Shown: one piece after another, positions 1-64,000 of the stretch
Numbering within the stretch: the stretch's first letter is position 1
Layout of the letters: the number at the start of each line of letters is the position of its first letter
DNA from: Dictyostelium discoideum
Taxonomy: Eukaryota
Length of the DNA stretch: 64,000 nucleotides
Assembly (NCBI GenBank): GCA_000004695.1
Contig: CM000152.2
Coordinates: 2,912,001-2,976,000 of the forward strand
Direction: 5' to 3'
Notes under the pieces: generated by a model
The model's input: the letters and a program-made list of their open reading frames with translations, nothing else
Told to the model about the DNA's origin: nothing
Database searches by the model: none
Position numbers and translations under genes: made by a program

Positions 1-511
1 AAATCACAATCAACATTATCAATTAATAAAGCAAATACATCACCACCATCATCATCATCAAAATTATCAGCATCAATTTCAGCAAATGGTGGTACAACAC
101 TTACAGAATCAAATAGTTTAGAGAGTATTAATGATACTTCTAGTGATGGATCAGAGTTGAATAAATATTTAAATGATGATGATCATCAAACCAATGAAAA
201 TAATGATGAAGATGAAGAAGATGATGATGAAATTGAGGAAGAGGAAGAAATGCATGATAACTTTTTAAAGGAATTAGGTTTAGGTGACCGTGATACTATT
301 AATGCATTAAAAGAACAAGAAAGAAAAGAAATGGAATTATTAGCAGGTGGTAAAGCATTTAGAATCACTAGAAGTTTTGTTGGTGTTCAAAATAATACTA
401 GAGATAGATCAGCATCATTATTCGATCGTAATATTGGTGGTTCAAGTAATTTAATTGGTAGTGGTGTTGGTGGTACTAGAGTTGTATCATCAATGGTAAC
501 ACCATCACAGC

Positions 512-564
<53 letters not shown>

Positions 565-2731
565 GGAGGAGGTAATAGAATGATAACTCATAGTAAACCA
601 CCAGTTTCAAATAGTACTAAACCTTCTCCAACTATTAATACTACTAATAATAACACTACAACACCAACACCAACACCAACACCAACAAATCAACAACCAT
701 CATCATTATCAACATCACCAACTAAATCAGGAATTCAATCAGTACAAATGAAAACTCAAAGTGGTAGAGTTATAAATAATCCAAGAATATCAGTTATGAT
801 TCATCAACGTGCACCACCAAAAAAACCATTACCACCAACTCCACCAGTTAGAAAACCACCACCATCTGCAGCAATATCTGAAAATCCTGCAATTATAAAA
901 GCAACAATAACAATTCAAAGAGCATATAGACGTTATAAAGAATGTTTACCATTAATTAAATTAAGTAAGTTTTATTTTTATTATTATTATTATTAATTAT
1001 ATATATATATAAATATGTATATATAAATTTATTAATTTTTTTAATTTTTTTTTTAATTTTTTTAATTTTTTTTTATTTTAGAATTATTGTATAGATATAG
1101 ATGGAATATTGTTCAAGAAATTTATAATACAGAAAAAACTTATATATCAACATTGAAACAATTATCAACACATTTTATAGAACCATTAAGAAAGAGTTCA
1201 TTAATTAGTCAAGAAGATGTTAAATTTATATTTGGTGGTATTGATAGTATTAGTGCAATTAATAATACCCTAATGAATGATATTGAATCAGTATTGGATA
1301 AATGGACACCTTATTCAGTGTTGGGTAGTTGTTTTACAACGATGGGTGTTTATTTAAAAGCATACACTGATTATGTTAAAAACTTTGATTTTGGACTTCA
1401 ACGTATTTGTCAATGTGGAAAGGATTCAAAATTTACAGCATTCATTAAAGCGGCCGAAGAGAAAACTGTACCACGTTCAAGATTGGAATCATTATTAATC
1501 ACACCAGTTCAACGTATTCCAAGATATGTACTCTTATTACAAGATCTCTTAAAACATACTGAAGTATCTCATCCTGATTTCCCTCATTTAACAAAAGCTT
1601 TAGAATTGGTTAAAAATATTGCAATGTCAATTAATGATACAAAGAGACAATCTGATAATTCTTTAAAAGTTGTTGAAGTTCAAAATAAATTAATTGGAAA
1701 ATGTCCTGTAAGTAAATTTAAAAAAATTTTAAAAAATATTTTAAAAATTATTAAAATTTTAATATTAATATTAATATATATTTTACCAATAAGAATCTTG
1801 TTATTGCAGATAGAAGATATGTTTATGAAGGTTATATATTAGTTGGTGATGTTTCAAGTAAATCAAAAAGAGTCTACGTATTTTTATTTAATGATATTTT
1901 AATTTTCTCAAAACCAACAACAAACAAAATATTTAATAGTAAAACTAAATTTAAATTTTTAAAATGTGAAGATTTATTTCCAAGTCCAATGTTAACTGAT
2001 ATACCAAATAATCGTATGTTAATTTAATTTTCAAAAATTAATAACTTTATATTTATATTTATTTTCAAAATTCTAAAAATTTTATACTTTTTATTTTTTA
2101 TTTTTTTTTTTATTATTTAGCTTTATGGACAAATTGTTTTGAAATTATATTACAATCAGTTGAATTAAAATTTTTTGCAGAAACTCCAGAATCAAAAGTT
2201 GTATGGTTATCACAACTTCAAAAAGTTTTTAGTGATATTGGTACTCAACAAATTAAAAATGAAAGTAAGTAAAATAAAAATCATTATTTATTTATTATTA
2301 TTTTATTTAAATAATATTAATATATTTTTTTTTTTTATTTTAATTAGAATTAGTAAATTATAAAAAAGCAGAAGAAAAAGCAAATGATTTTAAAAAGTTT
2401 ATAGATTATCAATATACATCATTGAAATTAAAAGGTAAAACTGGAAGAGGTGCAACAATGTCATTAAATAATATGGAAGATGCCATTCCATCATCACCAA
2501 CACCACAACCTCAAACACAACCACAAAGTAATAATGAAGTTAGTGAGAATGGTAATGGATTAGATGTTCAAAATGAACAACCACAATTAATACAACAACA
2601 ATCATCACCATCATTATCAAATTCAGCATCATCAACTCCATCACCACAAAATCAATCACCACAATTACAATCTCAAACTGATCCACAATTAAGACAATAT
2701 CCAAATTTATGTAAGTTTATTTCATGAAAAG

Positions 2732-2792
<61 letters not shown>

Positions 2793-3408
2793 GAAAAAGG
2801 TGGAAAAAGGTGGAAAACTAATAATAATAATTGTTTTATTAATAGTGAGACAAACAACATTCCATAAAATGTCTTATCAAACTAGAATGGAAGCAATTAA
2901 AGATGCAGAAGAACAAACTAATATATTAAAACAAGAAGAACAAACCAAACAAGAATTATTGAAACAAGAAGAACAAACCAAACAAGATTTATTAACAAAA
3001 CAAACCAATGAAGAGAATAAGAAAACTCATAAGGATCAATTAAATGAAATTTATAAATCTGGTACTGGTAGTGGTATGGTAGGAACTGTTGGAAGATCAT
3101 TCTTTAAACCAGCCAATAATGGCGGTATTGCTGGTGGTGAAAATGTTGAACCTTCAAACGAACAAAAATATGAAACCTTGAAAGGAACTAAAGCAACCAC
3201 TAGCGCACCTTCATTAAATAAAATATTTTCAATAGTATCATCAACTTCAAAAGAAAAAGAAAAAGAAAAGGAAAAAGAAAAGGAGAAAGAAAAAGAAAAA
3301 GAGAGAGAAAGAAAACAAACAATGCAAAAATCTTCTCTAAATTTAAAAGCTTTAAATTCTGAATTATCTTCTTTAAATAATAATAATAATAATATTATTA
3401 AAAAATAA
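1..3408 (+). CDS. RhoGEF: IQ motif, Dbl-homology (DH) domain, PH domain and a Gln/Glu/Lys-rich tail. The 5' end lies outside the window. Exons about 1..964, 1082..1707, 1794..2013, 2121..2264, 2348..2710, 2846..3408
   Basis: The frame is open from nt 1. IQ-like IQRAYRRYK precedes a GTAAGT donor at 965. DH hallmarks are EKTYISTLKQL and LLITPVQRIPRYVLLLQDLLKHT. The next exon, read via an AAG acceptor at 1793, gives RRYVYEGYILVGDVSSKSKRVYVFLFNDILIFSKP, which is PH-like. Further GTAAGT/GTATGT donors sit at 2014, 2265 and 2711. The track ORF 1087..1842 runs into intron 2, and its terminal stop is an artefact of that. Confidence 0.8.
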
Positions 3409-3616
3409 TAATAATAATAATAATAATAATAATTATATATATATATAAAATCAAGAATGATAAAGATGTAAAATTTAAACAAATAAAAAAAAAAAAAAAA
3501 CAATCTGTACTACTACAAATTTAAATACCTTTTTTTTTTTTTTTTTTTTTTATTTGTTTAAAAAAAAAAAAAACTAAAGTTCGTACATTTATTGTGTTTA
3601 TTTCTTTTTATGATTA

Positions 3617-3722
<106 letters not shown>

Positions 3723-3767
3723 TGTGTTAAACATGATTATTGAGTTTGTTAAAATCTCTATTTAAAT

Positions 3768-4535
3768 TTTATTCATGCATGGAATCATCTTCACTTTCAT
3801 TATTATTGGTTGATGTCGTGGTTGTGGTAGTTGTTGTGTTTTGATCATCAATATTATCATCATCTTCCTCACTATTTTGCTGTTGTTGTTCCATTTCTCT
3901 TTTAAGTTCTTTATCTTTTTCATAAGAATCATCATCGGTTTTTAATTCAAATCTACAAACTGGACAACTATTATGCTTTTTTTTTTTATAGAAAATGAAG
4001 GGAATGTGTTAGTATTTATTTTTTTATTTTTTTTATTTTTTATTTTTTTTTTAATAATTACTTGTTCTAACCAAGGTAATATACACTCAGGATGATATAA
4101 ATGTTGACATGGTAGTTCTATATAATCATCACCCCATTTGAATTCATCTTTACAGACTGCACAATCAACTTTTTGATCAACGATTGTTTGATCAACTCTA
4201 TCTCTTTTTAATTTTTCAATTTCTTCTTTAGATGCAGGTGGTGTACCTTTTTTTTTGCTTGCTTGAAACATTCTATTTAAAAAACCTTGCCAGTCACCCC
4301 CTTGAAAATAATCATTTGGGTTACCGACATAACCTCTGGCGCCACCGCCACCACCACCACCCATAACACCAAATCCACCCATTGAGGGTACTCCACCTAA
4401 TAATTGTGATATATTAAATAAAACTTGATCAATTTCTACTGCTTGTGGCATTTGTAAACCAAAATCAAAATCATCCTCACTACTATCATTATTTTCAACA
4501 TCACTACTGGTACTACTACTTCTGGTTCTTTGTCG

Positions 4536-4585
<50 letters not shown>

Positions 4586-5228
4586 GCTGTTGTTGTTGTT
4601 GTTGCTGTTGCTGTTGTTGTCTACGTTGTCTTGGAGCACCAAAAACATTTGTTCTAGCACCACTGGTGTTAGATGATGAAACTTGAGGGAATAATGAGGA
4701 GAGGAATAATAAAGGATCCATATTAAATTCATTATTACTAACACGAGTTCGTGAAAATGGATTACTATTTGCTGATGTATTATTGTTATTATTGTTGCTA
4801 TTATTATTGTTGTTGTTTGAAGTATTCATATTTTGTAAGAAAGAATATGGTGATGTTGGTCTGTTTGATTCTTCTGCTTCTTCTAAAAACTCTGATGCGC
4901 AATCAGGGCAAATAATTTCTTCAGGATCTGATAATCTGACATATTTTTTACATTGGTGACACCAATATTGTGGTTGTCTTATATTTGTATTTGTATTTGT
5001 ATTTATATTTGTATTTGTTGCTGTATTTGTTGTTGTTGTTGTTGTTGGTGGAGGTGTTGTGGTGGCAGTTGTGGTTGTTGATGGTGTTGTTGTGGTTGTT
5101 GATGGTGTTGTGGTTGTTGATGGTGTTGTGGTTGTTGTTGATGGTGTTGTGGTTGTTGTTGATGGTGTTGTCGTTACTGCCGTATTAATTGATTCATTAT
5201 TTGCTGTATTGTTTTCATTGTCTGCCAT
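3768..5228 (-). CDS. RING-H2 E3 ubiquitin ligase with an N-terminal BCA2-type zinc ribbon (RNF126/RNF115-like). Exons 4062..5228 and 3768..3975
   Basis: The N-terminal WCHQCKKYVRLSDPEEIICPDCASEFLEE matches the BCA2 zinc finger. The RING is split by an 80-nt intron: CAVCKDEFKWGDDYIELPCQHLYHPECILPWLEQ, then a GTAATT donor, then HNSCPVCRFEL. It contains poly-Thr/Pro and poly-Gln tracts. Stop TAA at 3768-3770 (reverse complement). Confidence 0.8.
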
Positions 5229-5995
5229 TTATTATATGTATATATATATACTAAAGTACAAAATTATATTAAAGGAAGAAAAAAAAAAAAAAAAAAATAA
5301 AAATGAAATTAAAAAAAAATAAAAAATAAAAAATAAAAAGTGAATTAAAAAAATAAAATTAAAAAAAAAAAAAAAAAATGGATTGGCAATGCGAGTGATT
5401 TTTTATATTTTTTTTTAAATTTAATTTTTTTTTTTTTTTTTTCTTTTTTTTTTTTTTAATTTTTTTTTTTTTCCAAATTTGGTGGTAAAAATTTTTTGTT
5501 AATATTTTTTCCCTTACGACATAGATATTATAATATGACATTATAATTTTCACATTTTTTATTTTTTTTTATTTTTTTTATTTTTTTTTATTTTTAAAGA
5601 TTATAATATTCAAAAAAATAAAAAAAAAAAAAAAAAATTAATTTTTTTAATTTTATTACCATTAAATTTATTATCAATTACAAAAAAAAAAAAAAAAAAT
5701 TCCAAATTTATATATTGGTTTATAATTGTATACCTTTTTTTTACATTTTATATATTATTTTTTTTATTTTTTTTTTATTTAAAATTATTATTTTTTTATT
5801 TTTTTTATTTTAAATTACTAAAATCAATAAATATCAAAATAATAAAATCGTTCATAATCAGTCTTTATTTGATTAATTGATAAAAAATAAAACATTACCA
5901 TTAATAAAAAAATAAAAAATAATTTAAAATAAAAAATTAAAAATTTAACATTAAAAATTAAAATTTATTTTTAAAAAAAAAAAAAAAATTAAATA

Positions 5996-7019
<1,024 letters not shown>

Positions 7020-7107
7020 ATAAAAATAAAAAAAATAAATAAATTAAATGTAGAAAATTTTATATAAAAAAAAAAAAACACAAAGTTATTATTTCTTTTT
7101 ATTTATT

Positions 7108-7156
<49 letters not shown>

Positions 7157-7336
7157 AAATATTTACAAGTATATATTTTTATTATTATTGTTGTTATTAA
7201 TTATTATTATTATTATTTTAATTATTATGTTGATTATATATATAAGAGGATAAATATATTGAATGAAAAAGTTCGTGTTTGGAATATGCTATTTAAGTCT
7301 ACAATTTGCGTGAAATGAATGAAGATGGGTAGTTGT

Positions 7337-8234
7337 TTAAAGATCATCAATAGGGAATTTTTCATTGTTGTCATTATCATCATTATCAGAAGAGTCAGAG
7401 TATGATGAAAGATCACTTTCTGATTCACTTTCATCATTTTCAGAATTATCTGATGCATATTTATTAACAAATTCTTTTACTTTTATCTTATATTTTTCAG
7501 GTTCCTTTAAAAGCATCGATGCAGCTTCACCATTTAATGGGTCAGTTGGATTTGGGTATAAAAGTAATTGTGGTAAAAAGATTTCAAAAATATTTATAAG
7601 GTCTATATAAAAGAATTTTTATAAAAAAAAAAAAAAAATTAAAGTTAGTATATTAAAATCTAAAATTAAAATATTATTAGTATAAATAAAATTAACATAC
7701 CAAACATTGGACTCCAAGTTTGATTAATAACATCTAAACAAACTGAACCAGAACTAAATTTTTAAAATAGAAAAAAAAAGAAAAAAAAAAAAAAAGTTAA
7801 TATAAAATGAAAAATAGTTTTTTTTTTTTTAAAATAATAAATACTACATACGCTAAATCGACATTTGGATGATAAATTTTATTTGTGAAACCAATTGAAG
7901 GTGATTTATATGGATAGGCTGGAGGTAATTCAACTCTAACCTTCCAACAACCACCAAAATAAGGACTATCACTTGGTCCTTTAAATTTTACAAAAAATTG
8001 TGCCATAGAATCGCCATCCATGGTAACTTCATAATCACTCATCATTCTAGTAAATAATTTAAAATAAAAATAGTTAATAAATGTGAATAAATTTTTAATT
8101 AATTTTATTTTACTTTATTTTATTTTATTTTATTTTGTTTTGCTTTGCTTTGTTTTTTTATTTTTTATTTTTATAATTTTAAATACATACAATTTGGTGA
8201 GATCCAAGTCTCTTCTTCTATTTGGTGATGACAT
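7337..8234 (-). CDS. Ubiquitin-conjugating enzyme E2, UBE2H-like. Four exons: 8191..8234, 7852..8046, 7701..7753, 7337..7602
   Basis: [14 protein letters not shown], then GTATGT, then [65 protein letters not shown], then [18 protein letters not shown], then [29 protein letters not shown], ending in an acidic tail. This matches the UBE2H-type E2 layout, although the HPN-containing exon reads through to Leu where the active-site Cys of an E2 would be expected. Each splice site is a canonical GT..AG. Confidence 0.85.
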
Positions 8235-8469
8235 TATTAAGTATTGTTTCAAAGACACTTAAAGATAGTATTGTTTTTATTATTTTACTTTTATTATTTA
8301 ATTGGTTTTTATTATTTATTTATTATTTAATTGATATTATAAGAGTATTTGAATTATATATGCAAATTTGATTGAATGAATTATGTTTTTAAAATATTTA
8401 GAGAAAAAAAAAAAAAAAAAAAAAAAATTAATGAAAGAGCTATTATATATGAAATTTAATGTTATTACT

Positions 8470-8555
8470 ATGTGTAGCTAACGTGTGTGTGTATGTGTGT
8501 GAGTGTTGCTGTTGTTAGGGTTGGTTGCTTCTGGGAGCGAGAGTTTGAAACAATA
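8470..8555. promoter_or_regulatory. GT-rich island (gtgtgtgtgtatgtgtgtgagtg...) in the AT-rich region 5' of the E2 gene; candidate G-box-type cis element
   Basis: Sharp local excess of G+T about 240 bp upstream of the minus-strand E2 ATG. Confidence 0.2.
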
Positions 8556-8934
8556 AAATAAAAAAAAATAAAAAAAAATAAAAAAAAAATTAAATTAAAA
8601 TATATTTTAAAAAAAAAAAAAGAAAAAAAAAAAAATAAAAAAAAAAAAAAATTTAAAATAAAAAAAAATTAAAATAAATTAAAATAAAAAAAAAAAAAAA
8701 AAATCAAAATATTATTTTTTTAATATATATAATGGCCATTATTCATATTAAATCTTAATATAAATTGTATTAATCCTATTTTTTTTTTTAATGGGATTCT
8801 GAAATTGGGTTATTATTAATTTTGAAACAAAATAATTTTATTTTTAATTTTAAAACAAAATAATTTTATTTAAACAATTTTTAATATATTTTTTTTTTTT
8901 TTTACAATTATAATTGGAAATGATTGGTCATCAA

Positions 8935-8970
<36 letters not shown>

Positions 8971-9031
8971 GATTAATTCTTTTTTTTTTTTTTTTTTTTT
9001 TTTATATGAAAAAAAAAAAAAATTAATTAAA

Positions 9032-9862
9032 TTAATCCTTTAGATTAACTAATTGCCATCTACCATCAATTTTATTGAAATGGACTGGTTTCCATTCATC
9101 AGCATTTTTTCTATGATGAGCTAATTTTCTTTGTTCTTCTTCAACTTTAACTTTTTCTTGGGACATACCTTTGACATCATCTTTTTTGGAAGCATCGAAA
9201 ACACCTTTCCAAACTACAGATGAATCAGTTGGAAGAGTATTGCCATCATCTGGGAAAACAACTTTAGCTGATTCTGTTGGTCTAGTGAAGAATGGGGTAG
9301 TTTCATTGGTTTTCAAATTTGTAATTTTCATATCACCACTCCAAGTTCCTTTAATTTTGTATAGTTTCTCTTTACCTTTATAAACCTTGGATTCAAAACC
9401 ATTGTAAACTCCACCAAATAATGGTTTTGAAGTGTAGGTACTCTTTATTAGATAATCATTCTTGTCACTCTTTAGTATACCTTTACCAACATACTCTGAG
9501 AAGGATCTAAAAATTCTGATTGCCATTGGTGGTGCTACAAATGTAAACTTTTCATCATACTTTTCAAAGGTTATATGACTTTCACCTTCAAATGAAATCT
9601 TTACATAGGTACCCATGAATTGTGATCTTACAGGTAAACAGAATGTACAATTAACACCCTCCTTCTTATTGTAAACTGTTGAACTTGAAATTGGTGGATG
9701 ATGTGAAATTTGTTCAGCAAAGAAATAATTATCTGTAACATCATTACCATCACCATCTTTTACATGAATATTTGCTTGCCATGTTTCTCCTAATATTGGA
9801 TTTAATGGTTTTCTAGTTGTCTAATAAATTTTTTAAAAAATAAAAAAATAATAAAAATTAAG

Positions 9863-9924
<62 letters not shown>

Positions 9925-10177
9925 ATTAATATTATTTTAACTATTATTTATATATTTTTATAAAATTAATTTTTAAAATAATTACATCTTCTGTTTCTTT
10001 TAAAGTAGTAAATAAGTATCTTTGAACTTGTAACATTCTTTCTAATTCATTATCAATTTTATTTGCCCTAAAAATGAAAAAAATAAAAAAAAATAAAAAA
10101 ATAAAAAATTAAATATTAATATTTTTAGTAAAATTTAATTTAATTAATTTTATAAAAAGGAAATTTCCTTTTTTTAT

Positions 10178-10228
<51 letters not shown>

Positions 10229-10532
10229 ATTACTTTAATAATTCTCCAAAGAATGAAGAAAAATTATCAGAAAAATAACTTAGAGTTGATTTGGCAAGGA
10301 TAAAAGAACCAGGCATTGAAATATTTGAAATATCAGTACCGATACTAACTTTTTTAATCATTTTACCAATTAGAGCAAGTCTTGATGTTCCAGGTTCAGC
10401 ATCATCCATTGCATCAAGATCTTCTTTTGTTAATTGTGGAGCTGGTTTATTTGCATTTTCAGCTGCCAATTTTTCAATTTCAGCTTCATCAACTTCTTCT
10501 TCAACTGATACATTTTTATCTTTTTTACCCAT
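9032..10532 (-). CDS. Oxysterol-binding protein (OSBP/ORP) family member, short form. Exons 10234..10532, 9986..10067, 9032..9830
   Basis: Contains the OSBP fingerprint EQISHHPP in NYFFAEQISHHPPISS, found upstream of the track ORF start inside the same exon. Donors GTAATT at 10233 and 9985; acceptors ctag and ttag. Confidence 0.85.
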
Positions 10533-10856
10533 TTTTTTTTTAAAATAAAGTGATTTATTTTAATTTCTTTTATATATATATATATATTATTTATTTAATA
10601 GTATTAAAATTATTTTATTTTATTTTATTTTAATAATAAGAAAAAAAACTTTTTATTTATATGTGGAATTATTTTTTTTTTTTTTTATATGAATTTTTTT
10701 TTTTTTTTTTTTTAAATTTGTTAATTATTTTTATATTGTGGATAGATTTATATGAATATATGTTTTTGATGTTATTCTTTTAATTTTATTAATGAATATG
10801 ATTATTTATATTTACAAATTTAACAAAAAAAAAAAAAAAAAAAAAAAATAAATAAA

Positions 10857-10887
<31 letters not shown>

Positions 10888-11709
10888 GATAAAAATAAAA
10901 AAATATAAAAAAAAAAAATTAAACTGTCAGTGGTTATATTTATATTGATATGGGTATTTTAATGAGTATTATCATTTTTTTTTTTATTTTTTATTTATTT
11001 TTTTTTTTTTTTTTTGCCTTGTGGTGAGTGGGGGTAGTAATATCAACTTTATTTATCCAGATAGTAGGTAAAAAAAAAAAAAAAAAAAAAAAAATCATTT
11101 TTTTTTATTGCAATTCAACAAATGTGTTTTTCTGTTTTTTTAAAAAAAATTATTAACATATTTAGAATTATAAAATGGTTTCTATATAGTAATAATATTA
11201 TATATTAAAAAAATTTTTTTAAATTCAATACTTACACATTAAGTTATTCTTAAAAAATAAAAAAAATATAAAATTAAAAACAAAAAAACAAAAAAAAAAT
11301 AATTAATATTTAAAATATGACAACAACATTCGATTTAAATCGAAATCATAATATAATCAAGTTTCTCTATGAAGTGATTTAGTTTAATTTATACAATGGA
11401 AAAAAACACCAATAAATAAACAATTTTTTTTTTTCCAGACTACCCCATTTACCTGTGTAGAACAAACAAAAGAAACTAAATAGAATAAAATTTAGGGGTA
11501 ACCGCTAAAAAAAAAAACACAAATTGTTTGAAAAAAATAAAAAAAAAAAAAAGTTTGTTGCCAATTTTTATTTTTAGAAATACACTATATTTGGATTATT
11601 TTTATTTTTATTTTTATTTTATTTTATTTTTTTTTTTTCTTTTTTTATTTTTGTGATTATTATTATTTTTTTTTTATTTTTTATTTTTTTATTTTTAATT
11701 TATTTTATT

Positions 11710-13013
11710 TTATCTTGAATCTTTTAAATTTTCTAAAATTACTCTTTTTAAAGAATTAAATTTAGTTTCTAATTCTAAAGAGATTTGATATTTTGATTGA
11801 TTAACATTTTCAATAAAGAGTAATTGATGTTGTAATGTTATAGAATGAGCTAAAGATTTAATGATGGATAATTGTTGTTGTTGTTTAATTTCATGATGAT
11901 GAGTAAAGATTAATTCAATGTAAGCGTTAAAGTATTGAGGGAACATTTGAAGAGTATTGGATTTAATTTGATCCAATTTCTCAATGTAAAGAGAGACAGA
12001 TTTTAGAATGATCGATACAAACTCTTGAACGATCAAAAGATGAGGTTTAAAAGCTTCGAAATGGGATTGAATCGAGCAATAGTCGTGATTAACTCTTGAT
12101 AGATTTTGATTTGAAATTTCGATTTTTCTAGAACAATTCTCTATCTGGTTGATTAGACACCACTGATCAAATTGTTTTTTCAATAGGATTTGCTCGTCGG
12201 TAGTTTCCAAAGTGACAGAATTCAAATGGTTCAATTGTTTCTCTAATTTGGTTTTCTCAGTTTCCAATTTATCAAATTCTTTCTTTGCTCTAAATAGCTT
12301 CTCTTCAGTTTCAGTCATTGATTTCTCTAATAGGTCAAACCACCATTTAAAGTATGACTGAATTTGTTGAGAATATAGCTGAATCAATGGTTGCACCTGT
12401 TTCCAATATTTTATTGACTCATCAACGTATAGAAGATCGGTTATTACAGATTCGACATTTTCATTCAACTGTTTTGCTTTATCAATGAATTGTGAGCATT
12501 GATTGATCTCTTTGATCATTACCAATTGTTGTTGTATGAATTCATCAAGATTCGATCTAACTGTACGTACCAACTTTATAGTGGTCAATAGTCTAATGAA
12601 TAAATCATTATTTGTATCCAATTCAAATATTGATGGTAAAACTTTCATAATACTACCAATTGGTAAAACTGGTGATAAAATTAATGCTAAAACTTTTTCA
12701 TACAATTTAGTTGTTTCAATTAAATTACCTGATGAATTTGAAAATGTTAATGCTGGGCTTGAATTTGAACCAATTAAACTTGGTGAGTTATTTGAATTAT
12801 TATTATTACTACTACTGCCACTATTTGCAAATTGTCTTTGAATTGACTGAATTGCACCACCACTTGTATTTAATAAATTATTAACACTTGAATCTCTTGA
12901 ACTTGGTGTACCACCACTAAATGATAATGAATATCCTGATCTATTTACAATTGTTGGTGATAAATTTGGTGAACTTGATAATGATGACCCACTACTACTA
13001 CTACTATTACTAC

Positions 13014-13065
<52 letters not shown>

Positions 13066-13801
13066 GTTTATATTATTTCCGTCTTTGCTTGAACTTAAAA
13101 AATTTGGTGAAAAAAGTGCGTTTGATGATAAAGATAATGAATTTGCTATATTTCCAGTTGACAAACTGTTACGCTGTGATGGTGATGGTGATGATGTTAA
13201 CGATGATGGTGTTGATTGTTGTTGTTGTGATGATGATAATGTTGATGGTGATAATGTTGTCGGTGATATATTAGTATTATTAGTATTATTATTATTACTA
13301 TTATTTATATTATTATTATTATTATTATTTTCTTTTTGATTATTTTGATTATTTTGATTATTTTTAATTTCTAATGTACATTCAACTATAGAGTTTATAA
13401 TTGTTTTTATAATTTCAGGTTTAAATAAAGAATTATTTGCAGTTTCACGTTCTTTTGTAACTCTTATCCAATGATCTATTATATAAGGTATACGAGAACC
13501 ACGTAAACATTGTTGAGCTTGATCAATGATGATTAAATCCTCCATTAATGGATACTGTTTCATTATTGTTGGTAATAATCTAATCATATCTTCAACGATT
13601 TCATCATTACCAATTTCACCACGTGTTAAAATATTTGGTGCAAATACTATCGCTAAATTCTTTTCACCCATTGCATTCTGTTTTTGATATTTAATTTGAC
13701 TATATGAAATCTCTTGTAAAAATGATAATAAATAAATTAACAATTGTCTATTTTCTAATGGTAATTTTTCAATCCATTCTAAAATTAAATTTTCAATTTT
13801 A

Positions 13802-13833
<32 letters not shown>

Positions 13834-15308
13834 TGGATTTGAAGAATTTGAATTTGAATTTATATTATTATTATGAAAATTTAAAATATCTTTTTCATAT
13901 TTTTGACATAATTGTGTTGTTAATAATGGTTCTGGTAAAGTTTTTAAATAACGTTTTATTATATCAGCAGCATCGTATGGTTCATATTTATTAATTGGGA
14001 AAATTTCATTTGAATCTAATCTTTTTTCTAAATCATCACATCTTGCCATTGAACCTGATAGCCTAAATAAACCTTCAGCTTTTGAATTTTCACCACGTAA
14101 ATAATTTACAAGTTTTCTAAAAAATAATGGTGCAGGTGATCCAATATTATCCTTTCTTCTCATGCTTTCTGCAATATCCACTCTAAAATTACCAGGTTCA
14201 ATAATCGCACCACTACTTTTACCCCATGAATAAACTGATAAAACATTTCTACCTTCTAATTGATAAACATTATTAAATTGTAATGTTGATTTCTTTGTAG
14301 TAGTGGTGGTGTTGGTGGTGGGGGTAGTAGTACCACTACTTGAATTTATATTTGGTGAACTATTAACATCCAATTTATGTGATAATTGATTATCTTCACT
14401 ATTACCCCAACTAAATATTTCACCCTTTTCTGATAAAACTAAAATGTGACTTGTTGAAGCTGAAATTTGTTTGATTTTATTTGGAAAATTAATGAATTTA
14501 TCATCACCTATTCTACAAACTTGTTCGTTTGAACCCCAAACACAAACATTGCCAACACCTGATCTAGCGGCGATATAGTTTTTGGTGCATGATAACTCTA
14601 CGATATCACGACCTAGAAATGGTTTGACGGGTATAGAGATGATTTCATCGCTATTGTTTGAACAAATTTGTCTACTCTTATTATAACCCCACACAAACAC
14701 TTCATTACCTTCGACAATGGCTGCTGTAAACTCTTCGCCGCAACAGACTGATATCGCTTTACTGCCCAATGTGACACGACGTGGCGCATTGGTGATCGAG
14801 TCTCCCACGACCCCCAACTGGCCCTTACGGTTGGTGCCCCATGTATAAACGGATCGTTTCTCTGGTGTAGTAGGCGAGTCGGCTACAACCGCACAATGAT
14901 TAATACCAATCGATACACATGTCACACCTTTCAATAGGTCGACCTTGGTTGGCGACTCTGTGCATTTGCCACCCTCAATTAGTGTGCCCCATACATAGAG
15001 TAGCCCATTCTCCATTATTGCCGCTGAGAAATTACCACCACATGATATGGATTTCACTCTTTGATTTGGTATCACTTGAATTTTAATGGGTTTGTCAATA
15101 CTTGTTATCGCTTTATTACTAGATAATTGATGATGTCTATTATCTCCCCATCCATATAATTCTCCTGTCTCTGTTAATGCTAAACTATGGTTATATCCAT
15201 TATCCATAAAACATATATTTGGTATTAAGGGATTAAATGTTGGTTTACCACTAAATTTATCACCCCAACAATATAATACACCTTGTGGTAATGAAATATT
15301 TTCTTGAG
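11710..15308 (-). CDS. RCC1-repeat plus RhoGAP domain protein, long and low-complexity. Main exon shown; a short 5' exon near 15466..15478 is possible
   Basis: The N-terminus has several RCC1-like blades of the form GxxYxWGxN...G. A RhoGAP core follows: FRKLVNYLRGENSKAEGLFRLSGSMARCDDLEKRLD...DAADIIKRYLKTLPEPLLT. The frame stays open upstream of the track M as far as an acceptor near 15308. An ATGACAAAAAG/gtaaga at 15478 may be exon 1. Confidence 0.75.
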
Positions 15309-15348
15309 ATTCTAAAATAAAATTAAATAATAAAATAAATATTCAAAT

Positions 15349-15393
15349 TTGGTGTGTGATGGGGTGGAGTGTGGGGTGGAGAATGTGGGGGTA
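15349..15393. promoter_or_regulatory. G-rich island ggtgtgtgatggggtggagtgtggggtggagaatgtggggg in the 5' region or first intron of the RCC1-RhoGAP gene
   Basis: About 45 nt at more than 60 percent G in an otherwise A+T context. Confidence 0.2.
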
Positions 15394-16069
15394 AATAAAA
15401 AAAAATATATTAATAAAAATTTTAAAATATATATATTTTTTAATATTTAAATATAAAATTCTTACTTTTTGTCATTATTGTTTTTTTATTTTATTTATTT
15501 ATTTATTTATTTATAAAACTATAATGTTAAATTCAAAAAAAAAAAAAAAAAAAAGATAAACTAATGTTATTTAAAATAATTTTTTTTTTTTTTTTTTTTC
15601 TTTTTTTTTTTGTTTTTTTGTTTTTTTTTTTTTTTTTTTTTGTTTTGATGGTTTATATTTTGTTTTTTATTTTTTATTGATTTAAGTAAAACATAATTTG
15701 TTTACAAAAGTTGATTTAGGTTTGTTGGGTTTTTTTGTTTTTTGGAATTGAAAAAAAAAAAAAAAAAAAAAAAAAAATAATAAAAAAAAAAAATATTGAA
15801 AAAAAAAAAAAAAAAAATTGAAAAAAATTAAAATAAAAAAAAAAAAAAAAAAAAAAAAGATAACGATAGTTTGTTATTTGATGGGATACTACAAAATAAT
15901 ATGAGGTGATTTTATTTGTGCAACCAAAATAATAAATTGTATGAAAATAAAAAAATATAAATATAAATATAATAATAATATTATTATTTTAATAATTCGA
16001 TCCAATATCAAGAAATTAAGAGTGTATCATACATAATTAAAAGCCTGTAAATAATGGTGTGGTGGTTGG

Positions 16070-16105
<36 letters not shown>

Positions 16106-16610
16106 AAAATAAATAATTAGTGTTGGTGTTTGATTTCGTTGATAAAAATAGATTAATTAATTAATTTAAAAATAGAATTAATAAAAAAAAAAATAAAAAA
16201 AATAAAATAAAAAAAATAAAAAAAAAAAATCAGAAACTGGGGAAAGTTTATTAAAACATAACTTTGATATTAAAGTAAAATATAATTATAACTGATCTAC
16301 ACCCCACTTTTATTTTTTTTTAATATTTTTTAATATTTTTTTTTTTTTGTCTTTTTTTCTAGATATTATTATCATAAAATCATATCACAATAAATAATTT
16401 TCACCCAAAAGAAAAAAAAAAAAAAAAAAATAACAACAAGCAACAATTTATTCAAAAAGCAAGAATCACCTATATTACCCTTCCTAATAGTTTTATAGAT
16501 AGTTTTAATAAAATTGTTTACCAGATTTTTTTTAGAGAATATTAAAAAATAAAATTTTTTTTTTTTATTTTATTTTTTTTTATATCTTTTAATTTAATTT
16601 TTTTATTTTA

Positions 16611-16745
16611 TATTATATTATTTTATATTATATTATATTATATTATATTATATTATATTATATTATATTATATTATATTATATTATATTATATTATATTA
16701 TATTATATTATATTATATTATATTATATTATATTATATTATATTG
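16611..16745. repeat. (TATTA)n pentanucleotide array, about 27 copies
   Basis: Direct reading; period 5. Confidence 0.9.
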
Positions 16746-16829
16746 TATTTTTTTTTATTTATTTTTTTTTTTCCAAATAACCTACTTTTTTTTATTTATT
16801 TTTTTTTTCCAGATTATCTACTTTTTTTT

Positions 16830-17120
16830 TTTTTTTTAAAAGTCAACATCAATTTATCAAAAATACCTTTAGAATAATCAACAACACAATCTCCAATTGT
16901 TGGCTAACATTTTTCTAATTGACACAATAGCCCAAAACCAAGAATTCCTATTGTAATTTTAGGTAGACATTTCAATGGAATATTAGTACAACCAATTTCT
17001 TTACCGCATTTATCAATTGTACATAAATTATTATAATCACAGGTAATATCACCAATACACTGATTTAAATTTTTAATATTATCATCATTAATTCCTAAAT
17101 TAATATTATAAATTTATTTA
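16830..17120 (-). pseudogene. Fragment from the 3' end of a Psi-like PA14/Dicty_CTDC gene, carrying an in-frame stop
   Basis: Reverse strand reads NLCTIDKCGKEIGCTNIPLKCLPKITIGILGFGLLCQLEKC, then TAG, then PTIGDCVVDYS. It is about 90 percent identical to 20161..20320. Confidence 0.55.
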
Positions 17121-17297
17121 ATAATTTTTTTATTTTTTTTATTTTTTTTAATTTTAAAAAATTCACTATATCCATAATTTGATTCTTCACTATATTTTTT
17201 TTTTTAAAAAAATTATTAAAACTATTATAAAAAATAACTTCATTTTAAAAATAAGATTAATAAAACAATTAATATACTTAATAATAATAAAAAAAAA

Positions 17298-17355
<58 letters not shown>

Positions 17356-17650
17356 TCCCATATTAATTTTACTCCACCCCAAATAATTGTCAATAATGTT
17401 TATATTACTTTGACCCACCAAACCCACCACCAACAACACCACCACCACTCAAAATTACAACATAGTTTTTGTTATTTGGTTATTTTATTGGAATATTAAA
17501 TTTCCGTTTATTTTAATTTTCAAAATCAATTTTTTTTTTTTTTTTTTCAAATAATTAAAATTAAATAGATTAATAAAAAATAAAAATAATGTAAGTTCAC
17601 AATTTTTTTATTAATTATTACTATCATTTATTTTTTATTTTTATTTTTTT

Positions 17651-17840
17651 AGATTTTATTTGTAATGATATACTAAATGATCAAGAAAACCACCAGAGTA
17701 ATCAATAACACAATCTCCACTAGTTGGCTCACATTTTTCTAATTGACAAATAAATCCAAGATCTAATAAACCAATAGTTTTCTTTGGAGGACATTTTCTA
17801 GTTGAAAGAAAAAAAAGTTTACACTTTCCAGTGGATTAAA
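17651..17840 (-). pseudogene. Truncated 3'-terminal fragment (about 190 bp) of a gene-B-like Psi copy
   Basis: Near-identical to the last roughly 190 bp of the 20544.. exon, diverging after ccagtggatt. Confidence 0.55.
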
Positions 17841-18051
17841 TTGTAAAGCACTAAAATGTGTAAATGATAATAAAAATAAAAATAAAAATAATAATAAAAA
17901 TAAAAATAAAAATAAAAATAAAAATAATAATAATAATAATAATTAATAAAAAAAATGAAAGTTCAAAATTTTTTGGAATTGTATATTTTTTTAAAAAATA
18001 TTTAATTATTATTATTTATTGTGAAGTAAATTAATTTGAAAAAAATATTTT

Positions 18052-19684
18052 TTAGCAAAGTAAAATTTCTAAAAGTCCTTTTAAAAAATCAGGAACGCAA
18101 TTACCAGAATATGGTTCACATTTTTCATTTTGACAAATAATACCAATTCCTAATAAATCAATAGCTTTCTTTGGTGGACATTTTATTTCTGGTAATGGTT
18201 CACATTTTCCATTTTTAACGTTACAAGAATTTGGTTTACATTTATTTGAATTATCACATTCTATCGGGGTATGTGTACAATAATTGTTAATTTTTGAACC
18301 TGCTGGAGTTTTATTTGATGGGAATGCGCAAGCATCAATTGTACATGGATTATTATCATTACAATCTATTTCAGGTACACATTGTGGTGGTGTTGTTGGT
18401 GGTTCTGTTGGTGGTTTTGTTGGTGGTTCTGTTGGTGGTCTTTTTGGTGGTTCTGTTGGTGGTTCTGTTGGTGATTCTGTTGGTGGTCTTGTTGGTGGTT
18501 CTGTTGGTGGTCTTGTTGGTGGTTCTGTTGGTGGTGGTCTTGTTGGTGGTTCTGTTGGTGGTGGTCTTGTTGGTGGTTCTGTTGGTGGTGGCCTTGTTGG
18601 TGGTCTTGTTGGTGGTCTTGTTGGTGGTCTTGTTGGTGGTTTTGTTGGTGGTTTTGTTGGTGGTTTTGTTGGTGGTCTTGTTGGTGGTGGACAAACATCA
18701 TCATTAACCCCTGGAATATTATCTTTTTTTTTTTTTTTTTTCAAATTAATCAATATTTTAAAATTTTAAATTTTCATAACAGAAATTCCATTTTTGGAAA
18801 AAAATAATACATACTGCATTGAAATACAAATGGTGTATCAAATTGGAGATAAACAAATGGTTTATTTTGATCAAATCTTTGGCACATAAAGAAATCAAAT
18901 GGATAAGTTTTGCCAACTTCAAGATTTAAGTTTTTATGATTAACTGCGGAATCAGGATTACTAGTACCTGCAAATTCAAATGCCAATTTACCATCGATAA
19001 ATACTGATAAATCACCTCCTGCATACAATGAAAAGAAATCAGATGTTTTTTTACTTACTTGATATTTGAATTTATAATGTCCTTCAATGCACCCTATAAT
19101 TATTAATATAAAAAAAAAAAAAAAAAAAAATATTAATAATTAATATTTTTTAAATATTATTTTTGATAAAAGCTTACAATATCTATTCTCACCAGATACA
19201 CCTTCATTCCAACCTTTTCCATTAATTGGAGTAAATGGTTTTAGAGTAACAGCATATTTAACTTTTCCATTTGAATAATGGACTGGATTAAAAGTGAATG
19301 TATTGATTACAGTTTTTGATATTCCAGGTTTTCCCATAAAAGATTGATCATATTCTTTTTGGTTGGAAATAAAATTAAATTTTCTATTTCCACAACTATC
19401 AAATTAAAAAAAAAAAAAAAATTAAAAATTAACAATAATTATTATTATTATTAAATAATTATTACATACCAATATTCAGGTTTATGAGTTTTTGGATTTA
19501 ATAGTTTTTTAACTAAACCAGTTGATTTGATTGATTTATCATTTGAATATTTAGTATAGTTGATATTAAATCCAGGTTGCGATGGCAAAAAGTCATAAAC
19601 TTTATATGGAACATTGAATTTTTGGGAAAAGGACGAACATATAAATAAACTTAAAAATAAAATTAAAATTAAAACTTTTTTCAT
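18052..19684 (-). CDS. Secreted PA14-domain plus Dicty_CTDC cysteine-repeat protein with a long PTxPPT linker (Psi-factor-like copy A). Exons 19470..19684, 19178..19395, 18815..19093, 18052..18722
   Basis: Signal peptide MKKVLILILFLSLFICSSFSQ. PA14-like exons ...NPVHYSNGKVKYAVTLKPFTPINGKGWNEGVSGENRYC and YAGGDLSVFIDGKLAFEFAGTSNPDS...FDFFMCQRFD. Last exon NPCTIDAC...CDNSNKCKPNSCNVKNGKCEP has CTDC-type Cys spacing. Donors GTATGT, GTAAGC, GTATGT. Confidence 0.75.
18387..18688. repeat. 12-bp tandem coding repeat (ggtggtcttgtt / ggtggttctgtt), about 25 units, encoding the (PTxPPT)n linker of copy A
   Basis: The repeat is visible directly in the sequence. It translates as PTRPPTKPPTEPPT on the minus strand, so it is a coding repeat, not a CRISPR array. 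Confidence 0.9.
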
Positions 19685-20160
19685 TTTTTTAGGTTTAATT
19701 TGTAGGAAAGTGAAAAAAAAAATTTTCTTTTTTTTTTTTTTTTTTTTTATTCCCTTTTTTTTTTTTTTTTTTTTAATTACATTTTTTTTTTTTTTTTTTT
19801 TTGGTAGTGTTTACAAATACTAAACTTTTCTTCTATTCTTTTTAGATTTAAACCCAGTTAAAATATATTTTTTAAATTGGAAAAAAAATTTAGTATTCTC
19901 ATTATTATAATTATAATTGTATGAATAAATATTATAACTGTTATCAACTAATAATAGGTTAGATTTTTTTTTTTTTTTTTTTCTTAAAAAAAAAAAAGTA
20001 TTAATAGTTAATTTGAGAATAATTAATAAACAAACATAATTATTACTAAAAACTAAAAAAACTTCCTGATTTCAAATTAAAAAAACTCTTAAAATCTGTT
20101 TATTCAAGATTCTTTTATTAAAAAATTAATTTTTTAATTTTATTTTTTTAATAAGTCCAA

Positions 20161-20320
20161 AACCAAGAATTCCTATTTTAATTTAAGATAGACATTTCAA
20201 TGGAATATTAGTACAACCAATTTCTTTATCACATTTATCAATTGTACATAAATTATTTCATCACAAGTAATATCATAAATACACATTAAATTTTTAATAT
20301 TATCATTATTTACTAAATAA
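20161..20320 (-). pseudogene. Decayed 3' fragment of a Psi-like gene, paralogous to 16830..17120
   Basis: Same CTIDKC/NDNIKNL-encoding sequence, with frame breaks. Confidence 0.5.
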
Positions 20321-20543
20321 TATTAAAAAATTAAAACTGTTATAAAAAATAAAATTAATAAAACAATTAATGCAGTGTATAGGAAAATAATAATAATAAT
20401 AATATCACAAAATATTTTTTTACTCCACCCCCCAAATAATTGCCAATAATATTTATTTTTCTTTAACCCACCACCACTCAAAATTACAACATAATTTTTG
20501 TATATTATTTCTAACAAACAAGTTTTTTTTTTTTTTTTAGGTT

Positions 20544-22232
20544 TTATTTGTCATGACATACTAAATGATCAAGAAAACCACCAGAGTAATCAATAACACA
20601 ATCTCCACTAGTCGGCTCACATTTTTCTAATTGACAAATAAATCCAAGACCTAATAAACCAATAGTTTTCTTTGGAGGACACTTTCTAGTTGAAAAGAGT
20701 TTACACTTTCCAGTGGATTTATCACATCCAACAGATTTACATAAATCTGGATCATTACATAAAACTGGTGAATGTGTACAACCAATTTCTATATCACATT
20801 TATCAATTGTACAAGGATTAAAATCATCACATGAAATTGGTTCAGTTTTACAAATTCCATCACTTTTATCACATCCTAATGATTTAGTACATTTATTATC
20901 GGGTGGGCAAATAGTATAGTTATTAGTACACCCAATATTTGGATAACATTTATCAATTGTACCTAGATTACCATCATCACATGAAATTGGTTCAGTTTTA
21001 CAAATTCCATCAATTTGATCACATCCTAATGATTTAAAACATTTATTTTTATTATCAACATCATTATTAGAACATTTAATTGGAGTATGTGTACAATATT
21101 CAGTAACATTTGCATTTTTTGGCAATTTAGATAAATCAGATGGACAAGAATCAATTGTACATAAATTATTATCATTACAAGTTGTCATATTGTTACAATC
21201 TGGTAATAGTGGTGGTGGTGGTGGACAAACATCATCATTAACTCCTGGAATATTATCTTTTTTTTTTTTATAAAAAAAAAAAAAACAATTAAAATTAAAA
21301 TAAAAAAATAAAATAAATATTTTTTTAAAAATAATATTTATAATAATAATACATACTACATTCAAAAACAAATGGTGTTTTAAAAAGAGCATATTTATAT
21401 GGTTTATATTCATCAAATCTTTGACATGAAAAGAAATCAAATGTATATGTTTCACCATTTGTTAAATTTAAACATTTATGATCTATACTTATTTCAGGAT
21501 CACTTATACCTGAAAATTCCAATACCAATTTACCATCAATAAATACTGAATATTCACCACCAATATAAAAAGAAAAATAATCAGATGTTTTTTTCTTTTT
21601 TATATTATATTTGAATTTATAATGACCTTCCATACACCCTTTTTAAGTATGTAAAAAATAAAAATAAATAAATAATATAATTTAAAAATGATATATTGTT
21701 AAAATTAATATCATTACTTACAAAATAGGTTATTTTCTTGTTCACCTTCATTCCAACCCTTTCCATTAATCGGGTAAAATGGATTAATAAAGATTTGATA
21801 AAGAACAATTCCGTTTTCATAGTAAGTGGGATAAAATTTAAATTGGTCAATAATATTCTTTGTTGAATCTTCATTTGAAATGAATGATTGATCATAAACA
21901 TTTTGATTATCAATAAATTTAAATTTACAATCTTCACAACTAAAACTATTTAAATAATTTAGTGTTTTTTATAAAATAATAAAAATAAAATAAATAAAAA
22001 ATTAATACACAAACACACTTACCAATATTCAGGTTTATTAAAAAAAGGATTTAAATTTTGTTTAACTAAACCATAATTTCCTATTGAATTTGATGAACAT
22101 TGAGTATAGTTAATATTAAATCCAGGTTGAGAAGATTTTAAAATCATATACCTTATATGGAGCAAAAAAAGATGTTTCACAATAACAATTTTTTAATATA
22201 GTTAAAATTACTACAATTAAACTGATTTTCAT
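20544..22232 (-). CDS. Secreted PA14-domain plus multi-Dicty_CTDC-repeat protein (Psi-factor-like copy B). Four exons, roughly 22020..22232, 21700..21940, 21350..21630, 20544..21262
   Basis: Signal peptide MKISLIVVILTILKNCYC. PA14 exons ...YYENGIVLYQIFINPFYPINGKGWNEGEQ and EGHYKFKYNIKKKKTSDYFSFYIGGEYSVFIDGKLVLEF. The 304-aa last exon carries more than five CxxxxCTIDKC-type repeats. Exon ends are approximate. Confidence 0.7.
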
Positions 22233-22620
22233 TTTAATTAATATTTTAAAATAATATAATAATTAATTTACTTAAATAATTATTTTATCCATTTATTTTT
22301 TTTTCTTTTTTTTTTTTTTTTTAATAAAATTAAGAAAGAATAAATTGTAAAAGATTAATTTATTGTAATTTTAATCATCATATTTAATTTTTTAAAAATA
22401 CTTAATTATGTAATATTTAATAAAAAGAAGTTGTAATTTTTTTAAAATCGGAAATATACCACACTAAAATGTGTGAATAATAATAATTATAATTAATTTT
22501 ATAAAATGAAAGTTCACAATTTTTCCAATTGTTTGTTTTTTCTATTTTAAAAAACTATTAAATTATTATTTTTTATTATTGGTTGTAAAGTAAATGATTA
22601 AATAAAAAAATAAATTAATT

Positions 22621-23932
22621 TCAACAAAGTAATTTATCTAAAAGTCCTTTAGAAGAATCAGGAATGCAATTACCAGAAGATGGTTCACACATTTCAGGCT
22701 GACAACCAACACCAATTCCTAATAAATCAATTGTTTTCTTTGGTGGACATTTTATTTCTGGTAATTGTTCGCATTTTCCATTTTTAACATTACAAGAATT
22801 TGGTTTACATTTATTTGAATTATCGCATTCTATCAGAGTATGTGTACAATAACTCTCAAAACTTGAACCTACAGGAATTTGAAATGATGGGGTGGACAGG
22901 TATCAATTGTACATAGATTATTACCATTACAATCTTTTTCAGGTACGCATTGTGGTGGACAAACATCATCATTAACCCCTGGAATATTATCTTTTTTTTT
23001 TTATTTTTTTTCAAATTAATCAATATTTTATAATTTTTCTTAGTATTTTTTTTTGAAAAAAATAATAATACTTACTGCATTGAAATACAAATGGTGTATC
23101 AAATTGGAGATAAACAAATGGTTTATTTTGATCAAATCTTTGGCACATAAAGAAATCAAATGGATAGGTTTTGCCAACTTCAAGATTTAAGTTTTTATGA
23201 TTTACTGCGGAATCAGGATTACCAGTACCTGCAAATTCAAATGCCAATTTACCATCGATAAATGCTGATATATCACCTCCTGCACACAATGAAAAGAAAT
23301 AAGAAGTTTTTTTACTCACTTGATATTTGAATTTATAATGTCCTTCAATGCACCCTATAATTATTAATATAAAAAAAAAAAAAAATAAAAAAAAAAAAAA
23401 AATATTAATAATTAATATTTTTTAAATATTATTTTTGATAAAAGCTTACAATATCTATTCTCACCAGATACACCTTCATTCCAACGTTTTCCTTTAATTG
23501 GAGTAAATGGTTTTAGAGTAACAACATATTTAACTTTTCCATTTGAATAATGGACTGGATTAAAAGTGAATGTATTGATTACATCTTTTGATAATCCAGG
23601 AGTTCTAATAAACGATTGATCATATTTTTCTTCATTGGAAATAAAATTAAATTTTTCATTTGCACAACTATTAACATTGGAAAAAAAATTAATAATTAAA
23701 TAATTATTACATACCAATATTCAGGTTTATGAGTGTTTGGATTTAATAATTTTTTAACTAAACCAGTTGATTTGATTGATTTATCATTTGAGTATTTAGT
23801 ATAGTTGATATTAAATCCAGGTTGCGATGGTAAAAGTCATAAACTTTATATGGAACATAGAATTTTTGGGAAAAGCACGAACCTATAAATAAACTTAAAA
23901 ATATAAATAAATTTTTTTTCATTTTTTTAGTT
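22621..23932 (-). pseudogene. Pseudogene copy (A') of Psi-like gene A, with at least two 1-nt frameshifts and no PTxPPT linker
   Basis: It is nearly identical to copy A exon by exon. In the signal-peptide exon gatggtaaaagtcataaac replaces gatggcaaaaagtcataaac, a 1-nt loss. In the last exon ...CTIDTCPPHHFKFL then TAG replaces ...CTIDACAFPSNKTPAGSKIN, another 1-nt loss. No long ORF survives over 22630..23000. Confidence 0.6.
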
Positions 23933-24199
23933 TTTGTTTGATTTTTTAGGAAATTTAAATTGATTCTTTTTTTTTTATTTTTTTTTTTAAGATTTTTTTT
24001 TTTTTTATTTTTTTTTTTATAATTTTTTTTTTTTACTTTTTTTTATTTTAAAAAAAAACAACCCAAATACTAGACAGTTTAGATTTATATCCAGTTAAAA
24101 ATTATTTTTAATATTTGAAAAATATTTTAGTATTGTCATTATTATAATTATTATTTTAAATTGGGAATAAATTTTTAATATTGTTATTAATGAGATTGG

Positions 24200-24233
<34 letters not shown>

Positions 24234-25405
24234 AATATTTAATAATAATTAGATTTAGAATTATAAATAAAAAAAATAATTACTAAAAATAAATTAAGAA
24301 AAAAAATAAATAAATTAATAAAACTATTTTTATCAAATTCTCAATTTTTTGAAACATTTGGATGAATTTTAAAATAAAAAAAAAAAAAAACACTGAAATC
24401 AAAATTTTTTTTTTTCTGTTAGGCCCGTAATTAGTTCACTATTAAAATCTGTTTACCCAAGATTTTTTATTTTGAAATTATTTTTTAAAAAAAAAAAAAA
24501 AAGAAAAAAAAAAAAAAATTAAAGTAAAAAAGTGTGAGTGATGTTAAAATAAACACACACACACATTAACTCACAAAAACAACACACCCCATCTAAAAAT
24601 AAATTTTTTGAAATTAATAATAATTTATTTTTATTTTATTTTTAATTATTATTATTATTATTATTTTTTTTTTTTTTTTTTTTAAGTGTTGTATAAAACA
24701 AAATTTTATTTTATAATTTTTCAAAAAATTAATTTACAATTATAATTTTATACTTGGTTGTAAAAAAAAAAATTACATTCTCACATATACTCACTCACAC
24801 AACACCTAAATAAAATAATTAACTTTATCCCATCATATTCGAAATTATTATCTCTCTTTCCTTCAAACTACACACCCTCTGTTTTTTTTATTTAATTTAT
24901 TTTAATTTTATTTTATTTTATTTAATTTATTTTATTTTATTTTATTTTTTCATTCAATTAAAATAATTTTCAATCTATTAGAGTTCAAATAATTTTATTT
25001 TTTAATTAATAAAACTATTCATAATTTTTTTTTTTTTTTTTTTTTTTTATGCTATTTAAATATTAAAATTTCAATTTTTTTAATAATATAAATATAGACA
25101 AATACCACTCACATTTGATTAAAAATTAAAAAAATAAAAATAATATATTAGATAGGTTTAAATAATCATTCTCATAATAAATTTCATTTTTTTTAAAAAA
25201 TTATAAATCAATTTAATTATTTTAAATTATTTAAATCATAAAAAAAAAAAAATAAAAAAAAAAATATATTATTTATTTATTTATTTTTTCATTTATTTAT
25301 TTATTTATTCATTTCCCTCTTTTAAACAATTTATTTATAAAAACTATATTAAAATTATATTAAATTAAATTTTTAATAAAAAAAAAAAAAAAAAAGAAAT
25401 AAAAA

Positions 25406-25941
25406 ATGAAAATTGGTTTTAATGTATTTAAAAAATCACAAAAGGTAAAATTAAAAAAAAAAAAATTTATTTGAATTAAAAATTATTATAAAAAAAAAAA
25501 AAAAATAAAAAAAAAAAAAAATTTAAAATTTAAAAATTAATTAATTTTTTAAAAAAATAATAATAAAATTAAAAACCTATAGAGATCTGATCAAGCTCAT
25601 CTTTGTGCATTATCAGAGAGTAGATTTAAAGTTGATCAATTTCTAAATTCAAATACATTTTCAAAAGGTAAAACATTACAACCAAGAATATTAGCAATTT
25701 GTGAAGATTCAATTAAAATTATAGCAGGTGATGAATCTGATATTATTGAAGAAATTGGTTGGTTACAAATTCAACAATTCAATCTTAAAGATAGTTGGAC
25801 AGAATGGGAAATTATTTTAAAAGATAAAAGAAAGTTCTTTTTCAAAAGTGATCGTTGTTTTGATATTCACATGGCTACTGATCATATTTTAGATGGTTTA
25901 ATTTGTTTAAATAAAACAAATGATTTTAAAAATATTGAATA
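25406..25941 (+). CDS. Small two-exon hypothetical protein, about 133 aa. Exons 25406..25444 and 25582..25941. Not in the ORF track
   Basis: ATGAAAATTGGTTTTAATGTATTTAAAAAATCACAAAAG runs into a gtaaaatt donor. A cctatag acceptor at 25581 opens a 120-codon frame that contains no ATG, ending in TAA: RSDQAHLCALSESRFKVDQF...WTEWEIILKDKRKFFFKSD...NIE. Its G+C content is higher than the flanking DNA. Confidence 0.45.
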
Positions 25942-26221
25942 ATATAAATAATAATTATTAAAAAAAAAAAAAAATCAAACCCAAATGTATATAGAAAGAA
26001 ACAAACAAAAAAATATTGTAAATAACCAAATCCAAAAAAAAAACAAACTTTTATTTTATATTTTTTTTTTTATTGTAAATCCAATATAAAGAAAAAAAAA
26101 AAAAAAAAAAAAAAAAAATTATTTGAATAAAAATAAAATAAAAAACATATTTATTTATAAAAAATTAATTTAAAAAATAACTTTTTTTTTTTTTTTCAAT
26201 AATTATAAATTATTATTATTT

Positions 26222-27284
26222 TTATTGTATAACTTTATAATAACCATTTTTACTTGATTTTTTCATTATTATATAAATGATTAAACCCCCAACTAAGAAA
26301 CCAAAGGCGCAACCACCAACGGTGATACCAATCCAAGCACCCAATGTGAGTGGGACAGGTTTTGGAGTTGATGGAGCATCAATACCAATAGATTGTGGTA
26401 AATCATTGAATGATTTATTCTTTAAGAATCTAGTGATCATATCGAATGAAGTTGAAGGCATATTCATTGGATACATATGACTACCACCTAATGCTAAAAC
26501 AAAGGTTAAATTTGCAGCTGTTTTACCATAACCACCAGATTGAAGTGAACCATCAGTACCAACTGATGTCCATGTGAAACGTGGTGCATCTGACCATTCT
26601 TGAGTGTAATCCCACTCAATTTGATTTAAATATTCAGTAGTACCAACATGGTTACAAATTACATCGAATTGACCATTATAAATTAAAACTCTAATATTTG
26701 ATAACAATTCTGGGAATAAATATAATGAACTTTCATCTTGATTTGTAAGTAACCCATTTACAGTATCATTACACTCATTCCATTGATGTGGTGTCACTGT
26801 TGCATGAATTGCACTTCTAACATCATCACGATTCAAATAAACAAATTCTTGATTGATACCTGGTAATGGCCAGTTGTTACCTGCTGTTGGATCGTTTAAT
26901 CTATAATCGTACATATTGACTTGAGAAGTATTACTTGAACCGGAATCATCCAAAAGTGTATTAAAAACATTTGCACATTCATCAGAGTTGTAATTACCTT
27001 GTGAGAGTTGTTCTTGACAAAGATTATTAAGATTTTCATAATTGTTATATTGTCTTTGACCAATGATACCAGTTGCATAATATCCAAATTCACGATATGA
27101 ATTAATTTGAGTTGTTGGATGAGTATAACCATTACCAATTGCAACACCTTGAAGATTAATTTTAATTGAATCTTTTGATAAATTTTCATTCATATTTAAA
27201 ATATAACTTGCCATATGTGGAATATAATGTCCTGCATAACTTTCTATTTATTTTTAAAATTTTAATAAATATTAATATTTTAAT

Positions 27285-27326
<42 letters not shown>

Positions 27327-28089
27327 CATACCACCAGAAATGAAAAATGGTAAAGTTGAATAATTTGAAAAAATTTGGAAAAATTCTTGAATAAATTGAT
27401 AAAAGTTTTGATTAATTTCTAAATCATTTGTAACTAAACCATCATTATCACTAACGAATGAAAGACCTGTTCCAAATGGTTGATCCTATTTATTTATTTA
27501 AATTTTTATTAATATTTTTAAAATAATAAAAAAGTGTTTAGAAAAAAAAAAAAAAAAAAAAAAAATTTCTTACAATATATAACATATTTGCAGAATTATG
27601 CCAACTCCATGGATTAATATAAAATTTATCAGAATTATCAGAATCACCAATAAATCTGAGTGGACCAGTTTCAATGAAAACTGAATCCATTGAACTACAA
27701 CCTGGACCACCATTTAACCAAACTAATAATGGTGCATCCATTGGATTAATAACGGTTTCATTGGCTGGGAAGAACCAAAAGAATAAATTACCATCACTAG
27801 TTTCATTGGTTGTTAATAAACCTGAAAATGATGTTAAAATACCATTATCAAGACCTGGTAAATCGGTTACAAGGAAATCATTTGGAGTTTGTTTAACATT
27901 TTTTAATGATTTTAAATATTTATTATCATAATATTCTTTTGTATATGTTTTTGGTGAAGGATTTGGTTTTCTATCGGTTTGTTTTCTTTTACTAAAATTT
28001 ATTTTAGATTCAACAATACCACCATTATTATTTAATAATAATAATTGAATAATTAAAATAATTGATAATAAAATTATTTTAATATTCAT
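26222..28089 (-). CDS. Serine carboxypeptidase, peptidase family S10, with a C-terminal transmembrane anchor. Exons 27574..28089, 27332..27485, 26222..27243
   Basis: Signal peptide. S10 motif VWLNGGPGCSS. The catalytic Ser motif GESYAG is rebuilt across intron 2 (…FFISG / ESYAGHYIP). Donors GTAAGA and GTATGT. The C-terminal segment LTLGAWIGITVGGCAFGFLVGGLIIYIIM is hydrophobic. Confidence 0.85.
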
Positions 28090-28646
28090 TTTTTTAGATT
28101 TTTTTTTTTTTTTTTTTTTTGTTTGTAAACTGTTTTAAAAAAAAAAAATAAAAAAAAAAAAAACGCTGTTTAAATAACAAAAAATGATTTTTTTTTTTAT
28201 TTTTTTTAAAAAAAAAAAATTAAAAAAAAGATTTTTTTTATTCGCTGGAAATTTCTTTTGCAATCTTAAAAAATAATTTATTTTTTTTTTTTTTCTGTAA
28301 ACAGATTCTGAAGTGTGACAGAATTCTTTTTAACTTTTTTTTTTTTTTTTACAACCAAATAATTTTTAATTTTTATTTTTGCAGATAAAAAAGTATTTTA
28401 AAATTTAATTTAGAAAAAAAAAAATAAAAAATAAAAAAAAAAAAATAAAAAAAAAAATAAGAATTCTATCCACCTTCAGAATCTTCTTTATTTAATAAAA
28501 TTTAGTATTTTATTTTATAAAAAAATGTTTTTTTTTTTTCTTAAACAAAATAATAATCATAAAAAAAACCATTTTTTTTTTTTGAATTAGATCTGTTTTT
28601 AAAAAAACCGCCAATTTTGGTTGTTTTTGAAAAAAAATATAAAAAA

Positions 28647-28717
28647 GCGTATGTGGTCTAGTGGTATGATGCATCCCTGCCACGGATGCGAACTGGGTTC
28701 GATTCCCAGCATACGCA
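28647..28717 (+). tRNA. tRNA-Gly, anticodon GCC, 71 nt, CCA not encoded
   Basis: Acceptor stem GCGTATG/CATACGC. Anticodon stem CATCC/GGATG with loop CTGCCAC. T arm CTGGG-TTCGATT-CCCAG. A box TGGTCTAGTGG; B box GGTTCGATTCC. A T-run follows. Confidence 0.85.
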
Positions 28718-28749
28718 CAATTTTTTAAGGTACCCCCAATAAAATCACA

Positions 28750-28759
28750 GGTTCGATTC
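28750..28759 (+). promoter_or_regulatory. External B box (ex-B box, GGTTCGATTC), 33 bp downstream of the tRNA 3' end
   Basis: A second perfect B-box consensus lies outside the tRNA body. This arrangement is known for many Dictyostelium tRNA genes. Confidence 0.5.
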
Positions 28760-28812
28760 TTTTTTCCTCTACACCGATTTAGAAAAAAAAAAAAAGATTC
28801 TTTTTTCCTCTA
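28755..28812. mobile_element. 17-bp perfect direct repeat (gattcttttttcctcta x2) flanking a 24-bp segment that ends in A13; candidate footprint of a severely 5'-truncated poly(A) retroelement insertion at the ex-B box
   Basis: The two copies sit at 28755-28771 and 28796-28812. Between them is caccgatttag followed by 13 A. Confidence 0.25.
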
Positions 28813-29099
28813 ATTAATCATGATCAACTGGTAGTTTTTAAAATTAATTAATTCTTTTGCTTTTTTAATTAATAATGATTAGTATATTTGATTCTTTTTT
28901 ATTGAATCACCAAAGTTTGATGAATTATAAGTTGAATTAATAAAAATTTATGGATAAATTTCTTTTTTACCTCCAAATGATTATGTGGTAAAAAACTCTT
29001 ATTATCAACACTTCTTAACAAATGCTAACCATTTTAGATTATATTGAAAAGGCAAAAAATTTAAAATTAACTCTTTTGAAAGATCCAAGTTATCTCCTT

Positions 29100-30000
29100 A
29101 AATAAATAATAAAACAATGAAAATTAACTTGAAAATCTTATTGTATTCCAGGAGCTAGGGTAATCATATAGATTGAATTATTTTGAATATTATTAAAATT
29201 ATGATTATTATGCAAGGTTCCAGTTATTGGTGTACCATTATGTGATAAAGTATTGTATTTGTTAAAATCACCTACAGTTAATTGTTGTGATCCAAATGAA
29301 ATAATTGATATTTGATCGACTGTACTAATAATATGCTGAAATACAACTAACTTTAAAATTGCCACTTGTTGATACATCTCTATTATAAATTTGAATTAAA
29401 ATTACTATATAAAATAATGGTATTTCAAAGTAATGAATACATTTTTGAAATGATTGATCATTTGTTTTTGATTTAAAATTTACTTCATGTATTAATAATT
29501 ATCATTGGAGTTAATTGAAGTTGTCTTAATTTACTTAATGAACAATCTGGTTGTTGGCATGAATTTGCCTTATCAATAATAACCAATCCATTTAATAAAT
29601 ATGAAAAATCCGTGAATGTACCTTTTTTTAACATCAACATGCTTCTCCAATACAAATCCATTATAATCAACAAAAAGTTGCATATCCTAAACATAAAAAA
29701 AAAAAAAAAATTTAATATTAAATTTAATATTTAAATTTTTCTGTTGGAATTTTTAAAATTATAATAATACATTTTTAATGAAATTTAATTGATTTTCTAT
29801 TTTTCCAAAATTTGAAATATTGACAAATATATTTCCATCAAATTTAATGAGTTGAAGTTGTTGAATCCCATTTTTTAATCTTTTTCAACTCTTTAGTATA
29901 TGGTGCAAAATCATTGTTTCCCTTTTTGATTAATGTCCAAAGCTAGCCATTTTTTTTGGCTCTTCAAATCCAATAGATAATATCATTATTATTATTATTT
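29100..30000 (-). pseudogene. Stop-riddled remnant of coding sequence (FNIP/LRR-like degenerate motifs) downstream of the tRNA; possible decayed gene or element relic
   Basis: G+C content is higher than in the intergenic DNA. Fragments such as FGSQQLTVGDFNKYNTL and LIKKGNNDFAPYTKELKK are split across frames. Confidence 0.2.
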
Positions 30001-30905
30001 TAGATTTGAAAAAATGTTAAAATATATAAAAATATAAAAATATTATGTGTACGCAAAAAATTAAACTCTTATTTATTGTGATTGAATATGATTGATTTTC
30101 TTTCATATTTTAAAAACAATAATTGGACTATAAACGATAACTATTTTTTGATTGATAATAATCCATATCTTTAATATACTAAACATAGATGTAATATTAA
30201 TATTATTCGTTTTTTAAAAAAAAAATTGATAAAAGTTGGTGTGCAATAGAACAACTATTATATAATGTTGAATCTTGAATGAATAATGAAAAATAAATAA
30301 AAAAATTAATTAAAAAAAAAAGAAAAATTATATTAAAATAAAAATAAAAAAATTATCCCCTTTTTTTTTTTAAATATAAATAAACATATGTATTTTTTTT
30401 ATTTTTTTAAGCACTAATTTAATTTTTGGTGCTTTTTTTGAAATTGTTGTGATATACGATTTAATTTTAATTAATTTTTTTTTTTTTTTTGTTTGTGGAA
30501 TAATAAAATAAAAAAAAAAATTGATTTTAAAATTCTATTACTTATATAAAATAGCTATCACCATACAAAAAAAAAAACTAGAAATGGAATTGAATTGAAG
30601 TACATCCTTTTTAATTTTTGATTCAATTTTTTAGATTTTAAAACTTCAATATATTAATATGATATATAAGTAATTATTTTTTTTAAGATATTTCCTTGTC
30701 ATTCTTTGATTTAATAAAAAATAATTTCTAATAATAAGAATTACAAAAAACAAACAAAAATATCAAAACTTAAATATCAAAAGACTGTGTTTAAATAAAA
30801 AAAGAAAACTAATTATTTGAGATTATAGAGATTAAATTAAACAATGGTCACAAATTATTTAAATTTTTAAATTCAATAAATATGTTCTTTTATTTTTTAC
30901 TTTTT

Positions 30906-30939
<34 letters not shown>

Positions 30940-30955
30940 TTCCAGATTAGAATAT

Positions 30956-35600
<4,645 letters not shown>

Positions 35601-35728
35601 GTTTTTATATATTATTTTTATTCTTTTTTTACAATTATTTCTACAATTTTTTTTTTTTATATTTGATTTTTAAATGTACAAAGTTTAATTTTAATTTTAA
35701 TTTTTAAATTTTCAGACTTTTTATTTTA

Positions 35729-35796
35729 TTTATTTTTATTTTTATTTTTATTTTTATTTTTATTTTTATTTTTATTTTTATTTTTATTTTTATTTT
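35729..35796. repeat. (TTTTTA)n hexamer array, about 11 copies, about 130 bp 5' of the MATH-BTB gene ATG (reads TAAAAA on the coding strand)
   Basis: Direct reading. Confidence 0.9.
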
Positions 35797-36261
35797 GACT
35801 ATTTAGATTTAATATATTATATTATTACAACAATTAAATTCCTAAAATAATGTATAATAGTTTTCATTTAATGTTTATACATTTATTTTTATATATGTAG
35901 GAATATATATTTATATTTATATTTATATTTTATTATAGAGATAATAGGGGTAGTGGTGGTTGTGGTGGTAAATGGTGGTTTTTGATATTATAAATTAAAT
36001 TATGAAAAAAATGTGGTTTATAAAAAAATAAAAAAAAAAATACTTTTTTTTTTTTTTTTTTTTTTCATTTTTTTTTTTTTTTTTTTTAATTTTATTTTAA
36101 TTTTAATTTTTTTTTTTTTTTTTTTTTTATATAATATGAAATTCAAATAAAAAAAAAAAATAAAAATAAAAAAAATAAAAATTTTATTTAGAATAAATCA
36201 AAAAAAAAAAAAAAAGAAGAACGCGATAATAACAAAGAATACACAATAAAATACTAGAATA

Positions 36262-36688
36262 ATGAATTCACTTTCAATATTAAATAATATTGAAGATAAA
36301 GTTGTAGAGGCAATTAATACGGCAGCATTATCATTGGAATCATTATCAGCTTCTTTGGATATCGAAAATACCAATGAAAATTTCTCAAAATTTCAAACTC
36401 AATCAGATAAATTTTATAATTTAGTGAAAAAAGATATTCATAAAGGTTTAATAGATTTCATTGATTCAATGACTGATATTGCACCATTTGATCATTCAAG
36501 TTATCTAAAGAAATCAGAATTAGAAGTCTCTCATAATTTCACTGAAATCATTCTAAGTCATTTAGAAGATTTAAATAATATAGTTGAAAATAATCAAGAA
36601 AAACAAGAAAAAGAAAAACAAGAAAAAGAAAAATTAGAAAAAGAAAAATTAGAAAAAGAAAAACAACAATCAAATGAAATGAATATTG

Positions 36689-36693
<5 letters not shown>
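36262..36693 (+). CDS. Small coiled-coil protein, tentatively Mediator subunit 11-like
   Basis: The N-terminal LSILNNIEDKVVEAINTAALSLESLS resembles the MED11 N-terminal helix pattern L..LE.IE..I...L..AG..I.EL. The C-terminus has (EKEKQ)n. It is transcribed divergently from the MATH-BTB gene. Confidence 0.4.
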
Positions 36694-36725
<32 letters not shown>

Positions 36726-36943
36726 ATAATAAATAATAATAAATAATATAATAATATAATTCACTTTTAAAAAGTGAATTTTTTGTAAATAGTAATAATA
36801 ATAATAACAACCTATTATTTATTTGATTTTATTTATTTGATTTTATTTATTTGATTTAATTTATTTTTTTTTATATTTTTTTTTAATTCATATACGTTAT
36901 TTGTTTTTTTTTTATTTTTTTATATAAAGTTTTTTTTTTATAT

Positions 36944-37630
36944 TTAATTTAATAAACCTTCATCTTCTTCTTCACCATCACCAAAACCAGAATCTCCTTC
37001 ATCGAATAAATTATTTGGATTATTCATTCTAGATTGTTTATTTAATAATCTATTATGATTTAAGAAATCTCTATTTTGTTCCAATTGTTGTTGTAATAGA
37101 TTTCTTCTTCTAACTTCATCACCATTTGAACTTTGAGATCTTCTATGACCACGTGCAGCAGGTTTATACAATGGTGGTGGCATTAAAGAATTACCACTAC
37201 CCTTTTGAGCAATACCACCTAAATTTGGATTTGAAATACTAGAGATTGATGATGATGAACTATTCAATGAATGTGGTGCTGATACATGACTATTATTATT
37301 ATTATTAATATTTACATTTGGTGCAAATGAAACATGAGGTTGGAATGATGGTTGTGTTGATTGTGGTACTGGTGGTGCATGTCCATTAATATTAAAATTA
37401 TCAAATGTATGTTGTGATTGTTGTTGTTGTTGTTGTTGTTGTGCTGCTGTTGTTGCTGTTGATGTTGTTGATGATATTGTTGTTGTGTAATAACATTTGC
37501 ATTTGAATGTGACAAACGACCCGTTGATGGTGATAATGGTGGTGATGACGATGGTGTTAAAATTAATGTATATAAACGAGCATCTTCCAAAGATGCTGAA
37601 TGTGGGAATCTTAATCCTTGTTGTTGTGGG

Positions 37631-37706
<76 letters not shown>

Positions 37707-37817
37707 GCTGTTGTGGGTGTTGTTGTTGTTGTAAATGATGAATATTTGGTGGGAGTGGTGGTTTCTTTGCACCAATTACAGGTGACAAACTACCAGGAGT
37801 TAATGATATTGGTGTAC

Positions 37818-37851
<34 letters not shown>

Positions 37852-39082
37852 TGATTGTTGATAACGTGGTGAAGGATTTGAGGTTGGTTCACTTAATCCG
37901 AAATTACCAAAACCTGACTCTGATGTATTGGTTGTAGTTGCCGAGAATGGATTAAATGTTGGTTCGGTTGAAAATGGATTACTACTATTTATATTATCAA
38001 ATGATGAATTCAAACTTGCATTACCTGATAAATTACCACTATTACTATTATTACTATTATTACTATTATTACTATTATTATTATTATTATTATTATTATT
38101 TAAATTTAAATCTGATAAACTACTATTTAATCTATTAAAACTATTACTTCTAACAATAGTAAAAGTTGGAGCAGTATTTGGTAAAGTTGGAAAGAAAATA
38201 TCAGAGAAACAAGGTACTTGTGCTAACTTTGTATATTGTTCCCTTAATCTTGTATACATTGATTGAAATTGATTAACACATGAAATTAACTTCATATCGA
38301 CATCACTAAATTGTTTTGATAAAACATCTATCGAACCACTAATAAAACAAAAGATACTATATGATGAACTATTTAATATATTTACACAATGTTGTAATAA
38401 TGAAATTGGAACATTACCACTACCACTACTATTACTACTACAAATATTATTAATACAATAATCTGATAAATTATTTTGAACTAAAAATAAATGATCCATA
38501 ATATCGAATAAAGCTTTAATTGTATTTATACTAATTGGATGATTATTACTATCTAATGATTCTGGTATACCCCATTTCATCTCTTCAAATGCAAAACTAC
38601 CATCAATCATATAATTCTTTTGATGAAATAATATAAATTTATATAACAATAATGAATAATGTGATAATAATTCACCTAATTGTAAATCTATATATATAAA
38701 ATGTTTAAAAATAAATAAATAAATAATTTTGTTAAACCCACCCTACTATTATTAATTATTCATTTATTTAAATAAAACTTACATCTATCTTTTTGTTTTG
38801 ACCAACCTAAATATAAATTATTAAATAAATCCTTACTATCATGAACATCGGATTTAAATTGTATATTATTACCCTCTGATAATAAAGCATGTACCAATAA
38901 TAATGATTTGAAACAAACTAAAGGTTCTTTCAATGGCCTCTTTACAATGATATGCATTGTACCTTTACCTGGTTTCATTGATTTCAATTTCAATAATAAT
39001 CCACTATCAAATGTATTAGTTTGATCATTATTTGTAAGTTGTGTAATAATATTTAAAATTTCTTCATTCGTTATATTATTTC

Positions 39083-39136
<54 letters not shown>

Positions 39137-40761
39137 TACTATTACTATTATCGTTACTATTTACATTAAATGGATTATTACTTAAATTCGTACGTGGTGA
39201 ATCCCTAAATGGATCATCAAAACTATTATTACTATTATTAGGAGGGAATGAAACTGGTTGAAGTGATGGTGTTGTACCTGGTGTCGCCCTTCTTTTTGGT
39301 GGTGTTGGACTTGGTTGTGAAATATTTCCATTACTATTACTATGTTCTAATCCATTACTATTATTTTCAATATTATTTACAACTGTTGGCGATGGTGATG
39401 GTGATGGTGATTGTGATGGCGCAGGTGGTGGTGGTGTTGGTGTTGGTGTAGTTTGTGATACAACCTTTGGTAATGGTTTTGGTATATTTTTACCATTTAC
39501 TATATTATTATTATTATTATTATTAATATTATTATTATTATTATTTATATTATTATTTTCATTATATGATAATAAAATATTTGATTTATGAGAAGGGAAT
39601 AATGGTTGTTGATTTCTTAATAAATTTAATTGATTTGTAATTTCAAAGATATTAGGTCTATTGATTGGATCAGGATTTAACATTATTTTAATTAAAGATA
39701 TTAAATCATTTGAATGAGTATGATTTGGGGGTATTGTATAATTTGAATTTAGTATACCTAATGAACCTGAATCTTCAAATGGTGTGACATAGAACAATAG
39801 TTTATACAACAGACAGCCCAATGCCCAGATATCGATTTTCTCATTGATGACTGGTGACCTGTAGAAATCGACAATCTCTGGCGCTCTGTATTGTAATGTG
39901 GTGTGACGTGATATATCGTCTTCGGCATTCTGCATCTCGGTTTTATTCTTCATTCTTGTGATTTCCTCGGTGGCTGACCCGAAATCACAGAGTTTGTAAA
40001 TGCCACTCTCTTCATCCAATAAAACATTTTCAACCTTTAAATCCCTATGAATTATCAATGGTTGTTGTGAATGCATATATGCAACCGATTCACAAATATC
40101 TTGAAAGATCTTCAATATCTCTTGATCTGTAAATTTACTTCCACTCGATAATCTCTTTTGCATTATCTCTACTAAATGTCCACCTGAACAATATTCCATC
40201 AATATAAACATCTCTGTATTATTCTTATCACTAACTTTATGATAATCTAATATTTTAACTATATTTTTATGTTTTGTTAATCTTTTCTATAAGATAATAA
40301 AAAAAAATAATAATAAAAAAAATAAAAAAAAATAAAAAAAGAGTTAGAAGGGAATAATAAAAAAAAAAAAAAAAAAAAAAATAGAAAATATTAATAAGGA
40401 AAAAAAAAAAAAAAAGATTTTTACCATTATTGAAATTTCATGTTTAACACCTTTTAATTCATCCTCATCCCTAATTAAAATTCTTTTTAATGCATAATGT
40501 TTTGAAGTATTTGAATCTTTTACTAAGAAAACATATGAAAAGCCACCTAAATTTTCAGGAAAAAAAATAAAATAAAAATAAAAATTTTATTTGAATATTT
40601 GAACTTGTATATATATATATATATATTTCAACACAAATTATCTAAAAAGATTATTTTTGTTATAAAAAAAATATATATTTATAAATACCTTCTGCAATTT
40701 GCTTAACAAAATTTAAATGATATGAACCAATTTTTAAAGTTTTACCTTGATTATTTCCCAT
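36944..40761 (-). CDS. NAK-family (AAK1/BIKE/GAK-like) Ser/Thr protein kinase with a very long low-complexity tail. Exons 40689..40761, 40425..40546, 38783..40286, 38687 to 37312 as read, or to 36944 if a 1-nt frame slip is corrected
   Basis: MGNNQGKTLKIGSYHLNFVKQIAEG runs into gtattt. Then GGFSYVFLVKD...YALKRI (glycine loop and VAIK-equivalent), HRDLKVENVLL, LCDFGSAT, TTLQYRAPEI and IDIWALGCLLYKLLFYVTPFE. A GTAAGT donor at 38782 and a tatatag acceptor at 38688 join it to the 445-aa track ORF. Frame C stops at 37312, but frame B continues plausibly to 36944. Confidence 0.8.
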
Positions 40762-42585
40762 ATTTTTATTATAATTATTATATTTTAATTAAAATATACT
40801 TTTTTATATTATGTTTTTTTTTTTTACTTAATTAAATATTAAAATTGTTTTAATACACCTTTTTTTTTAAAAAAAAAAAAAAAAAAAATGTAATTAATTA
40901 TTATTATTATTTTTTTAATATTTTATTTTATTTTCTAATATTATTATTTTTTATAATTTTTTTTTTTTGTTTTTTTTACTTTGTTGTTTATTTATGGTTA
41001 TTTTTGAATTAATTCAAAAAAGAAAGTAATAAAACTTAAGATAAGTTTCTTATTATTATGTTTTAATACTTTTTTTTATTTATTTTTTATTTTATTTTAT
41101 TTTTTATTTTATTTTATTTTTTTTACTTATTCAAATAATGACACACCAAAAATGTGTTAATTCTTTATTATTATAAATTAATTTATTTTCAAATCAAAAA
41201 ATTAGAAAATAAAAAAAAAAAAAAAACACAAAAAATAATTTGAAAAATAAATTTTAAAAAAAAAATAAAAAAATTAAAAAAAAAAAAATGACCTAATTTC
41301 ACAAAAAAAAAAAAAAAAATGAAAAAGGTTTGTTTTGACTAAACTAAAAAAAAATAATTAATTTAATAACTAACTAAAAAAAAAAAAATTTATATAATAA
41401 TAAAAATTAAAAAAATTAATGATATAAAAAAATTACAATAAAAGGTGTGAATTTTTAAAAAAAAAAAAAAAAAAACAATTCTGCACTTTTGAATCATTTA
41501 AAACCATTACTAAATTCCCCAATGCACCATTATCTAATCAATTATTAATTTTAAGGAATAAAAAAACTCATCCCAAAATGCTTTTACAAAAAATGATTTT
41601 TTTTGGAAAAAGAAAAAATAAAAAAAATAAAAAAAAAAAATAAAAAAATAAAAATAAAAATTTAAATCTGTGTAATTCCTTCATCTCATTGGAAATCAAA
41701 AAAAAATAAAAAAAAAAATAAACAGAAAGGTTGAAGGTTATATAACCCAAAGACATTTTGACCAACACCGCTGTTGCAATTCAAATAATATTTTTCGAAT
41801 TTTTTAAAAAAAAAAAAAAAACAAAAAATTAAATTAAATAAAATTTTATTTCCATCTCTTAACAAAAAAAAAAATAAAAAAAAATAAAAAAAAAAATAAA
41901 AAAAATATAAAAAAAAAATATAAAAAAAAAAAAAATTCAAATTTGGATTTAGTTTCATTATTAATTATTTTTTTCAAAAAAAAAAAAAAAAAAACTATAA
42001 AAATAGTTGTAGTATTAGTACACAAATTATATTAAATTTACACAAATTTTTTTTTTCCAAATCAATAATAAAAAAAATAAACCCACACCACCAAAAATTT
42101 GTATACATAAATAATTTAACACAATAAGCTTTTTTGTGCAGGAATAAAAAAAAAAAAAAAAAAAAACTTTTTTTATTAAATTAAAGGTACATATTTATTA
42201 TTACTCATTTTAATTTTATATTTTTTTAAACATAGGAATAATAAAAAGTAATCATATAATTTAATTAAAGTTTTAAAAAAAAAAAAAAAAATAAAAAAAA
42301 AAAATAAAAAAAAAAAAAAAACAACCACTATCTTCGCACTCGCTTTTTTTTTTTTTTTTTTTTTTTTTTCAATTATTGTTATAAAAAATAAAAAAAAAAA
42401 TAAAAAAAAAAATAAAAAATTAATTTAATTTTAATTTTAATTATATAGAAGAAAAAAAAAATAAAAAAAAAAAACACTCACACAAAAAAAAAAAAAAAAA
42501 AACCAAAACAGAGACAAAACAAATAAAATAATATTATATTATAAAATTTTAGAATCTATAAACATATAAAAAAAAAAAAAAAAAA

Positions 42586-43002
42586 ATGTCAGAACCGTAA
42601 GTAAAGGATTTTTTTAAAAAAAAGTTAATAACAATAGTAATAATTAAATAAATACTAATTAAAATCAATATGTACCAAAAAATAATAATAATTAATAAAT
42701 CAATATAATAATAATAATTTTTTAGAGTTAATAAAGTAAAACAAACTCAACAACAAGTTGATGATGTTACAAATACCATGCACATTGCAGTTGGTAAAAT
42801 GTTAGATAATCAACAAAAAGTTTCAGAATTAACAGATAAGAGTGAAAATATGAAACAAGGTGCTCAACAATTCAAAAAGAAGACTAATGAAATCAAACGT
42901 TTAATGTGGTGTAGAAATATAAAACTTACTCTTATCATTATTGCAGTAGTTGTGCTCTTATTGGTTGTTATTATTGTACCAATTGTTCTCAAATTTACAT
43001 AA
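42586..43002 (+). CDS. Synaptobrevin/VAMP-type R-SNARE, about 94 aa. Exons 42586..42596 and 42726..43002
   Basis: ATGTCAGAACC then gtaagt. The second exon encodes VNKVKQTQQQVDDVTNTMHIAVGKMLDNQQKVSELTDKSENMKQGAQQFKKKTNEIKRLMWCRNIKLTLIIIAVVVLLLVVIIVPIV, an R-SNARE heptad plus a C-terminal TM helix. Confidence 0.85.
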
Positions 43003-43421
43003 ATCAATTTAAAAAAAGGAAAAACAACATTAATATATATATTTAAGAATTCAAAAAATTAAAAAAAAAAAAAAAAAGTTATAACTCAAAATAATAAATA
43101 AGTAATAATACCCAAAAAAAAAAAAAGAAACAAATAATAACTAGTAGCAAATAATAAATAATAATAATAAATAACAAATAATACAATATAAATTCATTTT
43201 TTATATACAGTGCAAACTATAGTATTTAAACAATAGCACACAAATATATATATTTGTAAATATAATAACCCAATATCAAAAAAAAAAAAACAAAATTAAA
43301 AAAAAAAAAGAAAAAAAAAAAAAAAAGAAAATAAAATCAAATATGTCATTATTTATAGACTTATATATATACATAATTTCTTTTAATATATATAATTTTG
43401 TTTTTTATTATATATTATTTT

Positions 43422-43505
43422 TTATCTAATTTTCATTAATATTGGTGGAACTAAACATATTTTTGGAGTTGGTTGCACAGAATTAATGACAGGAGATTGA
43501 TTACT

Positions 43506-43573
<68 letters not shown>

Positions 43574-43692
43574 GAATAGATGATGAAGGAACTAAAATTG
43601 ACTTAAATTTTTTAGCATATAAATTTCTATTTTCAATATCACCCAAATCATTATATATAATACTTTTTAAATAATAAATTTCTTTTAATAGT

Positions 43693-43736
<44 letters not shown>

Positions 43737-44304
43737 TGATTGATTTGAAAATAATTGTAAAAATAATTGTTCAGATCTATTTAAATAATCAATTGATTGT
43801 TTAGTTGAAGTTGAAATTAAAGATTTTGCCCAAAGTAAATATAATTGAGAATTTAATAATTTATCAGATAAAACCATTGGTAAAGTTTCCTTTATTAAAG
43901 TGATTGCTTTATCTAATCTATCAGTTGATAAATGAATTTTAATTAATGCAATATTGGAATCAGCTATTGAATTTGCTAAATGATAACTATTCGATAGAGA
44001 TAATGCTGATAGTGTATCTGATAAACCAGAGAATCTATATGGTGATGATTTTTCATAAATTTTTGAAAGCAATGAATAGAAATGAGTAATTTGTGAATCT
44101 AATCCGAAATCTCTTGAAATTTGAATACCTTTAACAATTAAATTCATTGATTTTTCATACATTCCTCTAACATTACAATAATATTTAATTATTTTTTGAT
44201 AACAAATAACAATTTGACTCCAACCTGATCCATCAACACTATCTTCTGACTGAAATCTATTTGTAATATTAATTAATGATTCAATTACAATTGATATCAA
44301 TAAT

Positions 44305-44380
<76 letters not shown>

Positions 44381-44594
44381 CAATATTAATCATTAAATGA
44401 TCAAATAAAATTGATAAAACTGTAAATGTTAATAAATTACCACAAAGATGTTGAGTTTTATAAATTGAAAAACATTTTATCAATATTTGAATTGCTTCAT
44501 TATATTTTGATTTCTTTGAATATAATAATGCTAATTTACAAAATGATAATAAATCTGGTGGTTGTTGGTTTTGTTGTTGTTGTTGTTTAATTTG

Positions 44595-44628
<34 letters not shown>

Positions 44629-44925
44629 GTACCTATATTATAGATGATTGTATTTTGAGAAGAAACAGCACGTAATGGGTCATGTTGAAGTGATAAATCA
44701 TTAGAATGATATGATTTCATTGCTAATTCAGTAAAAAATTGTGCAAGATCATTATTACCTAATAGTTCCCATGAACTTGAATAAAGATGATGTGCTATCA
44801 TTGCAGTGCTACTACTCTTATCTAATAATCTTGAAATTTCAATTGGTTGAAATATATCATTCCATAAATGAAATGATTTACCAAACATATTAACACCACC
44901 ATTATTATTACTATTACTACTATTA

Positions 44926-44972
<47 letters not shown>

Positions 44973-46552
44973 GTTGTTATTATTATTTGTATTATTTGTA
45001 TTATTATTATTATTATTATTATTATTGTTTGCATTATTTGTATTGTTATTATTATTTGTATTATTATTAGTATTTGAATTATTGTTATTATTATTATTAT
45101 TTGAATTATAATTATTTGAATTAATATTTGTTGAAAATTCACCATTTTCTAATTTATATTTTGAAAAAGCAGTATGATTGAGTGCTAAAAGGTCAGGCAT
45201 TTCAAGATCTCTACTTCTTTCAATTGATTTTTTTAAAATTTCAGAATCACTGTGGGATGCTAATAGGTATTGTAATAAATTTGAAGATTCCATTGAATTG
45301 TAAACAGACTTTTTTAATAATCTAGCTAACCAATGATCAGCCAATGCTAAACAAGAATGATCAGCACGTTCTTGTGCAATTCTAATTGCTTCTCTTAATG
45401 CTAGATAACTCTCTTCGTAATGACCGAAATGGTAATGTAATCTAACTAAATTCAATACCGCATATGGTAGCATTAAATTAGTGGTATCACCACTACCACC
45501 AATAAAATTATAATTATTATAATAATAATTACTACTATTACTATTACCCGATTGATAATTGTCATTTGGCGTGAACAGAAATGAAGATGCCGAGGAAGAC
45601 CATTGTGAAGATGTCATTTGACCATTAACATAATCGAAATATCTATGTAAATCTTCTAATGATTGGTCATAATCTTGATAACCAATATTAAATAACAAAG
45701 AAATTAAATGAACTCTCTTTACATTTGGTAATGATGCTTTCAACCTATTCACCTGATTCTCAATCTCCAATGGTGTTTCAATGCCAATTAATGAATTGAT
45801 TCTAATAGTCTCTTCATAAATAAATCTTTCTTCATCTAATGGTGATAAAAATTTAATTTTATTTTCATAATTACTAATTTCATTATAATCCTCTTGTTGT
45901 TGTTGCTGTTGTTCTTGATCCATTGACATATCTATACTATTATCATTTTCACAATGCTCTTTTTGTTGTTGTTGTTGTTGTTGTTGTTGAATTTTATTAA
46001 TTTCATTATAGAAATCATTTAGGTATTGATCTAATTGATCATAAAGTTTAATTAAACCATCGAATAGAATTTGATTAAAATTTAAAATTACTTTTTTAAT
46101 GAAGATACCTAAAATACTTTTTGAATCTAATAGTTGCATTTGTTTTGAATTTATAGATTCATGATCATTACTACCATTGAATAATTCTTTTAATGAACTC
46201 ATAAATTGATAGATATCATCTACACTATCAAATTGAATCATTCTTAGGAATTCATTATTTATAAATTGAATTGGTAATACATATTTTAATTCTTTTTCAA
46301 TGAAATCATATAAACTAACTTCTTTAACTGTATCTTGATAATTATTTTCCTTTTTTTTATTTATTTATTTAAATAAGTTAATCAGTATATAAAATATAAA
46401 TATTAATATTAATATGGTATATTTACTTTTATGTGTCTAATTAATAAATGAGATAAAGATTGTTTTTGATGGTATTTGATTGTTCCATTTAGATAATATT
46501 CAACTAAAACACAAATTGTAATTTTGTGAGGTGTTAATCTATATTTATCCAT
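43422..46552 (-). CDS. anapc5: Anaphase-promoting complex subunit 5 (APC5), heavily expanded with poly-N and poly-Q. Exons 46436..46552 and 43422..46349
   Basis: The N-terminal exon MDKYRLTPHKITICVLVEYYLNGT...LLIRHIK parallels the APC5 N-terminus (TPYKIAVLVLL). A GTAAAT donor follows. The second exon contains LPYAVLNLVRLHYHFGHYEESYLALREAIRIAQERADHSCLALADHWLARLL, which matches the ANAPC5 signature TPR segment. Confidence 0.7.
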
Positions 46553-46705
46553 TATCTTGGTTTTAATAAAATAAAATAAAAAAAATAAAAAAAAAGTGAA
46601 AAAAAAGAAAAATAATGAAAATTTGGCGCAAAAAAAAAAAAAAAAAAAAAAAAAAAACACAAAAATAGTGTGATTAATTAAAAGTAAAAAAAGAGTTTTT
46701 AATAA

Positions 46706-48307
46706 TTAATATTTATTTATTTTTGTTTCTTTAAAGGAAATATTTTTAACATGAGGTTTAAAATTTAAAATTTTATCTTTCATTAATATATCAAGATTAA
46801 TTGTATGTAATGATTCTGGTAAAATTGGAATGATATCATTTTGAAAATCATCACTACTATAACAATGATTTAAAGTTAATTCAGTTAATGATTCTGGAAG
46901 ATAATCAATTTTTAAATTTGATTGGTAAATATCCATTTCTGTTTTTGGTGTTTTTATTGGTATTGTTATTGTTGAAGTATAAATTGTATCAATAAGTGAT
47001 AATTTTTTTAAATTATTTGGTAGTGAACCAATTGGAAATGTTAAATGTAAATTTTTAGTTTTAAATGTTAAATCAGTTATTGAATTTGGTAATATATTCG
47101 ATTCAAATATTACATTCTTATCTCTAAGAGTATATGATGAACTTTGGTATATAAATGATTGAATATTTGAATCTAATGGTATTAACTTTTTATTTAAATC
47201 AATTTCATGACCTTTTAAATGAAGTTTTAATAAATTTAATTTATTTTCACCAAAGTCCATAAAATTTGGTAAATTAATATTAATAGTCAATTCATCCAAT
47301 ATTGTTGGTAATGCACCAGATTCAATAACTAAACTTTTTAGAATACATAATAATGTTAAACATTTAACACTTGATGGTACAATACCAATTCTAAGAAATG
47401 ATGAATTTTTTTCTGAATAATAATTATAATAGCTTATAGTTTCAATTTCTTCAAATTTATAATTTTTATAATTAATAACATTGTTACTATTATCACCACC
47501 ACCACCACCATCACCACCATTATCATTATTACCACCATCGATATTATTACTATCAACAGATGATATTAATTTCATTGTATCAACTTGAAATTTTAAAATT
47601 TTAATTGAATTTGGTAAAATGTTTTTTTTAATTTTATTACTATGATCATTTATTTTTAAATTTGTAATTGAAGATGGGATATCTGTTTGTTTTAATTCTA
47701 AACCTTTTTTATTACCCCAATAACAAGATCTCCAAAATGATAATGATGTAACTGAATTTGGAATTTTAAATTTATTTGATAGTTGTGAACATTTTTTAAT
47801 AGATATTGATTTAATATTTTTAGGAATAATATCATCATCATCATCATTATTATTATTATTGTCACCAAAATTGTCCCCTTGTAAAATTACATTTTCAACA
47901 TTTGTTACACTTGATGGTAAATCTTTTAATGATATAACTCTTTTTTTTAATTTTTTAATTGAAAACTCTTCATCAGAATCACAATCACTATCAATACTAA
48001 ATATTACATTTTCAACAGTGTTTGGAATTTCTGGACCTGTAATGATAGGTACCGGTTCTGTGAATTCAATAGTTTTTAATAACCCATTACATGGTAAATC
48101 ACCAATTTCTAATGGTTTTCTACTTTGATATTCTAATGTTTGAATATAATCCCTATCTTTATATTTCAATAATGTTTCTTTATTTTCAAATTGAACAAAT
48201 TCATTATTAATTATTTTTATAAATTCAAATATTTTAAATTTTAAAAATTTATTTCTCCAAGTTTTAAAAAATAAACTATCATTTAAATCTTTACTATTTA
48301 TTTCCAT
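46706..48307 (-). CDS. FNIP-repeat / LRR-like protein, single exon
   Basis: Repeated IPNSVTSLSF, IPSSITNLKIN, LPNSIKILKF, LPNSITDLTF, LPNNLKKLSL and LPESLTELTL, about every 22 aa. It also has an N/D/G-rich insert. Confidence 0.7.
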   Translation of the reverse strand: MEINSKDLNDSLFFKTWRNKFLKFKIFEFIKIINNEFVQFENKETLLKYKDRDYIQTLEYQSRKPLEIGDLPCNGLLKTIEFTEPVPIITGPEIPNTVENVIFSIDSDCDSDEEFSIKKLKKRVISLKDLPSSVTNVENVILQGDNFGDNNNNNDDDDDIIPKNIKSISIKKCSQLSNKFKIPNSVTSLSFWRSCYWGNKKGLELKQTDIPSSITNLKINDHSNKIKKNILPNSIKILKFQVDTMKLISSVDSNNIDGGNNDNGGDGGGGGDNSNNVINYKNYKFEEIETISYYNYYSEKNSSFLRIGIVPSSVKCLTLLCILKSLVIESGALPTILDELTININLPNFMDFGENKLNLLKLHLKGHEIDLNKKLIPLDSNIQSFIYQSSSYTLRDKNVIFESNILPNSITDLTFKTKNLHLTFPIGSLPNNLKKLSLIDTIYTSTITIPIKTPKTEMDIYQSNLKIDYLPESLTELTLNHCYSSDDFQNDIIPILPESLHTINLDILMKDKILNFKPHVKNISFKETKINKY

Positions 48308-49103
48308 TCTTTTTTATTTTTTTTTTTTTTTAATTTTTAAAAAAAATAGAAAAGTTAAAAAAAAAAAAAAAAAAAAATTTTGGGTGGGAGGCTTTATTTG
48401 CAGCATTGAGAAAAAAAAAAAATCAGACTTGGCTTTTTTTGAAGCATCATAAAGATCTTTAATTTTTTTATTTAAATTTTTTTTTTTTTTTATTTTATTT
48501 TTTTTCAACAATACCCCTGTATTAAAATTTAAATATATCGAAATAATTTATTTTTAGTTTTTTTTTTTTAACGCTATTATAATTTAAAAAAAAAAAAAAA
48601 TAAAAAAAAAATAAAAAATCAATTTCCACTTTATTTTTTTAATTATTAAAAAAAAGTATGAAAATAAAAAAAAAAAGTTATTTGTTTAACTATTTTTTTT
48701 TTTAATCAAATTTTTCATAATTTCTCACATTAAAACTTTTTGATCTTTTCATGGATTGTCTTATTTGAAAAACGCTGTTAAAAAAATAAAAAATAAAACA
48801 AAGTAAAATATAATTTTAAAAAAAAATAATTAATTAAAAATATAATTAAAAAAAAAAAAAAAAATCAAAAAATCAAAAAAAAAAAATCCAATCAAAAATC
48901 AAAAATAGATGCGTTCGCAATAAAAAAATTTGCGTTTTACAAAAAAAAAAAAAAAAATAAAAAACCATTTCTCTGAAAATATCTTCATCCATTGGCTGAA
49001 TAAAAAACCACAAAAAAAAAAAAAAAAAAAAAAATAGACTTAATCATTTCACTTATAGGTTAAACGTTCACTTGATTCCTTTTAATTATTCTTTTAAAAA
49101 AAA

Positions 49104-53064
<3,961 letters not shown>

Positions 53065-53388
53065 TCTCTCTCAAACTTTATAAATATATACTTATTTATT
53101 AAAATAATTGTAAATACACTATAAATCCCAAAACTTTCTTTGTACTTTTAAAAAAAAAAAAAATTAAATAAAAAAAATTAAATTAAAACAATTTGTTATG
53201 TGTGTATAAAAATATGCAAATGATATTATTTTTATTTATATATATATTTATATACATATAATATATGTTAAAAAATAATAAAAAAAAAGTTTTGAAATGA
53301 ATATTTTACAAATATTAAAGAAAATCAAATGTGTTGAGGGAAAAAACATAAACATATATGCGTGTGTATTGAAGTTGGTGTTTTTTTT

Positions 53389-53417
<29 letters not shown>

Positions 53418-53424
<7 letters not shown>

Positions 53425-53726
53425 ACAAATACATCAGACCCTAAATCAAAGTATGAAGTTGGAGGTGGTGGTGGAGTTTGAGGTTTTTCTTCCCAAGTAT
53501 TTGTTTTCCATTGGAATATTTGATTATTTTGAGTAAGAAGATTTTGTTGTTGATCATTTTGTTTTTCCAAGTTTTGTTGTTCTTGTGCCATCTCTTCTAA
53601 ATCAAATAACATTGTACATTCTTCATCAGTTAGTTCATATAAACCATTATGTACCAATGAAATACACTTTAGTAATAATGGGATTTCGATAATAAATTCT
53701 CTATATAAATCTTTTAATAATTCCAT
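53418..53726 (-). CDS. Hypothetical 102-aa protein (MELLKDLYREFIIEIPLLLKCISLVHNGLYELTDEECTMLFDLEEM...PPPPP); function unknown
   Basis: ATG-initiated ORF with non-repetitive composition in the 5' half. A possible upstream exon was not resolved. Confidence 0.4.
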
Positions 53727-53959
53727 ATCTTAAATTAATTATTTTGGAAAAAAAAAAAAAAAAGTATTAATATATATAAATTAAACTTTTCTATTATTTA
53801 TAAAAAATAATAATTACATGTTGTTAAACTTCTCTTTTTGACAAACATTTTCAATGCAAAATCATCTTGAAGTGAACTAATTAAAACATCTTTGAAACTC
53901 TTTTTTTTTTTTTAAATTAAAATTTATAATTAGTATTATTAAAATTTTAAAAAATATTA

Positions 53960-54059
53960 TCAATTATTATCATTACTTACATCTAAATCTGGTTTATGTT
54001 TTTTAGCAATTGGTTGTTTCTTTGATTCAGAAGTTGGATGAATATTTTTAGTTGTTGAC

Positions 54060-54095
<36 letters not shown>

Positions 54096-54738
54096 GTTGA
54101 AGTAATTGAACCACCATTTTGAACGATAGCAGGAGTTGATTTAAGAGTTGGAGTTGATTTTAATTTTGGAGCAGGTGGACAATAAGAAGGAATATCACCA
54201 GATAATGAACCTCTACGATTTAATTCAAATGGAACAGAGATTGAAGATCTTCTAGCTTCAGAGATACCAGATGGTTTCATTTGTAAGGTTGCCATTGATG
54301 ATCTTCTATTTGGACCTTTTAATTTATTCAATAATGGATTAACTGGTTCATTTGGTGGTTGTTGAGCGGATGAAGAAGAAGAAGAAGGTGGTGGTGGTGG
54401 TGGTTGAGCAGATTGTTGATAAGGTTTTACTGGTGGAACATTACCACCATCTAAACTATACAATGGGGAGATATCACCTTCATCCATTTTAATTAAATTT
54501 AAACACAAATCCAAATAGGAACCATACTCATAGTTATTATCGCACATATTTTGCCAAATTGCAGCAAGGATTTCAATCTTTTGAGGTTTCTTTAATATTG
54601 ATTTCATTGGAATTATCTTATTCATAATTTTCTTTTTCCAGATTTCTTTTTGTGGTGTCCAAATCTTACTGTCAATTATACTAACAATTACAGATAAATT
54701 TGAATCTGGTGCGCTTGAAAGTTCTGGTGATTCTTTAA

Positions 54739-54775
<37 letters not shown>

Positions 54776-56432
54776 ATTATTATTGGATGAAGTAGTTGTT
54801 GTAATTGTTGTATTATTATTATTATTATTATTATTGTTATTATTATTTTGTTGTGATTGAGGTTGTTTAACAACAGAAGATAAAGAAGGTGAATTTGATC
54901 TTGCTACTTTTGGTGATAAAAATCCACTTGGTAAGTTAATTTGTTGATTATTATTACTACTAATTGTATTTAAATCAATAGTTGGAACATTATGGTTATC
55001 TTTAATTCCACTACTACTAGATAAACTAAATTGTAGTTGTGAATTGCTATTATTATTATTTGATGATGATTCCATTAAACCATCATTTAAATCGAATGAT
55101 GCATCAATATCCATATTGTTGTTATTAATATTAATACTATTATTATTATTATTACAGTTATTTAAATTAAATTGTGAAGGTGAAGTAATATTCATTGAAC
55201 GTCTTAAGAATGGTGATAATGGTATAGTTGGTGATGTTGAAGATGGTGAAATATTTGATTTATCATCCAACATTAATTGTCTAAGAATTTTATAGTTTTG
55301 AATACCTAATGCTTGAAAGAAAGATTTCCAAAAGATGGTATTCAAAGTTGAATCATCATCACATTTTTCAGATAAACTTTTGGAGATTGTTTTACCGTGG
55401 TTTGTTGCAACTTTAACAACCTCTCTTTGAGCGTTCAAATCATCATTGATGGCCTTTGGTATGATCCATTTATTATTCTTTAATTCAAATAAATTCTTTA
55501 CCATAAATCTAACACGTGGTGGTAACAATTGTCTGTTTTCAATTAAAAATGATAAAACTGATGTAGCATCTTCCAATGCTTTTTGAATACCTTTAAAATG
55601 TAAATCATTTTCACGAGATTGTATATTGTTGTTGTTGATGTTGTTAGTAGTGGAAGTTGTATTTTCATAATTATTTTCATTATCTTCTTCATCATGATCG
55701 TCATCATCATGATCATGATTATTATTATTATTATTATTATTATGAGTTTTATTATTTTCATGTTTACTTGAGAAACCACCCATTGACTCTATGGTTTTAC
55801 CGGCTGAAGTGAATGAAGTTGCAATTATTTCAATTTCCATTAATTGTTGTAGTGTCATATCATCAGCGGTTTCTTTGGTAACTTGTGGTAAATGATTATT
55901 TACAACATCAACTAAAAATGAACTTGGTAATGTATAATAGCATTCACCCATAAATTTACATAAATTTAAAAAACTCTGTTTACTACTATTGAAATCAAAT
56001 GTTTCTTCATTACTATTGATTTGATCAGTTAATATTTGATAACGCTTATTAAAATTTTCAACTAATTTATTTCCAACTCCCTAGAAAGGAAAATAAATAA
56101 ATAAAAAAATAATTTATTAATAAATAAAATTTATATTTTTTTTATTTAAAATTTATTTTAAACTTACAATTGAAAAATTTTGTTGAAAAATTGGTTGAAT
56201 TTTATTTATAATTTGAATATAATAACTTGATGATGATGGTTCCTCAACCACCTTTTCAAAAATATTATTTATAAATAATGTAGATTCATTTTTATCTAAT
56301 AATTGACACTTTGATACTAATTGATCAATTAAAACTTGAAAATTATCTTTGGAGATTTTATTTAAAATTCTAAAATTAAAAATTAAAAATTAGTATTTTA
56401 TTTTATTTTATTTTTTTTAAAATAAAAAATAT

Positions 56433-56463
<31 letters not shown>

Positions 56464-56512
56464 TTAAAATATCATACCTTGATACAACGTTTAAGGGATC
56501 TGATTGGCTCAT
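53960..56512 (-). CDS. MIF4G-domain protein (eIF4G/PAIP1/CTIF-like middle domain at the N-terminus, long Asn/Ser-rich tail). Exons 56478..56512, 56168..56369, 53960..56080
   Basis: MSQSDPLNVVS then gtatga. Next exon ILNKISKDNFQVLIDQLVSKCQLLDKNESTLFINNIFEKVVEEPSSSSYYIQII (compare eIF4G ILNKLTPQNF...IFEKA..EP.F...Y). Then gtaagt, then GVGNKLVENFNKRYQ...SFLNLCKFMGECYYTLPSSFLVDVV (compare eIF4G IKFIGELFK). Confidence 0.7.
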
Positions 56513-56600
56513 TATTGATTCTTCTAAAATATTTAAAAAAAAAATATATATTAATAATTTATTTAATTTATGTTTTACACTTTTTTTATATTATTATTAT

Positions 56601-56662
56601 TATTTTTATTTTTATTTTTATTTTTATTTTTATTTTTATTTTTATTTTTATTTTTATTTTTA
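56601..56662. repeat. (TTTTTA)n hexamer array, about 11 copies, about 90 bp 5' of the MIF4G gene ATG
   Basis: Direct reading; same unit and orientation as 35729..35796. Confidence 0.9.
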
Positions 56663-57017
56663 CTATTATTATTATTTTTATTATTATTATTTTTTTTTTA
56701 AAAAAAAAAAAATAAAATAAAATTATTAAATAAAAAGAGGAAGGAAGAATAATATTTACAAAATAGTTTTAATTAATTAAATAAAATGTTTTAAAAATTA
56801 AATAAAAGTACGAAGAAAAACTAAGTATTTGTACAATATAACAAATGTAATGATATTAGTGTATAATAAAATAAAATAAAATAAAATCAAAAAAAAAAAA
56901 AAAAAAAGATTTTTTTGTTTTTTTATTTTTGATTTCTTTATATATTTAATTTTTTTATTATTGTTATTATTATTTTTTTTTAATATATTTATTTTTTATT
57001 TTTATTTTTATTTTTAA

Positions 57018-57048
<31 letters not shown>

Positions 57049-57340
57049 GGTAAATAAAAAATAAATTTAATTTTATATGTATAAAAAAAAAAAATATTTA
57101 ATTGGTGATATTATGTAAAAAATAATTAAAAAATATTGAAATTAAAAATAATATTATTAAAAAAAAAAAAAAAAAAAAAAAAATAAATAATTAAAAAAAA
57201 AAAAGATAATGATGAATTAAAGATTTTGTAAATTGCCAACCAAATAGACAAATATACAGACAAATATACACAAAAGTAGACCAAAAATAAATAAAAATAA
57301 AAATAAAAATTTTTATTTACAAAAAACAACCACCCCCTAA

Positions 57341-57420
<80 letters not shown>

Positions 57421-59025
57421 CTCAAACACACATTAAGTTTTAACACACAGTGTGTATGTCAATATGTTACTATTATAATTATATTAAATATACATATTTA
57501 TATATATTGGATGAAATGGTGGGAACGAGAAAAAAAAAATAATAAATAAAATAAAATAAATAAAAAAAACATTCCAAATTTAATATTTACTAAATATATG
57601 CGGATGGGTTGTTATTTGAAATGTGAGAAAGAACTAGTTAATTTATCAATATTATTTCTATTATTATTATTAATAATATTATTTTTATTATTATCTTTTA
57701 TAGTTCACAAGAAAGTTGAAATTTGATATATATAAATATATATAAAAACCAATTATTTATTTTATTTTATTTATTTTATTTTTTATTTTTTATAATTATT
57801 ATGTGATATAAATTGGAAAGATTTGTGTTATGATTTTATATTTTTACTTTAAATTTTAATATTTAATTTAAATTAATTAGATTTTATTTGATTGACTAAT
57901 TTATTTTATTATTATAGTTACAATTAATGATTAAAAAAATTATTTTAAAAAAAAAAAATAAAAAAAAAATAAAAATTAATTTAAAAATAGGAAAAAAAAC
58001 AATTAAAATAAAAAAAAAATAAAAAATAAAAAATAAAAAAATAAAATAATAATTATAATATTATTAATAAAATATATACACCACTAGTAAATACACACCT
58101 TAAACACTCTAATTCTTATTTTTTTTTTTTTTTTTTTTCTATAAATACACTTTTTTTTATTTTTATTATTTTTTATTTTGGGTATGCATGGTGTTATAAA
58201 CAAGGTGAAAAAAAAAAAAAAAAAATTTTGTGTGAGTGCGAGAATTTAGTTAGTGTGGTGAGTGAGTGAGCATGTGTGTGTGTGTGGGAGAATATGAAGA
58301 TAAAATCTCTCTTTTTTTTTTTTTTTTTAATTTTCTATATCACTTCTCATGATAATGTGATTGTGTGAAAGTATGTGTGAAAGTTAAAAATAAACAAATA
58401 ATTTTCTTTAGTGTGATTATTGCTTTTGTTGTTTTTTTTTTTTTTTTTACAAAAATCAAATTGGTTCAATGTTTAATGTTGTTAGTTTCACAAAAAATTA
58501 AAAATAAAAAAAAATAAATTAAAAATTAAAAAAAAAAATAAAATAAAAAATAAACATTCATTATTGTGTAGGATTATGGTTTGGTTTTATTATTTTTGTT
58601 TTGTTTTGTTTTTTTCTTTTTTTTTTTTTTTTTAAATGGTCCAATTTTATTATTTTACATATATGTAGCTATTAAATTCCTCATCTTTGCTTTATTATTA
58701 AAAAAGTTTTGGATGGGGTGAAATGAAAAAAAATAAAAAATAAAAAAAAAATTAATTATAAAATGTTGTTTTTATTTCAATTTATATCCATTTTTTGAGA
58801 TTTTTGAATATATTTCGGGTATTTCGAGATTTATTTAAATAAAAAAAATAAAAAAAATAAAAAAAAAAAGATATAATTAAAAAAAAAAAAAAAAAAAAAA
58901 TATTTATCATTATTATTAATATTATTATTATTAGTGAAACTTTTTTTTACCATAAAGTTTATCTTTTATTTTTGATGTAAAACTCCTTTTCATTTTGTAT
59001 TAATTATTATAAAAAGAAGAATGTA

Positions 59026-59062
<37 letters not shown>

Positions 59063-59975
59063 TTATTTGGTTTTTTTAATTTATAGAAAAAAAAAATATA
59101 AAATATAAAATTTTAAAAAAAAAAAATATAAAACAAAAAAAAAAAATAAAAAATAAAAAAAAATTATAAAAAACAAAACAAAAAAAAAAAAACAAAACAA
59201 AAAACAACAATTCTTTTTTTTTCTTACATTTTTGTGAGGATAAAAAATAATCTTTTTTATTTTTTTTATTTTTATTTTATTTTTATTTTATTTTTATTTT
59301 TTTTTATTTTTTTATTTAAAACTGATTTATTATTATTTGTTTGTTGTTTTATATTCTAAGGGAAATGAAAAATAAAAAAATAAAAAAATTATAATTTATA
59401 AATTTATGAATAAATTTTTTTTGTTATTCCTTTTCTTTTTTTATTTAATTTTTTTTTTTTTAAAATTAATTTTTTTTATTTTAAAATGAAAATACAAGAA
59501 TACTGATAAATTTATTTTATTTTAAGAGTTTGAAGGGTTTAATTGTGATTCCGATAATCAAAATTAAAAACAAAAAAAAATATTTAAAAAAAAATGAAAA
59601 AATAAAAAATAAAAAAAAAAAAATATTGTGGGGTTCATAATTTTTCTCAATCCTAATACGAGATATTTCAATTATAAAAAAAAAAAAAAAAAAAAAAGGA
59701 AATTTAATTAATAAAAATAAAAATTAATGAAAACAACCAATAAATCATTTATTATTATTTTTTTTTTTAATTTTTAATTTTTGGTTTTTTTTTATGGAAT
59801 TGTAGTTTTTAAACTATTGCTAAAAGAGTATGTTCGCTCACAATTTGATTGCAAATAAAAAAAATATAAAAATATATTAATCATTTAAAATTTGAGTAAA
59901 TTTACCCACACAAAAATATTGATCACCTTTAATTTTTTTTTTTTTTTTATTTTTTATTTTTTATTTTTTTTTTAT

Positions 59976-61203
<1,228 letters not shown>

Positions 61204-61321
61204 ATCTCTTTTTTCTATTATTTTTTTATTTTTTTTATTTTTTCAATTTACAAATAATATTTTTAAGATATGTTAATAAAACACAAGTATTTTTTTTTTT
61301 TTCTTTTTTTTCTTTAAAAAA

Positions 61322-64000
<2,679 letters not shown>

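Follow-up and report, generated by a model that had tools for sequence, protein, structure and literature searches.

A cluster of related genes and gene remnants in D. discoideum, on the minus strand of a 64,000-nucleotide stretch of DNA (the window), is very probably a tandem array shaped by gene birth and death, whose members encode secreted glycoproteins of a small, lineage-restricted family. Two units were found side by side, each laid out as [3' fragment][B][A] on the minus strand, as the first-pass annotation had described apart from the intactness of B. Of the four gene copies, A alone keeps an open frame and would still make a secreted protein. Judged by reading frames alone, A would be functional and B and A' (the A-type copy of unit 2) dead; B, with its single lesion, could be a strain-specific null allele and might, remotely, be rescued.

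Gene copies, stub and fragments

Gene A (18052-19684, minus strand) was modelled with four exons (19684-19470, 19395-19178, 19093-18815 and 18722-18052), an open frame of 460 aa and canonical GT..AG introns. In L001, an independent D. discoideum assembly, the annotated gene has identical boundaries and is likewise 460 aa long; the earlier description of A as intact holds. The protein starts with a signal peptide (read directly from the sequence as MKKVLILILFLSLFICSSFS, followed by QK), and a Pro/Thr linker joins its PA14-like domain to a Cys-rich C-terminal region. The mucin-like PPT(K/R/E) linker is encoded by a 12-bp tandem repeat of 24.6 copies (18385-18688, minus strand; TRF), and the alignment of A-type copies showed that A' lacks this repeat, whose length differs from strain to strain. 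The dN/dS of A against its L002 orthologue was 0.39.

A' is a pseudogene (22621-23922, minus strand; exons 23922-23715, 23667-23450, 23354-23076 and 22990-22621). Its frameshifted state, already proposed, was traced to two 1-bp deletions, at 23832-23835 and approximately 22889-22893, both also present in L001; repairing both gave a 358-aa ORF. The Pro/Thr linker was wholly lost, collapsed to 'PP' at approximately 22957, and intron 1 was only 47 nt long. The A' orthologue is intact in L002 (P0001, 381 aa) and carries an independent nonsense mutation in L003.

The B-type copy of unit 1 is reduced to a stub (B', 17598-17837, minus strand) corresponding to the last ~55 codons of a B-type gene, with a remnant ORF at 17659-17835 (translation STGKCKLFFLSTRKCPPKK...GGFLDHLVYHYK) and 88.8% identity to 20490-20719 (self-blastn, dust on). 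Its 5' ~1.76 kb is deleted: 89 bp of unit 1 (17838-17925) correspond to positions 20720-22475 of unit 2. A degenerate B' stub lies at the corresponding place in L004. FRAG1 (16822-17116, minus strand; LNQCIGDITCDYNNLCTIDKCGKEIGCTNIPLKC...CQLEKC*PTIGDC) is the relic 3' end of a B-like gene, with one CTDC repeat, the C-terminal Cys module of the family and an in-frame stop at 16904-16906. In self-blastn it matched the 3' ends of B and, at 88% identity, FRAG2 (16929-17116 against 20154-20333, 88.3%, dust on). FRAG2 (20154-20333, minus strand) is a copy of the CTDC part of this relic; it is frameshifted (20244-20265) and lacks the AG used as acceptor in the gene models of other genomes. Orthologous relics lie at the end of the array in L002-L005. 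The stub and both fragments were found essentially where the first-pass annotation had placed them.

The public annotations of L002, L003 and L005 treat the fragments as genuine, optionally spliced terminal exons of B-type genes, which we consider improbable. In L002 the annotation gives B an additional final exon made from the FRAG2 homologue (P0010, 499 aa). In this model and those of 528 and 606 aa, ...GGFL(N/D)HL is joined to CIDDITCD... by splicing from a GTATGT donor where B ends to an AG ahead of the fragment; the fragment of L005 is moreover an uninterrupted ORF with its own stop. However, every B orthologue has its own in-frame stop directly after the family-typical end HLVCHDK, and the fragment would add a second complete C-terminal module, which never occurs twice in A-type or D. 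citrinum B proteins. Both fragments of the window are disabled, one by the stop and the other by the frameshift and the lost AG, and one of them sits after the headless B' stub. We retain the reading of the fragments as relics.

Gene B (20544-22232, minus strand; exons 22232-22023, 21939-21722, 21638-21357 and 21256-20544) had been described as intact, but we classify it as a single-lesion pseudogene or null allele. Alignment with the intact L002 orthologue revealed a +1 insertion in exon 1 (AAAA at 22136-22139 in the window and L001, AAA in L002). The frame opened by the signal-peptide ATG stops after 38 codons and the signal peptide is out of frame with the rest of the protein; removing one A gave a 473-aa ORF without stops. 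A conserved CTDC cysteine is also replaced by glycine (20961-20963), and B contains an internal 122-bp repeat (20776-20897 and 20926-21047, self-BLAST). A small intron rescuing exon 1 was considered and rejected, as the GT after ...CCATATAAG and the next AG give an immediate stop.

The first-pass annotation had proposed that the duplication was recent and that clean complementary loss then left a working A in unit 1 and a working B in unit 2. This now seems very unlikely. In its favour, B carries only the one lesion, with the remaining three exons, the splice sites and the stop undamaged, and its dN/dS against L002 is 0.30. A 447-aa product starting at an internal ATG is still predicted in the automatic annotation of L001, and the frame could in principle be recovered if the AAAA run were read with a +1 slip. 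Nevertheless, translation from the signal-peptide ATG ends prematurely, and the product of the internal ATG (445 aa from 22147) has no signal peptide despite being a Cys-rich protein of extracellular type. The insertion recurs in the independent assembly, the conserved cysteine is lost as well, and the duplication is common to diverged lineages and hence not recent (see below). Unit 1 keeps A and lost B', as had been proposed, but unit 2 lost A' and its B is frameshifted too, indicating overall decay of the array and not reciprocal loss.

Tandem duplication, its age and gene conversion

Dust-masked self-BLAST revealed paralogous blocks that are collinear, on the same strand and 82-89% identical, with E values from 0 to 2e-60. 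The first (18684-20061 in unit 1, minus strand), which extends from ~380 bp upstream of A through exons 1-3 into the beginning of exon 4, matched 22952-24302 (85% over 1407 bp, E=0). The second (22476-22958 in unit 2, minus strand), which holds the 3' portion of A' together with flanking sequence downstream of it, matched 17926-18390 at 82% identity; the stub and fragment pairs described above complete the series. L001 was 99.7% identical over 16.4 kb, with an unchanged layout and only 9 substitutions. A common original isolate is the probable source of both L001 and the window (AX2 and AX4 laboratory strains, PMC12745789). The identical lesions of L001 exclude sequencing error, but they do not imply that the lesions are widespread in nature. 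The collinear blocks, their reproduction in the independent assembly and a single-unit outgroup (L005) identify a tandem segmental duplication of an [A][B][FRAG] unit, as had been claimed.

That AT-rich low complexity or mis-assembly of one unit simulates the duplication can practically be dismissed: the A+T content of the region is 70-88%, and its homopolymer and simple-repeat tracts are long, but the E=0 blocks persist under dust masking, the similarity falls in coding exons whose reading frames are conserved, a divergence of 12-18% and large indels separate the units, and the multi-copy layout is also present in the independent long-read assembly and four other genomes. Elsewhere in the window, two ORF pairs of similar size (30956-35600 and 43422-48307) were considered as a second duplication and discarded, there being no similarity between them.

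Comparative maps were drawn for six loci, and five related genomes bear on the age of the duplication. The cryptic lineage L005 has a single unit, [A][B][FRAG], and D. citrinum (L006) has [A remnant][B], with a B protein of 776 aa. L002 and L003 share the order [A'][B][FRAG][A][FRAG], and L004 has [A'][B][A][B' stub][A''][FRAG]. The fourth gene of L004 was taken as a candidate intact B', but turned out to be a third A-type copy joined to the relic. The additional A'' and the missing inner FRAG of L004 indicate a history more complex than one duplication.

The duplicated arrangement is common to L002-L004, lineages at dS 0.12-0.25 and, together with the grouping of the C-terminal exon by orthology, this contradicts the 'recent' origin first assigned to it. 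In this exon, A and A' differ by 11.6-14.9%, versus 2.7-11.5% within the A and A' groups. By contrast, exons 2 and 3 group by genome (paralogues differ by 2.3-5.6%, orthologues by 6-10%). This mosaic points to interlocus gene conversion after the duplication, which accounts for the high identity of A and A' in exons 2 and 3 and for a large share of their overall similarity. A-type copies were lost independently at least three times: in the laboratory-strain lineage, in one tropical isolate and in D. citrinum. Across the compared copies, dN/dS was 0.14-0.6, with no positive-selection signal at this resolution.

We propose the following history. The ancestral unit was [A][B][FRAG], in which FRAG was by then the decayed 3' end left by an earlier B-like copy. 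A single tandem duplication of this unit, probably by unequal crossing-over, took place after the L005 lineage split and before the other D. discoideum-clade lineages diverged. Its product, on the minus strand of the window, reads [A'][B][FRAG][A][B'][FRAG] in the direction of the genes. B' then lost its 5' ~1.76 kb, and the exons of A and A' encoding the PA14-like domain were homogenised by gene conversion while the C-terminal exon diverged. In the lineage of the window strain, slippage-type 1-bp indels in short homopolymer runs would have disabled A' twice and B once, and repeat collapse probably removed the A' linker.

Domain architecture and family assignment

In the predicted protein plan, a signal peptide is followed by a divergent PA14/fibro-slime beta-sandwich, putatively carbohydrate-binding, and by a linker that is either short and of Pro or long and of Pro/Thr. 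Next come the Dicty_CTDC repeats, of which A-type proteins have one and B-type proteins several, and a conserved C-terminal module rich in Cys. This agrees with the domain family first suggested (signal peptide, PA14-like domain, Dicty_CTDC repeats) and with a Psi-type architecture, with the signal peptide of B out of frame. The profile searches supported the assignment in part. Dicty_CTDC (PF00526, gathering threshold 27 bits) was exceeded in B exon 4 (44.2 bits, three stretches), FRAG1 (27.3 bits) and FRAG2 (28.5 bits), but A-type proteins, with one partial repeat, stayed below it (16-22 bits; A 18.1 bits). Pfam PA14 (PF07691, threshold 24 bits) was below the gathering score everywhere (A 16.7 bits, A' 21.4 bits, orthologues 17.5-19.6 bits, B without a hit). 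Residues ~140-217 of A, A' and B matched Fibro-slime (TIGR02148) with E from 2e-10 to 3e-8 (A E=1.9e-10). The Fibro-slime scores as a whole were 29.9-41.8 bits, significant by E value (1e-10 to 6e-7) but below the curated cut-off of 45 bits.

A profile of the N-terminal domain retrieved 1269 proteins at E<=1e-3, and all 10 of the 10 distant hits examined contained PF07691 above threshold in the matched region. In the underlying domain alignment the first row is the orthologue P0001, 93% identical in the domain. Comparison with dictyostelid PA14+CTDC proteins by hhalign gave a probability of 99.6% (E=1.3e-23). The domain is predicted to adopt a PA14-type beta-sandwich fold, with an AF2 model of moderate confidence (pLDDT 63; residues 16-79 under 50). 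The sequence-profile search of the PDB returned nothing significant (best E=0.097, ABC-transporter subunits). When full-length A was used to look for homologues, Pro/Thr low-complexity matches (extensins, LPXTG proteins) predominated, and only the ten Dictyostelium hits were meaningful. Neither the homologue searches nor the cluster look-ups returned a named D. discoideum Psi protein, and the look-ups did not return exact A. The A/B subfamily was found only in the D. discoideum/citrinum/dimigraforme group.

Significance and comparison with known systems

The main value of this analysis is annotation. For the window strain, both B and A' need to be marked as a pseudogene or null allele, and several public gene models are at fault: P0005 splices around frameshifts, the 447-aa B of L001 starts at an internal ATG, and P0010 appends a relic exon. 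The locus defines a divergent PA14-like subfamily missed by Pfam and is a compact, well-resolved case in which an AT-rich genome shows tandem duplication and truncation together with gene conversion and repeated pseudogenisation. It is ordinary gene-family birth and death, which reveals no new mechanism and opens no long-standing question. Signs of turnover were also seen in the gain of a third A copy in one cryptic lineage and the expansion of the CTDC repeats of D. citrinum B. It is unlikely that the subfamily represents fast-turnover, presence/absence-polymorphic secreted lectins of the D. discoideum species complex whose variation reflects selection and not neutral decay. If it did, copy-number and null-allele variation could reflect strain-specific extracellular interactions (matrix, prey or partner recognition).

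The PA14 carbohydrate-binding domains of the Marinomonas RTX adhesin, the yeast Flo5/Epa/Cea1 adhesins and the RsgI3 sensor are 8-14% identical in sequence to the subfamily, and the model is of moderate confidence. The Fibro-slime domain is shared by Dictyostelium and Fibrobacter-type bacterial proteins, and bacterial ones are among the profile matches of the subfamily, although A, A' and B score below the curated cut-off.

The closest architecture is that of the Psi/DicA family of D. discoideum (prespore-cell-inducing factor; PsiA, DicA1/PsiF and others), whose members are PA14 glycoproteins that are Cys-rich and secreted (PMC12821622; Kolbinger et al. 2005, cited by PMC6889452). The A/B subfamily has the same order of signal peptide, PA14-type domain and Dicty_CTDC repeats, and shares the motifs KPxYCCG, FxPIxGxG(W/F), (F/W)C(M/I)ExH and GxTYxFDFFxC(E/Q)R. 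However, at 358-473 aa its proteins are shorter, GGD(I/L)S(A/V)F or GGEYSVF stands in place of the canonical GDDDVWVF that related dictyostelid proteins have, and the subfamily possesses a C-terminal module of its own, KCPPKK..LLG(I/L)G..CQ.EKCEP.SG.C. Identity to dictyostelid PA14+CTDC proteins was ~28%, in a comparison that included no named Psi protein, and the Psi-factor-like developmental signalling or adhesion function proposed in the first-pass annotation is an analogy. By this analogy with PA14 lectins and Psi/DicA factors, the products may be putative extracellular glycan-binding or matrix/signalling glycoproteins.

The polymorphic tgr loci of Dictyostelium form a birth-and-death tandem array with gene conversion (PMC12745789). 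Although the A/B locus (dN/dS 0.14-0.6) is without signs of hypermutation, balancing selection or recognition function, it resembles them in that genes are duplicated in tandem, copy number differs among closely related lineages, pseudogenes arise repeatedly and neighbouring paralogues undergo gene conversion.

Paralogous units and the lesions of their copies

Dust-masked self-BLAST of window 15.5-25.5 kb recovered four collinear paralogous blocks on the same strand (18684-20061 and 22952-24302, 85%, 1407 bp; 17926-18390 and 22476-22958, 82%; 17598-17837 and 20490-20719, 88.8%; 16929-17116 and 20154-20333, 88.3%). As E values ranged from 0 to 2e-60, the similarity between unit 1 (3' fragment FRAG1, B' stub and gene A) and unit 2 (FRAG2, gene B and A') is neither chance nor low complexity, confirming the tandem duplication and layout proposed in the first-pass annotation. 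Unit 2 positions 20720-22475 (1757 bp) hold most of B and a stretch of intergenic spacer; unit 1 has just 89 bp in their place (17838-17925), owing to a deletion that removed the 5' end of B'.

AT content is extremely high across the region, and its GT..AG introns are short. Gene A (minus strand, exons 19684-19470, 19395-19178, 19093-18815 and 18722-18052) encodes 460 aa. The A gene called independently in L001 (GCA_054883475.1, CM142509.1), a chromosome-scale D. discoideum contig, has the same ends and length. L001 was 99.7% identical to the window across 16.4 kb, differing by 9 substitutions and changed homopolymer lengths. A 12-bp tandem repeat in A (18385-18688, 24.6 copies) codes for a Pro/Thr linker, PPT(K/R/E), of about 100 aa; A' has no counterpart of this repeat, its linker being collapsed to 'PP'. 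Linker length varies among genomes (A has 460 aa in the window vs. 403, 425 and 394 aa in the relatives L002-L004). Homopolymer tracts of about 80 nt lie directly upstream of the A and A' start codons (19723-19802 and 23963-24053; runs of T as read on the plus strand and of A on the strand of the genes), and their length differs between the window and L001.

Reading frames were checked by tblastn with intact orthologues from L002 (P0001 for A', P0010 for B), and lesions were then located by nucleotide alignment. A', already described as frameshifted, changes frame twice, inside exons 1 and 4; B, previously described as intact, shifts within exon 1. B has AAAA at 22136-22139 vs. AAA in the intact L002 orthologue, while A' has TTTT instead of TTTTT at 23832-23835 and lacks one base at approximately 22889-22893; its intron 1 measures just 47 nt. 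All of these lesions recur in L001 and therefore are not sequencing errors. Unrepaired, B stops after 38 codons and A' after 54. Because removing one A from B gives a stop-free 473-aa ORF and adding two bases to A' gives a 358-aa ORF, both are probably young pseudogenes or null alleles. A is the only copy still open in the window strain, and the reciprocal loss supposed earlier consequently does not hold.

A conserved CTDC cysteine of B is replaced by glycine (20961-20963). B exon 4 contains a 122-bp direct repeat (20776-20897 vs. 20926-21047, 87.7% identity), a duplicated CTDC pair, so that repeat number is still changing within B. The B' stub translates, between two stops, as STGKCKLFFLSTRKCPPKK...GGFLDHLVYHYK. 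FRAG1 joins a CTDC repeat to the family C-terminal module and has an in-frame stop at 16904-16906; FRAG2 keeps the CTDC part alone and is frameshifted.

Public gene models conceal the lesions. P0005 (297 aa, L001 10001-11302) splices round the A' frameshifts, and the 447-aa B model of L001 (11776-13379) starts at an internal ATG and lacks a signal peptide. P0010 (L002 11796-14072) takes in the relic fragment as one more terminal exon, as do two further B models, of 528 and 606 aa. Several public models treat FRAG as an appended B exon; since a stop of its own follows HLVCHDK in each B orthologue and FRAG holds a second complete C-terminal module, we read FRAG as the relic of an older B-like copy.

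Elsewhere in the window, a single tRNA-Gly(GCC) gene (28647-28718, plus strand) lies upstream of a serine carboxypeptidase (Peptidase_S10) gene. The plus-strand gene at 50635-53064 combines a ComC supersandwich domain (PF22933, E=2e-55) with repeats of EGF/teneurin type; the weak tblastn hit between it and the Cys-rich region of B was spurious. Two minus-strand ORF pairs (30956-35600, 936+530 aa; 43422-48307, 939+533 aa) are of near-equal size but unrelated, and were rejected as another duplication; the first is an Ank/BTB and Ank/MATH protein pair.

Age of the duplication

Comparison genomes came from Holland et al. (PNAS 2025, PMC12745789), whose sequenced set comprised AX2-214, two D. discoideum isolates from the tropics, two candidate cryptic species, and D. 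citrinum and D. dimigraforme; strain names were assigned to individual accessions by inference. Syntenic loci, flanked on one side by a gene for a 132-aa protein and on the other by an RCC1-RhoGAP gene, were mapped with exon-level tblastn. In gene orientation, the window and L001 carry A' pseudogene, frameshifted B, FRAG pseudogene, A, B' stub and FRAG pseudogene; the D. discoideum isolates L002 and L003 carry A', B, FRAG, A and FRAG pseudogene. A and A' are both open in L002, and A' of L003 has an independent nonsense codon (SY*TH). L004 ('D. cf. discoideum'), a cryptic lineage, has A', B, A, a B' stub with a stop, A'' and FRAG; this third A-type copy (16431-18226) brings the A-type copy number to a span of 0 to 3 among close relatives. 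L005 (also 'D. cf. discoideum') has A, B and FRAG as an open ORF. L006 (D. citrinum) has A remnants (8983-9075 and 9337-9468) beside a single 776-aa B orthologue (10001-12639) with nine CTDC stretches, expanded through a near-identical repeat of about 50 aa.

Distances in the C-terminal exon followed orthology (11.6-14.9% separating the A group from the A' group, 2.7-11.5% inside either), with the single A of L005 outside both groups. The duplication is therefore older than the divergence of the lineages of the window, L002, L003 and L004 (dS 0.12-0.25), hence not the recent event first annotated, and younger than the L005 split. Exons 2+3 grouped by genome (2.3-5.6% between paralogues vs. 6-10% between orthologues); this discordance points to later homogenisation of the N-terminal exons of A and A' by gene conversion. 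dN/dS was 0.14-0.6 on all branches, including pseudogene branches, where it is consistent with recent inactivation. Judging from sequence context, the duplication would have arisen by unequal crossing-over, the frameshifts by slippage within T5, A3 and C tracts, and the A' linker loss by collapse of the 12-bp array. As a tandem array under birth and death, the locus is nothing unusual for Dictyostelium; it is worth most for annotation and as a tidy case of gene conversion with recurrent pseudogenisation.

Domain family

For Dicty_CTDC, the Pfam gathering threshold was reached by the window translations of B exon 4 (44.2 bits), FRAG1 (27.3) and FRAG2 (28.5), and missed by that of A (18.1). Pfam PA14 was sub-threshold throughout (16.7-21.4 bits vs. 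a cut-off of 24), with no match in B. The HMM search suggested earlier thus had a mixed outcome. NCBIfam Fibro_Slime (TIGR02148) matched A, A' and B (E 2e-10 to 3e-8), scoring below its 45-bit cut-off. A profile of the N-terminal domain, built from eight orthologues and searched against 1.84 billion proteins (E<=1e-3), matched 1269; those bearing names were 'PA14 domain-containing protein' in other dictyostelids and 'fibro-slime domain-containing protein' in bacteria. PF07691 was above threshold in the matched region of all ten distant matches examined, five of which also had Dicty_CTDC. hhalign against six dictyostelid PA14+CTDC proteins gave 99.6% probability (E=1.3e-23, 28% identity, 198 columns). 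Taken together, these scores and alignments argue for a divergent PA14/fibro-slime domain at the N-terminus, and the family assignment made earlier stands, with PA14 below the Pfam threshold.

The family shares KPxYCCG, FxPIxGxG and GxTYxFDFFxCxR with dictyostelid PA14+CTDC proteins, whereas their canonical GDDDVWVF is GGD/GGE here. The function, proposed solely from the analogy to PA14 lectins and to Psi/DicA factors, would be that of a secreted, probably O-glycosylated protein, glycan-binding or acting in matrix or signalling. The window proteins are Psi-like in architecture. Published work supports PA14 as the hallmark of the Psi family, whose members are secreted proteins of development (PMC12821622; Kolbinger 2005, cited via PMC6889452).

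Follow-up and report, generated by a model that had tools for sequence, protein, structure and literature searches.

It is general knowledge of target-primed reverse transcription that severely 5'-truncated or poly(A)-only insertions of mammalian LINE-1 combine a 10-20 bp duplication, a 3' poly(A) and extreme truncation, and that such copies are dead on arrival. The closest described elements in Dictyostelium discoideum are those of the TRE3 group (TRE3-A to -D), which are found 40-150 bp downstream of tRNA genes, share their transcriptional orientation and are able to use the external B box (ex-B) that lies in this neighbourhood (PMC5911963). TRE3 copies carry a target-site duplication and end in poly(A) (PMC5911963; PMC5006619), and the length of TRE poly(A) tails varies (PMC5006619). 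Integrated non-LTR copies are in general marked by deletions at the 5' end, by additional 5' nucleotides without a template and by duplications that vary; for TRE5-A specifically, both 5' deletions and extra nucleotides at the 5' junction have been reported (PMC5391098; PMC3159450). Unlike that of TRE5-A, the integration of TRE3 has been little studied by experiment (PMC5006619).

How does a 24-bp insert beside a D. discoideum tRNA gene compare with these elements? The 64-kb stretch of D. discoideum DNA analysed here (the window) is AT-rich, with about 20% G+C, and its sole tRNA gene is a tRNA-Gly(GCC) at 28647-28718 on the + strand (ARAGORN; Rfam RF00005, 63.6 bits). An Rfam search over 28300-29400 found nothing besides this tRNA. 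Pattern matching placed the internal B box, GGTTCGATTCC, at 28696-28706 and an ex-B box, GGTTCGATTCT, at 28750-28760, both on the + strand; a run of six T residues at 28721-28726 (+ strand) is the probable Pol III terminator. The sequence GATTCTTTTTTCCTCTA is present in two + strand copies, at 28755-28771 and 28796-28812, which are identical at 17 of 17 positions. Between them lie 24 bp, made up of 11 unique bases, caccgatttag (28772-28782), and a tract of 13 A residues (A13, 28783-28795) that abuts the downstream copy, so that duplicated unit and spacer together amount to 41 bp relative to the single-copy state. The repeat stops at its edges, where ggttc stands against aaaaa on the left and cacc against atta on the right. 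These coordinates and letters are exactly those of the initial annotation, which was also right in placing the start of the duplication inside the ex-B box: copy 1 begins at base 6 of this box. Relative to the 3' end of the tRNA gene, the duplication starts 36 bp and the insert 53 bp downstream.

Across the whole window, direct repeats that are exact, non-simple, 15 bp or longer and no more than 120 bp apart form 8 pairs at 5 loci, compared with 0.32 expected per 64 kb in second-order Markov simulations. The other four loci are two coding tandem repeats, one 28-bp AT-rich duplication and one pair of 15-mers 117 bp apart. Among these close direct repeats, a poly(A) spacer is found only in the pair at 28755-28812. 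The 64-kb window contains no third match to GATTCTTTTTTCCTCTA at two or fewer mismatches (0.03 expected from shuffles).

Target-primed reverse transcription is recognised by just such a combination: a 17-bp duplication, a short unique 5' part and an A13 tract that abuts the downstream repeat. Tail and tRNA gene are both on the + strand, with the poly(A) distal, and an insert 53 bp downstream in the orientation of the tRNA fits the published TRE3 rule (PMC5911963). Abortive target-primed reverse transcription by a TRE3-type element is the probable origin of the insert, the link to this element being drawn from position and orientation only. Most likely, the event is a new, unannotated and dead-on-arrival instance of a well-known process that is ordinary in the D. 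discoideum genome. Described TRE3 copies differ from this insert, which has only 24 bp, contains neither ORF1/ORF2 nor a recognisable 3' UTR, and lies closer to the tRNA gene: its insertion point, 36-53 bp away, is nearer than the typical distance of ~100 bp, and this counts against the assignment, although it falls within the published 40-150 bp.

How might such an insert have formed? TRE3-type machinery, placed on the tRNA-Gly gene by its Pol III/TFIIIC marks, would nick the bottom strand between 28754 and 28755, in the ex-B box. The free 3'-OH at the nick would prime reverse transcription of a polyadenylated RNA, and synthesis would halt past the A13 tail and at most 11 nt; alternatively, the 11 nt may have been added untemplated at the 5' junction. 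The top strand would be cut 17 bp downstream, between 28771 and 28772 of the empty site, and fill-in would yield the 17-bp target-site duplication. Both nick positions are inferred from the way in which target-primed reverse transcription proceeds. The primer end at the inferred nick (...AAGAATC-3') is not T-rich and would not anneal to poly(A), which counts against this scheme. TRE targeting is thought to be guided by proteins. In contrast to LINE-1 insertions, the target would here be set by proximity to a Pol III gene and not by a TTTT/AA consensus.

Was the insert gained in this lineage or lost in others? The window encodes D. discoideum serine carboxypeptidase S10 family member 2; the AX4 protein and relatives 99% identical to it were recovered, which identifies the window as D. 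discoideum of AX4 type. With this neighbouring gene as an anchor, the locus was retrieved from seven public assemblies. These represent an AX4-type D. discoideum (L005, GCA_054883475.1), two further D. discoideum strains (L003, GCA_054859355.1; L004, GCA_054859385.1), D. cf. discoideum (L001, GCA_054859205.1), D. firmibasis (L002, GCA_036169595.1), D. dimigraforme (L006, GCA_054859025.1) and D. citrinum (L007, GCA_054859325.1). The tRNA-Gly gene adjoins the carboxypeptidase gene in 7/7 loci. Identity of the carboxypeptidase-gene DNA to the window is 98.4% in L003 and L004 and 97.6% in L001, giving the tree ((window/L005,(L003,L004)),L001) with the other species further out. Across 21.9 kb, the AX4-type locus L005 shares 99.735% identity with the window (7 mismatches, 14 gap openings) and has the same insert structure, A13 included; since this is an independent assembly with an identical structure, the insert is no assembly artefact, and an artefact of cloning is unlikely.

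In L003 (9310-9342, - strand) the site reads ggttc-GATTCTATTTTCTTACATCTA-atttatc, and in L004 (9332-9364, - strand) it reads ggttc-GATTCTATTTTATTACCTCTA-atttatc. Each strain holds one homologue of the 17-mer, and both are without caccgatttag and without an A-run at the site. The atttatc that follows the single copy is matched by attaatc after copy 2 in the window (28796-28812, + strand). The ex-B homologue of L001, aaaatcacagtttccattctgttttcatacca, is likewise single-copy (8865-8896) and without a poly(A) insert like that of the window; it lies ~510 bp from the tRNA gene, displaced by other insertions. Empty sites of the kind anticipated by the initial annotation, with one 17-mer homologue and no poly(A), are thus found in both strains and in the outgroup L001.

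Global alignments of the site made with MAFFT were misleading, owing to large indels and an inversion, and explicit hypothesis scoring was used instead. Against L003, the window scores 26 unedited and 33.5 after removal of the 41 bp (60 matches, 7 mismatches); against L004, the corresponding scores are 22 and 36.5 (59 matches, 9 mismatches). In an anchored flank test, for which 5000 composition-matched 40-mers served as the comparison set, the flank past copy 2 resembles the flank past the single copy (P about 0.02), while the flank past copy 1 does not resemble it (P about 0.9). Homology to the empty sites on the right soon breaks off at a 267-bp lineage-specific block and an inverted hairpin, which leaves the flank evidence only moderately significant.

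Could the duplication reflect replication slippage or tandem duplication? The AT-rich intergenic DNA of Dictyostelium is prone to indels, and D. citrinum has a tandem duplication of an A-run unit near the same tRNA gene. However, the 24-bp filler is missing from every single-copy locus, and therefore was not duplicated from local sequence; nor is it repeated after copy 2. Neither the filler nor caccgatttag has a further copy in the window, in the seven orthologous loci or in 389 kb of fetched DNA, which rules out both slippage and local templated synthesis. A related proposal is that an arrangement of repeat, filler and repeat was ancestral and was lost elsewhere by recombination between the repeats. 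On the tree given above, this would need two independent precise deletions, and it leaves unexplained how the two copies could match each other perfectly when both have diverged from their orthologues. Together, these readings are extremely improbable, and simple slippage, which the initial annotation had itself named as the competing explanation, is excluded by the missing filler.

Several substitutions and indels set the two AX4 copies of the 17-mer apart from the orthologous single copies, and the flanking intergenic DNA is only ~84% identical between these strains. Copies that are identical to each other yet diverged from their orthologues imply that the insertion is younger than the split of the strains. 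On these sequence comparisons, the insertion is young and derived, and a single event in the AX4 lineage is the parsimonious history. Of the target-primed insertion that the initial annotation had put forward, the duplication, the tail and the derived state are borne out, as are its orientation and position; the enzyme and the RNA template, like the nick positions, are deduced.

What was copied at this site? The 11 bases caccgatttag may stem from the very 3' terminus of the copied RNA, whether of TRE3 or another, or may be untemplated nucleotides of the 5' junction. A metagenome scan with CACCGATTTAG followed by A9 gave 14 matches, none of them related: they are repeats from other organisms or isolated chance matches. 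Six actin-anchored loci from D. discoideum and D. cf. discoideum (L008-L013, 127 kb) contain no tRNA genes and no gene with a Pfam match to a reverse transcriptase (RT) or endonuclease. There is also no RT-bearing ORF in the window, whose ten largest ORFs are all cellular (RCC1/RhoGAP, APC5, ComC/EGF, MIF4G, FNIP, MATH-ankyrin, kinase and RING), and exact-protein look-ups for a 936-aa ankyrin/BTB ORF and a 69-aa ORF yielded nothing. ORF1 and ORF2 of TRE3 (APE endonuclease, RT, zinc finger) are absent from the 24-bp insert, which is at most a terminal remnant and not a copy of an element.

The preferred explanation has a sub-variant that differs in the source of the RNA alone. In this case the same TRE3-type mechanism would have used a cellular polyadenylated mRNA or another RNA in trans, or would have copied only the tail, the 11 non-templated nucleotides completing an orphan poly(A). 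No resemblance to the 11-mer is seen in the poly(A)-ended fragments found near the same tRNA gene in other lineages, which read …aatatcta(A)n, atatttatt(A)n and …tttatttatatc(A)n, and extra non-templated nucleotides are frequent at the 5' junctions of TRE5-A (PMC5391098); both points favour this sub-variant. Conversely, 11 nucleotides would be long for a non-templated addition, and TRE5-A retrotransposition requires the element's own 3' C-module (PMC3159450), suggesting cis-preference in the family. A non-TRE template or an orphan poly(A) is a possible but tentative version of the event.

Are other insertions of this type found beside the same tRNA gene? Both strands of 344 kb of dictyostelid DNA (the window and 13 loci) were scanned for A-runs of at least 10 nt with a repeat of upstream sequence within 2 nt. 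Duplications of at least 14 bp were found in three independent cases, all of them within ~90 bp of this tRNA-Gly gene; the remaining matches are 11-bp repeats of low information. One case is the insert described here. The second, in D. firmibasis (L002:8408-8776, - strand), is an insert of 340 bp with A21 and the 14-bp duplication gtaaggatattata, which starts 87 bp downstream of tRNA-Gly in tRNA orientation, as the TRE3 rule prescribes. It consists of two ~115-bp units with A-box-like (tagcgtagtgg) and B-box-like (ggttcgagtc) motifs and has no Rfam match. These motifs make it a candidate SINE of tRNA origin; in the literature searched, no account of SINEs in dictyostelids was found.

The third case, in D. 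dimigraforme (L006:9072-9517, + strand), is an element of 418 bp with A22 and the 14-bp duplication tggacaactctaat. With its 5' end 47 bp upstream of tRNA-Gly and an orientation opposite to that of the tRNA, it follows the published TRE5 geometry. B-box-like motifs occur close to its 5' end; it is far below protein-coding length and has no Rfam match, and its structure marks it as a candidate non-autonomous retroposon. The elements from D. firmibasis and D. dimigraforme are similar to the mini-insert in their duplications and poly(A) tails (A21-A22) and in obeying the TRE3/TRE5 placement rules; they differ from it in length (340-418 bp) and in their A-/B-box-like motifs, which make them candidate SINEs, and have no sequence in common with the 24-bp insert.

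In D. cf. discoideum, the space between tRNA-Gly and the displaced ex-B homologue is occupied by ~480 bp of poly(A)-ended fragments (L001:8897-9405, - strand). These fragments, atatttatt-A18, …aatatcta-A37 and …aatatctata-A14, are all in tRNA orientation, and a single 3' end is represented by two of them, as related copies. The presence of poly(A) inserts beside tRNA-Gly in several species indicates that this flank is a recurrent target of retro-insertion, and the mini-insert follows the same rules.

This recurrence bears on an explanation without any retroelement, namely that a staggered double-strand break near the ex-B box left 17-nt 5' overhangs, which were filled in and end-joined around 24 bp of captured or polymerase-made filler. 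A filler between two copies of a repeat is formally compatible with such repair, and no source element has been identified. However, filler capture would not be expected to place an A13 tract against the downstream repeat in tRNA orientation, there is no local template for the filler, and 3/3 strong structures of duplication plus poly(A) in the 344 kb adjoin a tRNA gene and obey the orientation rules of TRE3 and TRE5. Break repair is thus a very unlikely origin of the insert.

A different junction at the same site is found in a further strain. Exact look-up of a 79-aa ORF (29138-29377) returned one Logan contig of 932 bp (L028, from SRR26869246), which matches window positions 28811-29712 at 99.1% identity. 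To the left of 28811 (L028:906-932) it has tttatttatatc followed by A15, where the window has A13 followed by gattcttttttcctc. The first 15 nt of copy 2 are missing from L028, and the contig ends at the A15 junction region. Because L028 is ~99% identical to the window elsewhere, its 12-mer is not an orthologue of the 17-mer. On the simplest reading, L028 carries a different poly(A)-tailed insertion, with a downstream duplication that starts from taattaatc, 2 bp off the second-strand nick inferred for AX4. Such a junction would add to the signs of a hot spot at this tRNA gene. The allele leaves open a more complex shared history, in which one older element was followed by later deletions.

Such a history could take the form of an older and longer TRE3 insertion with a 17-bp duplication, which was cut down to 24 bp by an internal deletion in AX4 and in a different manner in the SRR26869246 strain. 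The A15 of L028 stands at nearly the same place, preceded by a different 12-mer and with the first 15 nt of copy 2 missing, as this proposal would have it. Nevertheless, several deletions would be needed, with ends exactly at the boundaries of the A-run and the duplication, while both copies of the duplication were perfectly preserved; moreover, the 11-mer and the 12-mer of L028 have nothing in common. The remnant of an older TRE3 is accordingly judged quite improbable; the L028 allele also stands as a point against the preferred reading, an abortive TRE3-type insertion in the AX4/NC4-type lineage.

What are the consequences of the insert for the tRNA gene? The ex-B box is conserved in L003, L004, L006 and L007 and degenerate in L001. 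In the window it is still intact because copy 1 of the duplication retains its 3' half. The T6 terminator lies upstream of the insert, so the tRNA transcript should be unaffected. Having no coding capacity and sparing the tRNA gene along with its terminator and the ex-B box, the insert is probably neutral; a 41-bp scar of this kind matters little by itself. It would nevertheless provide a footprint, at base-pair resolution, of a cut by a TRE3-type endonuclease, with a first nick in the ex-B box and a second 17 bp downstream, and, as a lineage marker, it tells AX4-type strains apart from other isolates of D. discoideum.

The insert may also belong to a hidden class of orphan poly(A) scars, if TRE3-type machinery repeatedly nicks in or next to the ex-B box and often aborts near the tail or copies RNAs other than those of TRE. 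The A15 junction in L028, 2 bp away in a strain of 99% identity, is compatible with such a class, and so are the poly(A) fragments of D. cf. discoideum; its existence is nonetheless rather doubtful. Were it true, the flanks of Dictyostelium tRNA genes would carry many unannotated and strain-polymorphic micro-insertions, which would preserve a trace of recent TRE activity, exact to the base pair, and might duplicate or erode ex-B boxes. If micro-insertions were common at the 418 tRNA genes of AX4, they would constitute an unannotated record of recent TRE3 activity.

Does the DNA downstream of the insert belong to the same event? The initial annotation had suggested that the stop-ridden sequence at 28850-30300 might be related debris. 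This suggestion is not supported for most of the stretch: from ~29080 the DNA is syntenic with L003 and L004 (83-87% identity) and in part with L001, all of which lack the mini-insert, and has no similarity to RT or endonuclease. Pfam searches with the downstream ORFs gave no match, only two sub-threshold ones, neither of which is an RT or endonuclease. A coding-like region interrupted by stops is seen at 29138-29990 (- strand), with ORFs of, for example, 79 and 69 aa, and similar interruptions occur in L003 and L004. A gene model of 123 aa is called at the matching place in L003, and the region is probably a decayed small gene.

Directly after the insert, the AX4-type assemblies and L028 alone carry a 267-bp AT-rich block at 28813-29079, which L001-L004, L006 and L007 lack and of which the 389 kb contain no further copy. 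Since this block lies outside the 17-bp duplication and predates the split of AX4 and L028, it reflects a separate and older event, possibly a fragment of a transposable element or something else. The idea that 28813-29079 is a second insert flanked by a duplication (aattaattcttttg and aattaactcttttg, 13/14) was rejected, as equally good chance repeats are common in this AT-rich stretch. The block is followed at 29075-29135 by a hairpin-forming segment of ~55 bp, with inverted arms of 12-17 nt and a 21-nt loop. This segment is inverted relative to L003 and L004, being 92% identical to their reverse complement, and looks like a hairpin flip or a small inversion. A forward similarity to L003 (gtagtttt…) was given less weight once the inverted copy at 29075-29135 proved to be the real orthologue of the hairpin segment in L003.

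Two further features of these loci may be recorded. In D. citrinum, the tandem duplication of the A-run-containing unit near the tRNA is genuine, and relatively G+C-rich non-genic sequence extends from ~10 bp upstream of tRNA-Gly (L007:7222-7700); it resembles the terminus of a further tRNA-targeted element, whose position suggests the DGLT-A or NLTR type. Elsewhere in the window, 16900-24300 contains diverged tandem segmental duplicates with 82-89% identity, for example 18684-20061 and 22952-24303, which span neighbouring genes, including a gene with a Dicty_CTDC domain in the orthologous loci.

Follow-up and report, generated by a model that had tools for sequence, protein, structure and literature searches.

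DDB_G0280111 has four exons on the minus strand and encodes a NAK-family (AAK1/Ark-Prk-like) kinase with an ANTH domain. A change of reading frame divides its last exon; this is an ordinary single-base frame break, most probably an artefact of the Dictyostelium discoideum reference sequence. The segment beyond the break is clearly a genuine coding part of the kinase and is conserved across Dictyostelia. Coordinates throughout are those of the window, by which we mean the whole 64,000-nucleotide stretch of DNA that was analysed.

The kinase gene and its frame break

The gene model and its principal landmarks upstream of the break are as follows.

40689..40761, minus strand: exon 1, with the ATG at 40761 and the product MGNNQGKTLKIGSYHLNFVKQIAEG
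40425..40546, minus strand: exon 2, flanked by introns of 142 and 138 nt with GC contents of 0.11 and 0.09
38783..40286, minus strand: exon 3, with the bulk of the kinase domain, the linker and the beginning of the ANTH domain
37444..38687, minus strand: the part of exon 4 read in the upstream frame, with codon starts at 0 mod 3
37552..37611, minus strand: RFPHSASLEDARLYTLILTP, a conserved motif of the upstream frame that contains S932

In the spliced model the Pfam Pkinase domain spans residues 18-283 (E=5e-52) and the ANTH domain residues 512-742 (E=5e-13). A full-length query matches proteins named as AP2-associated kinase, NAK/BIKE and Ark/Prk, which places the product in the NAK family, and DDB0229350 is classed as Other/NAK in the Dictyostelium kinome (PMC1420674, Table S2). 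The gene is DDB_G0280111, because the exon 1 product is identical to the N-terminus of DDB0229350 in that table and because the numbering of S932 agrees: in the spliced model this residue lies within RFPHSASLEDARL, as in the dictyBase phosphosite numbering used in PMC6397043, where an entry in supplementary file 4 gives S932 as an in vivo phosphosite. The motif that contains it, RFPHSASLEDARLYTLILTP, is identical in four species (P. violaceum, T. lacteum, the source of sequence P0003, and the window). The linker bears NPF and DPF motifs; one stretch of the protein with motifs of this kind is NPFSTEPTFNPF at 37980-37945. The combination of a NAK kinase, an ANTH domain and NPF/DPF motifs would, as far as domain content can indicate, be typical of an endocytic accessory kinase. 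All of the dictyostelid orthologues share this joining of a NAK kinase to an ANTH domain, and one amoebozoan match in EukProt (P0015) has an ArfGap domain in addition. A literature text search found no mention of DDB_G0280111 or DDB0229350, and the NAK+ANTH kinase is absent from the text of a paper on ENTH/ANTH evolution.

Exon 4 also encodes, in frame, about 35 glutamines (QQQQHPQ...QHPQQQ) in a CAA-dominated tract at ~37630-37735 on the minus strand. CAA-rich tracts of this type are the sequences most prone to errors of read length and base count.

A reading of the sequence alone had placed a change of frame near 37450, with stops at 37312 and 36944, and a three-frame translation returns all of these coordinates. 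Upstream of the break only frame C (codon starts at 0 mod 3) is protein-like, reading ...RFPHSASLEDARLYTLILTPSSSPPLSPSTGRLSHSNANVITQQQYHQQHQQQQQQ; beyond it the same frame collapses to HNNNNNNNNHNIHLIILILMDMHHQYHNQHNHHSNLMFHLHQM, and frame B (1 mod 3) becomes the protein-like one, reading QQQQQQQQSQHTFDNFNINGHAPPVPQ...EEEDEGLLN with a GC3 of 0.03-0.07 to a TAA at 36946-36944. The elements around the junction are these.

Frame 0 mod 3 before the break, minus strand: ...GRLSHSNANVITQQQYHQQHQQQQQQ, GC3 0.11
Frame 0 mod 3 past the break, minus strand: HNNNNNNNNHNIHLIILILMDMHH...HLHQM, GC3 0.57-1.0, ending at TAA 37314-37312
37312..37443, minus strand: upstream frame carried on spuriously, as HNNNNNNNNHNIHLI...HLHQM, to its stop at TAA 37314-37312
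37441..37491, minus strand: interval holding the frame change, bounded by the conserved GRLSHSNANV (37521-37492) and by the CAA/AAC codon argument given below
37442..37443, minus strand: orphan CA between CAGCAG and (CAA)8, a CAA or CAG reduced to CA
37418..37441, minus strand: (CAA)8 tract, Gln8 in the downstream frame, which would be AAC-Asn in the upstream frame

As written, the window encodes a product of 1024 aa whose last 43 residues, after residue ~981, are non-coding-like. Insertion of one base after CAGCAGCA yields an ORF of 1147 aa that ends at the TAA at 36946-36944. The 1-nt indel proposed at cagcagca|caacaa does part a genuine coding tail from the body of the kinase, and a single inserted base repairs the ORF. 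The junction in the window reads CAGCAGCACAACAAC; in its short form it is CAGCAGCACAACAA, and the alternatives with an extra base are CAGCAGCAACAACAA and CAGCAGCAGCAACAA.

The position of the break can be narrowed by codon usage. In this gene, asparagine is encoded by 171 AAT codons and a single AAC, and glutamine by 73 CAA and two CAG; seven consecutive AAC codons therefore cannot be coding, and (CAA)8 at 37441-37418 is readable only as glutamine in the downstream frame. A codon-likelihood scan across all possible slip positions rules out a slip downstream of 37441 and is flat from ~37485 to 37443. The periodicity of the CAR triplets is interrupted only once, at CAGCAG-CA-CAACAA (37449-37436), and the orphan CA at 37443-37442 is the most parsimonious site of a missing base. 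The point named by the sequence-only reading is thus the sole break in periodicity, but its placement of the slip inside the (CAA)n tract has to be amended: from the likelihood scan, the slip lies at the 5' edge of (CAA)8 or at most ~45 nt upstream of that edge.

A conserved C-terminal tail in the dictyostelid orthologues

Beyond the break, the downstream frame encodes the following features.

36944..37417, minus strand: conserved C-terminal tail, SQHTFDNFN ... EEEDEGLLN, with the TAA at 36946-36944
37028..37189, minus strand: tail core, SLMPPP..GHRRSQS..RRRNLLQQQLEQNRDFLNHNR, in which HRRSQS and QQQL are invariant among six aligned sequences
36947..36967, minus strand: C-terminal EDEGLLN, in agreement with the acidic dileucine pattern [DE]xxxL[LI]

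The tail frame is open for 165 codons, an event with a probability of ~1e-6 by composition, and none of 200,000 shuffles is open over this length. It is 59% identical to the C-terminus of the P. violaceum orthologue over 82 aa (E=1e-24), while the frame-C continuation has no match in the orthologue (E=0.24). The 165 open codons, the GC3 of 0.03-0.07 and the 59% identity together rule out a pseudogene or a decayed gene end. An HMMER scan with the tail alone against 1.84 billion representatives returned three proteins, all of them dictyostelid NAK kinases in which the match falls at or close to the C-terminus. The protein and contig collections searched for relatives do not include the genus Dictyostelium. 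A 223-aa query of junction plus tail gave a false negative owing to its low complexity, since relatives with an identical stretch of 20 residues were in the database.

A full-length search recovered orthologues from P. violaceum (CYY_001614, P0001), T. lacteum (P0002), Acytostelium (P0004 and P0006) and Heterostelium (P0008), together with two EukProt entries. In all six orthologues that were fetched, the body (RFPHSASLEDARL...GRLSHSN) and the tail (HRRSQS...QQQL) lie within one polypeptide. The upstream half in these proteins has the form RFPHSASLEDARLYTLILTP..SPPLSPS.GRLSHSN, with a divergent form in Acytostelium P0006, and the tail half has SLMPPP, GHRRSQS and RRRNLLQQQLxQNRDFL, with FDNFN in the closest relative. 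The same holds in genomic DNA, where both motifs fall within a single uninterrupted ORF of 522 codons in P. violaceum (L001) and of 526 codons in T. lacteum (L002). A metagenome contig (Ga0256900_1005894, coordinates 3-2642; L003) carries an intron-less ORF of 880 codons that runs from the kinase domain through the ANTH domain and both motifs to the stop; it represents a Polysphondylium-like orthologue and is probably derived from a transcript, because it lacks the intron found at KQKDR|Y in the genomic loci. None of these orthologues ends at the frame-C stop, an outcome that would have told against the sequence-only reading; in all of them the frame-B tail follows.

The Med11 (Mediator subunit 11) gene lies at 36262-36693 on the plus strand of the window, convergent with the kinase gene, and the stop codons of the two are ~250 nt apart. 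The same arrangement of kinase and Med11 is found in T. lacteum (L002, 5540-5969), and this shared convergent neighbour supports orthology. The window and the dictyostelid NAK+ANTH orthologues thus have in common the Pkinase and ANTH domains, RFPHSASLEDARLYTLILTP, the HRRSQS/RRRNLLQQQL tail and, in T. lacteum, the Med11 neighbour; they differ in that body and tail share one frame in the orthologues, whereas the tail of the window is one base out of register.

Several elements of the tail can be described. HRRSQS, invariant among the aligned sequences, fits a basophilic-kinase consensus, and RRRNLLQQQLxQNRDFL is a conserved, helix-like segment. The acidic dileucine pattern at the end of the tail is present in four of six other C-termini that were compared, at or beside the end (T. 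lacteum, P0003, P0005 and L003), and P. violaceum has an ExxxLM variant. Acidic dileucine motifs of the form [DE]xxxL[LI] bind AP adaptor complexes, and EDEGLLN may therefore be a candidate adaptor-binding signal that is lost in the truncated model. The repaired tail would give rise to the peptides GSGNSLMPPPLYKPAAR, SQSSNGDEVR, NLLQQQLEQNR, DFLNHNR and the C-terminal MNNPNNLFDEGDSGFGDGEEEDEGLLN. The check for C-terminal peptides was made in phosphoproteome supplements, and no tail peptide is among the entries listed there; among those listed for PMC6397043, the one source of this kind that includes the protein, S932, which lies upstream of the break, is the only site for DDB_G0280111.

Origin of the frame break

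The deposited sequence would be one base short (or, equivalently, would contain two bases too many) at the 5' edge of (CAA)8 in the last exon, through an error of base calling or assembly in a low-complexity region of CAR codons in the reference. On this reading the real protein would have ~1147 aa, its last ~120 residues forming the dictyostelid-conserved tail, contiguous with the body, and the product of 1024 aa, ending at 37312, would be artefactual. Replication slippage in triplet repeats usually alters their length by whole units, and a change of 1 nt is typical of a base-calling error and atypical of a biological repeat artefact. There are precedents in the same genome. Frameshifts or stops in four kinase genes have been attributed to errors in the genome sequence and were corrected from reads and ESTs, and automated gene models were seen to mask such frame breaks by bogus introns or by truncation (PMC1420674). 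The errors in pXi, PakC, DNAPK and TRRAP resemble that proposed for DDB_G0280111 in that one frame break severs conserved downstream coding sequence in the same reference genome and is hidden by truncation or a bogus intron in automated models. DDB_G0280111 differs from these four in being unflagged, DDB0229350 / DDB_G0280111 carrying no correction flag in the kinome paper (PMC1420674), and in that its break lies in low-complexity sequence far from the kinase domain and, in contrast to those in the corrected kinases, comes to light only when other dictyostelid genomes are compared. The dictyBase papers are silent on the handling of frameshifts, and a scan of metagenomes for the exact DNA sequence, with a CAA gap of variable length, gave no matches.

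It is also possible, but rather unlikely, that the sequence is right and that the sequenced strain has very recently lost 1 nt, which cuts the kinase at ~981 and removes the tail. Such a deletion would leave the same sequence evidence as an error, and the perfect codon bias of the tail and its freedom from stops fit a very young lesion as well as they fit an artefact; the allele could be viable, with the kinase and ANTH domains intact. The conservation of the tail across Dictyostelia, however, argues for purifying selection on it. Furthermore, D. discoideum is reported to have a low nuclear mutation rate, and reference errors are named as an expected source of shared 'variants' (PMC3466296); errors in kinase genes of the reference are documented in PMC1420674, which reports no frameshifted single-copy conserved kinase. 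Given the precedents in the kinome, the low mutation rate together with acknowledged reference errors, and the conservation of the tail, we favour a base missing from the deposited sequence over a real recent mutation, and judge it the probable cause.

An intron at the break seems very unlikely. The sequence-only reading had seen no AT-rich intron there, and an enumeration of all GT..AG intervals of 3n+2 length that would rejoin the frames bears this out, since none fits. A short or atypical intron, of 62 or 26 nt for example, would restore the frame and leave both the genome and a long protein right, and GT..AG intervals of 3n+2 length that give an ORF to ...EGLLN do exist. The real introns of DDB_G0280111 are, however, 95-142 nt long with a GC of 0.09-0.14, and the norm for D. 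discoideum is 60-250 nt and under 15% GC (PMC1420674). Every candidate interval of at least 44 nt has a GC of 0.18-0.42 and would be taken from conserved codons, and the only AT-rich candidate is the 26-nt interval GTAAAT..ATAG (37290..37315, minus strand), which is too short, keeps the non-coding-like frame-C stretch and drops the conserved FDNFN. The 62-nt interval GTTTGT..AACAG (37456..37517, minus strand) would give a product of 1126 aa, but it has a GC of 0.31 and takes out the conserved RLSHSNANV, a stretch that belongs to the exon in L001, L002 and L003. That length would equal the length of the public protein entry for DDB_G0280111, which we take to be 1126 aa; the agreement is a weak one, as many intervals give similar lengths. 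The kinome paper treats introns of this kind as artefacts that mask frameshifts (PMC1420674).

If the public entry is indeed of ~1126 aa, the annotation covers up the frameshift with a coding-like pseudo-intron, at the cost of the conserved RLSHSNANV.

That the base count is right and the site is in use, either for a low level of -1 frameshifting that yields a long isoform bearing the tail or as a natural polymorphism that switches the tail on and off, is likewise highly improbable. Still less credible is a programmed -1 frameshift or transcriptional slippage at the CAG/CAA run that would reach the tail and generate two isoforms: the required shift is indeed -1, the tail ORF is intact, and frameshifting inside long CAG runs is reported in other systems, but an X XXY YYZ heptamer is impossible, as no base occurs three times in succession in 37491-37441, the 116 nt downstream fold less stably than shuffled sequences (MFE -2.8 kcal/mol, z = +1.36), no A or T homopolymer is available for polymerase slippage, and none of seven orthologous sequences needs a shift, so that the site is not conserved. 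Viral gag-pol -1 frameshifting employs an X XXY YYZ heptamer in the zero frame with a pseudoknot or hairpin downstream, such a stable RNA structure lying 5-9 nt after the slip site; the window shares with it only the direction of the required shift and differs in having neither the heptamer, nor the downstream structure, nor conservation of the site. The sequence-only reading had offered a sequencing error, a strain polymorphism and genuine slippage side by side, and they can now be ordered, with sequence error first, recent strain mutation second and genuine slippage far behind.

Consequences for the gene model

With an error in the reference as the preferred reading, the consequence is one for the gene model and its annotation, and no new mechanism is indicated. 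The public model of DDB_G0280111 would lack or distort a conserved C-terminal module, depending on how the break is handled, and what is at stake in that module is the HRRSQS site, the RRRNLLQQQLxQNRDFL segment and the terminal [DE]xxxLL-type motif. We advise that the repaired 1147-aa sequence be used for tagging, knockout or proteomics of DDB_G0280111. More generally, comparison among dictyostelid genomes can reveal residual single-base errors in low-complexity coding repeats.
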